Assembly: GCA_010093705.1 (NCBI GenBank) | Contig: MU006090.1 | Location: 124,001 to 188,000, forward strand | From: Patellaria atrata CBS 101060 | Lineage: Eukaryota | Length of the DNA: 64,000 nucleotides | Reading direction: 5' to 3' | Shown here: one piece after another, positions 1-64,000 of the stretch | Layout: the number at the start of each line of letters is the position of its first letter | Numbering within the stretch: the stretch's first letter is position 1 | Notes under the pieces: model-generated | Database searches by the model: none | What the model was told of the DNA's origin: nothing | The model's input: the letters and a program-made list of their open reading frames with translations, nothing else | Translations under genes and position numbers: made by a program

Positions 1-531
1 ACTCCGCACTCTTATTCCTATAACCTGCCCGAAAGCGCTCACGCCTCTGTCTGTCCGCCCACATTTGGAGTATTCGCACCCCTCCCAGTTAACCTCTTCT
101 GAACCAGTCAGTCCTAACCCGAGGTCCTTTAGCCGCTGCTCGACAGCTATGTTCATACGAGTGCTCCTCTCTTTTGTACCGTTGTTATTTTCTCCCTCCT
201 TGACCTTGGATTTGGGGAGAATCAACCTCGTTTTCGTCAGAGCACGCCATAGTACCTCCTCAATTGTAGGTAATGGGGTATCATTTCCAACATGATGCTC
301 ATAGCCATTATAATTCTGCCCTAGATATGCAAATTTGAGGGCTATGAAGCGAGTGGAGTATTTGGAGGGATCGAACGGTTTGGGTGGTTTATGTTGTTTG
401 GGTGGAGGGACGTTCGAACAGTTGACGGCAGCGAAACCTGCATTTTGTGCCGCGAGTCGGCTCTCGAGTTCAATAATGCGCGCGATTAATGATGTGTTAT
501 CCCATGTTTGGTAATCTACGGATCCGGCCAT
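1..531 (-). CDS. DEG1: tRNA pseudouridine(38/39) synthase, TruA family (5' part; runs off the window start)
   Basis: Manual translation from the ATG at 531 gives MAGSVDYQTWDNTSLIARIIELESRL...KPFDPSKYSTRFIALKFAYLGQNYNGYE...VNWEGCEYSKCGRTDRGVSAFGQVIGIRVRS. This carries the TruA catalytic GRTD-GVSA-GQV motif and Pus3-type N-terminal motifs. Absent from the ORF track because it has no stop codon in the window. Confidence 0.92.
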   Translation of the reverse strand, partial: MAGSVDYQTWDNTSLIARIIELESRLAAQNAGFAAVNCSNVPPPKQHKPPKPFDPSKYSTRFIALKFAYLGQNYNGYEHHVGNDTPLPTIEEVLWRALTKTRLILPKSKVKEGENNNGTKERSTRMNIAVEQRLKDLGLGLTGSEEVNWEGCEYSKCGRTDRGVSAFGQVIGIRVRS

Positions 532-906
532 GACAGTATGTGTGGGAGAATAATGCAGAACGTGCACTGCGTTGCTGAAACTACATGTGTGTCTTGGATA
601 ACGGAACGAAAGATGGTGGGTCAAACGTAACTTGAATACCTCTTCTTTAGTTAGAGATGCGATTCCACTTCGCCTCATCACTGACTTCAAAATCTTCCCT
701 ACTCTTTAGGGTGGGTTCATATAACCAGCCCAGAGGACATCGATATACTGTACAGTAAATTTGCTTATTCATCCACACTAGCGTCAACTTCGGACGGTAC
801 TGAACTGCATTGGATCGGAGGTCTGCTTTTTCCACTATTTACTGTAAGTCACCTTGATCCCTCATAGATTATTACTCATAGCTCTATGAAAAGGTGAGGA
901 GAGATC

Positions 907-1987
907 ATGTCGAATATGTCTGCAAGCTACGAAGTTTCCAATGTGAAACCCATTACCATCTTTTCTTCTTATATGCTCCTCGCGATTACCCTCACCTCCT
1001 TTATCATACGACGGTTAATCCAGAGCTCCCCAACTTCTATTCGACCGAAAAATGATACATTTAAAATCATATTATTTTCCATACTTGCAATTATCAGCCT
1101 TGGAACCACTTGGTTCTACATGTTGGAATTCTTCAAATACTCGTACCGGTTATGGGCGGAGAGACGAGATATAAAGTTACCTGAAAGTTTTCAAGCCGGA
1201 CTCTTGAGCATTGGAAGCAATGATAAACATAGCTTGCGACTTGGTAGTTGGTTAAAAGATAGTAAATTGTTTAAAGAAGCTTGGGGAACTGCTCTTGAGA
1301 CTCCATTACGCCAATGGTGGACGCAGCAGATCTTCTTCTTCGCTGCGCTTCTGAGCTTGCTCATGTGTAAGTTGTTCTTCTAGAGACTAGGTATTATTCA
1401 AGCTCATCCTCGCAGCATATGAGGTCCATATATCTCATGCATGGGCTTTCGTACTGTTAGGCCAGCTCGTCGCCATATCCTTCGCATCGAATCTGTTCTT
1501 TCTAGCTGTGCTGGTCAAATCAGAATCATCGAAAAGTCGCAGCAAGATAAAGACTAAAGACTTCCTGGAAGAGAAACCAGTTGATCCATCTTGGATTGTC
1601 TCCTTTATATTCCAGGGTATACCGCTTATATTCACCCTGGTCTGCGTCGTCCTTATTCCTTACGTCCAAGAAACACAGTATTTTCTTCCAGTCCTACTTG
1701 TACCACATGCAGTCCTCTTTATTCCTCCATTATTGCCTCAGCTTGTAAAGGGTTCTAGCAGTGTTTTTCAGCGTGATAACACTAACCGGAAAGCTCTGTT
1801 GGAGACTATCTTCGTGCTTTCTTTTACGTTTCTTCAGATCACCGCCACCACCAAAAGCGTTGATAACTGGAGGTTTGAACCGATATGGCAGACTCTATAT
1901 GAGCATCCTGCCGTAAGTAGTGTCGGGTGGGACGTCATCATGTGCACAATTAGTTATACTCTATGGACCTTGGTGGGGAAATCGTAA
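907..1987 (+). CDS. Polytopic integral membrane protein of unknown function (2 exons, intron 1367-1415)
   Basis: ORFs 907-1383 and 1508-1987 join in frame through a GTAAGT...CGCAG intron (…LLMSYEVHISHAWAFVLLGQLVAISFASNLFFLAVL…). Many hydrophobic helices; C-terminal HPAVSSVGWDVI. Confidence 0.8.
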
Positions 1988-2070
1988 AATCATTTTGATC
2001 TACTGGCTGACCGCATGCGTCCGCATGCTTGAGTATCCACAGTCGTACTACGAGGAACAACTTCAAGGGA

Positions 2071-3210
2071 CTATATCTTAGCAATGACGATGACGCCTCT
2101 CACGATTCTAGATCTTGCCCACCATTTAAAAAGCCACTTTGCTATTCGAAATGGACCAATTCCAAGGCCAATCGCCGCCAATTCCTTCTCCCGACGTTCG
2201 AGGAATCGAGCTAGAGGGCCAAAGCAGTGCTCTGATATGTCCCGGATTATCACATCGCCCTTGTAACCGACATTTTCAAGCATGTGACGGTATTCTGCTT
2301 CGGTCAGAAAGGCTCCTGCAGGACATCCCATGAAGCGGGCTATGATGGATAGGAGGAGTCTAGAGGTTGGAGTGGCAGAATCGGAAAGAAGGAGATCAAA
2401 CGCCATCAACGAAGCCTTTAGCTTTGATACGGAAAATTCTAGAATCGGTTCCCGGGAAGGAGAAAAGTGGTACAGAGTATCCAGAGCGAGCAACCAGACC
2501 TCCTCGTCTGGGGTAACCGCAGCTTTCTTTACTGTTAGACTTAGAACCTCCGACATCAACCTCTTGTTCCAGGATTGGGGCTTTGCTGCGTCTGCACAGA
2601 ACAAGCGATAGCTCTCGAATGATTCGGGATGCACAGCGCAAGCCTTTTGGATTCGCTGTTCGGCGTAGGCATGTTGGGCTTGGTTGTTTGTTATGCCAAC
2701 ATATGTAGTTCTCGTCTCGATCAGGCAATCTTTCAAGGCCATCGTCTGGTCACCACAGCCAAATCCGACATCAAGAATCGATATACGTCTTTCACTTAGA
2801 CTATCATCAGAAGAGTTTAGTAGTCCAGCTGATTTGAGCACTTCATTCAGGAGTGCCGAACTAGCGTGACGCAGATCAGATGCTTCCGCTTTCTGAATAC
2901 TCATTAGACTGACGAAAAGTGTGACGGGCAAAGGTTTCCGCACTTTCCAATATCCCATATTCATCCACATCGTTGTTGGTAAGTCCAAGTTCAATCGACC
3001 ATGATCCAATCCGTAGATGGCTTCACCCTTTTTGGAATTTCTACAGGTCGCTTTTTTTAGTAAGATGCTAAGGATCGGGAACGAGGTCAAGCCCGCTATC
3101 CAAAATGTGAGATATGTCCCAACCGTCCTCCATGACCACAGAAACAGGTGACCTTTGAACATCAGGATCGTAATTGATGCTGGACATATTATCCAGAATA
3201 GAGTCTTCAT
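2071..3210 (-). CDS. Class I SAM-dependent methyltransferase with hydrophobic N-terminus (probable in-frame intron 2893-2943)
   Basis: WMNMGYW pre-motif, motif I ILDVGFGCGDQ, CADA and LALDTLYHF; two hydrophobic N-terminal segments; a GTGCGG...CTAAT...CAG intron-like segment of 51 nt. Confidence 0.85.
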   Translation of the reverse strand: MKTLFWIICPASITILMFKGHLFLWSWRTVGTYLTFWIAGLTSFPILSILLKKATCRNSKKGEAIYGLDHGRLNLDLPTTMWMNMGYWKVRKPLPVTLFVSLMSIQKAEASDLRHASSALLNEVLKSAGLLNSSDDSLSERRISILDVGFGCGDQTMALKDCLIETRTTYVGITNNQAQHAYAEQRIQKACAVHPESFESYRLFCADAAKPQSWNKRLMSEVLSLTVKKAAVTPDEEVWLLALDTLYHFSPSREPILEFSVSKLKASLMAFDLLLSDSATPTSRLLLSIIARFMGCPAGAFLTEAEYRHMLENVGYKGDVIIRDISEHCFGPLARFLERREKELAAIGLGIGPFRIAKWLFKWWARSRIVRGVIVIAKI

Positions 3211-3521
3211 AGTTTTTTCATTAGCTTAATTAATGCTGAATAATACACAGAACTCTTGCACGTTTGGTGGATCTCTCATGTCATTCGGGTCCCCTTGGTC
3301 CGTTGCGAGATTGAAACATGCGGATAAGCTGACTAACCAGAAGGTCAATACCTACCTTATCCATAGATCATCCCCATGGATCCTTCTCTCCTACACAACT
3401 TTATCACAAGTACAAAAATAGCAGAAAAGTCCTCATCTGCACTCGAGTGCGTTAGGGTATCATATATCTAGCGCTGCAAAGGCGACGACATCAACTCATC
3501 ACTTCATATACCTTCCAATTG

Positions 3522-4981
3522 CTACCATGGGACCTCAACATCGAATGCTTTTGCAACACGCATTGCGGAAACAACGCAGCCTTCCAAAAGAACCATACCA
3601 TCCCAACACCATCCTCCGACAAGCCAAACACCTTGGTCCCCATTCTTCCAATACGGTCGTTTCTCATCCCCTGGATACCAATTTGGCCCCTCATTCTGGA
3701 AGACCTCATTGAGAATCCTCCTGCTCTTCGGCGTCCGTAGGACTCTCGTAAATCTTGATGCGTGAACAACTTCACCTGCATCAATTGATGTGAACGGGCA
3801 GGTAATTACCCTGGCTCCATAGCTCTTTTCCTCGACAGCTTCGGTCCGGGCATCATCTCCTAATGTGGTTCGAAGATGAATCATCTGTGCCCCCTTTTCG
3901 TCTGAGTCTCTATCCGCTACACCCACATACCTCTTGTCTGAGTAAGTGGCGACATTACGGCTTTGACAGCCAATACGCACCATACTCTCAACGCGAAGTG
4001 TCGGTAGAAATCGCATGCTGGCCCTTAGCGGTTCATAGATGCTCCCTACAACATTTGGAGCTACTGCAAGAATTACCCTATCGAAGGTCTCTTCTGTGAC
4101 TGTACCAACTCCTGGTCTCGTGTTCATCCAACTAATCTTGATCGTGGGCCCTAAGGGCTTTACTTCGAGGATTCTTGCACACATTCGTGACGTTAACCCC
4201 CGAGCGAGCCGTCGTTGTACCACTCCAACTCCGTTAGAGACTGCATAGTGCTGAGCTCGGTGAGTCTTCTTCTTGTAATCAACGATGTCCCTCGCTGGAA
4301 AATTTAAAACTGCGCTATGCGGGCATGTCGCAACACTAGACATTAAAGGAAGTAGATAGTAATTTGTAAAGTGGCTAGGAAGCATAATCCTTTGTAGATA
4401 CCGCTCGAACGTTTCACATTCCGAGCCTTGGGCAACAGGTTTAGGAGTAACATAAAAACAGCAAAAGGTGAACCATGCGTACCACACCAGCAGGTACAGG
4501 ATCTCGAAAATATGTTCAATCGTGCTCATCCCCTCTGGTTTGATAGGCGGCAATCGATGATTATTTGACGAATGTACAAAATAAGGTACCGCTTCGTTTT
4601 GTTTCGACGCTCCATCCGATTGTGTGACAATTTTTGAAAAGGTGAAGAGAAAGGGTTTCTGGTGATACGGGACTTGAAGATGGTCGTACATCGCTTTCAA
4701 ATTCTGATAGAAACCACCGGCGAAAGCACGCATTGGAAGATCCACACGCTCATGACCATCGCCGCGGCGATTTGGTACGGAGAGGGAAGCAGCGTCTAAG
4801 GAAAAGTCGTTGCCCTAAACTTGGTCAGAAGAGCGAGACGGAAAGAAAGATAAGACAATACCTCTTCGAATAAGGTTACCGCATACCGCTGCTTCTTGTC
4901 GCGCTGTAGAAGGTACGCGGTGACCAATCCCGCCATTCCTGAGCCTACAACGGCAATGCGCAAACGACGAATGTCCTCCAT
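3522..4981 (-). CDS. FAD/NAD(P)-binding oxidoreductase, amine-oxidase/COG2907-like (2 exons)
   Basis: Exon 1 has the Rossmann motif RIAVVGSGMAGLVTAYLL...TLFE. A GTATTG...CTGAC...TAG intron is followed by GNDFSLDAAS...RVDLPMRAF...YQNL. The C-terminal GVWLVGGWCWDGMVLLEGCVVSAMRVA is the typical closing FAD-binding motif. Confidence 0.85.
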
Positions 4982-5490
4982 GCTGTAGAGGCAAGTATGG
5001 AATTTACTGAAGGAATCTTTCCTGAAGATATTACTGTTCTGTGCAGCGCATTGTGGGGAAAGGCCGAGTATAACGGAGAGAATACAGTTAGTTAATTATT
5101 CTGAAGCTCTGACATCAATTCAGTAAGGAAATAATATCCAAAGCTAGAATGTAAAGGAGACAATTGACACCGTATACCGTAGCCCCGATCAGGTATGGGG
5201 TTTTTGGGCTGACATCATGAACACGCGCGCGTGCTCGGCGAAACAGCTTACCTTAGATTTGGAACTAGGACTAATTCAGACGTCATATACTGTACCGAAA
5301 TATATATTTGAAATGATTAATCGAAATGTTGTTGGAACGGGATGTTACCTTATACTTACCATCTTTAACGACTATCACCATGAGCATCAAACGTTTAGGT
5401 CTATAAAAAGGGTCTTCCAAGCTGTCAGAAGTCTAGTTCTAGATTAGACCCAGAGATAGTCGCCGGTTGAGCACCGTCAGCCCCGTCAAG

Positions 5491-7449
5491 ATGATCAGAG
5501 TCGCGATTATTGGAGCAGGGTACGGGCATCCCCCCAAGGTCCGGAATTTGAGTAGTTCGTTGCTGAAAACCATTTTGCGTATAGCCCAGCCGGCTTGGTT
5601 ACCTTGAAGACCATTTTGGAAGCTTCAACCTCGGAGAGACCAATAGAAGCGTGCTTGTTTGAAGCGTACGTTTTCCAGTACCTTATGCTCAACCTCATCA
5701 ATTACTAATCATTTGACAGTGAGGATGGCATCGGAGGCACTTTCAATTACCGTTCGTATGAGAACGCTGAGCTCGTAAGCTCGAAGCAGTTGACAGCGTT
5801 CTCTGATCACCGCTTCTCGTTGGAAACTTCGGACCACGTCTCTTTACCTCAGTATGTCCACTATCTTCAATCGTACGTTGAACGGTTTGATCTCAATGCA
5901 CATATCAAGCTTGGTTGTCGAGTGACCGGGATCACGCCTCTTGATTCTAAGCAGAAGTGGAAGCATCGTGTAGCATACAGGACGAAAGACCAAGCAGATC
6001 ATGCCTTTGAATGCTCTCACGTTGCTATCTGCACTGGACTTCACGTCGACCCTAATATCCCAACCATTCCGGGCATTGAATACGTGCCAGAGGCATATCA
6101 CTCCTCAAATTATAAGAACAGATCTCAGCTTACCGGTCGAGATATTCTCATCTTGGGCTGTGGGGAGACTGCAATGGGTAAGTGATTCCACTCGCCTTTG
6201 TCCCTTAAAATATTGATATCATTGTCAGACATTGCGTATGAGTCTATCAAAGCAAATGCGTCTTCCGTTACTATGTGTTATCGAACGGGTTTCCTGTCGT
6301 TTCCCAAGGCATTGAGTCGATTTCAGGTCTTCGGGAAACAATTCAAAGGTGGTCTCCCAATTGACGGGCTAATTACTAATCTCTTCGAAACCGCGTATGT
6401 CCATCGAGCTATTGCCCAAAGCCGATTGCGCTGGTTTGTGTCAGATTATGTCATCAAGCGTGTCTTGTGGTTCTTGACAGGCACTCACGCGGGAATGAAT
6501 CAACACATCGGAGCATTGCCTAAAGAGAGACTAGGGAGGGCGTATGTTTTTTTGAATAAAAGTAACAAGGCAATGCCGTATCTAAACCGACCATACCAGG
6601 AGAACAACAGATTCTTGGACTTTCTGGGCAATAAGTATATTGACCCGCCAGAAGATGCAAACTCGGAGAGATGGGTCGACACATGTTCATTTCCATCCTT
6701 CATAGATCCCTCTGGACAAGTAACATTCGAACCAAGGCCAGATAGAAAGGATTGGCACAGAATGAAGAATAAGGTAGTCAAACCGACAACTGTTATTTAC
6801 TGCACAGGGTAAAAGAGCTCCGCTTGCTGTCGTATAGATAAATGCCTAACGTCAATGCAGATATAAGCAAGACTTCGACTGGCTGCATCCATCGTACCCA
6901 AATGCTGGTCAGGCGAGCGTTCGCAATATCGTCAACGCCTCGCACCCCGACATTGCCTTTATAGGATTTGTTAGGCCGGGTGTGGGTGCTATTCCCCCTA
7001 TTACTGAACAACAGGCCATGTGGTGGACTGCTCTTATATTGGGGCGCATGGCCATACCTCGTGATCCTCCGCACTACCATCTTTTATCAGCAAAGGAGTC
7101 GAGGATCCAATATGGTGTTGACCACAGCGCCTACATGAGCACGCTTGCCCGCGACTTTGGCGGAGCACCCGGACTATTGCAGCTCTGGAAACGTCATGGC
7201 TTTCGAGTCCTCCTCACATATTGTTTCGGGGCTTCGTTCGTGACCTTCTATCGGTTAACGGGCCCCTTTGAGAGTCCAGACGCTCCCAAAGTTGCTTCTA
7301 GTGAGCTGGCTGAGACGATCATAAGAAGAGGCATCATTGGTAACATTCTCTTTGGACTCATTCCGATGCTGTTTTATGGCGTTATCAATGCTGTGGTGTA
7401 TATTCTAGACATGTGTGGACTGATTCCAGCGGAACCGCAAATGCAGTGA
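5491..7449 (+). CDS. Flavin-containing monooxygenase (FMO-like) with C-terminal membrane segment (5 exons)
   Basis: Spliced reading gives MIRVAIIGAG/PAGLVTLK...LFEA/EDGIGGTF...LVSSKQLTAFSD, CTGLH, HSSNYK, the NADPH motif LGCGETAM/DIA, YCTG/Y and FIGFVRP-VGAIP. Four GT-AG introns; hydrophobic C-terminus. Confidence 0.9.
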
Positions 7450-8405
7450 AGTCTCTCCTTAGTTCTCAATATCCTTCTGTTGTCTCTTGACTGGAGACAT
7501 GAAATCGCGTACTCCACCTACTTTCAACAATCCAAGTGGTCTTCATGGTCAAGTTCAACGTCAAGTTAACGCGGAGCCTGAAAGCAGAACCTTTTTGCCC
7601 TTTTCCTGTCCAATTTTGTGCATATGTCTGGGCTACGAGAAGCTTCCCCGTCGCAAAGTAAAGTCGTTGACAAAACCCCACGATAGCTGTGGGGTATATT
7701 GTCAGTTCATTAAGTATAGATGCCAGGGATGTTCTTCAGCGCTTAGCTATTCGGCTCATACATTCATCACGTAAGATATACGAAGTTCCAATGGATATCG
7801 AATCATAGCCTTGAAGTTTGGATTCTACAGATCACTGGGTCTGGGCATATGATCGGGCCCCAAGTACCTCTTATAGCTTACCAGAAACAGTTGTCCATTT
7901 ATTATATGTTAGGCTCATGGATTGCACCTGTTCTCGGTTCGCACATAGTACTTTCCACCTACTTAGGGCTAATATTTCCTCTAGGCCAGGATAGCTATAT
8001 ACATATACGAAACCCGTCCAATCAGAGGCCACCGAAGGTGCTTATATAGACAACAGCTGCACTTATGTCTGTATAATTATATTAGCATTCTGTACTTGCA
8101 TATCCGCGCCGACTCGGCCTACACGGAGCTTGAGATCCCAAATCGTGGTCCTTAGGGGTATAAGTATTAATCTCGACAGCCCCGAGGATATTGGAGACTC
8201 GAACCGAAGAGCCCGAGTGTAACATGGAGTGGTGTTTGACAAGCTTCCCCTCATACTATACTTGGGCGGGTAAAGTACACTATAGAGGTACACCATGAAA
8301 ACATGCAAAAGATAGAGGGAATAAATAGGTGGATGGCTTCGTTGAACAGTTATTCGAGAGAATCACACGGCGATATCTTTAGAATACCGTTCATTCACCT
8401 TCGCA

Positions 8406-9422
8406 ATGCTCCTTAAGGCTTTCTCAATCGCGGCTTCCCTGACCTTGGAAGCCTCCGCTCATGGAGGTATATCAAGGTACTTCATTGAAGGCAAAGAGTA
8501 TCCTGGGTGAGTAATATTCGTCATCCATTACCTGAAGCAAGTATCCCAACCCTCTAACCTAACTCCAGCAATGTCCCCTATGCCGCTGCTGCCACGCAAC
8601 AGAACACTATCCAACGACGCTGGTGGCCTGATCCGATATACGATATCAAGCACCCTTCCATGACCTGCAACCGAAATTCAGATCCTGGAACCAGCTTCCC
8701 GAGCCTACACGCGCCCATCGCCGCCGGCGGCAATATCACCGTCGACTACTCACGCCAGCTGGACTGCTTCGACCTCGGCCCCGGTGGCAACACCACGGCA
8801 TGCCTTGGATACCAGAATTCTTGGGTTCATTGTAAAGGAGGCATCGTAGCATACATTGCCGCCTGCAACGGGCCATGCGAGGATTTCGATGGCAAGGGAA
8901 AAGTATGGTTTAAGATCTATGAAGGGGGTTTGCTACCAGGGGGGAAGGTGGGGAGCTGCGACTGGGAGCAGCCTGATGCGACGCATTATGGCTGGGAAAC
9001 GCCGGAGGGCAAGGTTTTACCCGGTTGGACGGTCAAGATTCCAGAGAACCTCAGGCCGGGGAATTATTTGATCAGGCACGAGATCATGATGATTGAATTG
9101 TCCCCGATACAAATGTATCCGAACTGTGCGAATTTGAGGGTTGAGGGGACTGGAGATGCTTTCCCGGGTGAGGAGTATCTGGTTGAATTTCCGGGGGCTT
9201 ATGAGTTGACCGGTGAGTACCTTTCTCTTATCGTGCGTGCTTTGTAGGGAACGTGTGTGCTAATGGGATTGTAGATCCGGGTATTGCGATTGCAGGAACC
9301 GTCTATTATCCCGAGTCAAGAGATCTCACGGTAAGCCGGGTTCCGTACCTTTATGATAGACTATGAGACTAATCGAGGGGTAGAACTACACTATCCCGGG
9401 CCCGAAGGTATGGCAAGGATAG
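8406..9422 (+). CDS. Lytic polysaccharide monooxygenase, AA9 family (secreted, 4 exons)
   Basis: Signal peptide MLLKAFSIAASLTLEASA followed by His1 (HGG); WVHCKG..AYIAAC; WFKI; IPENLRPGNYLIRHE; QMYPNC; FPGAY; final exon NYTIPGPKVWQG*. Confidence 0.92.
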
Positions 9423-9717
9423 GAAGAGTTACGGAATAGGCTATTTTTGAAAAGGAGCAATGTTTCGCACGGGTCATTACGAAGATCTTCAATAACAATG
9501 AACTTAGCAATTCGATTCAACCTTGGGAACGTACATGATATCATACAACACAGTCCATTTAAACTCATCCCAGTGCCTTGAAATGACCCTCATTACAATG
9601 GCAAATGATAATCCCAATAACGCGTTTGCCAACGAACTTTCCCTCTGTGACATAATTGCTCAATGCGCCAGCCCTCCACTCGATAGGAATAGTGTTATAC
9701 AAGAATGTGTAAAATGG

Positions 9718-12700
9718 TTATGCGTTTACCATTAGCATGTCAGCCTCGACATCTTCTCCTTCAGCATCGATGTCGTCATCCGGTTCACCTTCCGCGTCTG
9801 CGTCGGCCTCACCATCGGCATCCGTATCCGCATCACCATCAGCGTTCGCATCTCCATTAGCATCTTCATCGGCAACTTCTTTCTCTGCTGATTCGCCAAT
9901 TATTTTTCCCTTGCCGTTAGTTTTGGTCGGACTCTTCTCCTCATCCTTGATCTCCCCATTTTCTTTTGGAAAGTCAATACCATGGACAACTTCACCTAGC
10001 TTGCTTCTAGTACGTCGTACACTGGCGTTAGCTGTCGGAATAGGAATGGGACTGTCGTTCATGACACCGAGACCAAGATTACTGGTGGATCTTCTTAGCG
10101 GTGTAGACGTTTTGCGTCTGGTGCCAAATGGGCGTGTTGAAGGCCGCTTCTTTGCAGAGTTGCCAGGAATGGGCGGGAAGACCTCAAAGCGGAACGCGGG
10201 TATAGAAATTTGTGAAGGGAGTGCAGAGTAGCTGTTACCGTTTGGAGTTGATGGACCAGAATGATGGGCGGGATGTATTGGGATCGTGGACTTCGGATGT
10301 GAAGTTGACTTAACAAGAAGGTCTGTGTTCTTGATACCTAGCATTTCATCCGTTGGTGATGGTGTTGAGTCCGCATTTTGTGAACCCGATTGGTCTCCAT
10401 TTGTAGTTGCATTTTCTAGTTGCACGCCTTCTTCGGCGACAGCCTTAGGAGCTCCACAATCCTCGCCTTCGCCCTCCCGAGGAGCGATTGTCTGTAGAGC
10501 CATACCCTCTTCGTAATGGGATAAATTGTTCCGACCCATGACATATGGTACCCACACGAGAGCGTCGGGATTTATTTTTCGAATCTTCTTCTTCTCGTAA
10601 TCTGCAATATACTGCCGATAATACGGCAAGTCAAGACGTAGTGCATACGTTTTAGTAACTGGATCCCGAACTAGAGCACGTAAGCCTTCGAGACCAGATA
10701 CAATATCATCTGGAGTCATGCCAGTTTGTTCGGAGATCCGAGAAATGCTTATGGGATCTTTCTGGCCCACCAGTTGCTTACAAAGAATGAGACGCCAGTA
10801 ACTTCGATAAGAGACTAGGCCCATATCAGAAAGTGGTTTTTCTGGTGACCCGGTTTTCTTTTCTACTCTGGTAAGGAGATAGGAGAATTCAATGAGCATA
10901 TGGCCATAACCTTTGCGTTGGCTGATGGGCAGCACAAGGATACACGAGACGTTATTCAGTGAGCTCGGCCTCTTTTCTTTCGAAAAATAACCCAGGAAAT
11001 GACAGCCATACTCATCTCGCTCGGTCATAACATAGAATAAGAATGGTTCCACGTCGTAGTAGAGAGTTTTCGATCCAAGGAAGAGCTTCGCTAGGAGACA
11101 GAGATTCTGACAATATACCGGATTCTTTCGACCGTCGACTTCGAAAAAGGAGATCTCAGTATCACGATATATCTCATCGCCCGGCGGATGACGAGCAGGA
11201 CATTTTAGCTGGAGATAGGTTAGCAGAGAGAAGAAGGGACGAGAGTATCCTTGGTTCCTTTACCTTGTGCCTCCATGCGACATAGTCAGAGTTCATATAT
11301 TTTAGACAAAACTCGCAGATATAGAGAAGCTTATTCCGACTGTACTCTTCCGGATACGGCGCAGCATGCCATGTGTCAATCATCTTTTCACCAAATATTA
11401 TTGACTTGATCTTGCTAGGGTTGCCGGAGTGTTTGTTCGCTTTAGTGGTCTCCAGGACGCCATTCGCCAGGGTTGTTTTTTGTTTCCAGTCCTCTTCTGC
11501 CTTTAGACGAGCATCTTCGAATCGTTTTCGATCTATTGCCTGGGGAAATGTCTTTGATGTATCCGCATCTGCCTCGGAGAGAATACCACCATATGGTTTT
11601 GATTTGCTTTCATCATGTTCCCGGTCGTGAAACGCGTAGAACGGTATGAAATTAGTAGATTGTATGGCAGGGTAATGGGAGACCTCGGGTTCCATCTGCG
11701 CTACCTGTATTTTCCGAGATCGATCTCGTACCCTGAACGACTTCTTCTTCGGTCGCGAAGCCAAAATCTGGGCAAGTCTGGTTTTGTCCACTCGGAACGC
11801 CATAACCAAAACACCACCTTCAACATCGACTACCCGTGCCGGGGGATATTCAATTTTTTTGTTTCGTCTAGGGCGAGATGAACGGACTCGTGATGAGGCA
11901 TCCTGATCTGATAGTGAGTCACGTGCCCCGTCAGTGAAATGCTTCTCTGATGGAGCTATGTTAATTACAGATCCACGGCCACTGGTACGGTTTTCATCTT
12001 CGGATGCAGAACTAGATTCTTCTGAGGGCCTCCTTCTTTTCCTACTAGATCGTACAACCGGTCGTGGCTCGGCTTCGTCACTTGATGCCTTCCTCTTCCG
12101 CAAGGAACGCGAACCGTCCATAGGGTCATCGTCAAGAATAAGTTTGTTGAAGACAGAGTGGGAATCTGGTTTTATGACACCCCTATTCGCTGGAAGAAGA
12201 TCCCTAGCTATCTTAGGAGCAGACGATCTACGGTTTGACATGGAGCCATCAGATCGTCTTGTATCTTCTTCCAACCCATTCTTTACACAGTCAACGCATC
12301 GCCACCGTTCAGGATCTATCAGGTTCGAATTAGAACTAGTTTGTTCTGAAATATTGGTGTTAAGGGACCTTGAGGCCTTACCTTCTTCGGTGCTAAGTGA
12401 TTTAGCGTTGCGGGCACATTGCCGATGAGCTGCAGGAACAAAAAATAGTCAGCGAACCATGCACCTTGTCAATATAAATTCCGCAAACCCACCATTATCC
12501 CCACACACTGCGCAGGAAAGATATTCTTCAAAATCTTCACTAGGATCGTGTTCCTCGTCTTGGCCACAGAAACTGTATAAATTTAGCGTTTGCATCTCGC
12601 CGATATCTGAATGGAAATACATACATGCACCTGTTTGGGTCAGATATCTCTACTTCGGCCTCTCCACCAGCGTCACTCTCTCCCTCCCATTCATTCTCTG

Positions 12701-13067
12701 CATCTGATCCGGTTTCGCTACCATCAGAATCACCCCCACTATCGCTGTCTTTCGCATCTGAGGAGGAGTCAACCATTGCGTCTTCATCTCCGTCTTCCGA
12801 GCTAGTATCAGCATTAGCAATCTTGACAGCACCGACAGCTTCTGCGTTATGTTCCTCGTCTTCGTCTTCCTCATCTTCATCTTCTACCTCCTCCCCTTCG
12901 GCATCGACATCTGAACCAATGGACTCTGCTCCATTTATGTCCTGCTTTATTTCTGGAAGAAGCTCATCCAGGTCAAAGCCATCTTCCTCGTGTTCAGCAT
13001 CTATGTCGCTGTCCTCGGCGTGCTCATTTATGTTGTGACTTATAGGTCTGCTAGGCTCACTGGCCAT
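9718..13067 (-). CDS. SAS3: MYST-family histone acetyltransferase with N-terminal PHD-type finger (Sas3-like)
   Basis: MYST motifs TWHAAPYPEEY, LYICEFCLKY, FLGYFSKEK, NNVSCILVLP.SQRKGYG and GSPEKPLSDMG. Spliced Cys/His finger (C/IFCGQ...CAVCGDN/AHRQC...WRCVDC). Acidic N- and C-termini. The Sas3 rather than Esa1 assignment is inferred from the architecture. Confidence 0.85.
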
Positions 13068-13667
13068 AGCATAGGACACTACCGTCGCCAGTTTGGAGGT
13101 AAAGTACTCCAGCGTTGCTTGATGTATCCACTCTTGAGATTGTAGTTGTAGATTTGGCCAATGCAGGCCACTCAACCGTTTGTCATGTATGCCGAGGATC
13201 GTCGTTAAAAGATGAGAGGATTAGACGGAAACCACGTTGACAGGTCTTTTCTTCTTACACAAAGTTTTGAGGGTCGCACAATGTGTTAAAAGTGATTATG
13301 ATCCTTAGAGACGGACAGCGAAAAAGGGTTGAGTTTCGAGGGCGGCGTGGGATGGTTGTCGTCGCGATGAGTCCTACGCGGGAATACCGTCGATACCGGC
13401 GCGTCGTCGAAGATATTCACGATTTGATCGATCCTTTGGTATCCTCCGATACCGCTAAGCTATATGTGATTGTCTGTCAGTCCGTTGGTGAATTTAGATG
13501 CGTTGTTCTGTTCTACTATGAGATGGGAGGTCTCCTCGTTGCCAAGATGGAGGTCGAAGCGTTGCACCTCACTTCAACCACCCCCGATACACAGACCTCA
13601 ATGAAACGGCAACATATCCACCTCCTCCACACAATTCCCAGATAAACAGCGCCTCGAAGCGTCCACG

Positions 13668-14128
13668 ATGGGTGTACCTTTTGAGGCCTTGCTCCCTTAT
13701 GGAATCATTGTCGGCGTACGTTGATTACCTAGCCATGATCTTGATTAGACTGACCATCTTGCTCTGTTAGCTGTTCACATTCACTGGTGTGACTCTTGGT
13801 AAACTCAGACGCATGCAGAATGGAGGCAAGACGGCAAGACACTCGATTGATCAGTGGGATAGGGTGAATTTCATTCCCGTCTAAGCACTCGTACATGCTA
13901 ACACTTCATAGCAAAGTACGGACTAATCCGCTTAGAAACGGAAGACATATATTAACATTAACCAGTGATGGACCGCGACCGAAGAATAACTGGATATCTA
14001 AGAGGACAATCGGACAGACCTGAGGCACCACCAGGGTTTGAGGTCAACAGTCCATGGAGAGTACGTGCCCTCGAATTCTACAACAATTACGAACTGACAA
14101 TGTGCAGTTAGAGAAACGCTTTACATAG
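13668..14128 (+). CDS. NDUFA1: NADH:ubiquinone oxidoreductase MWFE subunit (5 exons, including a 4-nt microexon)
   Basis: Manual splicing gives MGVPFEALLPYGIIVG/LFTFTGVTLGKLRRMQNGGKTARHSIDQWDR/Q-M/MDRDRRITGYLRGQSDRPEAPPGFEVNSPWR/LEKRFT*. All four introns are GT-AG. Not in the ORF track. Confidence 0.9.
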
Positions 14129-14162
14129 ACTTTGCGAGCAATTGAAATCCGGATGCTCTATT

Positions 14163-15071
14163 TCAGCTCTTAATTTCTGTTGCTAATCCAGTAATTTCTG
14201 ATTGAGTGAACTCGATATCAAAATGGTGTCTCAGAACTTTGATTCACCGTTCTTCTGAGCCTAACTGTTCCTCCTTCTCCAACTCCCCATTTCTCTTCCC
14301 ATATGATCTCATCATCCATTACTGTCACTATTTTGGTAATCTTTGCATTTTCATTCATAATAAACATCATGCAGATGACATATTGAGTGAGGAAGCTACT
14401 TGAATGGGTGCTGGTGCTGTAGTTCATCATTTCATAGCCTCTGCTCCATAACTCAGTCTCCGTGAAGCATTATTGTTCAAAGAAATCTTTAATTTTCTCG
14501 CGGAATTGCGATGCCCATAGCCTCTGGCTTGGATCGGTAAGCACGTTGATATCCTTAGAAACAATACGACCTGTGGCAGGGATTCCGGTAGATTTGTAGT
14601 TGTAATCATGAATAACGGGAAAGGGGTTTGTCAGGTTGTTCATGCCGAAACCAACATCGATCAAGTATCTGGTGGTATGTACTTTAACCGTTTACCATAT
14701 GGCTCATATTCAATGCCAGAGTGGCTCCGTCCTTCGATTTTTGAAACAGACATACCAGCCAGTGTCCTCTTTCTGGTCAACTCGTGCACTGGGCATGGTA
14801 TACAGTGTATTTCAATGACTTCAGCAACAGATAGAAGAGGATGTTGTTGTCCATGCAATAATCGCCTCTTCCTTTGGTGTCAACAATTTTATCGAACAGA
14901 GAGCTAAGGTCAAGGCTGATAACTTAGTCGGAGTCATAGGATATCGCAGCGCAGTCGATGTGTCTACTTTGGAAACCTGGAATACCCTCTCGTTAGGTGG
15001 GAGATTGAGCCTGTCGAAGTACCGCTCTATTTGCTATTTTGATAGAGTGCTTTTTTTTTTGGGGTGACCAT
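14163..15071 (-). pseudogene. Arylamine N-acetyltransferase pseudogene
   Basis: Fragments across frames in collinear order: QIERYFDRLNLP, ISLDLSSLFDKIV..GRGDYCMDNN, SHMVN, RYLIDVGFG, TDPSQRLW, CFTETE...MMNYSTST, IKVLRHHFDIEF. In-frame stops at 15034-15036, 14924-14926, 14470-14472 and 14244-14246, plus frameshifts. Confidence 0.85.
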
Positions 15072-15745
15072 CTCATATCAAGGCAGTTCTACGTACGGAG
15101 TAAGGATAATAGGATATACACAGTCTCCAACCTTCAAGCATGCAGATGGACCAAGAATTATATACTATTCTATTCCGAGGAGATATATCAAAAAACTATG
15201 TTTCACCCAATTCTTCTTACTATTAAGTGTCTGAAATATTAGGAGCGCCAGTAATTGTACGTTAACCCGAAACGCTTATTAGAATTCTAGCAAAAGGGAG
15301 TGTCAACGCTACGAGTATGGTATGCGAAAGAGAGAGTCCCAGGAAGGGTTAAAGAAGGTACTAGATCTCATACTGTAGATAATGCCAATAATTAATAGAC
15401 TATCAAATACCTTAGAAGAGGGGAGTCGACGGGAGGCGCTGTGGAGGTGAAGTGTGGCTTGAGATTCCCCTAGCACGATCCCCCTTGTCTCATACCATCA
15501 CATTCTCACGACATTCCATTCGTTTATTTGCACTTTTGCGACTGAAAGTCACCGACCTGTACATACCTCTGACTGAAGATGAGGGGGTTGTACATCGAAG
15601 GGATTATCCTGTGATACTTCAGGTTTACTCTTGTACTGACTTCTTACGCATATTGTGCTACTCTTCTCCTATAAATATCCTTTGATAGCCCAAGCGTTTA
15701 AACCGAGATTCACCGACCGGCCGCATTTCCTAAGCACAAGGATTC

Positions 15746-18701
15746 ATGATGCAGAATAACGGCTCTGGGACTTCATACTATGCGAATGGGAATAATATAG
15801 GAGCCCACCAACAATACTTCGGTTTTCCATCCCCGAGCTCGAATTATGGTGCTTCCCCCCGATTCGGCGGATCACAAGCTCCAAGCTCACGGTACGCAAG
15901 CGGAACCTACGAACCCCCTACTAGCAGTCCTCTCCAACTTTATAAGGATGTGCGAAGCAATACGGCAGCGGCGGCGCGTCGTAGTGATGGCGAGCAGAGT
16001 TCTGCACTTAGCACAGTGAATGACCCCGTTACAATGCACTTGTTGGTGGAAACTGCGATAGGAGATAGTCAAAACTATGAGATCCTTTCGTTCGAAGAGC
16101 TTGATGTGCTCAAAAAAGAGGAATCTTCCCTTAGATCGCGCATAGAGGGGACGACGCGGAAATTTATGATGGAGATGAAGGTTCGCGATGCGGCGGCCTC
16201 ACTGAACAGATTATACTTGAAGAAGAATGCTGGGGGGCTTTCGGGGACATTCGGTGGGGATTCTGGAAGTAGGTCAAGCAATGGAAGCGTGAAGGGTGAA
16301 TCGTTGGCACAAAGTGAGGAGGAACTCGTAGCGAGCAAGAAGAAATGTGAAGATCTATCCACAGAACTAGCGCAACTGCGGAGTCGACACTCATTTGTAC
16401 AGACCCGGTTACTTAAACATACTGCTGGAATTCTGCAAATGACTCACAAAGGACCTTCAAAAAGCAAACAGCAATCTTCTTTGCCGGGGGACATGACCAA
16501 CGGAGTACGCCCTGACAGCCCTGCAAGCATTCATACCTACGAGAATGGACGCCGAGAAGTATTATCTACGGACGACTCCTTTGACGATCGAAGCTTGTAT
16601 AGGCCACATGATAACTTAGAGGGACTGATGGACCCATTCAAAGGTAGCAATTCGGATGGTTATCCAAGCGAGAACGTGAGCGCTGAAAAAAGAGATCTGG
16701 CACTGCAAGCCATAGAGGAGCGTCTGGAAGAGCTCAACCATAAATTAAAGGATTTAATTGTTTTAGCAAATCCTCAACGGAAGCATTCATACACGGAGGC
16801 TCCAAAAGCTGAGAATCAAGGGTCAGATAGGGAAGCTAGGGTGGACGCTCAACTTGGCTATCTCGCACAAGGTTTGAATGACGCGATTACAGAGCAAGGA
16901 GTTCTTCATCAAAAAGGGAAACATGCTCAGAACGAAATTGAGGGTAGGTTGGAAGGGTTAAATACGTATCTCTATAACTTGTTGCGATCGTCACAAATCG
17001 GCTCTGAGGAGGAGCATCCTGCTCCACCAGCGATATCTGGACAAGGACCGCAAGAACAGATACATTACATGCAAGATACTTTTTATGGTATCGAGCAGCT
17101 CAATCAGTCAATGAACCGGGCCCGCGATTCTCTTGATGCGAAAGTATCAGAAGTAGAAATGGCTTTGCAAGAGTCACTGTCAAAGCAATCTGAACTTGAG
17201 ATAGCTCTTGAAGAGTCTCGTTCCCTTTCGAGTGAGCATCAGGACAAATACTCTCACTACGAAGCAGTGCTTACTGGTCTCTGGTCTATTATGCTAGCAG
17301 GAGAAGAAGAAGCGCGGGAAAAAAAAATGCAACGGCGTCAACAGATGGGTACCGATCCCAGTATTGAAGAAGAGCTATCTCCCGACGAAGACTTCGATCA
17401 TAATCAGCAATTCTCTATCCAAGCATTCTCCGAGAGATTTCAACGTCTCTTTACCACACATTCACATTTTAAAGAAAAGCACTCTATTCTCCGCCGGCAG
17501 GTCAAGCAGCAACGCGATCTCAATGTTCAGCACGAAGAGGATAACGAAGCCCAGAGACAACAGTACGAGGCGCAGCTCCAAGCACTAAACGCTGAAATCG
17601 TTCAGTCTAACACGCAGCTCGAGCGCCTAACTCTATTGCTCGAAGATGCTGACAGAGTTCGGTCCAACGTATCTAAAGCATCTGAAGAGCTTATGACAGA
17701 GCGAGAAGCGAGACGTACAGCTGAAGAGCAAAGGAACCACTGGGCAGACCAAAATGAGCTCTCAGAACAAGGTCGTAAGGCCGCTGAAGAGACTATTGCA
17801 GAGCTAGAAGCGCACCTCGCCGACATGCAAGACGACATTAAAATCACAACCGCCGAAACCCAAGCTCAACTCAACGAAGCCGACGAGAAAATGAAAACTC
17901 TCACTTCTACACTCGAGGCTGTCCGCATCGAAAAAGCTACAGCAGAAAGGACCCTCAATGACCTTTCACAGAGGCTCGCACAAAAGGATGAAGAATACGC
18001 CAATATTGAAACTGAACGCACACGCCTCGAAGCTGACGTCGTACGTCTCACGACTGATCTCACTATCGCCCGAGCCGAACTCGACGGCGCATACGGCTCG
18101 CGTGCTCAGCGCGCCGCGGATGTCGCTGGCAATCCTTCCGTGAAGAAAGAGCTCGATGACCTGACTGCGCGGAACGATATCCTCGCCTCCGAGACTGAGG
18201 CACTACGTGCCCGCGTAACCGCATCAGAAGAAAAAGAAGCAGCACTCAAGCGTGAACTCACCGAGACCCTGGCAGAGTTCGAGGAGCTGACGCGAGCGAG
18301 TGTGGAAAGCGAGCAGGAGAGAGAGGCGCTAGAACGAGTTGTCGATGGACTAAGGGAGAAGGTCGAAGGGTTAGAGGTCCAGTTGGGCGACGAGAAGGTC
18401 AGATGGTTAGGGATGAAAAGTCCAGGTGCTAGTCCCGGTCAACCTGGTGGTGGAGAGACGACAAGTATGATGGTGTTGAGAAATGAGTTCAAGAAGATGA
18501 TGAGGGAGACGAGGGCGGAGGGTTCGAAAGCACTGAGGGTGGGTTTCGTTTCTACTTCCTTTTTCGGATGCGTGAAGCTAATTTTTTCGTTCTCAGGCTG
18601 AGCAAGAAGAGAGACGGAAACTTGAGGCACTTATCAGACAGATGAGACGGGAGCAGACACCAACGAAGTCGAGACTTGGGCAGAGCATGACCGCTTCGTA
18701 A
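15746..18701 (+). CDS. Large coiled-coil protein with an Up-regulated During Septation (Uds1)-like domain
   Basis: 951-aa ORF containing YEILSFEELDVLKKE...KVRDAAASLNRL...RLLKHTAGILQ and long heptad-rich stretches. Terminal intron 18539-18596, then AEQEERRKLEALIR...*. Confidence 0.8.
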
Positions 18702-19330
18702 AATTCCATGAAATTATCATACGTCGGTGTTTTTTTATGATGGGGTCTAGTGGAGTTTCAATGGAATCATAACGATCTGTGGGTATCACTATCGTGACTT
18801 TTATTTTCGGATGAAGCGTCTGGGCATTGCATTTAATGTACATGGACGAATAATGGGGTCGAAAAGGGAAAATCAGATATATGGGGTCGTATACTGACAG
18901 GATGTGAGAGATCCGTGTTTGTACGGTACGGTATGGGTTGGTAAATAGTACGATAATACGGTAAATACCATTTTACATGATTGAATGGGAGATTCTTCCA
19001 TTCATTTACGCTAGCCTCCCAAACATTTTCCAGAACCTCCATAAAACTATACACATGCTTCTACATCGCCACAGATGTACTGTACTGTACTGTACGACGT
19101 ACAACGATGCAAAAATACCTGACGCCGCGATTCCCCAGTACTAGTTCCCAGCGCGTCGCCGTACAACAAAATCGCGTCTAAACACCGCGTCACGCAAACG
19201 CGCTGTGAATTCTCTAAGTCTAGTCCACCTGAACCAACCATTTCAACGCCACGAATATGCTGAAGGTATATGACAAAATATCTGCACCTACGCCCTAGAT
19301 GGGCCATCCAAGAAGACCTGGTCCTATTAC

Positions 19331-21542
19331 TCACCTACTTCCCGGGCGTGCTTTCTTTCCTTCCTTCTTTGCTTCGAACGCTGGGGCACAGTTGCGACAA
19401 TACCATTTCTCTGCTCTCGGTTAGCCTCCACCTATAGAACAAACTTACATAGGAAGATAGTGACATACCTTTCGAACTTGGTGGTTTCTGCAATTTTGCA
19501 CAGGATAAATGAAACCACTCTCTCGAGCAATTCTCGTTATCGCACGCTATCATCTCGCCGTAACTGACCCCGTTGCAATAACAATATCTCGGTTCATCGC
19601 CATCCTCGTCGACTTCTTCTTCAATCGCAGCATCCGATCCTTCGGCGCCGCTGTGTCCATCCTCTTCGAGCTCCTGAGCCGCTTTCTGAGCCGCCTGTGC
19701 CGCGAGCCCAGCACCTTTCTTATGCGAGCGCTTCTGCGTTATTGTTGCTGTAGCCACCGTGCTGGTGGGTGCTACGGGTTGCGAATCCGAGACTGAGGAG
19801 GCGTGGCTGCTGTTGTTGTTCGCATTGCGGGTGCTACGGGAACGCTGAAGAGGGATATCGGGGAAAGCGGAAGTGATCGGGGTTGCTGTTTTCGACGTAC
19901 GACCCGCGCGGGTCGTAACAGGAGGCGCGGTGGCCATTTGCGGGTAGGCGTCGTCAAAGTTTTGATCTGCATTATCCTCCCTTTTGAGAGTACTGGTTTC
20001 CTGGATGGTGGGTACGTCACGGAGAGTGTCTTGTGAGGGCGTTACGTCTGGTGCAGGGCCTAATCGCGGTGTTACTTGTGCGGAACGGAGCCCTTGACCG
20101 CCCATCCCTGCTATTTGTTCCATTTGCTCGTATACAGATGTGCCGTTGAGGGGCCGGTTCGAGGCGGAAGACGAGGGCCGTACGCGACTTGCATCCTGAG
20201 CAGCAGAGATAATGGAGTTGGTCGCAGAGTTCTGTCTGACTCTAGAAGATTGTGGGCGTTGAGAGGCATCACGAGAGGGTCCGAAAGAGCCCACGAGAGG
20301 TGAGGATGCGACGGGAGGTGAATTGGCTCCCCCAGCAGGGAGTTTCTTTTTCGGCAGTGAAGGAGTCGAAGCAGGTGCCTTCTTCTTTCTTGTTGACTCG
20401 GTGGCCAGAGTTTCCCTTGGGCTCCCAGCATTTGTGCGCCCTGCTTGAGCCATTGCCCCACTCATCGAACGCTCCATTGGGGGGGGAATGGCCTTTTCCT
20501 TCTCCGTCTTGCGTTTCTTACTAACATGCGAAGTCCCATTTGTTATTCCCAACCCCTGTATCTTCCCTTCAGGCGCAATATTTGTCTCTACAGGCTTTCG
20601 TGGTCTCGGCTGGACCTTCTTAGGCGGTGGTCGATCGTCGAAATCAGAATCGAGGTGTTGATTCCTATGTCTTTTATTCGCCAGCATTGCTTCACGGCGT
20701 GCTTCGCTTCTTGTCGCCGCAATGTCGCCCTCGTGCACCGCCATTGCTGCCGCCGCTAGGTTATTCGCCGATGCTACTTCTCGCCGGGAGCGGTCGTTCG
20801 TAGGTGGAAGAACTTTCTTCGACTCTTTGTCGGTGTACGCCCAATGCGTCGAGCTACCCAATCGTGCCTCTTCAGTAAACTCAAGTTCCATGTAAGGCCA
20901 CGAGCTGTCCATCCGAGCTGTCTGCTTCTTAAGTGCAAGATCTGCTTGGTCATAGATCGCAATCTTTTCCGGGATAACATGCAGAATCTCACTAATGGCT
21001 CTGTGAACCTCTGCGAACAGTGCTACTCTTGCGTTCACGGCGCTCTGAGCTTGCTGTTCTGGCTGTCCTGCTGCGTCGAGAACATCGACCGCCTGATTAT
21101 GGTGCATTGGCGTCGCGCCATTGACCGACCCATTATAACTGACGTTCGCGCTGTTCGCTGCGGTCGAACCAGGGAAGGGGTTTTGTGCTGAGTATGTCTG
21201 CCCTTGCACTGGTGTGGGTAGGCAGTTGATCTTGTCGAGAGCAAGCTTGAGCCGCTCGTCGGGATCATGGAGTTTCGCCTCTACTTCTTTCATCATCGAG
21301 AAATGCTTCATAACTTCTCGCGGAAGTGCGGCTAGGCAATCGGTGAAGTGCTGGGTCGCCGGGAAGAAACCTGGAGCGGCGTTGTTACTGGTGCCCTGCT
21401 CCAAAGTGTGTCCCCGGCTAGTGAAAGGTCTCGCATAGTAGTTCAACGGTCTAGAGACACTCGTGCGCACCTGGCGCGTCGACTGACGTCTATTCGGAGC
21501 TGGGGTTGCCATGACTGTCTCGACGGCGGTGGAAGACCTCAT
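19331..21542 (-). CDS. ING-family PHD-finger chromatin protein (Pho23/Yng-like)
   Basis: N-terminal ING domain (HFTDCLAALPREVMKHFSMMKEVE). C-terminal PHD finger EPRYCYCNGVSYGEMIACDNENCSREWFHLSC, completed after an intron by KWYCRNC. Confidence 0.9.
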
Positions 21543-22349
21543 AACACGGGAAAAGGTGCGGAGGCGTGTAGGAGGAGCTCAAGGGTCGGCCGCGGTAGAA
21601 TTCGTAAGTGAGAAACAGTACGAGTACCAGGCAAACGAGAGAACTAGAGTTCTGATAGCATGGCGATCCGAGTAGAGTCTTTCAGAAGAAGTTTGGAGTG
21701 GTGTTGACCATGTAAAAGTGGGAGAGGAGAAGAGCGCGAGTTTAGCTACGCACCTCAGCAGAGCCAACCACTCGTTCCATTTCGACCCTAAAGGGACGAA
21801 AATGTCACTGTTTGCCGAGTTTATGATGTTTGCCCTGTTTGCAGTTTTCTTTCCGTCCAATTTGAAGCCGACCGAAGGTGACATCATGTGAAACCTTTCC
21901 GTTTCTGGACTAGGACAAAATACCTTTAACATTACCCCGAGCTTGCGACCAGATTCTGATGCGTCGGGTCTACTATACCTGAGTTGTAAACGCAGATAGA
22001 TCTCCATTGGTGCCTTAGGTATACTGATAGTCATGATACTTTAGAGAATTACTAATCACTACAGATGTTCTCTAGGTATTGACAGCTAACGCGCAGCTCC
22101 GTGTTTATAACATCCCATCCTCCTCTTTATATTTCTATGACTCAACTGCACCATCTTTCTTGTATGCATTATCACATATCGAATATCAAGCTCTTCCAGT
22201 CGCAGACTTAGGAACGTTCAGTATTTCGCTATCTCTATAAATTTATCCTCTTTACTCGGAAACTTCATAACAGTCGTGTCTCATAGTCCAATAAAGTATT
22301 CCTTCCCTCCAAACGCTTGCCGTGCCATACTCATTTCTTATATATTATT

Positions 22350-23891
22350 ATGGATATACTTGACACGGACACCCTTGGGAAAAGGGGCGCCATACTGGCC
22401 AGTAAAGACAGTCTTCGCGATAAATTCGAAGCAATTCTCTCCAACCCTTACCATCCCGATACAAATCCAGATGGCTTCATCAATATAGGGACTGCAGAGA
22501 ATGTATTTAACTCCTCGTGTTCACCTAAGAAGCAGTTGTTGATAGTAACTTGCAGTATGTCATGCTAGAAGAAGTAGTCGAATTCGCGAACGAAAACAGA
22601 GTATACAACGTCCTGTTAACAGTACACTTTATCACCAATCTTAACCTCATCCTAGCTCAAGTTTGATACGGAGACCATCAACTATGGTCTTGGACCATGG
22701 GGCAGTCCACGACTGCGAAACGGAATGGCAAGATATTTCAACAAGTACTTCTAATTTCCCTCTAGTGGATCTTAGCTTCTAAAATATCACGCCAGGTGGT
22801 TTAATCCTATCTCACACGTCAATCCCAACAATATCATCTTCGCGAGTGGGCTAGTAAGTATCTTTGAAATGCTCGGTTTCGCCCTCGGGGACCCAGGAGA
22901 CGGTGTGATGCTCACCCGGCCTTGCTACACTGCCTTCCCCGGTGACTTTGGCATTAAAGCAGCGTAACTAGCCCTCTAATCTCTCCTAAGTATACACAAC
23001 AACCCATTAACTAGACTAACCAGGCTCACACCCGTCTTCGTCTCCTTTCCTTTTACCGATCAATTCTCCCCTGTGGCAATCGTGCACTACGAAGAGGCAC
23101 TTTCCCGTGCGAAGGTAGCTGGGATTCGTGTCCGATTTCTTGTTCTGTGCAATCCGCACAATCCTCTGGGCCGGTGCTACTCACCCAAGGCCCTCATGGC
23201 GCTAATGCGATGGTGCAACCGGCACAGTATCCACCTGATCGCAGACGAGGTTTACGCAATGTCCGTCTACGAGGTCCCCCATGCCTCCTCTTCAGACTCC
23301 TCCAGCAATACTCAACCCTTCCACTCCGTTCTCTCCCTCAATACTGATGAACTCATCGATCCGAGCCTCCTCCACCAAACCTACGGCTTCTCCAAAGATT
23401 TTGCCAGCGGTGGACTCCGCCTTGGTTGTCTTTACACGAAGAATAAAGCTTTACTGCGCGCAGTTAGCGCTATGACCCAGTTTCACTGGACGCCGTCGCC
23501 TTCTGAAACTGTAGCGATTGCAATGTTGGAAGACGAGGAATGGACTGCGTCCTTTTTAACCAAAAGCAAAGAAGCGCTGGCAACTAGCAGTGCGGTTGCT
23601 AAAAAGGTGTTGGATGAGATGGGGATTCGATATGCTGAGGGAAGTAATGCAGGATTTTTCCTGTGGGTTGATTTAAGCTCCTTCTTAGATAGAGTTTACG
23701 GGGCGGAGGATGGATGGGCTAAGGAGGAGATTTTAAATGGGAGAATGTTCAAAGAGAAAATCTTTTTAACCCCAGGAGGTGCGCAGGCAGCGGAGTGCCC
23801 AGGGTTTTATAGACTTATTTTTACGCGTGACGAACGTTCCATCAGGGAAGGATTGAGAAGGTTAGGAAGGGCGCTAGGTTTAGTCCTATAA
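22350..23891 (+). CDS. PLP-dependent class I/II aminotransferase, ACC-synthase-like (5 exons)
   Basis: NPYHPDTNPDGFINIGTAEN; LCNPHNPLGRCY; LIADEVYA; PLP-lysine motif YGFSKDFASGGLRLG; NAGFFLWVDL. Confidence 0.88.
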
Positions 23892-24273
23892 AATCATAAG
23901 AGAAAGTAAATTTTGCTGGCTCTGTAAAAGCTGCATATAAAGAGTGGCTGTTTGAGCGTCTAGTCAATGTCTCATTAGGACCGTTTGAAGAATCGAAAGT
24001 TCTCACAGCTTGCCGGATTCGCTTCTGCGGACTTTATTAGGGCATTGTTACGAGGGTAATTATAAGAAAACACGCTGTCAGAGCCCGTTGACCGTCTTGA
24101 GCCGATATGTACTGTCATTCTTCGGGCCTTTTTAAGACGCAGACGTCGTACCGAAACCGGGCCGTCCACTCAGGCTCAGGATTCTGAGACATGAACGACA
24201 AGCCGATGCAAAAATTCAAGGTCGCGGTTCATCCCACCTTGAACCACCCTCAAAATTTTTGAAATCATTTATC

Positions 24274-25591
24274 ATGCCTCCAGCCCCCTGTGCAATATGC
24301 GAGACCAATAGAGCTCTGATACTCCGGCCAAAGAACCACCAGAAACTATGTAAAACCTGCTTCATAAATGTTTTCGAGACAGAAATCCATAATACCATCA
24401 TTAGCAACAAACTTTTCTCCCGCGGCGAAAAAGTCGCGATAGGCGCATCTGGAGGCAAAGATAGCACAGTGCTTGCTAGCGTCCTGAAGACACTGAATGA
24501 GCGGTATGACTATGGGGTGAAGCTTATGCTCTTGTCGATCGATGAAGGTATCAAAGGTTACCGAGACGATTCTCTCGAGACTGTGAAGAGGAATGCCCAA
24601 CAGTATGATATGCCGCTAACGATAGTCGGATATGATGAACTATACGGATGGACCATGGATCAAGTCGTCGAGCAAGTGGGTAAGAAGGGCAACTGCACAT
24701 ACTGTGGCGTCTTTCGGCGGCAGGCCTTGGATCGAGGAGCGGCAACATTGGGGGTCCGGCATGTTGTCACAGGTCACAATGCGGATGATATAGCGGAGAC
24801 AGTTTTGATGAATTGTGGATGATCCCTTTATATGCGTAAATGCTCAAGCTAATTGTAGTTCCGCAGTGCTTCGCGGTGATCTGCCACGCCTCTCACGTAC
24901 TACCTCCATCATCACGTCCACTCCCTCCGCATCGGTGTCGGATGACCCGAATTCTCATACGAACATAAAGCGTAGCAAACCGCTAAAATACGCTTACGAG
25001 AAAGAGATCGTGCTGTACGCTCATCACAAATCGTTGGACTATTTTAGCACGGAGTGCATTTATTCTCCTGAAGCCTTTCGCGGAAGCGCACGTGCGCTAA
25101 TTAAGAATCTTGAACGTGTCAGACCAAGCGCCATCCTGGATGTAGTAAGAAGCGGAGAAGACATGGGAAAACTCGTTCCCGGTGCGAGTAATTCTTGTGC
25201 AGGAGAATGCGGGGGTAAGAGTCAGGTTCTTGAGGAAGAGGTGGGAGGTTGCGGTAGTTCCAACAGCAGCGCCCTCGGTGGTGAGATGGCAGCTTTGGAT
25301 AAGCAGTTTGGGCACAATGAGGCCGCCGAAATGGACGTACTGGAGACAGAGATCAGGCTGAAACCCAAGTCCCCTGGGCAAGAGAATGGCCGTGATATTT
25401 CCAAGGAACTGAGACGGCCAAAGAATTCTCGATCTAAGAATGCTCCAACTATTGAGAAGAAATCTATCCGCCAGGTTATGGGACAATGTTCACGGTGTGG
25501 TTACCTATCCAGCCAAGCTATTTGCAAAGCCTGCATGTTACTGGAAGGATTGAATAAAAATAGACCTAGGACAATGGTAGTTGGAGAGTAA
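24274..25591 (+). CDS. NCS6: Cytoplasmic tRNA 2-thiolation protein 1 (2 exons)
   Basis: N-terminal CxxC zinc finger, PP-loop [35 protein letters not shown]-terminal [16 protein letters not shown]. Confidence 0.95.
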
Positions 25592-26068
25592 GCAATACTT
25601 TAACACGAAATCTACGAATTTGAAAATTCTTATGACGGCTCATTCGCGACGATCTACATTATCTTACTCTAGATATAATGATATAATACCACGTGCTAAC
25701 ATCAAATCTGATGGGCGTTCGCTTGGCGGATCGCCTCAATCAGCAGTTGTGGAGACCAAAAAAAAATACGAGCTTACAACAACTACTCGACAAAGAGTTA
25801 GTAATAATGAGTAGGCTTATGGATCTTCACTGGAGGCTGAAGGCAGACCTGAGCATTATCCATTTTCATGATGCAGTCTCACATTTCAAGCGTAATCCAA
25901 TGATCGCAAAGATGGCGATAATTTGAAGCACAAATACGAAAGAAGTTTGTGATACGTACTGTCTGGTCTGAATATAAATATCAAGACAACCTCAGAGATT
26001 CGAAGGCCATCACTCCTCAACTCACCAGTCAAGGAAGAAGATCTACCCACGATAAAGACCTAGCAACC

Positions 26069-26621
26069 ATGAAGTTCTCCCTTTCCACCGTTCTTCCTCT
26101 TCTCATGGGAGCTAGTGTCCTTGCCGCCCCAGCTCCGGTTCCAGCACCAGCAGACTTGGATGTGTCTGCCAATGTCAATGCTCTGAATGAGCGTCAAGTC
26201 CAGCTTTGGGTGTGGGCCTGCGACGGAGCGTGAGTATTCATTGTTGAAGGACATGAGCATTAGAGCTAAAGACCACGTAGAAACTTCAGCCCCCCTTGCG
26301 CAGCCGTCCAGAATGTTAATCTCAACTCCTGCTATTCTTGGGCCTCGCTCTTCCCAGGGATTGGCAATGGGTCCTTTAAGACAAATGGTGAGCTTTACTT
26401 TTGTTGAATATAAAAGGACCAATGGCTACGAGTCTTCTATGGATATCTATACTAACCCCAAGTTTACAGCTAATGTCTTCTTCCATGATGGAAACGGATG
26501 CACGGGTACGCCGTCGAATCGTGTGTGCAACACGGAAATCAGTCGCGGCAATTATTGGTATTCTCATACCAACAGCTTCAATGTCTTCTCGACAAAGGCG
26601 GCTTGCACAGCGCCCAATTGA
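26069..26621 (+). CDS. Small secreted cysteine-rich protein (3 exons)
   Basis: Signal peptide MKFSLSTVLPLLMGASVLA and a propeptide ending LNER. Introns 26230-26280 and about 26388-26469 give QVQLWVWACDGA/NFSPPCAAVQNVNLNSCYSW...FKTN/ANVFFHDGNGCTG...VCN...AACTAPN*, with 6 Cys. Confidence 0.75.
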
Positions 26622-28627
26622 GAGAAAGTCCTGGCCAGTTAAGCGTACGGCGTGGGCTGTACGAGCGTAGTGGCGTTCACGTCTATTAAGAACAGGTTAT
26701 GTGTTAATGGTAACAGTCTTGTGTTACTGGATGACCGTTTTGGTTCTACTGGACATCGGCCGCCAGTGGTACTGAGTAGCGGTCCCGTTGTACTGGATAA
26801 CGGCTTTCGTCCTACTGTCGGTGTGGTGGATGAGGGGTCTGTAGCACAGTATAAGAATACAAGATCCCTTCGTTAAGTCTAGCGCGGTTCAATCTTATTT
26901 CAACTAATGCTGGTGAATTTCCTTGGTGTTCGACCCTTGTCTATGCATAGATCTCTTTCGGGTTTCGACGAAACATTTCCATATCTTCTATCTTACATGC
27001 TAGGGATATCTCAGTTCCCTAATTTTAAATGCTATAGGTAAGAGACACAGCGGGAAGCGGGTCCTTCCGCCATGGCAGCTTACATATAGGGCGGAGAGCA
27101 GACAGCGAGGTTCGGGAGAGGGGAGGAAAGCTCTGGAAAGCATGAGGTATTCCGTACAGTGGCACGTGAGTGGACTTTAGAAGTGCCCAAGGTTCTTGTC
27201 ACATTATCTATGGGCAAAGGGGTCCAGGAGCTTGTCAGCAATGGTGGCTGGCGTTGAGTCGAGTCTGGCCTTTGTTGGTTGATCATGCTTTGGATTTGGG
27301 GCTAAGGCCGGTCTATATGTGATTGGAAGTTACGGGTTAGGATATCTGCAATTGCTTGCTGATTCTGGATGCGGTGATTGACGCAGGGGAGATAGGGAAG
27401 TGGAGGTTGCCGATGTCTTTTGGGATTTGGAGATCATTTTCGTTGATTCTTCAGCTGTTACTGTATGCAGATTCGATCTTTCGAGCTGATTTCATGTTAG
27501 AATTCATTATTATTATTGATAAGCCTGATATACTACCGTTCCTATCAATGAATTTCTGGGTGCTATGATTTAGGTTCCGATCAGAGCTCTTCGTGAGTCG
27601 TGACGGGTTAGAGAGATAGGTGATCAAAGAGGAGTGCTACCTTACAGTAAGCTATCCTCGATTCGTTGTTTTAGTTCTATAGAACCTAGAGGATGATATT
27701 TTGCCGTCATATCTTGTGGAGATTTTAATTATTATTGTCAACATCCCACACTGTTGGAGACGACACGGATGCGCACGTCAGATTTCAGGAACGAGCCGGT
27801 TCGCAGCATGCCGACCAACGAGTATCTGGTTGATGGTAAAAATAATAATGCTGTCGTACAGGGGAGGAAGAACAAAACCACCTTAGTTCTAAAAGTTGAG
27901 GGGGGGAAAGGGTCCCGAGGCAACTTTTCAGAACAGCACATCGGCGAACTCCATGTCCTCTTCTCTCATCCTCATCAATCCTCATCGCTCACCATCCCTC
28001 CCCCCATGATGCACACCATCATCCTTGGTGGCCAAGGGAAGCCGAGCTCCCACATCGAAATGCTTAACCTCACATACGGTTTATCTGACTGGCTCTAACG
28101 TCTGAGATGCACGCGATCCACCGGACGTCTAGAAGAGTAAAAGAGACGAGCTCACGGAGCCAAGTGGTGAAAGCGAACGCCTCCAAAGACTATCAGCTAT
28201 ATTCGCTAACCTACAAACGGGAAATAGCCCACACTTGCTTATCTACTTGGCCATCGAGGCATGGATGGGGGCCAACAAAGGCGGGAAAAGGTCAAAGTTC
28301 ATAGATACCGGACCCGGGCGAAAGCTGTGGTGACTGGTGAACCCGTAAGATCTGCAGGACATTCACTTACAGTATTGCAAAATCAATCACAAGACATGAC
28401 TTGTCATTGGTGAACTGCGACACAGAATCACAGATAGCTAAATGTGGGGCTTGGACCTTAAGTCACTTTCGATTTTCTATATATCTACACTGAAGCTCAT
28501 CCGTTTGCTTCAACTAACCTTTTTCCGTCGTCTTGCTTCTCTACCCCGTCGTAAACGTTGGGGATAGATTTTTCTTTCCACTTCAGAGACTCGCAGTCGC
28601 GCATGCTCACATCAACACGCTGCCATC

Positions 28628-30584
28628 ATGACTTGGGTTCATAATACCAACCTGAGGATTGCTCAGAGCCCTGTTGGGCGATACTTCAGGCTTGAGAATT
28701 CGGGTCACGTAAGTCGGACGCGTTTCTCAACATCATCAAAAACAAAATCTTCCAGAAATGTTTAGAGACTAACGATGCATCGTTACAGCCCAAAGAACGT
28801 AAAGGCACGTTTTTCTTTACCGAGTTACGCGCCGGTCTTGCCACTTTCTTCGCCATGGCCTATATCATCTCCGTCAATGCTACCATCGTCTCTCAATCCG
28901 GAGGAACGTGCGTCTGTCCGGAGGACAGCATGGCCGACCTGTGCGACTCCAATGAGGAGTACATGATATGTGTTCAAGAAGTCAATCGTGACTTAGTTAC
29001 TGCTACTGCTGCTATCGCTGCTCTTACCTCTTTCTGCATGGGTCTCTTCGCCAATATGTAAGCATTCCCCCCCCCCCCCCTTCTTCCCCCTCCAAAAGCA
29101 CGTGTCACGTAACACGACTGACGAAATTGTCAGGCCAATTGCGCTAGCTCCTGGTATGGGTCTGAATGCTTACTTTACTTATACTGTCGTCGGTTATCAC
29201 GGTTCCGGACTTGTTCCGTACGGCGTTGCTCTTACAGCCGTTTTCGTTGAAGGTTGGGTCTTCGTCGGTCTTACCATTCTCGGTATGCGCCAATGGCTTG
29301 CTCGCGCCATCCCCTCGTCTATCAAGCTCGCTGTCGGTGTCGGTATCGGTCTCTATCTTACTATCATCGGTCTCACCTACTCTGCTGGTATCGGTGCCAT
29401 CACCGGCGCGGTCGCCACCCCCGTTGAACTGGCAGGCTGCGCTCCTCAATTCCGTGATGAAGCCGGTCTCTGTCCCTCTGCCGAAAAGATGCGAAACCCT
29501 ACCCTGTGGATCGGCCTATTCTGTGGTGGTATCCTCACCGTTCTGCTCATGATGTACCGTATCAAAGGCGCCATTATCGCCGGTATCTTGCTTGTCTCCA
29601 TCATCTCCTGGCCCCGCTCAACTCCTGTTACCTACTTCCCGTACACGCCCCTTGGTGATAGCATGTTCGACTTTTTCAAGAAGGTTGTCACCTTCCACCC
29701 GATTGAGCGCACGCTCAACGTGTTACAATGGGATATTTCCAGTCATGGGGGCCAGTTCGGCCTCGCTTTCATCACCTTCCTGTATGTCGATATTCTCGAC
29801 TGCACCGGTACACTCTATGCCATGGCTCGCTTCAGTGGTGCTATCGATGAGCGCACTCAGGATTTCGAGGGTTCCGCCATAGCTTACATGGTCGACGCCA
29901 TTGGTATCTCTATCGGTGCACTCTTCGGCTCTCCCCCTGTCACTGCTTACATCGAATCCGGTGCTGGTATCTCTGAAGGTGGCGCTACAGGTCTCACTGC
30001 CATGTTCACAGGCCTCGCCTTCTTTATCTCAGTGTTCTTCGCGCCGATTTTTGCTTCGATTCCCCCTTGGGCCACTGGCTGTACGCTTGTTATTGTCGGA
30101 TCCATGATGGCGCAATCGGCAAAGGATATCAACTGGACCTATTACGGTGATGCGATTCCTGCATTCATCACCATCGCCGTTATGCCATTTACGTACTGTA
30201 AGTCCAAACCCCTTCTTCCGCCAACTTATATGCATATCCAACTAATCGACAATAACAGCAATCGCCTATGGTCTTATCGCCGGCATCATGACCTACATCA
30301 TCCTCAACACCGTCGTCTGGATCATTGAGAAGTCGTCCCGCGGCCGCATCGTTCCCTTCAACAAGGAGCACAAGGACCCCTGGACCTACAAGATTCCCGG
30401 TGGCTTCTTCCCACCCTGGCTCACGCGCGTAGCTAAGGGCAAAAAGGACTTCTGGAAGCCGTACGACGAGGAGGAGGGTGCCCATGCCAATATCACTGGC
30501 CGAGAGAGCAGTCAGGGCAGCGCGGAGAATGAGAATGTTGAGTTGCCTGTTGGTAAACAAGACATGGAGAAGAGGTTCTCATGA
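28628..30584 (+). CDS. azgA: AzgA-family purine (adenine/guanine/hypoxanthine) permease (4 exons)
   Basis: Exon 1 MTWVHNTNLRIAQSPVGRYFRLENSGH; TELRAGLATFFAMAYIISVN; PIALAPGMGLNAYF; FLYVDILDCTGT; PVTAYIESGAGI; many TM helices. Confidence 0.92.
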
Positions 30585-31455
30585 GGAGTGGTATATCTCC
30601 AGTGAAGCCCGATTGTTTGAAAGGGGGCCTATCATATTACGGTGTTCAGGGCTGTTTGAAATCCTATTTGGATGAGGCGGACGTGTCTACATCTTCGATC
30701 TGAATTGATGGCCGGAGAGTGATGACAAAAACCGGTGTTGGTTCATCTAGCTTGATTATTATGCTGTCACACGAGCTGTCAGCGCAGGGGGATCGTGATA
30801 CCCCTCGTTTTAGGTACTAATGCAAAATGGAAATCTGTTATTGTACTTTTTTTTGACTACTTTTCGTTCTCCGTGAGTCTTTTCCCATTTCGAAACTTCG
30901 TTCCATTTGAGTTGAGGTATCTAACCGTCAGCTGGGACACTGCTTGTGCGACGCTATATGCAACGTTATTTTTGAGGCATTTTCCAGGTGTTTGGGGAGG
31001 GGTGTAAGCTTATTTCGACGTCCCTTCTGGAAGTACTTGAAGGATGATTGGTTATCTTGACTTCACGTATCTTACGTACTATCACCGAACGGTGTCAAAT
31101 TAGAAAGTCGCAGACCCGAAATAGACAATCACATATGAAGACCCCGATCTGAGACATGAGCCTTGGGTTCGAGTACGATCTCAGTTCGAAAGCGAAACCG
31201 TGAAATAGGATATCTCAAGTCTCATTCATATACAGGGCTAAAGGGAACGTTTAGCACGGATCGGGCTTGATATTTACAATCTACTATACCTGCACAAGCA
31301 TATCTGACTCTTATAGTTCTACATCAATGTGTCTAAATATGCAGAACGTCTTGCTCATCCCTGACCAAATGTCTTATCCCGCTACCCATATGCCTTGAAA
31401 ACATGCCTCATCATCCAGCAAGTCATCGAAAGCTCTGGTCCAAAGTATACGGCAC

Positions 31456-33023
31456 CTACCCTAACCACAGTCCCCACAACCCCCACAACCCCCACAAACC
31501 CACCAACCCCAACACGCCCTCCTCCTCACCCAGCGCGAACCTCCCCATAGCCGCGTTAGTCGGCCCGGACGCCTCCCCCGTCGCCGTCCTATGCGGCACG
31601 CCTAACGTCGTCGTCGGCACCACATCCGTCGCGATAACGACGTTCGGCAGCGTGATCGGCACAGGGCCGGCGCGTCGGAGCAGCAGCAAAGCCTGCGTGA
31701 CCTCCAGCGCGGCGAGCTGCTGTCCCAGGCCCGTGACGCCGTCGTAAGAGCGCGTATACCAGCGGGAACCGCACGCCGAGGACGCGACGGTGGAATTCGC
31801 CGTGGCGGGATCGTTGGCCGCGGGCGGGAGAGGCCCACTACAGGCCGCGGCGGCGCCGAGCGCGGAGGTCGTGAGGAGAGTCATGATGGCGGGGGCGGTG
31901 TAGGGCGCCAGCACGGCGGATTTGGCCATCCAGCGCGCCAGGAAGGCCTTGAAGGCCAGCTGGTCGGTATTGCACTCGCCGCGGGTCTCGCACGCCTGCT
32001 CGAACAGGACGTCCGTGGCGTTCTCCTCGGGGGTGAAGAAGACGCCCGTCGCGGTGAGGAGGCCCGAGAGGCGCGTCTGCCAGACGCTCGAGCCGTTGGT
32101 GTAGTTGTACAGGTTCGCGGCGCCGTAGAGGAAGGCGCCGGCGTTGTAGGACCACTGGAGGTGGTTGAGCTCCGTGCAGTTGAGGAGGTCGTCGCTGCCG
32201 TCGAAGATCTCGCCACCTCGTCCGATGAGCCCAATGCGCTCGCACCAACCCCACACCCGCTCCGCCCATTCGACGTAGGTTGCGTTGCCCGTATACCGCG
32301 CCAGCCGAGCCGAGATCTGGAACAGGCCACCGTTGGCGATGGCGCTCTTGTAGTGGTATCCCGCGTTGGCCTCGAAGATCTGCCATTTCAGCCCGCCGGC
32401 ACAGGACGATAGGTCCCAGCGCGTTATCATGCCGTCGAAGACATTGCGCACGATATCAAGATATGAGGGATATGTTGATCCAACATCAGGTGGCGAAGCC
32501 GGGAAGGAGTACTCGGCTGCGGTCATAGCAGCGAGAGCCCAGAAGGCTTGGTCGTCGTTGCCCAACTCGGCGTTCCGTGCTGGAGGCATGTAATTGTTCT
32601 CCGGGCCGAGTTGAGCGATCAGGGCTTGAATCGTGGTGTTGATGTAGCTCGGGTCGCCTGTGTAGGCCCAGTAGTCCACGAGAGCGCCCCATGTCGCACC
32701 GGCTTCCCACCAGTAATACCTGTCACTAGAATCAGTCCGCTGCTCTAGCAGTCAGGTGTCTGGGAGGATTACGGTTGTGGGAACATGCCGATGAGCTCGA
32801 CAGGAGTTCCAGTTAGGTTTCCCGTGTAGTATGTAAGAACTCCGTACGCATAGGTAGCGGATGCATCTCGTATAGATACTATGAGGTAAGTTAGCAAAGT
32901 AATATGAGGTCTGAGCAAAAAGATGAACTGCATACCATCACTATTGACATCGAGCTCCACGGCTCTCGTCAACGCTACAATGCACGTCGTAGATATAAGA
33001 ACCAGATGCTTCAAACCCCACAT
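31456..33023 (-). CDS. GH76 alpha-1,6-mannanase/transglycosylase, Dcw1/Dfg5-like, GPI-anchored (3 exons)
   Basis: Signal peptide; YYWWEAGA; catalytic GNDDQAFW; GGLKWQ; YKSAIANG; WSYNAG; hydrophobic C-terminal GPI-like signal. Confidence 0.92.
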
Positions 33024-33627
33024 CTTCAAGACTCAAAACAGAACAGAAAAGAACGGACAGAAGATGAGGAAGCAAATAGCAAATAGCAAAATGAGAGGAC
33101 AGTTGACTTGTGTACATATTGACAGTAAGGAAGGGACGGACATAAGATACTTATCTCGCAAGCCTACAAGAAGTCACGACCGCGGATCTACAGAGCTGTG
33201 AGTGGCGATGATGAATAGGCCAAGGGTAGTCAAGGGAAGTCGAGGGGAGAAAAATGCTTGCCGCTCCTTGTCGAACGGTTCACGGCAAACATGTTCTTAC
33301 TCTTCCATCTCATTGGTCCGTTTATTGGCTAAAGTATGACCTACTATAAGCACGTAGAGAAGATATATCCTATAATGATAACTATCATTTGTGTGGTATC
33401 TAAGTAATTTTTAATTTTGACATCGTCATACGACGCTACTCATTTTTTATCTGTAGAGTACAATACAATACCCCATGCAAAATAAAGCATAACCATTGTC
33501 GTACAAAAGAAAAGAGAGAAAGCAATTTCACCCTCACTAAGAGGAGAAATACGCTGGAACTCCAAGATGCTCCTGACATGCAAATGATCCTAGAACTAAG
33601 ACAACGAGCCACCATAACCTCTCAACC

Positions 33628-36297
33628 CTAACTCACAGGATAGGGTTTGGGAGGTTGTCCCCCTGGTACCGGTCCTGGTTCTCCAATCCCCCCTGGGGGC
33701 GTTGGAGCACCAGGTATCTCGCCCGCTGTAGGAAGCATAATCTCGGGCAATTTGATCGGGCTGTTACCTGCTTTGATCTTGTCGCCTAGTTTTTCTCCCC
33801 TGATCACCTTCTCCATCTCCTCCTTATTCAAAGTCTCGTACTCCACAAGACCTTCTGCTAGGAGATCTAACTCTTTGCGGTATTTTGTCAAGATACCCCT
33901 AGCTCGTTCTCTGGATTCTTCAACCAGTCTCCTGACTTCCGAGTCAATACGCTCCTTTGTTGCCGATGAGAGCTTGTTGTAATTGGTATTGAGATCGATG
34001 TTGCCCAGCAATTCGCTCATACCGCACTGCGTAACCATCGTATAAGCTATCCTCGTCGCTGACTGGATGTCAGAACTGGCTCCGGATGTCACTTGATCTG
34101 GCCCGTAAACCAGCTCTTCCGCGACCTTTCCACCCATACACACATCGATATCAGCAAGATACTCGCTATATGTTCTGCTGACTTTATCGATTTCTGGGAG
34201 ACGGAAAGTGATACCAAGTGCGTGGCCACGGGGCATGATTGTTGCCTTGTACAGAGGATCCGAATACTTGGAAAACATAGCGACAAGGGCATGTCCACCT
34301 TCGTGGTAAGCGGTCGCAACCTTATCCTTCTGCTGAATAATGGCGCTACGACGTTCAGCACCCATCAAGACCTTGTCTTTGGCCCATTCAAAATGTTGCA
34401 TATGTACCTTTGCAGCTTTGCTCTTACTGGCATACACAGCAGCCTGGTTACAGATGTTTTCGAGTTCCGCACCGGAGAAACCCGGTGTACCCCGAGCAAT
34501 GACTGATGCATCGACATCGGTGCCAATTTGGATATTTCGCATGTGATGTTTGAGGATAGCAATTCTGCCCCTGACGTCAGGTAAACCAACGACAACATTG
34601 CGATCAAATCGTCCTGGTCGAGTCAAAGCCTTATCGAGTAATTCGGGGAAGTTGGTAGCCGCAATAAAGATCACGCCAGAATTTTGGTCGAAGCCATCGA
34701 GATCCGTTAAAAGTTGGTTCAAAGTTTGCTTCACATAAGCCGAGTCTCGTTCATTACGTTTGCCACCTATCGCATCGAGCTCATCAATGAACACAATAGA
34801 TGGTGCTTTAGCCCTAGCAGCCGAGAAGAGTTCTCGGACACGTTTTGCACCAACACCCACATAGACCTCATCGAACTCGGATCCGGACATGTAAAAGAAT
34901 GGTACGCCAGCCTCGCCAGCGACAGCACGGGCAAGGAGAGTCTTTCCCGTACCAGGAGGGCCGACGAGAAGGACACCCTTGGGCAATTTACCACCAAGCG
35001 TGGAGAAGGATTCGGGAGCTTTCAAGAAATCGACCAGTTCTTGTAGCTCCTCCTTCGCCTCATCGCAACCGTGCACATCGGAGAAGCGTGTAGTTTGTAG
35101 TTCAGGTTTAGCCTCAGTTGCCTGCGCACCACCCACCTTCTTTAACATACCTCCAGCTTCAACCAGGAGTGTGAGTAAGGCGTAGGAAAGCCAGCCGACA
35201 AAGGCCAAGTAAGCGAGGAATTTGACCCATCTGAATACCGTACTGCCAGTAGATTCTTCGACAACGACGTACAGGGGGCTTTGCCTGTCGCCGCTTCCCC
35301 CTTTCGCTATAGCTCCAGTCGAACCATTGGTACGTGCGGCAACTGCTTGCGCAACAGACTGTAACTGGTGCGCGTTGAGATTTCCCGTCTGTCCGATGAT
35401 GTTCTGCCCACTTTCGTCAGATTGTCCCATCATTTTCAAGGCCTTCTCGTAAATATCATCAACCGAAGCATTCCGCGCAAACTGACCGGTCTGATACCGT
35501 TGAACGACTATTTGAGGCAGGTTGTTTGCGAGCAGGGATGAGTAGAATGCATACTGAGAATACGCGCTTTTAGGGTTATTATTCGCTGCTTGTTCCCTGT
35601 AAGCAAGTTGGTTATTTGATGAAGAGCTTAAACCGAAGAGAGTTCGACGCTGGATCAATCCGGGAGAATAAGGTCGAGCGATGGGACGTAGTCCGAGGGT
35701 TTCTAGACGATTCATGGTCGAGTAATATTTTGACGAGGGTAACCGGTTCATGTAAGGATTGCATGTTTTCATTCGAGATACTGCGCGATTCAGCAAATTG
35801 ATCGGAGTTATAAGCTATATAGAAGCTTTACCTGAAGACAATATGCTGGAAATAGTGTGCTGTGTCCCTGTCAAAGCAGAGACAGGTGGGCTAAATCGTA
35901 GTGTAGACGGGGGAACACATGTGAAGCATTCGGGTGAGGGTGTCGATGGAGAGGCAGCCTGATGTTGTATTAGCTTCCTGTTGTATTATTACTATCATCT
36001 CAACAGATACCAACCTACCCTTGCTTCAGGTGCCTTCTCATTCTGCGCCCTTGGTTCCTGATTTGCAGACCTCTGTCTCGTTTCGGCGGAATGTCTGATG
36101 CTGGGTGGCGTGCGACGAGTAGCTCCTAACCAAGGCAGGGAGACAACGTTGGAAAGAGCGGGCCATGATTCAACAGCAGCAAAAGCGACATTCTATTATA
36201 TGCAAGTCAGTAAATATGCTACTGTTGTAAGAATATGGATTGGAGTTGCAGTCGCGAAGACAACATGAGGTAGACTTGCTGGGATCTGGAGAGCCAT
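33628..36297 (-). CDS. YME1: Mitochondrial i-AAA protease (5' exons approximate)
   Basis: Walker A GPPGTGKT, Walker [21 protein letters not shown], zinc motif HEGGH and a single TM. Upstream exons MALQIP.../[16 protein letters not shown] were reconstructed by eye, so the start is less certain. Confidence 0.93.
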
Positions 36298-36960
36298 GGA
36301 TATTCCAACAGCGGCCGGATAGCCGCGGGTAGGGAGGACTATGCCAGAAAACAAGAGAAAGAAAGTATTGTTTAAGAGTAAAGAAAAGAGAAGTAGCCAG
36401 GCAGCATGTTAACATGCGAAGGTGGTGGATATTATTGATGGGGACGATGTTGTTGAATATCATAAACTCTCTGGGCTGAGCGGCGAAGGCCAGATCTGGA
36501 AAGCCTCGCCAAGAGGACCCTTGTGCCTTTCTTTAACCTTCCATCTGTGGATAAAATATTCTCCTACACGGACGAAAAGTATAAGGTCGGGTAACGTTAT
36601 GTGAAGTTTGGAATATAATCAGCATAATACTTTGCTACGTGCGTGTACTTAACTATATTCTGGAACACAAAGTGTTGTACGTACAGTACAGTCGGGTACG
36701 AGCAGTATAGCAGAGTACAGTACAGTATTTGTCACCCCTCCCCCCTGAACACGTTCCTTCTATTTGCAGGTTATAAACAAACAAACCGTGACTTCTTTCT
36801 ATATCCCAGAGAGCCGTTACATAGTGGTGGGAAGCCCCCACCGCACCGATCAGGCCAAAACCCTCAACCGGTCCAGAGGTCGAACCTGAGAGGGGGGATA
36901 ATGTCCTCAAGCAGAAGTACCACGCCGCTCGTCCAATAAATAGTAGCGGGTAGGAACTAT

Positions 36961-37025
36961 TTTGCCTTTTTTTGCCTTTTTTTGCCTTTTTTTGCCTTTT
37001 TTTTTTCTTTGTTTTTCTTTTTTTT
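36961..37025 (+). repeat. T-rich tandem repeat (T7GCC)x4 running into poly-T
   Basis: tttgcc tttttttgcc tttttttgcc tttttttgcc ttttttttttc is directly visible. Confidence 0.85.
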
Positions 37026-37225
37026 CCTCAAGTTTTAAGGGACTTTTTAGAAAGCGTGTCAATATAGTAAGGAGGGTGTGTCAAAATAACAGCTCACTTG
37101 ATCTAATATTCATCGTAATATCATGGTACCGTATCCCAAATAAACCCCATAATGCCTGTAAACCTCGACACCCCAGGGTATACCCACCATGCACCCAAGC
37201 CTTGAACTCCAGAAAATGACCCTTC

Positions 37226-39472
37226 CTACTTCCTCCCCTTCCCCCTCCTCTTCCTCCCTCCAGACGCCTCAGGCTGCACCGGAACCTCAATCCTGCCCCC
37301 CTGAACTTCCTCCCCTAACCCCTCCGTCTCCTCCATCTCCCTCAGCTTCTCTTGCCCACTAATGAAGAAGCTCAGATCCCTATTCTGCTCTTCTAGCTCC
37401 CTCTTCTCCTGCTCCAAACCCTGACACTTCCCCTCCACCTCTCCGATCTTACTTTCTAGGAACTTGATCTTCTCGGAAAGTGCACCGTTCAAGCTTTTCT
37501 CCTCCTGAACGCTCTTGGTTAATGTTCGTGCTAGCATTTCTGCTCGCTCTGCTTTGCGTCTGTTCCGCTCAGCATCTTTCTCCAGATCAGAAATATTGCG
37601 TGTAGCTTCCGTATAGCTTGATTGCAGAGCCTCCACCTTCGTAGCAAGATCGGCTGCCGTGGCGGCTGCTTTTTCGGCGGCGGAAGATGCTTTTGACGCC
37701 TTGTCAACTGCTCGTTCTACTTGCTCCTCAAAATATGTCCGCTGGGAGTCCAGTTGCGAAGTGAGTAGGTACGCGTATTCCATGCCCATATTGTCAAGTT
37801 TCTCGCGAGGAACCGTATCCTCGCCGAAACCGGTCATGGTGTTGTTTCCACCTCCATTCCGGCCGTACGCATTCGAATAAGCTGTAGGAAGATCGATGAG
37901 CTTGTTGTCAGCTTTATTTTGGATGAGACGGTGAACATAGCCATCTCCAGCATAGTCCCAAACATGCTGTGTTTCGATATCCATAGCATAACTGTGACTT
38001 GTAGCCTCATAGTGAGCAAACGCATGTGCTTCATCATAACGGCCGCAGCCCGTGTTACCGCAAATGAGGCAGATCCAGAGATTGGTAGTTGAGCCGCAGA
38101 CGCTGCACTCGTTCTCAGGTCCATCGCCATCTAGGTTGTGCGCTCGAGATAGCATACTGTCATTTTGAGTGTACCTACACACGGGACATCCACTACCTCG
38201 CCATTTCTCAAGACACGCGCAATGAAACACATGTTGACAGAGGATAGTAAGCAGTCCTGTAGTTTCATCCATACGTTCTAGGCAAACTGGACACGTGGGA
38301 AGCTCTATAAGTGCTGGAGTCGGCGGTGCAAGTGGCTTAGTAGACAATGATGATACCATTGATGATGATTCTATAGGACTTGAAGGATTAATGGGGAGCG
38401 GTGCTGTGGGAGCTGGACGAGCAGCTGGGGTAAAGGGGTCATTAGTCATTTCAGGGAAACTTGAAGGATCTCGATTTGCCAGGGAAGTTTGGAATTCAAT
38501 GGACTTAACAAATACGACATGGCAGTTTTCGGGCTATTCAACCTGTTAGAATAACGTGAGGGGTCTAGACGCTTCAATACTAACCTCCATACTGTTGAAC
38601 AGCTTGCCATCCCATTGTTCTCTCCATGCCTTTGCTTTCTTTGCTTCTCTGAACTTCATAAGTACCATATATTTATTCGTTCGTCCTGTCCGTATGAGCC
38701 GGAAATGGCTAACATCTTCCCTCGTTTGTTCGCCAACATAGCCCAGCAGATCAGAAGGTGTCATATAACTTGGGACCGCGAGTATACACAGGGTCGTGCA
38801 TTTGTCTTCGTCGAAGTCTTCCGCATCTCCATTTTCCGAGCCAGCACTTGAAGCAGTTTCATCATCTAGTCTAGGTGTCTCTTTTGGGTCTCGGTACAGA
38901 TGTACCACGCCCCACCCGACCTCTGTATTCTTAGGATTTGAAGGTATGTATTTCCCCTTCGTTGCTAAGCCTCCTTGACTCGCTCCAACATGCGTATTGT
39001 TGTTCGAAAGCTTGCCAACCGGTCTAATTCCATTCTGTGCGGGCGGCACCATCTCCAAGTCAATACTCTGTATTGAAACGCTCCCAAAGCGCCAATCTCT
39101 GGGGGCGGGAACTTCGGTAGGTGCGCTAGAGATTGTACCTGAGCGTATAGGCACAGGACTATTGCGTAGCTCGCTGGGTGATGTCGACGAGATGTAACTA
39201 AGACCTCTTTGTCGGAGCGTAGGGCGAGCGTCTGTCGGGTTTGTTCGAGAGAGATCTACAGAGTGTGTAGTCTTCGAGCGGCGATGTTTGCCTCTGGATA
39301 CGTTCCTAGAGTCCCAAGAGGAGATACTATGAGCAGGTAACGAGGTCCTGAAAATATCAGTGCCTGGAGGAGGAAGGTATAGGTTATGTGGGTCGAAGTC
39401 TGGGAGCTGTGTATAGATACTGGGGGGAGAAGGATACAGTTCAAAGGCCAAATGATAAAAGTACGATGGCAT
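37226..39472 (-). CDS. ETP1: BRAP2/Etp1 RING and ZnF-UBP ubiquitin ligase (2 exons)
   Basis: BRAP2 domain (LCILAVPSYMTPSDLLGYV...YMVLMKFR...FNSME/PENCHVVFV), RING ELPTCPVCLERMD...CQHVFHCACL...CPVCR, ZnF-UBP LWICLICGNTGCGRY...WDYAGDGYVHRL, and a C-terminal coiled coil. Confidence 0.95.
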
Positions 39473-39748
39473 TAGGAAAATGAAATCGTTGCGTCGTCAC
39501 GGTCATTCATTGTTAGAACGGTGTTTCTATGTAAAAGTGGTTTTCGGCGCGAAGTATCTAGGTTGGTAGGTGCAGAGTGACGTTGAGTAGTTCCAGTTCC
39601 AGAAATTTATCTACCCCAGACTTTCTTCGACTCAACATCAACTTCGGCGACCTCCTCTACAATCAATACCGTCTCCATTGCCCTAATCAAAACGACCCTC
39701 CTCTTCGACCTTTTACCTCTCCTCCTCCTCTTCCTCCTCCTCCTCACA

Positions 39749-40387
39749 ATGGCCCCCACGACAACCCCCACCACCCATACCCCCTCCTCAACACCCCTCC
39801 CCCGGACCTTCACCGACGGCGCTCCACTCCCCAAACTCATTGCCTTCGACCTCGACTACACCCTCTGGCCCTTCTGGGTCGACACGCACGTCACACCCCC
39901 TCTAAAGCCTCAATCATCCGGCCTTACCGTAAAAGACCGATACGGAGAATCTTACGGATTCTACCAAGATGTGGGTGGGGTCTTAGAGGCTTGTCGTCAG
40001 AAGGGTATTCAAGTCGCAGCGGCGAGTCGAACGCATGCTCCGGAGCTGGGGAGGGAGATGTTGGCCCTTTTGAGGATACCTCCGTCTGGAGACACAGAGA
40101 AAAGAGAGAGCGGGAATAGGGAGGAAGAGAAGGGAAAGGGGGAGAAGGCGATCAAGTACTTCGATTACCTAGAGATATTTCCCGGAAGTAAGACTACGCA
40201 TTTCGAGCGCATTGCGCGGGAAAGTGGGATCGAATATACCGAGATGCTGTTTTTCGATGACGAAACTCGGAATAAGAACGTGGAGAAACTGGGCGTGGTT
40301 ATGAAGCTGGTGAGAGATGGGGTTACAGTCGAAGAGGTGGATAGGGGTGTGGAGAGTTGGAGGAGGAGGAACGGGAAGGGTAGATAG
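39749..40387 (+). CDS. MDP1: Magnesium-dependent phosphatase 1 (HAD class IIIC)
   Basis: LPKLIAFDLDYTLWPFWVD (DxD motif), ASRT, EIFPGSKTTHF, MLFFDDE.RN. Confidence 0.92.
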   Translation: MAPTTTPTTHTPSSTPLPRTFTDGAPLPKLIAFDLDYTLWPFWVDTHVTPPLKPQSSGLTVKDRYGESYGFYQDVGGVLEACRQKGIQVAAASRTHAPELGREMLALLRIPPSGDTEKRESGNREEEKGKGEKAIKYFDYLEIFPGSKTTHFERIARESGIEYTEMLFFDDETRNKNVEKLGVVMKLVRDGVTVEEVDRGVESWRRRNGKGR

Positions 40388-40740
40388 TTTGGGGGGTTTG
40401 TATCTGGGGGTTGAAGGTATTGTATATCAATATTGCGTTTGATACCACTTTCGCACTGGGTTCATAGGGTCCCTATAAGATTGTTCAATATGTACTGCGT
40501 ATTCTCCAATCGAAGCTATTAGTAGATATCGCTTGTCTGTAGAGAAATGAGGCATTTGAGACTTTATAATTGCACTGGTTGCACCAATATTGGACCATAT
40601 AGGTGCATTTGAAATCATCCGAATGTTCATAGGCTATGGCTCAAGATAAGACAATGTACAAGTGAACATTCGCAAAGTGGACATATCTCCAATCCGGTAT
40701 ACCAGACGGCCAATTACCTCAAGAACTCTCAAGCCGGACA

Positions 40741-42767
40741 TCACTCACGAACTTGATACGTGAGGCAGCCAATAGCCTCCAGAATCCTCCACATCCGTAT
40801 ACTGTCATTCTTGTTCGCGAACCCTCTCTCAATCTCCAAGGAAGCTCTATCTTGTGCGTACGCTATTATCCTATCCTGCTGCTCCTCGCTCACTACTCCC
40901 TCACCCTTTGCTGCACAGAGTATGATCTGGCGCCATACTTTCATCGGGAGCTGCATCGGGAGGCCAGGATCGGAGATGCCTCCAGAACCAACAACGATCT
41001 TAGCGCGCACTGTCGATTTTACAGGCGCTCCCTTAGGTCCCACTTTAGTGGGAGATGGTTGCTTCTTGCGCTTGTTGAATTCCGTAACGGAGCCGTACTC
41101 CGTGACACTAGCGTATGTGGGTTGATTCGAAGTGCTAGTGATAGCGAAGATTGGTGTCGAAGATGGAGATGGTGCTACGACAAGGTCCGAGGCGTAGGTA
41201 CTGACGCCTCCGGAAGTTGATTTGGGGGTAGGTCCTATCTTCGCGAACATCACCCTTGATAGGACGAGGAGTCTTAAGGATGATCGCCACAACTGGACTT
41301 CACTCAACTGGCCTTCGGCCATCATAATTCGCTCGATTCTCTTTCGTACACTCACGAGCTGTTCCTCAGTTGCAAGGATATCTTCGTTTGGTAAGCTCGG
41401 GTCTTCCGAATAGGACCCAGCTGGACCCGACCCTGCTGGGATGGTGCTAGAGTGGCGTTGATGGCTAGTGAGGTTGCTTGAGAGACGCTGATTTCGTTCA
41501 GCTACGGAGGATCGCCTTTGACTTCTACAAGTGTATTAGTAAGGTATCACACTTTAAGGGAGATGTAATCAAAAAAAGGTGAATTAAAACGAAGGTAAAG
41601 GCAAATTAACTGATTAGACATACGCTTCAAGGGATGATGTGTATGCTGTACCAGTCGATGTAACTTGCGCTAGCAAACTGCCTAATCCTTCATCCGCAAA
41701 TCTGGATAGAGACTGCCGAACAGCTTCCGCATGATAGAGAAGTTTCTCCCCGGTAGCGGTAAGCGTACCGTTTGGGAAATGAATGAGGCCCCAACATTGA
41801 GTTTTCTTGTGGTATTCATCATATACTGTAGCGAGGGAGCTGGGCTTGACTCCGCGCATAAGCTGTTGTGGGTGATAATGTCTCTCAAGAATTTGAGAAT
41901 AATGTAAGGCTCCAGAATCAGTCATTGAGACATCGGAGAATACAAGGTAAGGTATCGAGCGTAAACCCTGACGCTTGACTGATGCGCGCGGGTTCTCAGC
42001 CTGCTCATCAGGCACCTTTATACTCAAAGACTGCATCTGCTTCCCAAGATCGCTCACTTCGGATACAGACGCGCCAGGTGAGTGATTCTCAGGATTGGAG
42101 AAAAGGGTTTGGACGGGTGCAAGTCCTGCTGCGTCAATGGTAGGATGATTGCTGTACACTCGAAGAAGGACTTCGAAAGGTTTCGGTCCGAAAAGTTGGT
42201 TACCACTGAAGTCAATTCGTCTGACAACATGGCAGTTCCGGAAGGAATACAAGAAGATTTCCCAATTGTGGGCATCCTCCTCAGTCTTGACGCAAATTTT
42301 GTTTCCCGACAAGTCAAGATCTCTCAAATCAGAGGGCACGATGCGTATGATTTGTGCAAGGGTTGGTAGCATCGCCGTAGTGATATCGTTTCCCGACAGG
42401 TTTAACTCTTCAAGTCTAAAACAACCCGCGCCACTTTGGTCTGTTAGAGCCTCCTGTAAGCCTTCAACTACCTCCTGTACGCCATCGGCGCCGAGCTTTC
42501 TACCAGCAAGATTGAGCTCAAGGGGAGAAGAATCTTTGATGGAGGTGGATTTGCTCCAGAAAGTTTCTGCCTTCTTGCTCTGCGCCAACATTATTAGTAG
42601 CCATAGGCAAGTTCGAGGGCAAAGATTTGAGACCTACCATATCTTTGGCCACGATTTGACCCAGTTTCACACCTTCTGATTTACGCTACAAGCAAGACTT
42701 TGTTAGCTCTCCTTCATGTATTCAGTCTTGTCGAGATACGTACGTTGGCGTAGTTAAGCTTCACCAT
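40741..42767 (-). CDS. Leucine-rich-repeat (RNI-like) protein of unknown function (about 4 exons)
   Basis: LEELNLSGNDIT, LRDLDLSGNKI and VRRIDFSGNQL repeats. Short 5' exons begin MVKLNYAN/; the last exon includes ORF 40741-41355. Confidence 0.75.
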
Positions 42768-43394
42768 CTTGAGATGTGGAGATGTTGAGGTTGGAAGGTG
42801 AGAGCTGAAAGATGCGTCGAGGAAAGGAAGTCGCGACGCGATGTTGATAAACAAAAAAAAAAAGAACACGAAAGGACTCGCCGCGTGTGCCTTGATGGGT
42901 GGCGATTTGTGTCATGTATCGATTAGGTGGCACATGATTGAAGTCAAGTAGGTGAATGAAGACTTCGATAAGTGAATGTTTTCAAAGTAGATAAACAAGA
43001 GTCACTCCTAAAGACTGGAAACCTGCCTTCATGTCACACCAGCATACGGCATGATTATAGGGGTCGATAATTAACACTTGCAGTCTTGGTTGTGTGTGAT
43101 GGTATTTCTAAATGATCGATATTTCACTTCAATCTGTCTTGAACCATTCGACATTCCACATTGACGTTGGTAAGATGCCTAGGTGACTCATCCTGAGGAA
43201 CTTTTTCGGATTGCTATCTCCCATAAAGAGCGTAGAGGACATCCTTCACTTGTCATATACTCACGTATAACCTCGAACTTGTATCCATTTTCTTCGGCTT
43301 TGGATGGCAAATGAAATACCTAGAAATCACCGCAGAGGAAAGATAGGCTGGGAAATATCCGTCTGTAGACCTCGACCATGAGCTCATATTTCAA

Positions 43395-45623
43395 TTAATC
43401 AACCTTCGCGTTCGCCAAACCTCCAGTTGGAGCAGCGAGTACATTTGAGAGACGCAGATTGGTCCGTTTGTATTTGCTGTGTTTCCGAAGCCGTTTCCTC
43501 GCGACCATAACAGGTACTGATGATTTTGTGACCAGATAGTTGCTAAAAGAACCTAATAGCACGCTATAAAGCGGTCAGTATACCTTGATATACTATAGCA
43601 GCACATAGGAGGAGAAACGAGAAAGGAAAAGGCGATATACCCTTTCAGCGCACTACGGCCTCTTGAGCCTAGAATCACCAGAGTAGGGTCGAGGAAATCG
43701 ATCTAACCTAGTTAGCAACCCAAGCTATGTATGAGATCCGATTGCAACGTACGACTTCGGTGATCATGTGCTTTGGACTTTTACAGTGGAACACCTCAAT
43801 TACAACCCTAACTTGCAGTTTCGTCTTCCTTAGCAATTTCACACATCGACATGATACCTCTGCCGCAGCATTGTACCTCTCCCTCTCAGCCTCTCTCATA
43901 TTTGCTGTCTGAGCGGCTTTGTCTGCTTCTAACGGATCAACGCTATTCGAAAGAGGTGAGGGCCCCAAAGAGCTAGTAGATTGAAGGGGGTCCTGGGTGT
44001 GGGAAAGTGTCTTGACTAGAGAATTGGCATCTTTCATCGCTTCTGCGCCTTCGCCGATACCGACTCCGGATGTCTCCACGCCAGTACCAGCTTCTTCATC
44101 GATAGCATAGACAGCCAATAATGTGTCACCATCTCTAAGAACGGTGCCGATCGTCCATTCTAAGGCGTATGCCGCCTCCTCGCTCAAATCCGTAGCAACA
44201 AGATATACTCGTTGTCGACGCAGCCCTAGTTCAGCTTCTCTCTGCAATGCTGCATATTCACCTCGAATGATAGTCCGCACGCAACGATGAGCTTCAGGTG
44301 TAGAAGTGATCGGAGACATAGTGAGTGCCATGCGTTGGGCGCGTTTAATATCAGATATATCCGCTTCTGTGTCCGAATTCATGGGAGTAGACACTCCTGA
44401 TCCACCTTGATCAAAGCTAGTAGTAGGGTGCACACCTGCCTTCTTATTCATAGAAAGTTCACCGTCCGGTCCAGTGATAGAGATTGTAGGCTCAAGAAGC
44501 GAGCGAACCTTGTACGTAGAAGATACGTCTTTACCTACAGCGTTTGTAAGTAAGACTACGATAATTTGATTCGAAAAGAGAGAAACATACGTTCAGCTTC
44601 TGCTGCAGCAAGCAAACTCTTGGGTTTTCTAGCTTCTTTCGCCGAGGGGCCTGGTGGACTTTCGCTTACATCCCCTTCCCTTGACTTCCTTCTTGTTCTC
44701 CGCCTACCACGTCTCTTCTCGGAGCCCCAACCATCCTCATCTGAACTACCCTCGGACCCACCTGCGTCCTCATCGCTGGACTCGACGGCGCCATCTTCTT
44801 CGTAGTAATCTTCCTGTAGCCGGACCCCTCCCCCTGGAGCAGCCGAAACACCCTTCGCTGGATCAGAACCTTTGCGGGTAGGGAGATTAGCCAAACTTCC
44901 TCCTGACCGTAATAGTGCAGCATCTGACAATCTCCGGTAAGCGCTGGTCATGTCCACCACCTTTCCTGAGTCCGATACATATTTCCCCGGATCAGGCATG
45001 AGATTGAACGAGTTGTTGTTCAAGCGTCGGACGCCCGGGGACTCTGATCTGCCCGGTAGACGCGAAGATGGCGACATAGACTTCTTGTTCCCTAAAATGC
45101 CTGTTGTTGAATTATGCCTCCCCGCATCACGCTGCTCTTGGTTCCCAAAAACACCAGCCATTGCGCCTTTCTTCTTTCCACCTTGTGATACTCGTTTCGG
45201 TAATGCGTGCGACTCGATACTGGGAAGCATTTCGAACTGGTATGCTTGTTCGGGGTTGAGCTTCGGGCTGCCCATAACGGTTCGGCCAATTGGTGGCGGA
45301 GAGATATTAGACACCGTTTGCGATCTTGTCGAGGAAGGGGGGGACATATCGAGCATGCTGCGTCTAGGACCTCCCGCTGGAAATTGAGGGTTCAGAGCGC
45401 TCGGAGCGCTGGGACCTACACCAGCTATGGAGGCATGGCGACCACTTGGGGTCGAACCACCAATATCTAACATGCTGCGTACTGGGGATTGGGCCGCAGC
45501 TGGACTCACTGCTCGGCCTACACCAGGAGATGCGGTCCTTTGGTTAGGTCTCGGAAGAGCCCTCCCTTCCAAGAGGGCCATAACCTCCAATCTCTCCTCA
45601 TCTAGGGCGGATTCCAGAGACAT
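43395..45623 (-). CDS. Universal stress protein (USP)-domain protein with long disordered N-terminus (4 exons)
   Basis: YLVATDLSEEAAYALEWTIGTVLRDGDTLLAV; HCKSPKHMITEV/IDFLDPTLVILGSRGRSALKG/VLLGSFSNYLVTKSSVPVMVAR. Confidence 0.9.
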
Positions 45624-47067
45624 GTTGGGATATGGGAATGCTTCAGAGTTTATGGATATGGAATTGTCTTCCTTCGAAGATGTATCTTGTACGTTTAAAC
45701 TGCTGGGAGCCCTATCAGAATTTTACTCCGGTTTGGATCGATTATCGGATGATGGGAAGCTTGGTTATGGATGCCAGGCAGTATTTTTTAGTGAAGGAAT
45801 ATAGAATTTAGAATGGAAATTAATAGAATACTGTAGACGGTGGTGATGATGCAAATAGGCAAACAGCGACGGGAGTGCTCCAAGAGTCCGGGGCCCTGTT
45901 TGACCTTTGGGCTGTACTCTGCTAATGTAGATGGTGGTGTTTAGCGGGGAGGGGTCGGTCGGACTAAGGTGGGTTTCTAGTTCATCATCGTCAGAGGGCG
46001 TAAACAACGATTGTAGTCGGACAACCAGGAGCAGCGGCAGACGCTGTTTGGATGTTGTATCGATATAATGAAGAAATTTTCGGTGGAATACAATGCAGAT
46101 GGAAGACAAGGTGAGTGTTGGCAGCGGTTAGCCCTCGTCAAAGAGAATCTCGTGTCCGGTTTTTGTGAATGGCGACATAAGGAAGGCGGCTTGCAGATGA
46201 GACGATACAGAAGGTGAGGAGGGAACTGTAGCAAAGGTAAGTTCCTTAAGGTAGCAGGAGATTCGGAGAAACAGTAGATACTGTAGTTAATAGGCAGTGA
46301 GATACGGTGAAATAGATCAATAGGCAATTCTGCTAGTGGAGAACTGGAGAGAGAGTTAGGTAGTCCTAAGGATAGGATCATGGGAGCCCGTAGATGGTGA
46401 GAGGGGGGATCATTGAACGCCCAGGGCGTTGTCCTTGGCTCTGATAAACTTCATACCTTTGATTCTTCCCAATCTCCTTTCATCTATCAATTCTTCTATT
46501 TCAGGGAGTCTCGAGCCATCAACATATCAATGAATCCTAACTAACACAAGCGAACTCTCTGCGGACTCTATACCTGTCGATTGATAAACTCGAGGTCCCC
46601 ATCCATGTGACAACGATAGACTTGACGATGTCATCTTGTGCCAGAGTGCTTGGCTCTGCAAGCGTTGGTATTGGCAGCGACACAGCTTCTGCCGCTCGTT
46701 TCACGATCTGGCCGAGTTCCGATATCATATGAAGAATGATGGCAATACTGACAGGTGCTATCAGATGTAATATAATCATGATTACATAGCTGTTCGGAAC
46801 TAGGCTACACAGGAGATACAATATTGCAACAGTTGGGGGGATGGGCTCAGTGTCCAGTGTGTCTATAGAATCAAGCATATCTTTAAGATCAAAGAGATTT
46901 GTAGGTAAGTCATTACATGGTAAGTCTTCTGTTTAAACTACACCCTAATGAATATTACTATTAGAGGAACATCTCAAAATACAATTTTCTCCTTCACCCG
47001 CTTCTCCTCAAGACCAACACAATAAATATCCGGGAAATAATGAGTCTTCCTAGTTTTTCATGCCTTT

Positions 47068-48272
47068 TCATACATACTTGCCATCGCGTTGGGTCACGGG
47101 CTCCTGTAATTGAGAGACAAGAGCATCGTTGACCTCCCAATTTTGAGCCCTTTTCGACGCGTTCCGCTTCTTGATGCAGAGTACAGCCCACAAGGCGAGC
47201 AGGGTAAGCATGACACCAGCGACAACACCACCCACTATTTGACCAGCTACTTGACCGGTGCTGATTTGAGCCGGGACCTCGACGAATTCGACGGAGGGTA
47301 ATCCGTTGGTAGCGACTGATACCCCCTTCACCTCTTCTGGGAGGATGCTTTTCTTCTCATCAACGACCTGTTCTTCTTCTACTTCTTCGTCCTGATGGAC
47401 GTGAGCAGGATGTGCGATTTCCCCCGGATTAGCCTCTTCAAACTTCTGTTTTACCGTCATTTGTGCTGGTTCCCCTTCGCCCTCAAGAATTTCCTCGGTA
47501 ACTTCTCTTGCAAAAAGTTGTGCGACTTCCTCAAATTCTTTCTCATCTTCTTCGTCTTCTCTTGTGGTAAGTCCTTCGGTTCCTTCGTAATCATCAGTCT
47601 CTTCGTCGTCTTCTCTAGCATTAAGACGTGCGGCTTCCCCATCTTGCTCAACCTCCTCATCTCGTCCAGTAGAAATTTTCGTCGATTCCTCTCCTTCAGA
47701 CTCTTCATATTGTCTCACAGCAGGGTTGAAAATTACATTCTCATCATCAGATTCCACCTCTTCTACATCCTCCCCAGGCAAAACCCGCATCGTCTTCTCC
47801 TCTTCTGAGTCATCCTCACTAAGCTCGACTTCGGATCGGCTAACGAGACGCCTCTTATCTACCTCAATATTCTCGTTGAGCTCCTCCTCAGATCTGCTGA
47901 CGATGATCTTATCATCCATTGCGGCTTCGTCGTCGAGCTCATTGGCTTCGGCAACGTTGCTGAGCTCGATGCCAGTGGGGACGTGCTGCCCAACAGCCTC
48001 CTCAGAGGCATCCTCGCCAAGCTCCACTTCAGATCGACTGACAAGGATCTTATCCTCCGTTACGGCTCCGTCCCCGAGTTCTACAGCGTTGACGGCAGGG
48101 ACCTCGATGGCGTTGGGGATAACTGGCTTGAGGGCGTCAGGAGCGTCGTTGCTGAGCTCGACCTCAGACCTGCCGATAAGGATCTTGCCGTTATCATTGG
48201 GGGCCATGAAGAATTTGGGCCTGGAGATGTCAGTAGATGGTTAGGGGTCAGAAGCCATTGAGCTTACGCCAT
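47068..48272 (-). CDS. Acidic repetitive protein with a single C-terminal transmembrane helix
   Basis: A 5-nt first coding exon ATGGC, a GTAAGC...CTGAC...CAG intron, then MAPKFFMAPNDNGKILIGRSEVEL... The 379-aa open frame is very E/D-rich; TM IVGGVVAGVMLTLLALWAVLCI is followed by KKR. Confidence 0.75.
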
Positions 48273-50023
48273 GATTGTTGGAGGGGAATTTTGTGATTGA
48301 GGTGCAAGACCAAACGAACTAAAGAGAAGTCGAGAGCGTGAGAGAGGGAATGGGCTATTTAACTTAGTCTTGCGGTCAAAGCTCCGAGACGATGGAGGTG
48401 TGGTGGGTCGTTTTGTGGAGTTAAGCGAGGAGATATCATTTATGTCTTTCTGTTGGATGTGCTAGAGATGCGGAGAGGGGATATCCTGTGTGGTACTGAC
48501 ATCATGTATTGCTCTCCAAGGTCTGAGACGGCGTAGAAGGGATCTGGGTGTAAGGATGAGGAATGAAAATCGCTGTGAACTTGGTGCCCCAGACGAGGAA
48601 TGTATATTCCAGACCTGGACCAGACATAATCAGTGGGTTCCCACCTACGAAGTCGAAGTCTCGAACTGTTCAAGATCGATTTCGTTCGTTCATGATACTA
48701 TTCGTCCAGATTCCACAGCCATTCATGGGTGCTGCCAACCGCCTCACTCAGTTAGATACATCTCTGATTAGAAGATAAGCTCTGCTAAGCTACCAGACGA
48801 GAATATTTTACGGATGATAAGCTCCAATTAACTTTCGGAAAGTCCGTGGTTGAGGTCTGTATAGACGCGGATTCAGAGTCGTGACATCAATATTCGCAGG
48901 TTGTTGCAGGAGGAATTGGCTGAGGCTGATATCTTGTAGAATCATATGAGTGTATCCTCATCTCCTCGGTAAGACCGTCTTTCCAGCACCCTTCTTGTAT
49001 ATGAAAGCCTAGATGGAATATGAATCCCCGTATACGGTTCAAATCAATGTTGGGTGTATAGAGAGCCACAAGAGCTTCATACTTGAACCCGGAAGGACGC
49101 TATTTGGAAGATCGGAGGTCAATAAACTTGACCGTCGATGATGATTTGGAGTTTAGTTGGATAGCCGACCATGGTTCGGTACATGCTGGATGCGGGGTGG
49201 GTTTCTCAACGGTATCAATATCTCCAACTTGCTACAGCGGAGGACGAGTTCCAATTGGGATCATTAGCATTAACCTCCATCATAGAATGTGGTACACGCA
49301 CAAAGTTGCCCGCCCCTTTTGTCACATGGACGTTGCACCGATGGTAGGAAATCCGGTTGGCAGGTAGAAATTCATGATACCATTAAGGATATATCTGCAC
49401 TGGTAACGTAAAGTGTCGTCAATAATAATGATTTTTACTCGATATCCTCATCAATAGAAAAAATCCATTAAATACGCATAAGAAAAAGTCGTTTTCTGTA
49501 ATAACAGTCACAGAAGACAATCGTCTCTTAAGTTTGATCTTGAGGTCGTGACAATAATCCCAAAAAAGGGTGTGCAACTGCAGAGAGACAGAAGGCAGCC
49601 GCACCAATGGTAAGAAACAGTGAAAGAAGAACGAAGAATATAAACAAAGTCGTGCCGCCGTCTTTTTCCGCTCGCTGAACGCTTCAATGCTACGCGCTGG
49701 ACGCTATGCTAGCCGCCTACGAAAGGAGAAAACAAATGATAGAAGAAAAAATTTCCTCATAAAACTAAGCTTAAAACCCCAAATGCCTATAAAAGTGGCA
49801 AAGAAAGCCGTCCTAATGAAACTGAGTACCGAAATTGCGAGTCATGAGTCGTGAGTATGGAGTCGTAACGTGCCGTCGTGATATCGTGAAAACAAAGATT
49901 CTTCAAATCGCAATCTTTAGCCGCCCATATACTTTTCGCCCTCTGATTTTGCGCCCTTGGTGGTTTCCTCCCCTTTCAGGATTACGTCCTTATTGGTTTT
50001 TTCCCTCGTAGTAATTCTCCCTT

Positions 50024-50867
50024 TTAGCGCCATGCACCGTCGCGAAGGCATGAGTTGCACCGTTCATACTGTCTCATAGAACCGCGTCCGCAAAAGCAAA
50101 GCGCGCCGGATGATCTGCTCGAGCGTCGGCTCTGTGTCTCAGTATCAAGTCCACTATCGCTGCTGCGAGGGCTGCTGCCCCCGCTCAAAGTCTCTGGATA
50201 GGTGCTGCTCCCGATATCATACTCGTTCGAGGAACTGCTGCCCGTGTTGCGACGTCCAGTTCCGATAGCGACAGGTAAACCTTGTATAACACCTCCTTGT
50301 CCTTGTCTTTGACCGGGGTACATTCCATCGTTGACAGAGAAGTTGCGGCAGATCATGTACGCTCTGGTCGCTGCGGCGTTCCGGGCAAGCTCGTAACTGT
50401 CATATGCGGTGTCCGTAGTGTACTCGCGGTTATTGACTCGAACGGTACATGTGTAGCCGCGTCTGGTTTGGAATACCTCGTATAGCGGGTCTGGCCAGTG
50501 GCGACGTTGGCATAAGCCTGTTACATTGCGATCGAATTAGTTTGATGTTCAATGAAAACCTTAACGTTCAATTGAAAAAATAAAAAATAAAAATCAGACG
50601 TATAGTTGGCCACAAAAGCATCAGAAAATGAACGGAGGACGAATGAAAAATGAAGAACATTGTAACCGAAAACACACATCACCGTCCGAGCGGTTGCTAA
50701 GAAAACTCCGACAGCCACTATTCGACCATTTCAAATAATCATACAACATCAATGGAAGAATTTTTGACGTTGATGCATAAGGCTACGAACTGATATCCGA
50801 GCATGTGGCGATGGACATGGGATGAAATGCAGGATGCCTTACCCGTCAGGTACATAATGTAGAACAT
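50024..50867 (-). CDS. Small double-stranded-RNA-binding-motif-like protein (2 exons, intron 50518-50842)
   Basis: Exon 1 MFYIMYLT + G|GTAAGG, acceptor AACAG, then LCQRRHWPDPLYEVFQTRRGYTCTVRVNNREY...ARNAAATRAY (dsRBD-like pattern). Ser-rich linker; C-terminal CFC...CNSC. Confidence 0.75.
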
Positions 50868-53800
50868 GTTTGCCAGCTTAGGTACCAAGTAGCAACTGAA
50901 AAGTTGTAGGTGTTGAAGGTCAATTGCTACGTGGTGAGGATGACACTTTTGGTAGGTCCTAGAGGAATATCCCACTTAGGTTGACGTCGAAATCCCAAGA
51001 ACCGATTGACCCGTGGCTTCTGTCGTACCACACCGGATCTTATTTTGGCCTTGTCAGTACCAAAGCAAGCAATGACAGCTGTCTTGTTAACCAGTAGTGC
51101 CTATGAGAAGCGTCGACAACAAGGGAGAGTGAGTGGTCAAGGCAGAGGGAGAGTTGGGGGTGGGTGGAATATCTGGCTCCAACAGCGGGAAGGAAAGAAA
51201 TATATTGCAGCAGCTGGCGTAGAGGCATGTCTAAACATGCATGAGTCTTAGGACAAAGGTAGGAAAGCAACTAAACACATTGGCTGTTCCAGATGAATAA
51301 TATGCAAGCGCGATTGAGGCTCCGTTGAGAGACCCATATTGATGTGTTGGCGTGCCTTTTCACCAGTGAAAAGACTGTTCCAGAAAGCATAGTTTTAGAT
51401 AGACCTCTACAAGGCACATCGAGACGCTGATCCAGCACAGCGGCCTTGACGAACGGCTCACAGGAGATTTTTCCCGACGAGAGGCGGCCGTCAATCACGC
51501 TACGTCTGCAGCTGAGTGGCGAAATGGAATTGAGACCCCGATATTCTCGCAGGCTGATGTGCAAACGTTGAAGGTATGAATAACTAGACCCCACGGGTTC
51601 AAGTGATGAGTTACATGAAGGAGCTCCGTAATGGGCGTTTTAGGGCTGTCCGGACGGCCACTAATGCAGTGTTTCCTCTTGCTTGTACTGGACAAAATGG
51701 TAATTGAGAGATCAATTGAATGGTAACATCAAAATCCAGTGTGAGCGACAATATCCGTGATCTCGACCCCGGGTAGCATGAAGCGATCTTCGTATGGGGA
51801 GGAGTCGTCAGGATCGATATTCACCCTGCACCACAGTCCCCAGACTGGGTAGGTGAAATGGACGACATGGGATGGTGCTATTCCTGTCGTATGCCAGTTC
51901 AAGCGCGGTCATGGCGGTTGACGCATCGAGGCATGGTTTAGTTGAAGAGGGAATATGACACGCTACCGTGATGTTGATTGCTCATTACTGAAAAGAAAAG
52001 TGGCTTTTGATACCTGGAGTGATTCCATCCACGCTCGGGCATGCTAGAGGTAGCACGACAGGTAATAAGCCAGGACATTACCTAGCACGAGCTTAAAGAT
52101 TGAGAGATTCGATGCAACAAGTAGAGAGCGTTAGATGAAAATAATTGTTGCTGGCATCGTGGGCTTGAGATGCAATTGCCCTGCTCGCCCTGGGCAAAGT
52201 GGATGGCCGTGCTCCTGCATGATGAGCTGGCAACGCTTAAGATTCTTTGAAAATGGGACTATATGCGCCATCATCCGGAAAAGGACATAACCAGCGTCTC
52301 AGACATGCGAGAAATATCGAGCAGCATGAGTCGCCGTTGAGGCACCGGGAAAAAGATGCGGGTTGTCTGGTTGTGCAGAAGAATTTGGACACTTGGGGTT
52401 CCTCAGCCGTCGATTTCTTCTGGGAAGTCAACGCGGCCAAGTGAGAACTGGCGTGGATCTGATGATCGCCATATTACCCGCATAAACAAATGGCTTCGTT
52501 ACAGGCATGTCGTTGGTGGAAGGTCAATAATTGTAAATTCGTAGACGTAGAAGACTGTATCCTCCGTACGAGACTTCGAGTCTAAGATGTTACCTTTAGC
52601 TTACAGTGATATTGCTTGGGGGGTGAGATGGTCGTTGTTTTGCCGCTTAGGTTGTATTCCAACGTCAAAGGACGGTACACTATATTTTCCGTCTGGCTGT
52701 ACGCGGCAAAGCCGGTCACTGTCACTCGCTCTCCCTGCAGCCTACAGATACTAGACAAGTATGTATCTTTCCGAGAGTGCAGGCAGAGTGAAGAGAGTGC
52801 AGAGTGCAGAGCGCAACAAGCGTGGAGACACTTGGGACACTGGGACACGGGGCGTTAGAACTTGTTGTACTGTACTGTACATCTGCCCCATCGCGGTCGA
52901 GGCTATTTTGCTTGTTCCTCCTGTGAATCATCGAAGGAAGCACCAACACTCTTGTCTCTAATGTGGAGAGGGGTTAGAGTGTTGTTAGACGCCCAAGCCG
53001 TTAGGACTCCCTGTAGTTTGGTTTCCTTGTCATTGGTGGAGACTGCTGCATTTCGAGAGGCAGATTCTGCTGGAGAGATTCCGATTCACGAACACAACGA
53101 TAAGGTAGGGAGGATTTGTGGTGCCTGAGAGTTACCTGGTCAAAGAAGTTTGTTAGGCAACGAGGGTGTCACTTCAAGCGTTGGATGCTGTATAAACTCT
53201 ACTTGTAATACAGTAGTCTAGTATAACCGTTAATGCGCAATGCCGGCAGGGAGTCCGTGCTGCCGTGAAACAGTGAGGAGGATTTTTGAACGAGTATCGA
53301 GGCGGTGTAGGGGGTTTAGAACTATAGACGGAGTCTTTGTTCTCGTTGTATTGCAAACTCACCCTCTATCGTGCGGCGAAGGATGGAAGCATCGTGAGAG
53401 AGAGTGCAACTTTGCGGCCTTTGATGCCATCAACACCTTGTGAGAGAACTGAATAGCTCTCTAGTCGTACGTCGTCCGAACAGAGCATCACGGCAATCAC
53501 TCCTCTCTGAATGCTGAATGAGCTAGGAGATTTTCAGCCCTACGGACTCTCCCCGCTTGCGGCCCCTCTCCCGAGGTGGGGAAGGTCAATGTTACTTTTG
53601 TATATGTTGTGTATTGGAGCGATGAAATGATCAAGTCGAGATTGTATATATCTCGATGCACTGTCTGAACTCGCCTTCACGGCTCCCTGCAGTTATTTCG
53701 GTGTGCAATATACTCCGGGCGTTATCGAACGACAACTCGTCGAGGTATCTACCAGCAAGGCGAGTAACAAGTGTAAACTCTCAACAGACTCCTAGCCTTC

Positions 53801-53891
53801 AGTGAGACGGTTTGGATCCTGTCTCATTGGCCAGCACGAAAATCTCAAAAGAAGAAGTCAGATATTGCTCTGCGATAATATCTTGAGCAAT

Positions 53892-54325
53892 ATGTCGAAA
53901 GGCATCGAACGCATAACGCTATTCAAGCTTCCAGATGAATCCGATATGGAAATGCTCCTGGCAAAATATTCCACTCTTCAAATGGACGCTAAAAAGGTCG
54001 GTAAAGGATCACTTTCAGTCTTGGTCCCTTTTGACTCCTGGTTATCCTAGGGCCCCTTGTTACCCCGGATTGCTCGTTCTGAAATCGATTCGCTGTACTG
54101 ATACGGTTAAAGGACTCTCACCCGTACATCATCAAGGCCTCCGCCTCTCGGACACATTCCGATGCGCGTAATCGTGGGATAACTATCGTAGCGAAAACCA
54201 CATTTGCCTCCCTGGAGGATATGAAATTCTACGATGAGGAATGTGAGGCACATGCTAGCATCAAAGCAGCCCTAAAAGGGAAACTTGAAGAGCCGCCAGT
54301 AACTGTGTTTATGGACGCTGCATAG
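53892..54325 (+). CDS. Stress-responsive A/B barrel (Dabb) domain protein (2 exons)
   Basis: MSKGIERITLFKLP...DAKK/DSHPYII...RNRGITIVAKTTFASLEDMKFYDEECEAHASIK...*. Confidence 0.85.
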
Positions 54326-54772
54326 GACTAAAGTCTAAAGCACGCGTACGCGGTGGCATCGGTTCCAGTACTCAGAGTCCTCAAAATATTATCTCCTTAC
54401 GTCTACCGGGATCTATAGGCCGTCAGTGTAAGACAACCAGGCAGTGTTTTTTAGGATCGAAATGTACCAGCGATGAAATCTCGTATGTCAGAACGATAGA
54501 TGGTGTATTAGCTTCATGCACAAAATTTACTTCTACCGCTCATGCGAGTGAGCAACATCTGCAGAAGTTTAGAACCCTAATTCTCGAATTGGTCTCTTCT
54601 TGATCATATGATAACACCATAAGACTCTGTAATGGGCAGGCCGACGATTTCGAATGTATGAGAAGCTATTTGAGGAAATATCGGTCATATTTAGGCCGCC
54701 GCAAACGATAGACCTGGGGGATAGTTGCATTTTGAGCGTAGTACAAGAAAGGCAAATATCTGACTGCTGCCA

Positions 54773-56316
54773 TTAGCAATGTGTCTTGAGATACCTCCAT
54801 ATCCAACTCCAACCACCCAATAGTGCGGTCACTCCTGTAAAAATGATCATTGGGCCATATTTCGAACTGTAACCTCCCGTATTCTCTAGATCTAACCAAC
54901 CAGCATTAGTCATTAACGCCACGCTCAGCGGGCCACTAATAACATTGCCAATCCCGCGACCACCTGAAAGCAATCCAAACATGAAACCCGTATCTGATGC
55001 TGGTGACTCTCTTTTCAATTCCATCAGAGCGCCGGACCATGTCGTGCTATAACCACCTGCGAAGAAGCCATAGACAATAACGAAGATGCTCAAGACGGCA
55101 ACGTGGCTTGAGAAGCCCCACAAGAAGAAAATGGCAGCCGTAGAACCCAGGGTGGAGACCAAGATGGCATTCGTTACATGAAAGTGATCGCTTACGACTC
55201 CGATGACAATACCTCCAAACACGGAAGTCCCGTTCAGGATGGAAAGGAGAAGAGTACCGATTGTACTAGATAGATGAAGCTGGTCCACAGTGTATGCTGA
55301 GAGGTACGCCGTCGGTAAGAAGTAGCCCAAGCTCTGCATAATGTTACCAGCTTGCAGCATCCAGAATGAAGATAAGCGAAGAAAGGACAAATCTAGACGA
55401 CGAGCTGACGATGATCGAGCTACGGGTATTCGAGGGCGAAGAAAATGGAGCAGAGGTGCTGTCATAAGTAACTATTCAAGGATGATCAGTACCTTTGACA
55501 ACCGCTCTTTTCGTAAGGGTGACGTACTGTAGCGACGGTCCAACCTTGGAGTGTGGTTCGAGGGCCAAATTTTCGAAGTGATACATCCATAATGAAAGGT
55601 AGTACAACCCCTGAGATGCTCTTTCCAGCCCACATAATCCCTATAGCTAAACCCTTCTTTCGAACGAACCACTCATCTAGGTAGAGAGTGGTAGGAGCGA
55701 AGAGTAATCCGCTTCCAAGTCCACAAAGCACTCCTTGTGTTGCAATTAGCTGCCATACTTCTGTAGCAAAAGACGACAGTAACAAGCTAATGATGTTGAT
55801 TAAGAGTCCTATAGGTCCACAGATAGAACGTATCCCGGGCCATCTGGTCAATACGCCGAAAAGAACTGGGGAAGTAAGATATAGTATTCCCTGCGACCAC
55901 TTTAGCACAGCACTATATCCATTTTCTATGCCAACCTACCGTGAAGGTAGTTCCAATAATAGCAATTCCGGATTTATTTCCTTTTAACCCGGAGTCTTTG
56001 GTATAGAATTCCTGAAACACCCCAAAAGCTAGAGAAAAACCTTTGTAATTCCTTTAAGTCATGAGAATGTTCTCTCACTACGGAAGTACTTACCCCAAAC
56101 AGGTGTTTGGATGATAGAACATCCAGCTAAAACCAACCATGCTGCCCTACCGCCGTCGGTAGGGGGTAATGGTGTCTGTTCGACTTCAGACTGCCCAGAG
56201 CCGAAGCTCGAATGGATAATATGTGATGCATCAAGCTCATTTATCTGTTCTGTGGCTGGCCTTGGTATAGTAGCTTGAGCCCGCTGCAGGTCCAACTCAT
56301 ACTCTACTGTCGACAT
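54773..56316 (-). CDS. MFS transporter, monocarboxylate porter (Mch-like) family (4 exons)
   Basis: LPPTDGGRAAWLVL; W/GFSLAFGVFQEFY; LYLDEWFVRKKGLAIGIMWAG; multiple TM helices. Confidence 0.9.
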
Positions 56317-57048
56317 GGTATAGAACTGACGAGGAGCAAATTCTCTGTTAAAGTAGACGGTATTTTCGACGGTTGAGCCTGTGAGACTCATTCCATCAAG
56401 AAATTTTTGTATAGAAAAATAATCCCTCAAAAGTCGAATCACAAGGACCCCGCCATCGTCATGTCCTCAAGGATTTCGCCCTTCATTGCACGAACGTGCA
56501 GTGGCAGATCTCTTATTCGCTGACGAGGCGGGATGCGGAATTATCGGGGATGGCATTATTGGTGATTGTAGTAGTATCATCTTGTCATCCCTTTACTGGA
56601 AATAGACTTGTCGAAGAACTCAAGAGGGGATACTTTTCAGGTACGAGTAGCAAATACCTTATGGTATGGTGTTGTTGCAGGCTGGGGTCGAGCTCCTTAC
56701 AAAGTAATCTGAGAAGACAAACTCGTGGTCAAAGCTCGTCTTCCTCTTTGCGGTAGTTTCATCAACTCAACGTCGTGGACTTCTCCTGTATGATTTAACT
56801 GAAATGCGACTTCCCCGCATCATGCAGTGGATACCCACCGTTGCTTCTCGGACTTTGTAAGATGAAATCATGGAGATCCGTATCGGACACTGCATGCCCA
56901 GAGTTACTTCCAAGAATGTATATTTACTACTTAATGTAAAGACAGTCAACGGTCGAGGAATATCCTCACGACCTTTCGGCAACGAGCATAAAATCGCCTT
57001 AATTCGCAACCCAATATTCAGAAAGAAATACCTCTCAGACGGGTCAGA

Positions 57049-57603
57049 ATGGCGCACGAAGGACAACTTCGACAAGTCCAGCGGTTCATAACCACCCACG
57101 ATAAAGAGACGGGTAAATCCATATTTTCCAATGCAGTTCCAGAAGAGACCACGATGCAAGCTCTTCCAGATCGTATGGGATTTGCACTCAGCTACGTGAC
57201 GAAAGGTTTTCCTGTCGATCTGAACAATGAGAAAGATATTGCTCTGTACAAACCTTTCCTTGAAAGTCCACCCGGTCTCACCGTGTCTGAAGGCACCGTT
57301 CTACGCCATGTCGACTTTCCTCCTTCGACGACATGTGTCATGCATAGGACAGTGAGCTTGGACTATGGCGTTGTGATCGAGGGCGAAATTGAAGCTATAC
57401 TTGATAGCGGGGAGACGAGGATATTGCAACGAGGTGATGTATGCATCCAAAGAGGGACTATGCATGCTTGGAGGAATACGAGCGAACACGATTTTTGCAG
57501 AATGATGTTTATTTTACAGGCTTGCAAGCCAATTGAACTGTCTGGTACGGAACTTGGAGAAGCTGGTGTTACAGAAGAGACAGGCATTCGCCAATCCGAT
57601 TAA
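57049..57603 (+). CDS. Cupin-2 domain protein
   Basis: RFITTHDKETGKS; MHRTVSLDYGVVIEGE; GDVCIQRGTMHAWRN (cupin metal-binding motifs). Confidence 0.9.
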   Translation: MAHEGQLRQVQRFITTHDKETGKSIFSNAVPEETTMQALPDRMGFALSYVTKGFPVDLNNEKDIALYKPFLESPPGLTVSEGTVLRHVDFPPSTTCVMHRTVSLDYGVVIEGEIEAILDSGETRILQRGDVCIQRGTMHAWRNTSEHDFCRMMFILQACKPIELSGTELGEAGVTEETGIRQSD

Positions 57604-58036
57604 GTGTCAAGGTTTGGGCAAAAGAAATACAACGGTTCATGGTATATGATATAGAGAATAATTAAACAATAACTTCAATAATCACGATTCTGGGAAGCAA
57701 AGACTTTCTTCCTACATTTAGTAAATTTGGTTGTGCCGTGACTAAATACACCAATCAGACGGACACTAATGATTGACTTTTAGACTCTCAGCTAGGTAAA
57801 CCTCTTTCTCCAGTCCCCTAGAATATTTATTCACTCCACAGCTCGTGCACTTGAACATCAGAAAAATATCATGCATGATTATATTCACGTAAGAAAGAAA
57901 CGCTCTGGTGTAAATTTAAAACACTTGCACGATGCTTTGTCTTCGTGAACTTTGCTAACTGCGGAATAACCTTACTCTATCCGCAAACGTCAACCCGACC
58001 CCATCAACAGCATAATAACTGCAATATATTTCCTAT

Positions 58037-60136
58037 ATGCCAATTCACATTCAGCCCCTCAGAAAACGACGAAAAGTCAAATTTGTTTCAAAAATGTCCT
58101 CATCCGAGAAGAGCTCGATAGATTCAGCAACGCAGACTTTAGAAGAACTACTCAATTCGACATTTCGTGTAGAGGAACTTCCCCCATCCCCATCGGATGA
58201 ACAAGGAGAGATTTCAAATTCGCAAAAGAATAGATATTCTCCGATACCACGACTCTTTACCGAACTCCCACCAATAAGCGACTCACTTGTAACTGATAGC
58301 TCGAGAATCCAGGATGAGACATTAAGAGCTGTTCTCCCGTGGCTAACGTTACGAGGGAATCAAATCACCGACTTCAATTCTTTTGGCATACCGGCGCTAC
58401 AGCGACGTTATCATGCCTCATTCCTCAACAGTGCGTTGGAGGATTATCCCTCTAAGTTCACCTTAATGGATGCGAGTAGACCATGGTTTATGTATTGGGC
58501 ATTGGCGGGACTCTCTTTTCTCGGAGAGGATATTGACGAATATCGAGACAGGTAAGCAACGATCGAGGGATATCAAAGCTGAACTAGGTCCTTCAGAGGC
58601 TATTATTCATTTTGGAATGGACATATTTACAACCATAGTTCCCCTACTATTCCTTTGTCCACTGGAAATGCTTTTAACTTTTATCAATAGAACTATCTAT
58701 ACGTTGGACGCCTGTCAAAATCTCAGCGGAGGGTACGGAGGTGGACATGGTCACTACGCTCATCTCGCAACTACTTATGCTACTGTATTAGCTCTATGTA
58801 TGGTAGGAGGTAGGGATGCATACGACTCTATCGATCGTAAAGCCATGTATGTCTCTTTTCGACGCGTCCAAACTGCCCTGTACTAACCTCCGAAAGGTGG
58901 CATTGGATTGGAAGTATGAAGCAACGAGATGGTGGCTTCACCATGTGCACGGGGGGCGAGCAGGACGTGCGGTATGAAGGTTGTGTAATAGCACCATTGA
59001 CTTGCCTTACTCACTCTCCGATAGAGGTGCATACTGTGCCATGACCATCATCGCCCTCCTTAATCTACCTCTAGACCTTCCTCCCGGTGCCCCCGCCAAA
59101 GTCCAAGGCCACGAGACTTTCCTCACCGGTCTCGGTAACTGGATATCGCGCTGTACGTCCTGTCCTATCTCCTCGATCTACTTTTCTAACCGTCGTAGGC
59201 CAATCTTATGAAGGGGGGATAGGAGCCTCCCCCGGAAACGAGGCCCATGGCGCTTACGCTTTCTGCGGCCTCGCCTGTCTCTGCATCATAGGGCCTCCGC
59301 ACGAAACTATTCCAAAGTGCGTATCTTGCTTCTGCGCACTTTGCAGCTGATCTCCACCCCAATCCCATTCTATCAAACGTCTTCCCTCCCCCTACCCCTA
59401 GACCTTTCCCTCAAAGCTCTCCCTTGAAATTCTTTTCTCACATTCGCTTCAGACCCATCCGTAAGCCACAATCCAACCGCGCTAACACCCACCAGGTACC
59501 TCGACATTCCCTCCCTTCTCTCCTGGATGTCATCTCGTCAACAAGCTCCAGAAGGCGGCTTCACCGGCCGCACTAACAAGCTGGTCGACGGCTGCTATAG
59601 CCATTGGGTTGGCGGCACTTGGACCTTGCTCGAAGCCGCACTCGCCGGCTCAAGCGGCGTAACCGACCCCATCATTGCGGGCGCAATTGAGAAGGGACTG
59701 TGGAGCCGCGAGGGTCTAACGAGATGGATCCTATGCGCGGCGCAGAATAAGAAGGGAGGGTTGAGGGATAAGCCGGGGAAGTGAGTTACCGACCCATCTT
59801 GTTTATCACGTTGGAGCTGGGAAGGCGTTTGTTTGCTAGATCTTCGCTTTGCTAATGGCGTGTGGTAGACCACCTGATGCCTATCATAGCAATTACAACC
59901 TCGCTGGCCTCTCCGCCGCACAGCATCACTATACGTACGACCAGTCGTTCGAGACGGCGTTAGAAGGTGCGCTTGAAGCACCGTTTAAGTGGGTTATTGG
60001 AAGACAGGAGCCGGAAGGGGAGGAGAAGGTGTGGGATCGAAGGGATGAGGTTGAGGATGTTCACCCTGTGTTTGTCGTGCCGTGGGGAGCGGCGGAGCTG
60101 ATGAGGAGATATTTTGAGGGGAAGGTTGGATTTTGA
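58037..60136 (+). CDS. RAM1: Protein farnesyltransferase beta subunit (multi-exon)
   Basis: DASRPW..YW, GGYGGGHGHYAHLATTYA, EQDV/RGAYCA, QSYEGG, EAHGAYAFCGLA, EGGFTGRTNKLVDGCYSHWVG, GGLRDKPGK/PDAYHSNYNLAGLS. Confidence 0.95.
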
Positions 60137-60286
60137 GACATTGGCGATGGAGTACTTTGCAGTAGGGTTGGTTTAGAGGCATTGCAGATCACACGCAGTT
60201 TGGAATACAATTACTTTCCAACTGAATAGGTTTAATATCTACTATCCTTCTCTTCCCATGCCTTTACACCCATCCTCAAACCCAGC

Positions 60287-61480
60287 TTAATGCCCAATGA
60301 TATTCTTCGGCAAATATGGCTCCTCCAAATACTTAGCCTCCTCATCCGTCAACTCAACCCTCACATTCTCCACCGCCTGATCAATCCTCTCCTTACTACT
60401 CAACCCTATGATCGGCACCACACCCTGCTTGAGACACCACGCCGTCGCAACCGCAGTCATACTGACCCCCTTCTTCTTCGCCACTTCCTCCACCCTATCC
60501 ACAATCGCCTTATCGACTTCCGTCTCCCTCGTCCTCATCATATTCTTCAGCGCCTTGTCTGTCTGCTCGCGCTTGGTGACGCGCTCGTCCCACGGTCTTG
60601 CCAACACGCCTCGGAAGATAGGCGACCAGGGGATGAGCCCGACGCCGGTATCTTTGCAGTACGGGATCATCTCGCGCTCTTCTTCGCGATAGAGGAGGTT
60701 GTAGAAGTTCTGCATGCTGATGAATTTATGCCAGTGGTTCTTTTCGGCGATGTTTTGTAGCGTTTGGAATTCCCAGGCATACATCTGATCACGGTTAGTC
60801 CCCATCCTTTGCTTGATCTCTTACGTTGGCTGATTTTGCGGGAGGTGGAATCACTTACAGACGAGGCCCCGATATACCTCACCTTCCCGCTCTCCACGAC
60901 ATCGTTGAGCGCCCTCATGATCTCCTCTCTCGGCGTCCCTCTGTCCAGCCTATGGATCTGCAACACGTCTATATACGTCCCCAGCCTCTCCACACTCGCA
61001 TCCACAGCATCAAGAATGTGCTTCCGGGACAAGCCCATCTGGTTCACGTATTCCCCATCGTTAGTCGAGACCGCCTGAATAGGTGGTTGTCCACCTTCAG
61101 GATCGACGCCAAAGTAGCATTTTGATAAAATGACGACTTTTTGCCGCGGGATATTATATTTCTTGAGGGCTTTGCCGATGATCTTCTCGCTGAGGCCGTG
61201 GGAGTAGACGTCAGCTGTATCCCAGGTGTTGAGTCCGACTTTATACGCGTGCTCGAGGAGGGGAAGTGCTTCTTCTTCGTTGATAACCCAGTCTTGCCAT
61301 TTGTCGGAACCGAAGGACATGGCACCTAGAATGACTTTGGAGACTTTGAGACCAGATTTGCCCAAGCTGGTGAGGGTATTGTTAGCATTGAGGTGCTCCA
61401 AACCGCATGGCATTCCAATGAATTGTCTCCAGGCCGATATTTACTTACTTAACGTATTGCATTTTCTTTTCTTCCGCCAT
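60287..61480 (-). CDS. Aldo-keto reductase (aryl-alcohol dehydrogenase-like, 3 exons)
   Basis: MAEEKKMQYV/ LGKSGLKVSKVILG; DTADVYS; ILSK; YIDVLQIHR; GKVRYIGASS/MYAWEF; SMQNFYNLLYREEERE; IPWSP. Confidence 0.93.
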
Positions 61481-62254
61481 AACTATTATCTAGTGTACAA
61501 TACCTGTATATATTCTATAGATATGCTCCCCTAAGCTCTTACTTGAGTCTGGTATCGATGGTATGGCTGAAGGTATATATATGGTACAATTGGACTCCAA
61601 AGGTCAAGACGTATTTTTGCCTCGACCATATTCGCTACACTCGTCATATATCGATATTATAAATGAACGGAGTTAATTGAGCCAATAGCCATGCTACACC
61701 CGAATCGCCATGACCCCCACTGCTAGCGTCATGATCGAGGCGGGGTTGGGTTCAGGTTCGCTGCTCGCCGTGTTCGGAAATCGGTATCAGTTGGGTGTAG
61801 TGTAGAGTACACCACGATTTAGTGCAATATTACTGCTTTAAGGATAAGAGGTTAGAGGTGCCGTCAGGATGATGAACCAATGTACTGAAAAATTGCAGTA
61901 TGGATGACGGGAACTGGTTTCGTCTGGATCTGGTGGGAAAGTCAGCGAACGCTAAGACGCGGTACAGCACACAGCACAAAAGGGGGAGAAGCACCGTGCC
62001 ATCAAGGTTGTCAGAATTTCACACAGAAAGAGTAGACATCAAGGTGATCAGTAGTAGCAAACCAAGGATTTCAAAAACCACATTTGTTCGGTTGCATGGG
62101 AACAAGTAGTGGTATCAGAACCTAAGCCTTACGGGCTTATATAAATTGTAAACTCAAGTAAGAAGCCAATCAATAAGTGCAGCCCACCCTAATACCGGTG
62201 CTCATAACGCCTAGCCGCTCAAGAGAGAACAACAGTAAATGACAAAGAAAGCAT

Positions 62255-63254
<1,000 letters not shown>

Positions 63255-63348
63255 TTAACGTTGAGTAGCTTCTATGTGATATGTCGTGTGGTGTGGTGTT
63301 GCAAGGGAGTGCTGTGGTGGATGTTGCTTTGGAAATGAGAATGGAAAG

Positions 63349-63371
63349 GAAGAAGAAGAAGAAGAAGAAGA
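63349..63371 (+). repeat. (GAA)n microsatellite upstream of polyubiquitin
   Basis: About 7 GAA units are directly visible; this is a pyrimidine-rich CTT tract on the gene's sense strand. Confidence 0.8.
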
Positions 63372-63497
63372 GGGAGAAGTGGAGAGCGGCGATATTTAAG
63401 GGACTGTAGGCAGGCGATTGTTAAGGCACAAGCAGCGGGCTGGTGCAGACTGGGCAGTGACACCGTTGTGAGTAATCACGCTATACCTATCTCGTGC

Positions 63498-63512
63498 TTT
63501 CGGGAAGCTTCC
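63498..63512. promoter_or_regulatory. Heat-shock element upstream of polyubiquitin
   Basis: Perfect nTTCnnGAAnnTTCn (tTTCggGAAgcTTCc) about 265 bp upstream of the UBI4 ATG. Polyubiquitin genes are classical HSF targets. Confidence 0.7.
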
Positions 63513-64000
63513 GCCTTCCGGTTGTTGCCTGCCAGGCTAGACTTCAACCCAGAACGTCAACAGCTGCTTATTACTTATTGCACTATCGCTCGGCTCGATA
63601 TGGAATTATCTAGTACTTGCAATTCAGCATGCAATCATTATTTTTGTTACAAATCTATGGAGATATTCTCGGAAGTATACCTACCCTTCGCATCCATCCT
63701 TCACTTACTACTTTCCTGCATACAGTAAGGTTAGGTTGTTACTTCAGATGTTCACGTGCGTGGCAAGTCCCCCGCCCTCCGCCGCCACTGCGTGTTAACT
63801 AACGCCGCCCCCTCCACGCCTCCTCGTGCCCGTGCTCCGCTATCGCAATTTATTAACAGCCCGTGACAGGACATAATCAGTAAACATGGCACCTGAACAC
63901 ATTTGGAATTTGAAATATACCCCATCTCATCATTGGATTATCTGACAATGGAAAGGTGTGTCCATCGCGCCACTGTAAGTTCTACAGTACGTTCGTTTGT

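Follow-up and report, generated by a model that had tools for sequence, protein, structure and literature searches.

The closest described systems to the locus analysed here come from bacteria and plants. In Cereibacter (Rhodobacter) sphaeroides and Rhodopseudomonas palustris, the UfaM/UfaD/UfaO pathway leads to methylated furan fatty acids (Lemke et al. 2020, PMC7380195), and in the published account a neighbourhood of CFA-synthase-family and DUF1365 genes is the setting of UfaD (PMC7380195). In Arabidopsis, AT3G23510 (UFAM1/UFAD1) encodes a UfaD-like oxidase fused to a CFA-synthase-like methyltransferase that is found on lipid droplets; it is described as 34% identical to UfaM and 38.5% identical to UfaD, and in these descriptions its function is hypothesised only (PMC10940516, PMC13247531).

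We analysed a 64-kb stretch of DNA from Patellaria atrata (Dothideomycetes), hereafter the window, in which a first-pass annotation had proposed a cluster of four genes. We confirmed that the four genes form a real cluster (Table 1). The gene models give intergenic gaps of 83, 311 and 509 bp, where about 85, 310 and 510 bp had been estimated, and the flanking genes are PUS3 and an LPMO, as had been read. The flavoprotein and FMO genes, the two flavoprotein genes of the annotation, are indeed divergently transcribed. The annotation was also right that each product has membrane-compatible segments: using windows of 19 residues with a Kyte-Doolittle score of at least 1.6, we found about 6-7 hydrophobic windows in G1, one at residues 33-51 of the methyltransferase (an N-terminal membrane anchor), one at 142-163 of the flavoprotein and one at 536-572 of the FMO (a C-terminal membrane anchor). 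Our preferred reading, to which we assign a probability of roughly 0.45, is that the locus is a conserved fungal membrane-lipid tailoring module with the flavoprotein and methyltransferase as its core, the FMO and the DUF2834 protein G1 as accessory members, and all four kept in Patellaria.

Table 1. Features of the Patellaria atrata locus, in positions counted from the first nucleotide of the window.
Feature	Position	Strand	Remarks
PUS3 flank (ORF)	1-705	-	Top match tRNA pseudouridine(38/39) synthase PUS3, E 8e-12
Four-gene cluster	907-7449		Between PUS3 and AA9 LPMO
G1 multi-pass membrane protein	Exons 907 (or 916)-1366, 1416-1987	+	340-343 aa; database protein P0241, 100% identity
G1 intron	1367-1415	+	49 nt
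SAM-dependent methyltransferase	3210-2071	-	379 aa as modelled (362 aa without intron); P0121, 100% identity
Probable in-frame intron, unspliced in the model	2893-2943	-	51 nt, encoding VRKPLPVTLFVSLMSIQ; GTGCGG...CTAAT...CAG
FAD flavoprotein	Exons 4981-4862, 4814-3522	-	470 aa; database protein P0001, 100% identity
Flavoprotein intron	4815-4861	-	47 nt
Shared divergent promoter region, flavoprotein/FMO	4982-5490		509 bp; two copies of TGACATCA
TGACATCA copies	5110-5117 and 5210-5217		Within 4982-5490
Class B FMO	Exons 5491-5519, 5585-5665, 5720-6177, 6229-6808, 6861-7449	+	578 aa; Pfam FMO-like
LPMO flank (ORF)	8558-9247		AA9, E 9e-34

The flavoprotein-methyltransferase pair recurs as neighbouring genes in many other filamentous fungi. 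We dereplicated 55 fungal metagenome loci into 39 groups, and 25 of these, with 1.5 kb or more of sequence on the side in question, were informative for the methyltransferase. Of the 25, 18 have the methyltransferase gene no more than 4 kb from the flavoprotein gene; in 16 it follows downstream in the same orientation, with gaps of 254-963 bp in 15 and 3.9 kb in one, and the other two pairs are divergent. Seven informative groups lacked the methyltransferase, even in an HMM search run with --max. Among named genomes, Venturia nashicola carries the pair under consecutive locus tags (ATG12063 and ATG12064), and 12 species have the flavoprotein and the methyltransferase on contigs of equal size. 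Fusion models of the two proteins account for 7 of the best 150 methyltransferase representatives, and come from Paramyrothecium, Podospora, Colletotrichum, Eremomyces, Aspergillus and Chaetothyriales. Some of them are probably annotation merges, because Aspergillus ochraceoroseus has a 703-aa model as well as a split 443+321 aa model. Merged or consecutive models place the two genes side by side in Sordariomycetes, Eurotiomycetes and Dothideomycetes, and the pair is kept in four or more classes of Pezizomycotina, amid housekeeping genes. Lack of co-location in other fungi had been named beforehand, together with lack of co-expression, as an outcome that would speak against the cluster; since homologues of the core pair lie together in these groups, named genomes and fusion models, the pair is not refuted.

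Of 13 informative groups, six have the FMO gene divergently upstream of the flavoprotein gene and seven lack it. All six are Pleosporales-like, and thus represent about one lineage besides Patellaria. Their FMOs are 60-87% identical to the FMO of the window, compared with 45-48% for the flavoprotein, and this higher conservation could reflect an independent housekeeping role. In the window FMO all four introns have GT..AG borders, Pfam FMO-like matches fall on separate exons (E 4.9e-15 and 2.5e-5) and the sequence contains the dinucleotide motifs GAGPAG and GCGETA; a regular expression for the strict FxGxxxHxxx[YF] motif found no match. The top matches of a Pleosporales orthologue (the ORF of locus L015) are ancestral mammalian FMO2, FMO5 and FMO3-6 (E 3e-25 to 6e-23). 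The 9-mer TGACATCAA is the sole 9-mer common to at least five of the six Pleosporales FMO-flavoprotein intergenic regions, and Patellaria has it too. The 8-mer TGACATCA occurs six times in the window, twice within the shared promoter region, and was not found upstream of the flavoprotein gene in 11 loci without FMO.

G1 carries DUF2834 in its C-terminal part (26.2 bits against a Pfam cut-off of 22.9), and its family alignment (A4) shows an invariant C-terminal motif, HPA..SV.WDV. It adjoins the methyltransferase in 1 of 14 informative metagenome groups (locus L031) and is absent from the other 13. Locus tags W97_08138 and W97_08140 place it beside the methyltransferase in Coniosporium, and a merged model shows the same adjacency in Verticillium, so that with Patellaria and L031 there are four cases, in two different orientations. 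In Hirsutella minnesotensis the two genes are on separate contigs. Locus L034 contains relics of both FMO (E 1.8e-6) and G1 (E 0.012-0.075), with place and strand as expected for each. The claim of a four-gene unit therefore holds in part: the pair is kept and the relics are in place, but the intact unit was seen in the Patellaria window only, and elsewhere an FMO (Pleosporales) or G1 (a few lineages) joins the pair separately. Clustering is above chance for the pair, and partly so for FMO and G1.

It may be that the functional unit is the pair alone. Gene order inherited within some Dothideomycetes would then account for the FMO and DUF2834 genes next to it, with no link in function, and the proposed four-gene pathway would be a module of two genes. 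The low counts of both genes among the informative groups, the single lineage suggested by the common HECT/RING flanks of the six Pleosporales-like loci, the FMO identity far above that of the flavoprotein and the separate contigs of Hirsutella minnesotensis are all consistent with this. However, the FMO-flavoprotein-methyltransferase order and the divergent promoter are kept in two orders with different flanking genes (PUS3/AA9 in Patellaria), the promoter word TGACATCA(A) is common to the FMO-flavoprotein intergenic regions, G1 recurs beside the methyltransferase in both orientations, and the relics at L034 lie where they would be expected. We consider this explanation rather unlikely.

The flavoprotein carries Pfam NAD_binding_8 (E 3.6e-15) and Amino_oxidase (E 1e-3). 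The first-pass annotation had pointed to a resemblance to bacterial COG2907 proteins, often encoded beside CFA-synthase-like methyltransferases, and both points were borne out. The flavoprotein profile aligned with a UfaD-type FAD oxidoreductase ORF of Cupriavidus over 370 columns (hhalign probability 97.2%, E 3.6e-11), and the motifs on which that resemblance was based, TLFE, VD..F, Y.NL and G.W...E...S..RVA are visible in the alignment. By these profiles the protein is a full-length remote homologue of bacterial FAD oxidoreductases of the COG2907/UfaD type, at 24-26% identity. CFA-synthase-family genes lie in the neighbourhood of all six bacterial matches inspected; DUF1365 is within the stretch shown in five, immediately downstream in four, and four have a sigma-factor/anti-sigma pair (annotated as ChrR family in two).

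Motif I of the methyltransferase reads ILDVGFGCGDQ. The sole Pfam match was Methyltransf_25 (E 0.01), Pfam CMAS gave no match in the protein itself up to E 10, and the profile aligned with a bacterial CFAS over just 48 columns in the SAM-motif region (probability 78%). Among 20 distant relatives, however, four score above the Pfam CMAS cut-off and nine have CMAS at E 1e-3 or below, and CMAS is found in most of the named ESM-Atlas clusters closest to the protein. The structure model (pLDDT 84.4) ties at Z 21-23 with prenyl-diphosphate C-methyltransferases, mycolic/CFA cyclopropane synthases, PMT N-methyltransferases and RebM-type O-methyltransferases. The expectation of a CFA-synthase-like methyltransferase is supported in part: judged by its own sequence, the protein is no recognisable CFA synthase, and its CMAS link runs through those relatives and the fold tie only. 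The 17 residues encoded by positions 2893-2943 are an insertion unique to P0121 among 11 aligned family members, and pLDDT is low at residues 102-107; this 51-nt stretch is a probable in-frame intron left in the model.

We propose that the core pair probably modifies a membrane lipid. The homologies, the gene adjacency and the membrane anchors are observed, whereas what the enzymes act on, in which sequence and to what end product is inference. The reading given in the annotation is supported in part, with the furan-fatty-acid-like product that it suggested as a candidate. The methyltransferase would be a membrane-anchored, strongly diverged member of the CMAS (cyclopropane/mycolic-acid synthase) superfamily, and would use SAM to methylate a C=C bond in an acyl or other lipid chain held in the membrane. 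Dehydrogenation of the methylated chain would follow, carried out by the flavoprotein, a homologue of bacterial UfaD-type FAD-dependent acyl-chain dehydrogenases. Where present, as in Dothideomycetes, the class B FMO would add oxygen with NADPH and O2, and the multi-pass G1, found in scattered lineages, may be a membrane scaffold or lipid-handling partner. The adjacency of the pair, the named genomes, the UfaD-type homology, the CMAS ties, the recurrence and relics of FMO and G1, and the anchors all argue for this module. Against it, the methyltransferase has no Pfam CMAS match and its fold is tied equally with N- and O-methyltransferases, the closest solved flavoprotein structure, LkcE, is an amide oxidase/cyclase and no lipid enzyme, and DUF1365 (UfaO) was found neither in the window nor in the scanned ORFs of ten loci. 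The gaps in conservation (methyltransferase 7/25, FMO 7/13, G1 13/14 groups), the near-single lineage and far higher conservation of the FMO, and the probable merges among the fusion models also count against it.

The substrate could instead be of isoprenoid type (a prenyl chain, sterol, quinone or carotenoid-like compound), with a prenyl C=C bond being C-methylated and then dehydrogenated by a flavoprotein resembling phytoene desaturase or prenylcysteine oxidase. We find this improbable. By fold, the methyltransferase comes closest to C-methyltransferases of FPP, GPP and presqualene diphosphate (Z 22-23), and the flavoprotein also resembles phytoene desaturase, protoporphyrinogen oxidase and prenylcysteine oxidase (Z ~22), but cyclopropane synthases and amine oxidases score within 1-2 Z units of these enzymes, which amounts to a tie. 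Moreover, the nearest flavoprotein sequence relatives are UfaD-type enzymes of fatty-acid-modifying operons, and no prenyl synthase or cyclase was found adjoining the pair in any scanned locus. We give little credence to a nitrogen-centred pathway of PMT-like N-methylation of an amine-bearing membrane lipid or metabolite, MAO/LkcE-like amine oxidation and N-oxygenation by the FMO. LkcE, which heads the structural matches of the flavoprotein (Z 31, 375 residues, rmsd 2.7), is an amide/amine oxidase, phosphoethanolamine N-methyltransferases are among the tied folds and the methyltransferase names, and the best FMO sequence matches are animal-type, heteroatom-oxygenating enzymes. However, those methyltransferase names are automatic, and by sequence the flavoprotein is much nearer to the UfaD type (E 3.6e-11, full length) than to LkcE (E 0.3-0.4, N-terminus only).

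The annotation had seen no PKS, NRPS or terpene synthase in the window, and our Pfam scan agreed: of the 55 ORFs past position 7400 that reach 130 aa, we scanned the 37 that remained once overlapping and antisense ones had been set aside, and found none of these synthases but housekeeping families only, apart from a weak Prenyltrans match at 58019-58552, 50 kb off the cluster. Secondary-metabolite clusters have a patchy distribution, unlike the spread of the core pair. A tailoring sub-cluster whose backbone synthase is encoded elsewhere is highly improbable: FMOs, methyltransferases and amine-oxidase-like flavoproteins are frequent tailoring enzymes, and BBE-like oxidase and P450 genes lie near flavoprotein relatives in L035 and L040, but no backbone enzyme was found in any scanned locus either, and the pair is kept among housekeeping genes in at least four Pezizomycotina classes.

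The membrane-lipid tailoring module can be compared with known systems at several levels. Among solved structures, the flavoprotein model (pLDDT 85.5) comes closest to LkcE, the lankacidin amide oxidase/Mannich cyclase (PDB 6f32, 6f7l, 6f7v, 6fjh), with Z 31.0-31.4, rmsd 2.7-2.8, 374-376 residues aligned, 19-20% identity and a Foldseek E of 4e-24; the sequence similarity is marginal, and LkcE sits in a polyketide/NRPS cluster, whereas no such backbone was found at the Patellaria locus. The first non-LkcE entry in VIA-align is the polyunsaturated fatty acid (linoleate) isomerase of Propionibacterium acnes (PDB 2b9w), a FAD enzyme acting on fatty-acid double bonds, tied at Z 24.8 with a putative L-amino acid oxidase of Leptospira. 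With 364 residues aligned at 10% identity, and a Z just 1-3 units above protoporphyrinogen and amine oxidases, this is a likeness of fold that does not show function. The FMO shares two dinucleotide-binding motifs and a C-terminal membrane anchor with animal-type class B FMOs (PDB 6sem, 6sek, 6se3), the best sequence matches of its orthologue, mainly over the N-terminal third.

As in the UfaM/UfaD/UfaO system, as far as it is described, the fungal flavoprotein is akin to FAD oxidoreductases encoded beside DUF1365 and CFA-synthase-family genes (Cupriavidus-type relatives standing for UfaD in our comparison), its gene is paired with that of a SAM methyltransferase, some lineages have a third, O2-using enzyme encoded alongside, and all products are membrane-associated. 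Unlike that system, the fungal flavoprotein is only 24-26% identical to its bacterial relatives, the methyltransferase is not recognisable as a CFA synthase, no DUF1365/UfaO gene was found and a class B FMO takes its place, a DUF2834 membrane protein is added, and the genes are eukaryotic, intron-bearing and separately transcribed. AT3G23510 is published as one polypeptide chain that includes a canonical CFAS domain; the fungal proteins look far more diverged than this and are mostly encoded by separate genes. By the same description, both couple a eukaryotic UfaD-like flavoprotein to a methyltransferase, and the N-to-C order of the plant protein is that of the fungal genes and of the fungal fusion models.

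The flavoprotein and the SAM methyltransferase (MT) of the four-gene cluster belong to the UfaD family, named after the bacterial furan fatty acid desaturase, and to the CMAS superfamily, respectively. In at least four classes of Pezizomycotina (Dothideomycetes, Sordariomycetes, Eurotiomycetes and Leotiomycetes), their genes have remained neighbours. We sorted 55 fungal metagenome loci with flavoprotein relatives into 39 groups at 97% or higher DNA identity and mapped the window proteins onto the groups. A group was informative for MT if it held at least 1.5 kb on the relevant side (25 groups), and MT was counted when it lay within 4 kb of the flavoprotein. MT was present in 18 of the 25. It was directly downstream on the same strand in 16 groups, 15 with gaps of 254-963 bp and one (L040) with a gap of 3.9 kb, and divergent upstream in two Helotiales-like groups (L021, L027). 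The seven remaining groups (L024, L035, L042, L045, L049, L051 and L052) had no MT, also under an HMM search at maximal sensitivity; four of them fall in a distant flavoprotein subfamily of 33-37% identity. Such searches found no hidden MT, and no hidden copy of G1, the DUF2834 membrane protein of the cluster, in the loci that appeared to be devoid of them.

Named genomes show the same arrangement. An exhaustive profile search with the MT family gave 1424 representatives at E <= 1e-3, 180 of them at E <= 1e-30. Among the best 150 of the 1424 were seven long proteins with a flavoprotein in the N-terminal 410-510 residues and MT at the C-terminus. These seven representative clusters (P0272, P0282, P0286, P0293, P0303, P0353 and P0355) span three classes and come from Paramyrothecium, Podospora, Colletotrichum, Eremomyces, Aspergillus rambellii/ochraceoroseus and two Chaetothyriales. 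For A. ochraceoroseus, one annotation is merged (703 aa) and another is split (443 + 321 aa, with consecutive accessions). Thus, at least some of the 'fusions' are merged models. Real or merged, they prove that MT follows the flavoprotein in Sordariomycetes and Eurotiomycetes. According to excerpts of two reports, the plant UFAD/UFAM fusion has the same order (PMC10940516, PMC13247531). In Venturia nashicola, flavoprotein and MT carry consecutive locus tags (ATG12063, ATG12064). Additionally, the two lie on contigs of equal size in 12 species including Venturia, though not in Bimuria, which is an indirect sign only. The first-pass annotation had left co-location in other fungi to be checked; for this pair, the locus groups and the fused or consecutive gene models bear it out. 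We consider it very likely that the two proteins are functionally coupled.

In the window, the pair is part of a compact block (table). Gene models and a splice check gave intergenic gaps of 83, 311 and 509 bp, where the first-pass annotation had given about 85, 310 and 510. The flanking genes that it had named were also recovered: PUS3 on the left (best PDB sequence match tRNA pseudouridine(38/39) synthase, E 8e-12) and an AA9 LPMO on the right (E 9e-34). Flavoprotein and FMO are divergently oriented, and hydropathy windows found hydrophobic segments in all four products, both as it had claimed. G1 has about 6-7 segments, MT has one N-terminal segment (residues 33-51), the flavoprotein has one (142-163), which was also found in three of four homologues tested, and FMO has a C-terminal anchor (536-572). 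Flavoprotein and MT are thus both membrane-anchored. Directly past the AA9 gene lies a MYST-family histone acetyltransferase (MOZ_SAS E 1e-76, zf-MYST E 1.6e-17), and the remaining window is housekeeping: Uds1, ING, an aminotransferase, a PP-loop ATPase, a nucleobase permease, GH76, Yme1, BRAP2 and polyubiquitin.

Coordinates of the cluster genes and of other features (window coordinates unless a fetched locus, L, is named; L056 is a bacterial Cupriavidus locus, the others are fungal metagenome loci)
Feature	Position	Strand	Remarks
G1	907 (or 916)-1366, 1416-1987	+	read from sequence
MT	3210-2071	-	read from sequence
Stretch in MT, most likely an intron	2893-2943	-	51 nt
Flavoprotein	4981-4862, 4814-3522	-	read from sequence; 470 aa; 100% identical to database protein of Patellaria atrata CBS 101060
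FMO/flavoprotein region	4982-5490		509 bp
TGACATCA	5110-5117, 5210-5217	+	two copies in the FMO/flavoprotein region
FMO	five exons within 5491-7449	+	578 aa; 4 of 4 introns GT..AG, 51-65 nt
MYST-family histone acetyltransferase	9718-12448	-	
Prenyltrans (PF00432) match	58019-58552	+	weak; alpha-alpha toroid; E 3.8e-8
FMO relic	L034:9136-9228	-	31 residues of C-terminal region, E 1.8e-6
G1 relic	L034:13072-13128	-	most conserved motif, tblastn E 0.075, HMM E 0.012
PF20684 genes	L035:7740-8441, L040:8297-8704, L042:6013-7338, L045:14971-16303, L051:15168-16493		'Fungal rhodopsin domain'
ALG11 mannosyltransferase	L045:6305-7405, L051:6368-7468		
UfaD-type ORF	L056:7052-8260		
CFA-synthase-family ORF	L056:9139-10293		

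FMO and G1 are far less well supported as cluster members than the core pair is. A group was informative for FMO if it held at least 2.5 kb upstream of the flavoprotein, and in six of 13 such groups FMO was divergently upstream at 656-819 bp, with exons 60-87% identical to those of the window FMO. All six are closest to Pleosporales proteins (Alternaria, Ophiobolus, Parastagonospora, Paraphoma) and have HECT and RING-finger flanks in common, so they amount to about one lineage. Patellaria, which belongs to another order of Dothideomycetes (Patellariales), has the same FMO-flavoprotein-MT arrangement between PUS3 and AA9. Thus, the trio keeps together while its surroundings differ.

FMO matches the Pfam FMO-like family (PF00743) in exon 3 (E 4.9e-15) and exon 5 (E 2.5e-5), and it has dinucleotide-binding motifs for FAD and NADPH (GAGPAG at residue 8, GCGETA at residue 183). 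The FMO-identifying motif FxGxxxHxxx[YF] had no exact regular-expression match in the 578 residues. The best PDB matches of an intron-poor Pleosporales orthologue were reconstructed mammalian FMO2, FMO5 and FMO3-6 (E 3e-25 to 6e-23). In some lineages, an O2-dependent FMO shares the promoter region of the pair. Of the six copies of TGACATCA in the 64-kb window, two lie in this region. TGACATCAA is the sole 9-mer common to at least five of the six Pleosporales FMO-flavoprotein intergenic regions, and in 11 loci without FMO, the 700 bp upstream of the flavoprotein did not contain it. We take the word TGACATCA/TGACATCAA to resemble a CRE/bZIP site. The fatty-acid-regulator site CCTCGG/CCGAGG was rejected as a signal, with no copy in the window region and one per Pleosporales region.

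G1 belongs to a family of ascomycete multi-pass proteins. Its C-terminal 50 residues match DUF2834 (PF11196) at 26.1-26.2 bits against a cut-off of 22.9, covering about half of the 96-position profile; the orthologue in locus L031 scored 30.6 bits. Only in the L031 set, one of 14 groups with enough sequence, does G1 lie beyond MT (family HMM E 1e-50). A search limited to lengths of at least 332 aa found 23 G1 homologues. The locus tags in Coniosporium apollinis are W97_08138 for the flavoprotein and W97_08140 for G1. One gene model of Verticillium dahliae joins G1 directly to the N-terminal anchor of MT and its GHWKLNL...MWMNVGYW motif, and in Hirsutella G1 and MT are on different contigs. G1 had no fold relatives in the ESM Atlas outside its own ascomycete clusters (TM <= 0.33), and two bacterial plasmids with UfaD-type loci had no DUF2834 gene, so that no tie of DUF2834 to those operons was seen there.

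Some observations concern further neighbours. Four G1 homologues (P0245, P0247, P0248 and P0251) bear the UniRef name 'Alpha-mannosyltransferase alg11p', and in two loci an ALG11 gene is about 2.6 kb away from a flavoprotein of the distant subfamily. Together these hint that G1 and ALG11 are neighbours, or that gene models were merged, in Sordariomycetes. In five locus groups, a PF20684 membrane protein is encoded 2-5 kb from the flavoprotein relative; as this family is very large in ascomycetes, its nearness may be due to chance. As additional cluster members, Stig1-like, BBE-like oxidase, P450, Fung_rhodopsin (L040/L035) and ALG11 genes were rejected because they followed no consistent pattern.

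One locus, L034, bears on the age of the four-gene order. The flavoprotein in it shares only about 50% identity with any named one, and its flavoprotein-MT pair is intact. Upstream of the flavoprotein and on the opposite strand is an FMO relic, and immediately downstream of MT, again on the opposite strand, is a G1 relic. The room left at these sites is too small for intact FMO or G1 genes. L034 thus has the Patellaria gene order in decayed form, which suggests decay of an ancestral four-gene arrangement, and we take the order to be old and repeatedly eroded. The alternative that FMO and G1 are bystanders of the pair is rather unlikely.

The flavoprotein is a full-length homologue of the UfaD-type (COG2907-like) family. 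Its only clear Pfam match is NAD_binding_8 (PF13450; E 3.6e-15, residues 11-86), with a weak amine-oxidase match besides, and it has the FAD Rossmann motif GxGxxG as VVGSGMAGL. A tblastn search against plasmids gave 14 records at E <= 1e-3, the best with 24-26% identity over residues 5-319 (E 1e-7). We inspected six of these (H2, H4, H5, H8, H9 and H13), and all six had CFA-synthase-family genes in the neighbourhood. A DUF1365 gene was immediately downstream of the UfaD-type gene in four of the six; in the rhizobial records, H8 had one 5 kb off and H9 had none in the stretch shown. A sigma-factor/anti-sigma pair occurred in four of the six and was annotated as ChrR family in both rhizobial ones. 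This CFA-synthase-family and DUF1365 neighbourhood is the genomic setting of UfaD (RSP1091/RPA2571). An hhalign comparison of the flavoprotein family profile with the UfaD-type ORF of the Cupriavidus locus, which is a relative from this setting and not UfaD (RSP1091) itself, gave a probability of 97.2% and E 3.6e-11 over 370 columns, including the C-terminal G.W...E...S..RVA. The COG2907 motifs that the first-pass annotation had pointed out lie within this alignment. A scan of genome contigs with the flavoprotein alignment gave 19 pattern matches and no relatives; these patterns are fungus-specific and uninformative on bacteria. The methyltransferase beside the fungal flavoprotein in the 18 groups is MT, which is only a distant CMAS-superfamily relative.

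MT is a class I SAM enzyme with the motif ILDVGFGCGDQ. The first-pass annotation had noted that COG2907 proteins are often encoded next to CFA-synthase-like methyltransferases. The database protein identical to the window MT (P0121) did not match the CMAS profile (PF02353); its sole Pfam match up to E 10 was Methyltransf_25 (E 0.01), and NCBIfam gave none. The MT family profile aligned with the bacterial CFA-synthase-family ORF over only 48 columns around SAM motif I (probability 78%, E 1.8e-5). However, 20 distant relatives from Mucoromycota and a choanoflagellate fit the fungal MT profile over nearly its full length (E 1e-35 to 1e-52), and among them CMAS is matched above the Pfam cut-off by four (29-46 bits) and at E <= 1e-3 by nine. 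These intermediate sequences link MT to CMAS. A second lead is that most of the nearest named ESM-Atlas clusters to MT carry PF02353; both leads are weaker ones. We therefore class MT as a strongly diverged offshoot of the CMAS superfamily and not as a CFA synthase. P0121 (379 aa) also has 17 residues (VRKPL...SIQ) that are absent from all ten aligned homologues. Their coding stretch starts with GT, holds CTAAT and ends with CAG, and judging from these features is most likely an unspliced in-frame intron kept in the public MT model. No RNA run was listed for the stretch; the two runs that contain it are DNA-like contigs running across it with no joints.

From the conserved adjacency, the membrane anchors and the FMO at the shared promoter region, we infer a scheme of methylation, dehydrogenation and oxygenation. 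MT would use SAM to methylate a double bond in the chain of a membrane lipid. The flavoprotein would then act in an FAD-dependent dehydrogenation, and oxygenation may be an optional last step. We place the probability that the substrate is a lipid chain handled in this way at about 0.45.

Structural comparisons bear on other substrates. The MT model (pLDDT 84.4) matched PcaA, CmaA1, UmaA, Hma and Aquifex CFAS at Z 21-22.3. FPP/GPP/presqualene C-methyltransferases, mycolic-acid and CFA cyclopropane synthases, phosphoethanolamine N-methyltransferases and RebM-type O-methyltransferases were tied at Z 21-23, so that no substrate can be read from the fold. Sequence searches of the PDB, one with the MT profile and one with the flavoprotein, gave marginal matches only. 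For the AlphaFold model of the flavoprotein (pLDDT 85.5), the best structural match was LkcE (Foldseek E 4e-24; VIA-align Z 31, rmsd 2.7, 375 residues). Two proteins came next at Z 24.8, a putative L-amino acid oxidase and the linoleate isomerase of P. acnes. Protoporphyrinogen oxidases, amine oxidases, phytoene desaturase and prenylcysteine oxidase came at Z 21-24. An isoprenoid substrate in place of the acyl chain is, in our estimate, clearly unlikely. A nitrogen-centred pathway, for which it speaks that LkcE, PMT and FMO all have amine-directed relatives, is quite improbable. Secondary-metabolite tailoring is highly improbable, because no backbone enzyme (PKS, NRPS, terpene synthase/cyclase or DMATS) was found among the ORFs scanned in the window and the related loci. 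In the rest of the window, 37 of 55 long ORFs were scanned; their matches were all to housekeeping families and none was to a PKS, NRPS or terpene synthase, whose absence the first-pass annotation had stated. Together with the gene models, flanks and hydropathy, this makes its observation correct in every checkable detail. The Prenyltrans match lies 50 kb away and probably stems from a cyclase fragment or from a subunit of a protein prenyltransferase; we propose no tie to the cluster.

A more specific form of the lipid-chain reading can be drawn from the furan fatty acid pathway. According to excerpted text, UfaD desaturates the methylated acyl chain made by UfaM and the DUF1365 protein UfaO then inserts O2, in a pathway described there as known genetically only from two alphaproteobacteria (PMC7380195). 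For plants, an excerpt presents it only as a hypothesis for the fused homologue (PMC10940516). By analogy, the diverged CMAS-superfamily MT and the UfaD-like flavoprotein would make a methylated conjugated diene on a membrane lipid, and the membrane-anchored class B FMO would insert oxygen in place of the bacterial and plant DUF1365 enzyme UfaO. Filamentous ascomycetes might then make furan-type fatty acids, or other methyl-branched oxygenated ones, by a route of their own, with the Patellaria arrangement as the ancestral complete cluster and other lineages holding parts or relics. This is a long shot.

In sum, the cluster is real, widespread and testable, and its chemistry is putative. The adjacency across four classes and the descent from a lipid-modifying enzyme family point to an undescribed conserved modification of membrane lipids in filamentous fungi. 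A literature search on furan fatty acid genes, fungi, COG2907 and DUF2834 in a limited collection found no paper that ties these fungal genes to a function. Four concrete genes can now be offered for knock-out or expression. Additionally, backbone-less clusters that are missed by standard cluster finders can be recognized through conserved adjacency. Compared with the bacterial UfaD setting, the fungal flavoprotein is homologous and is likewise paired with a methyltransferase, whereas the ORFs scanned in the window and in ten fungal loci gave no DUF1365 match. The cluster is a eukaryotic version of the UfaD/methyltransferase coupling that is split and diverged and has other accessory genes.
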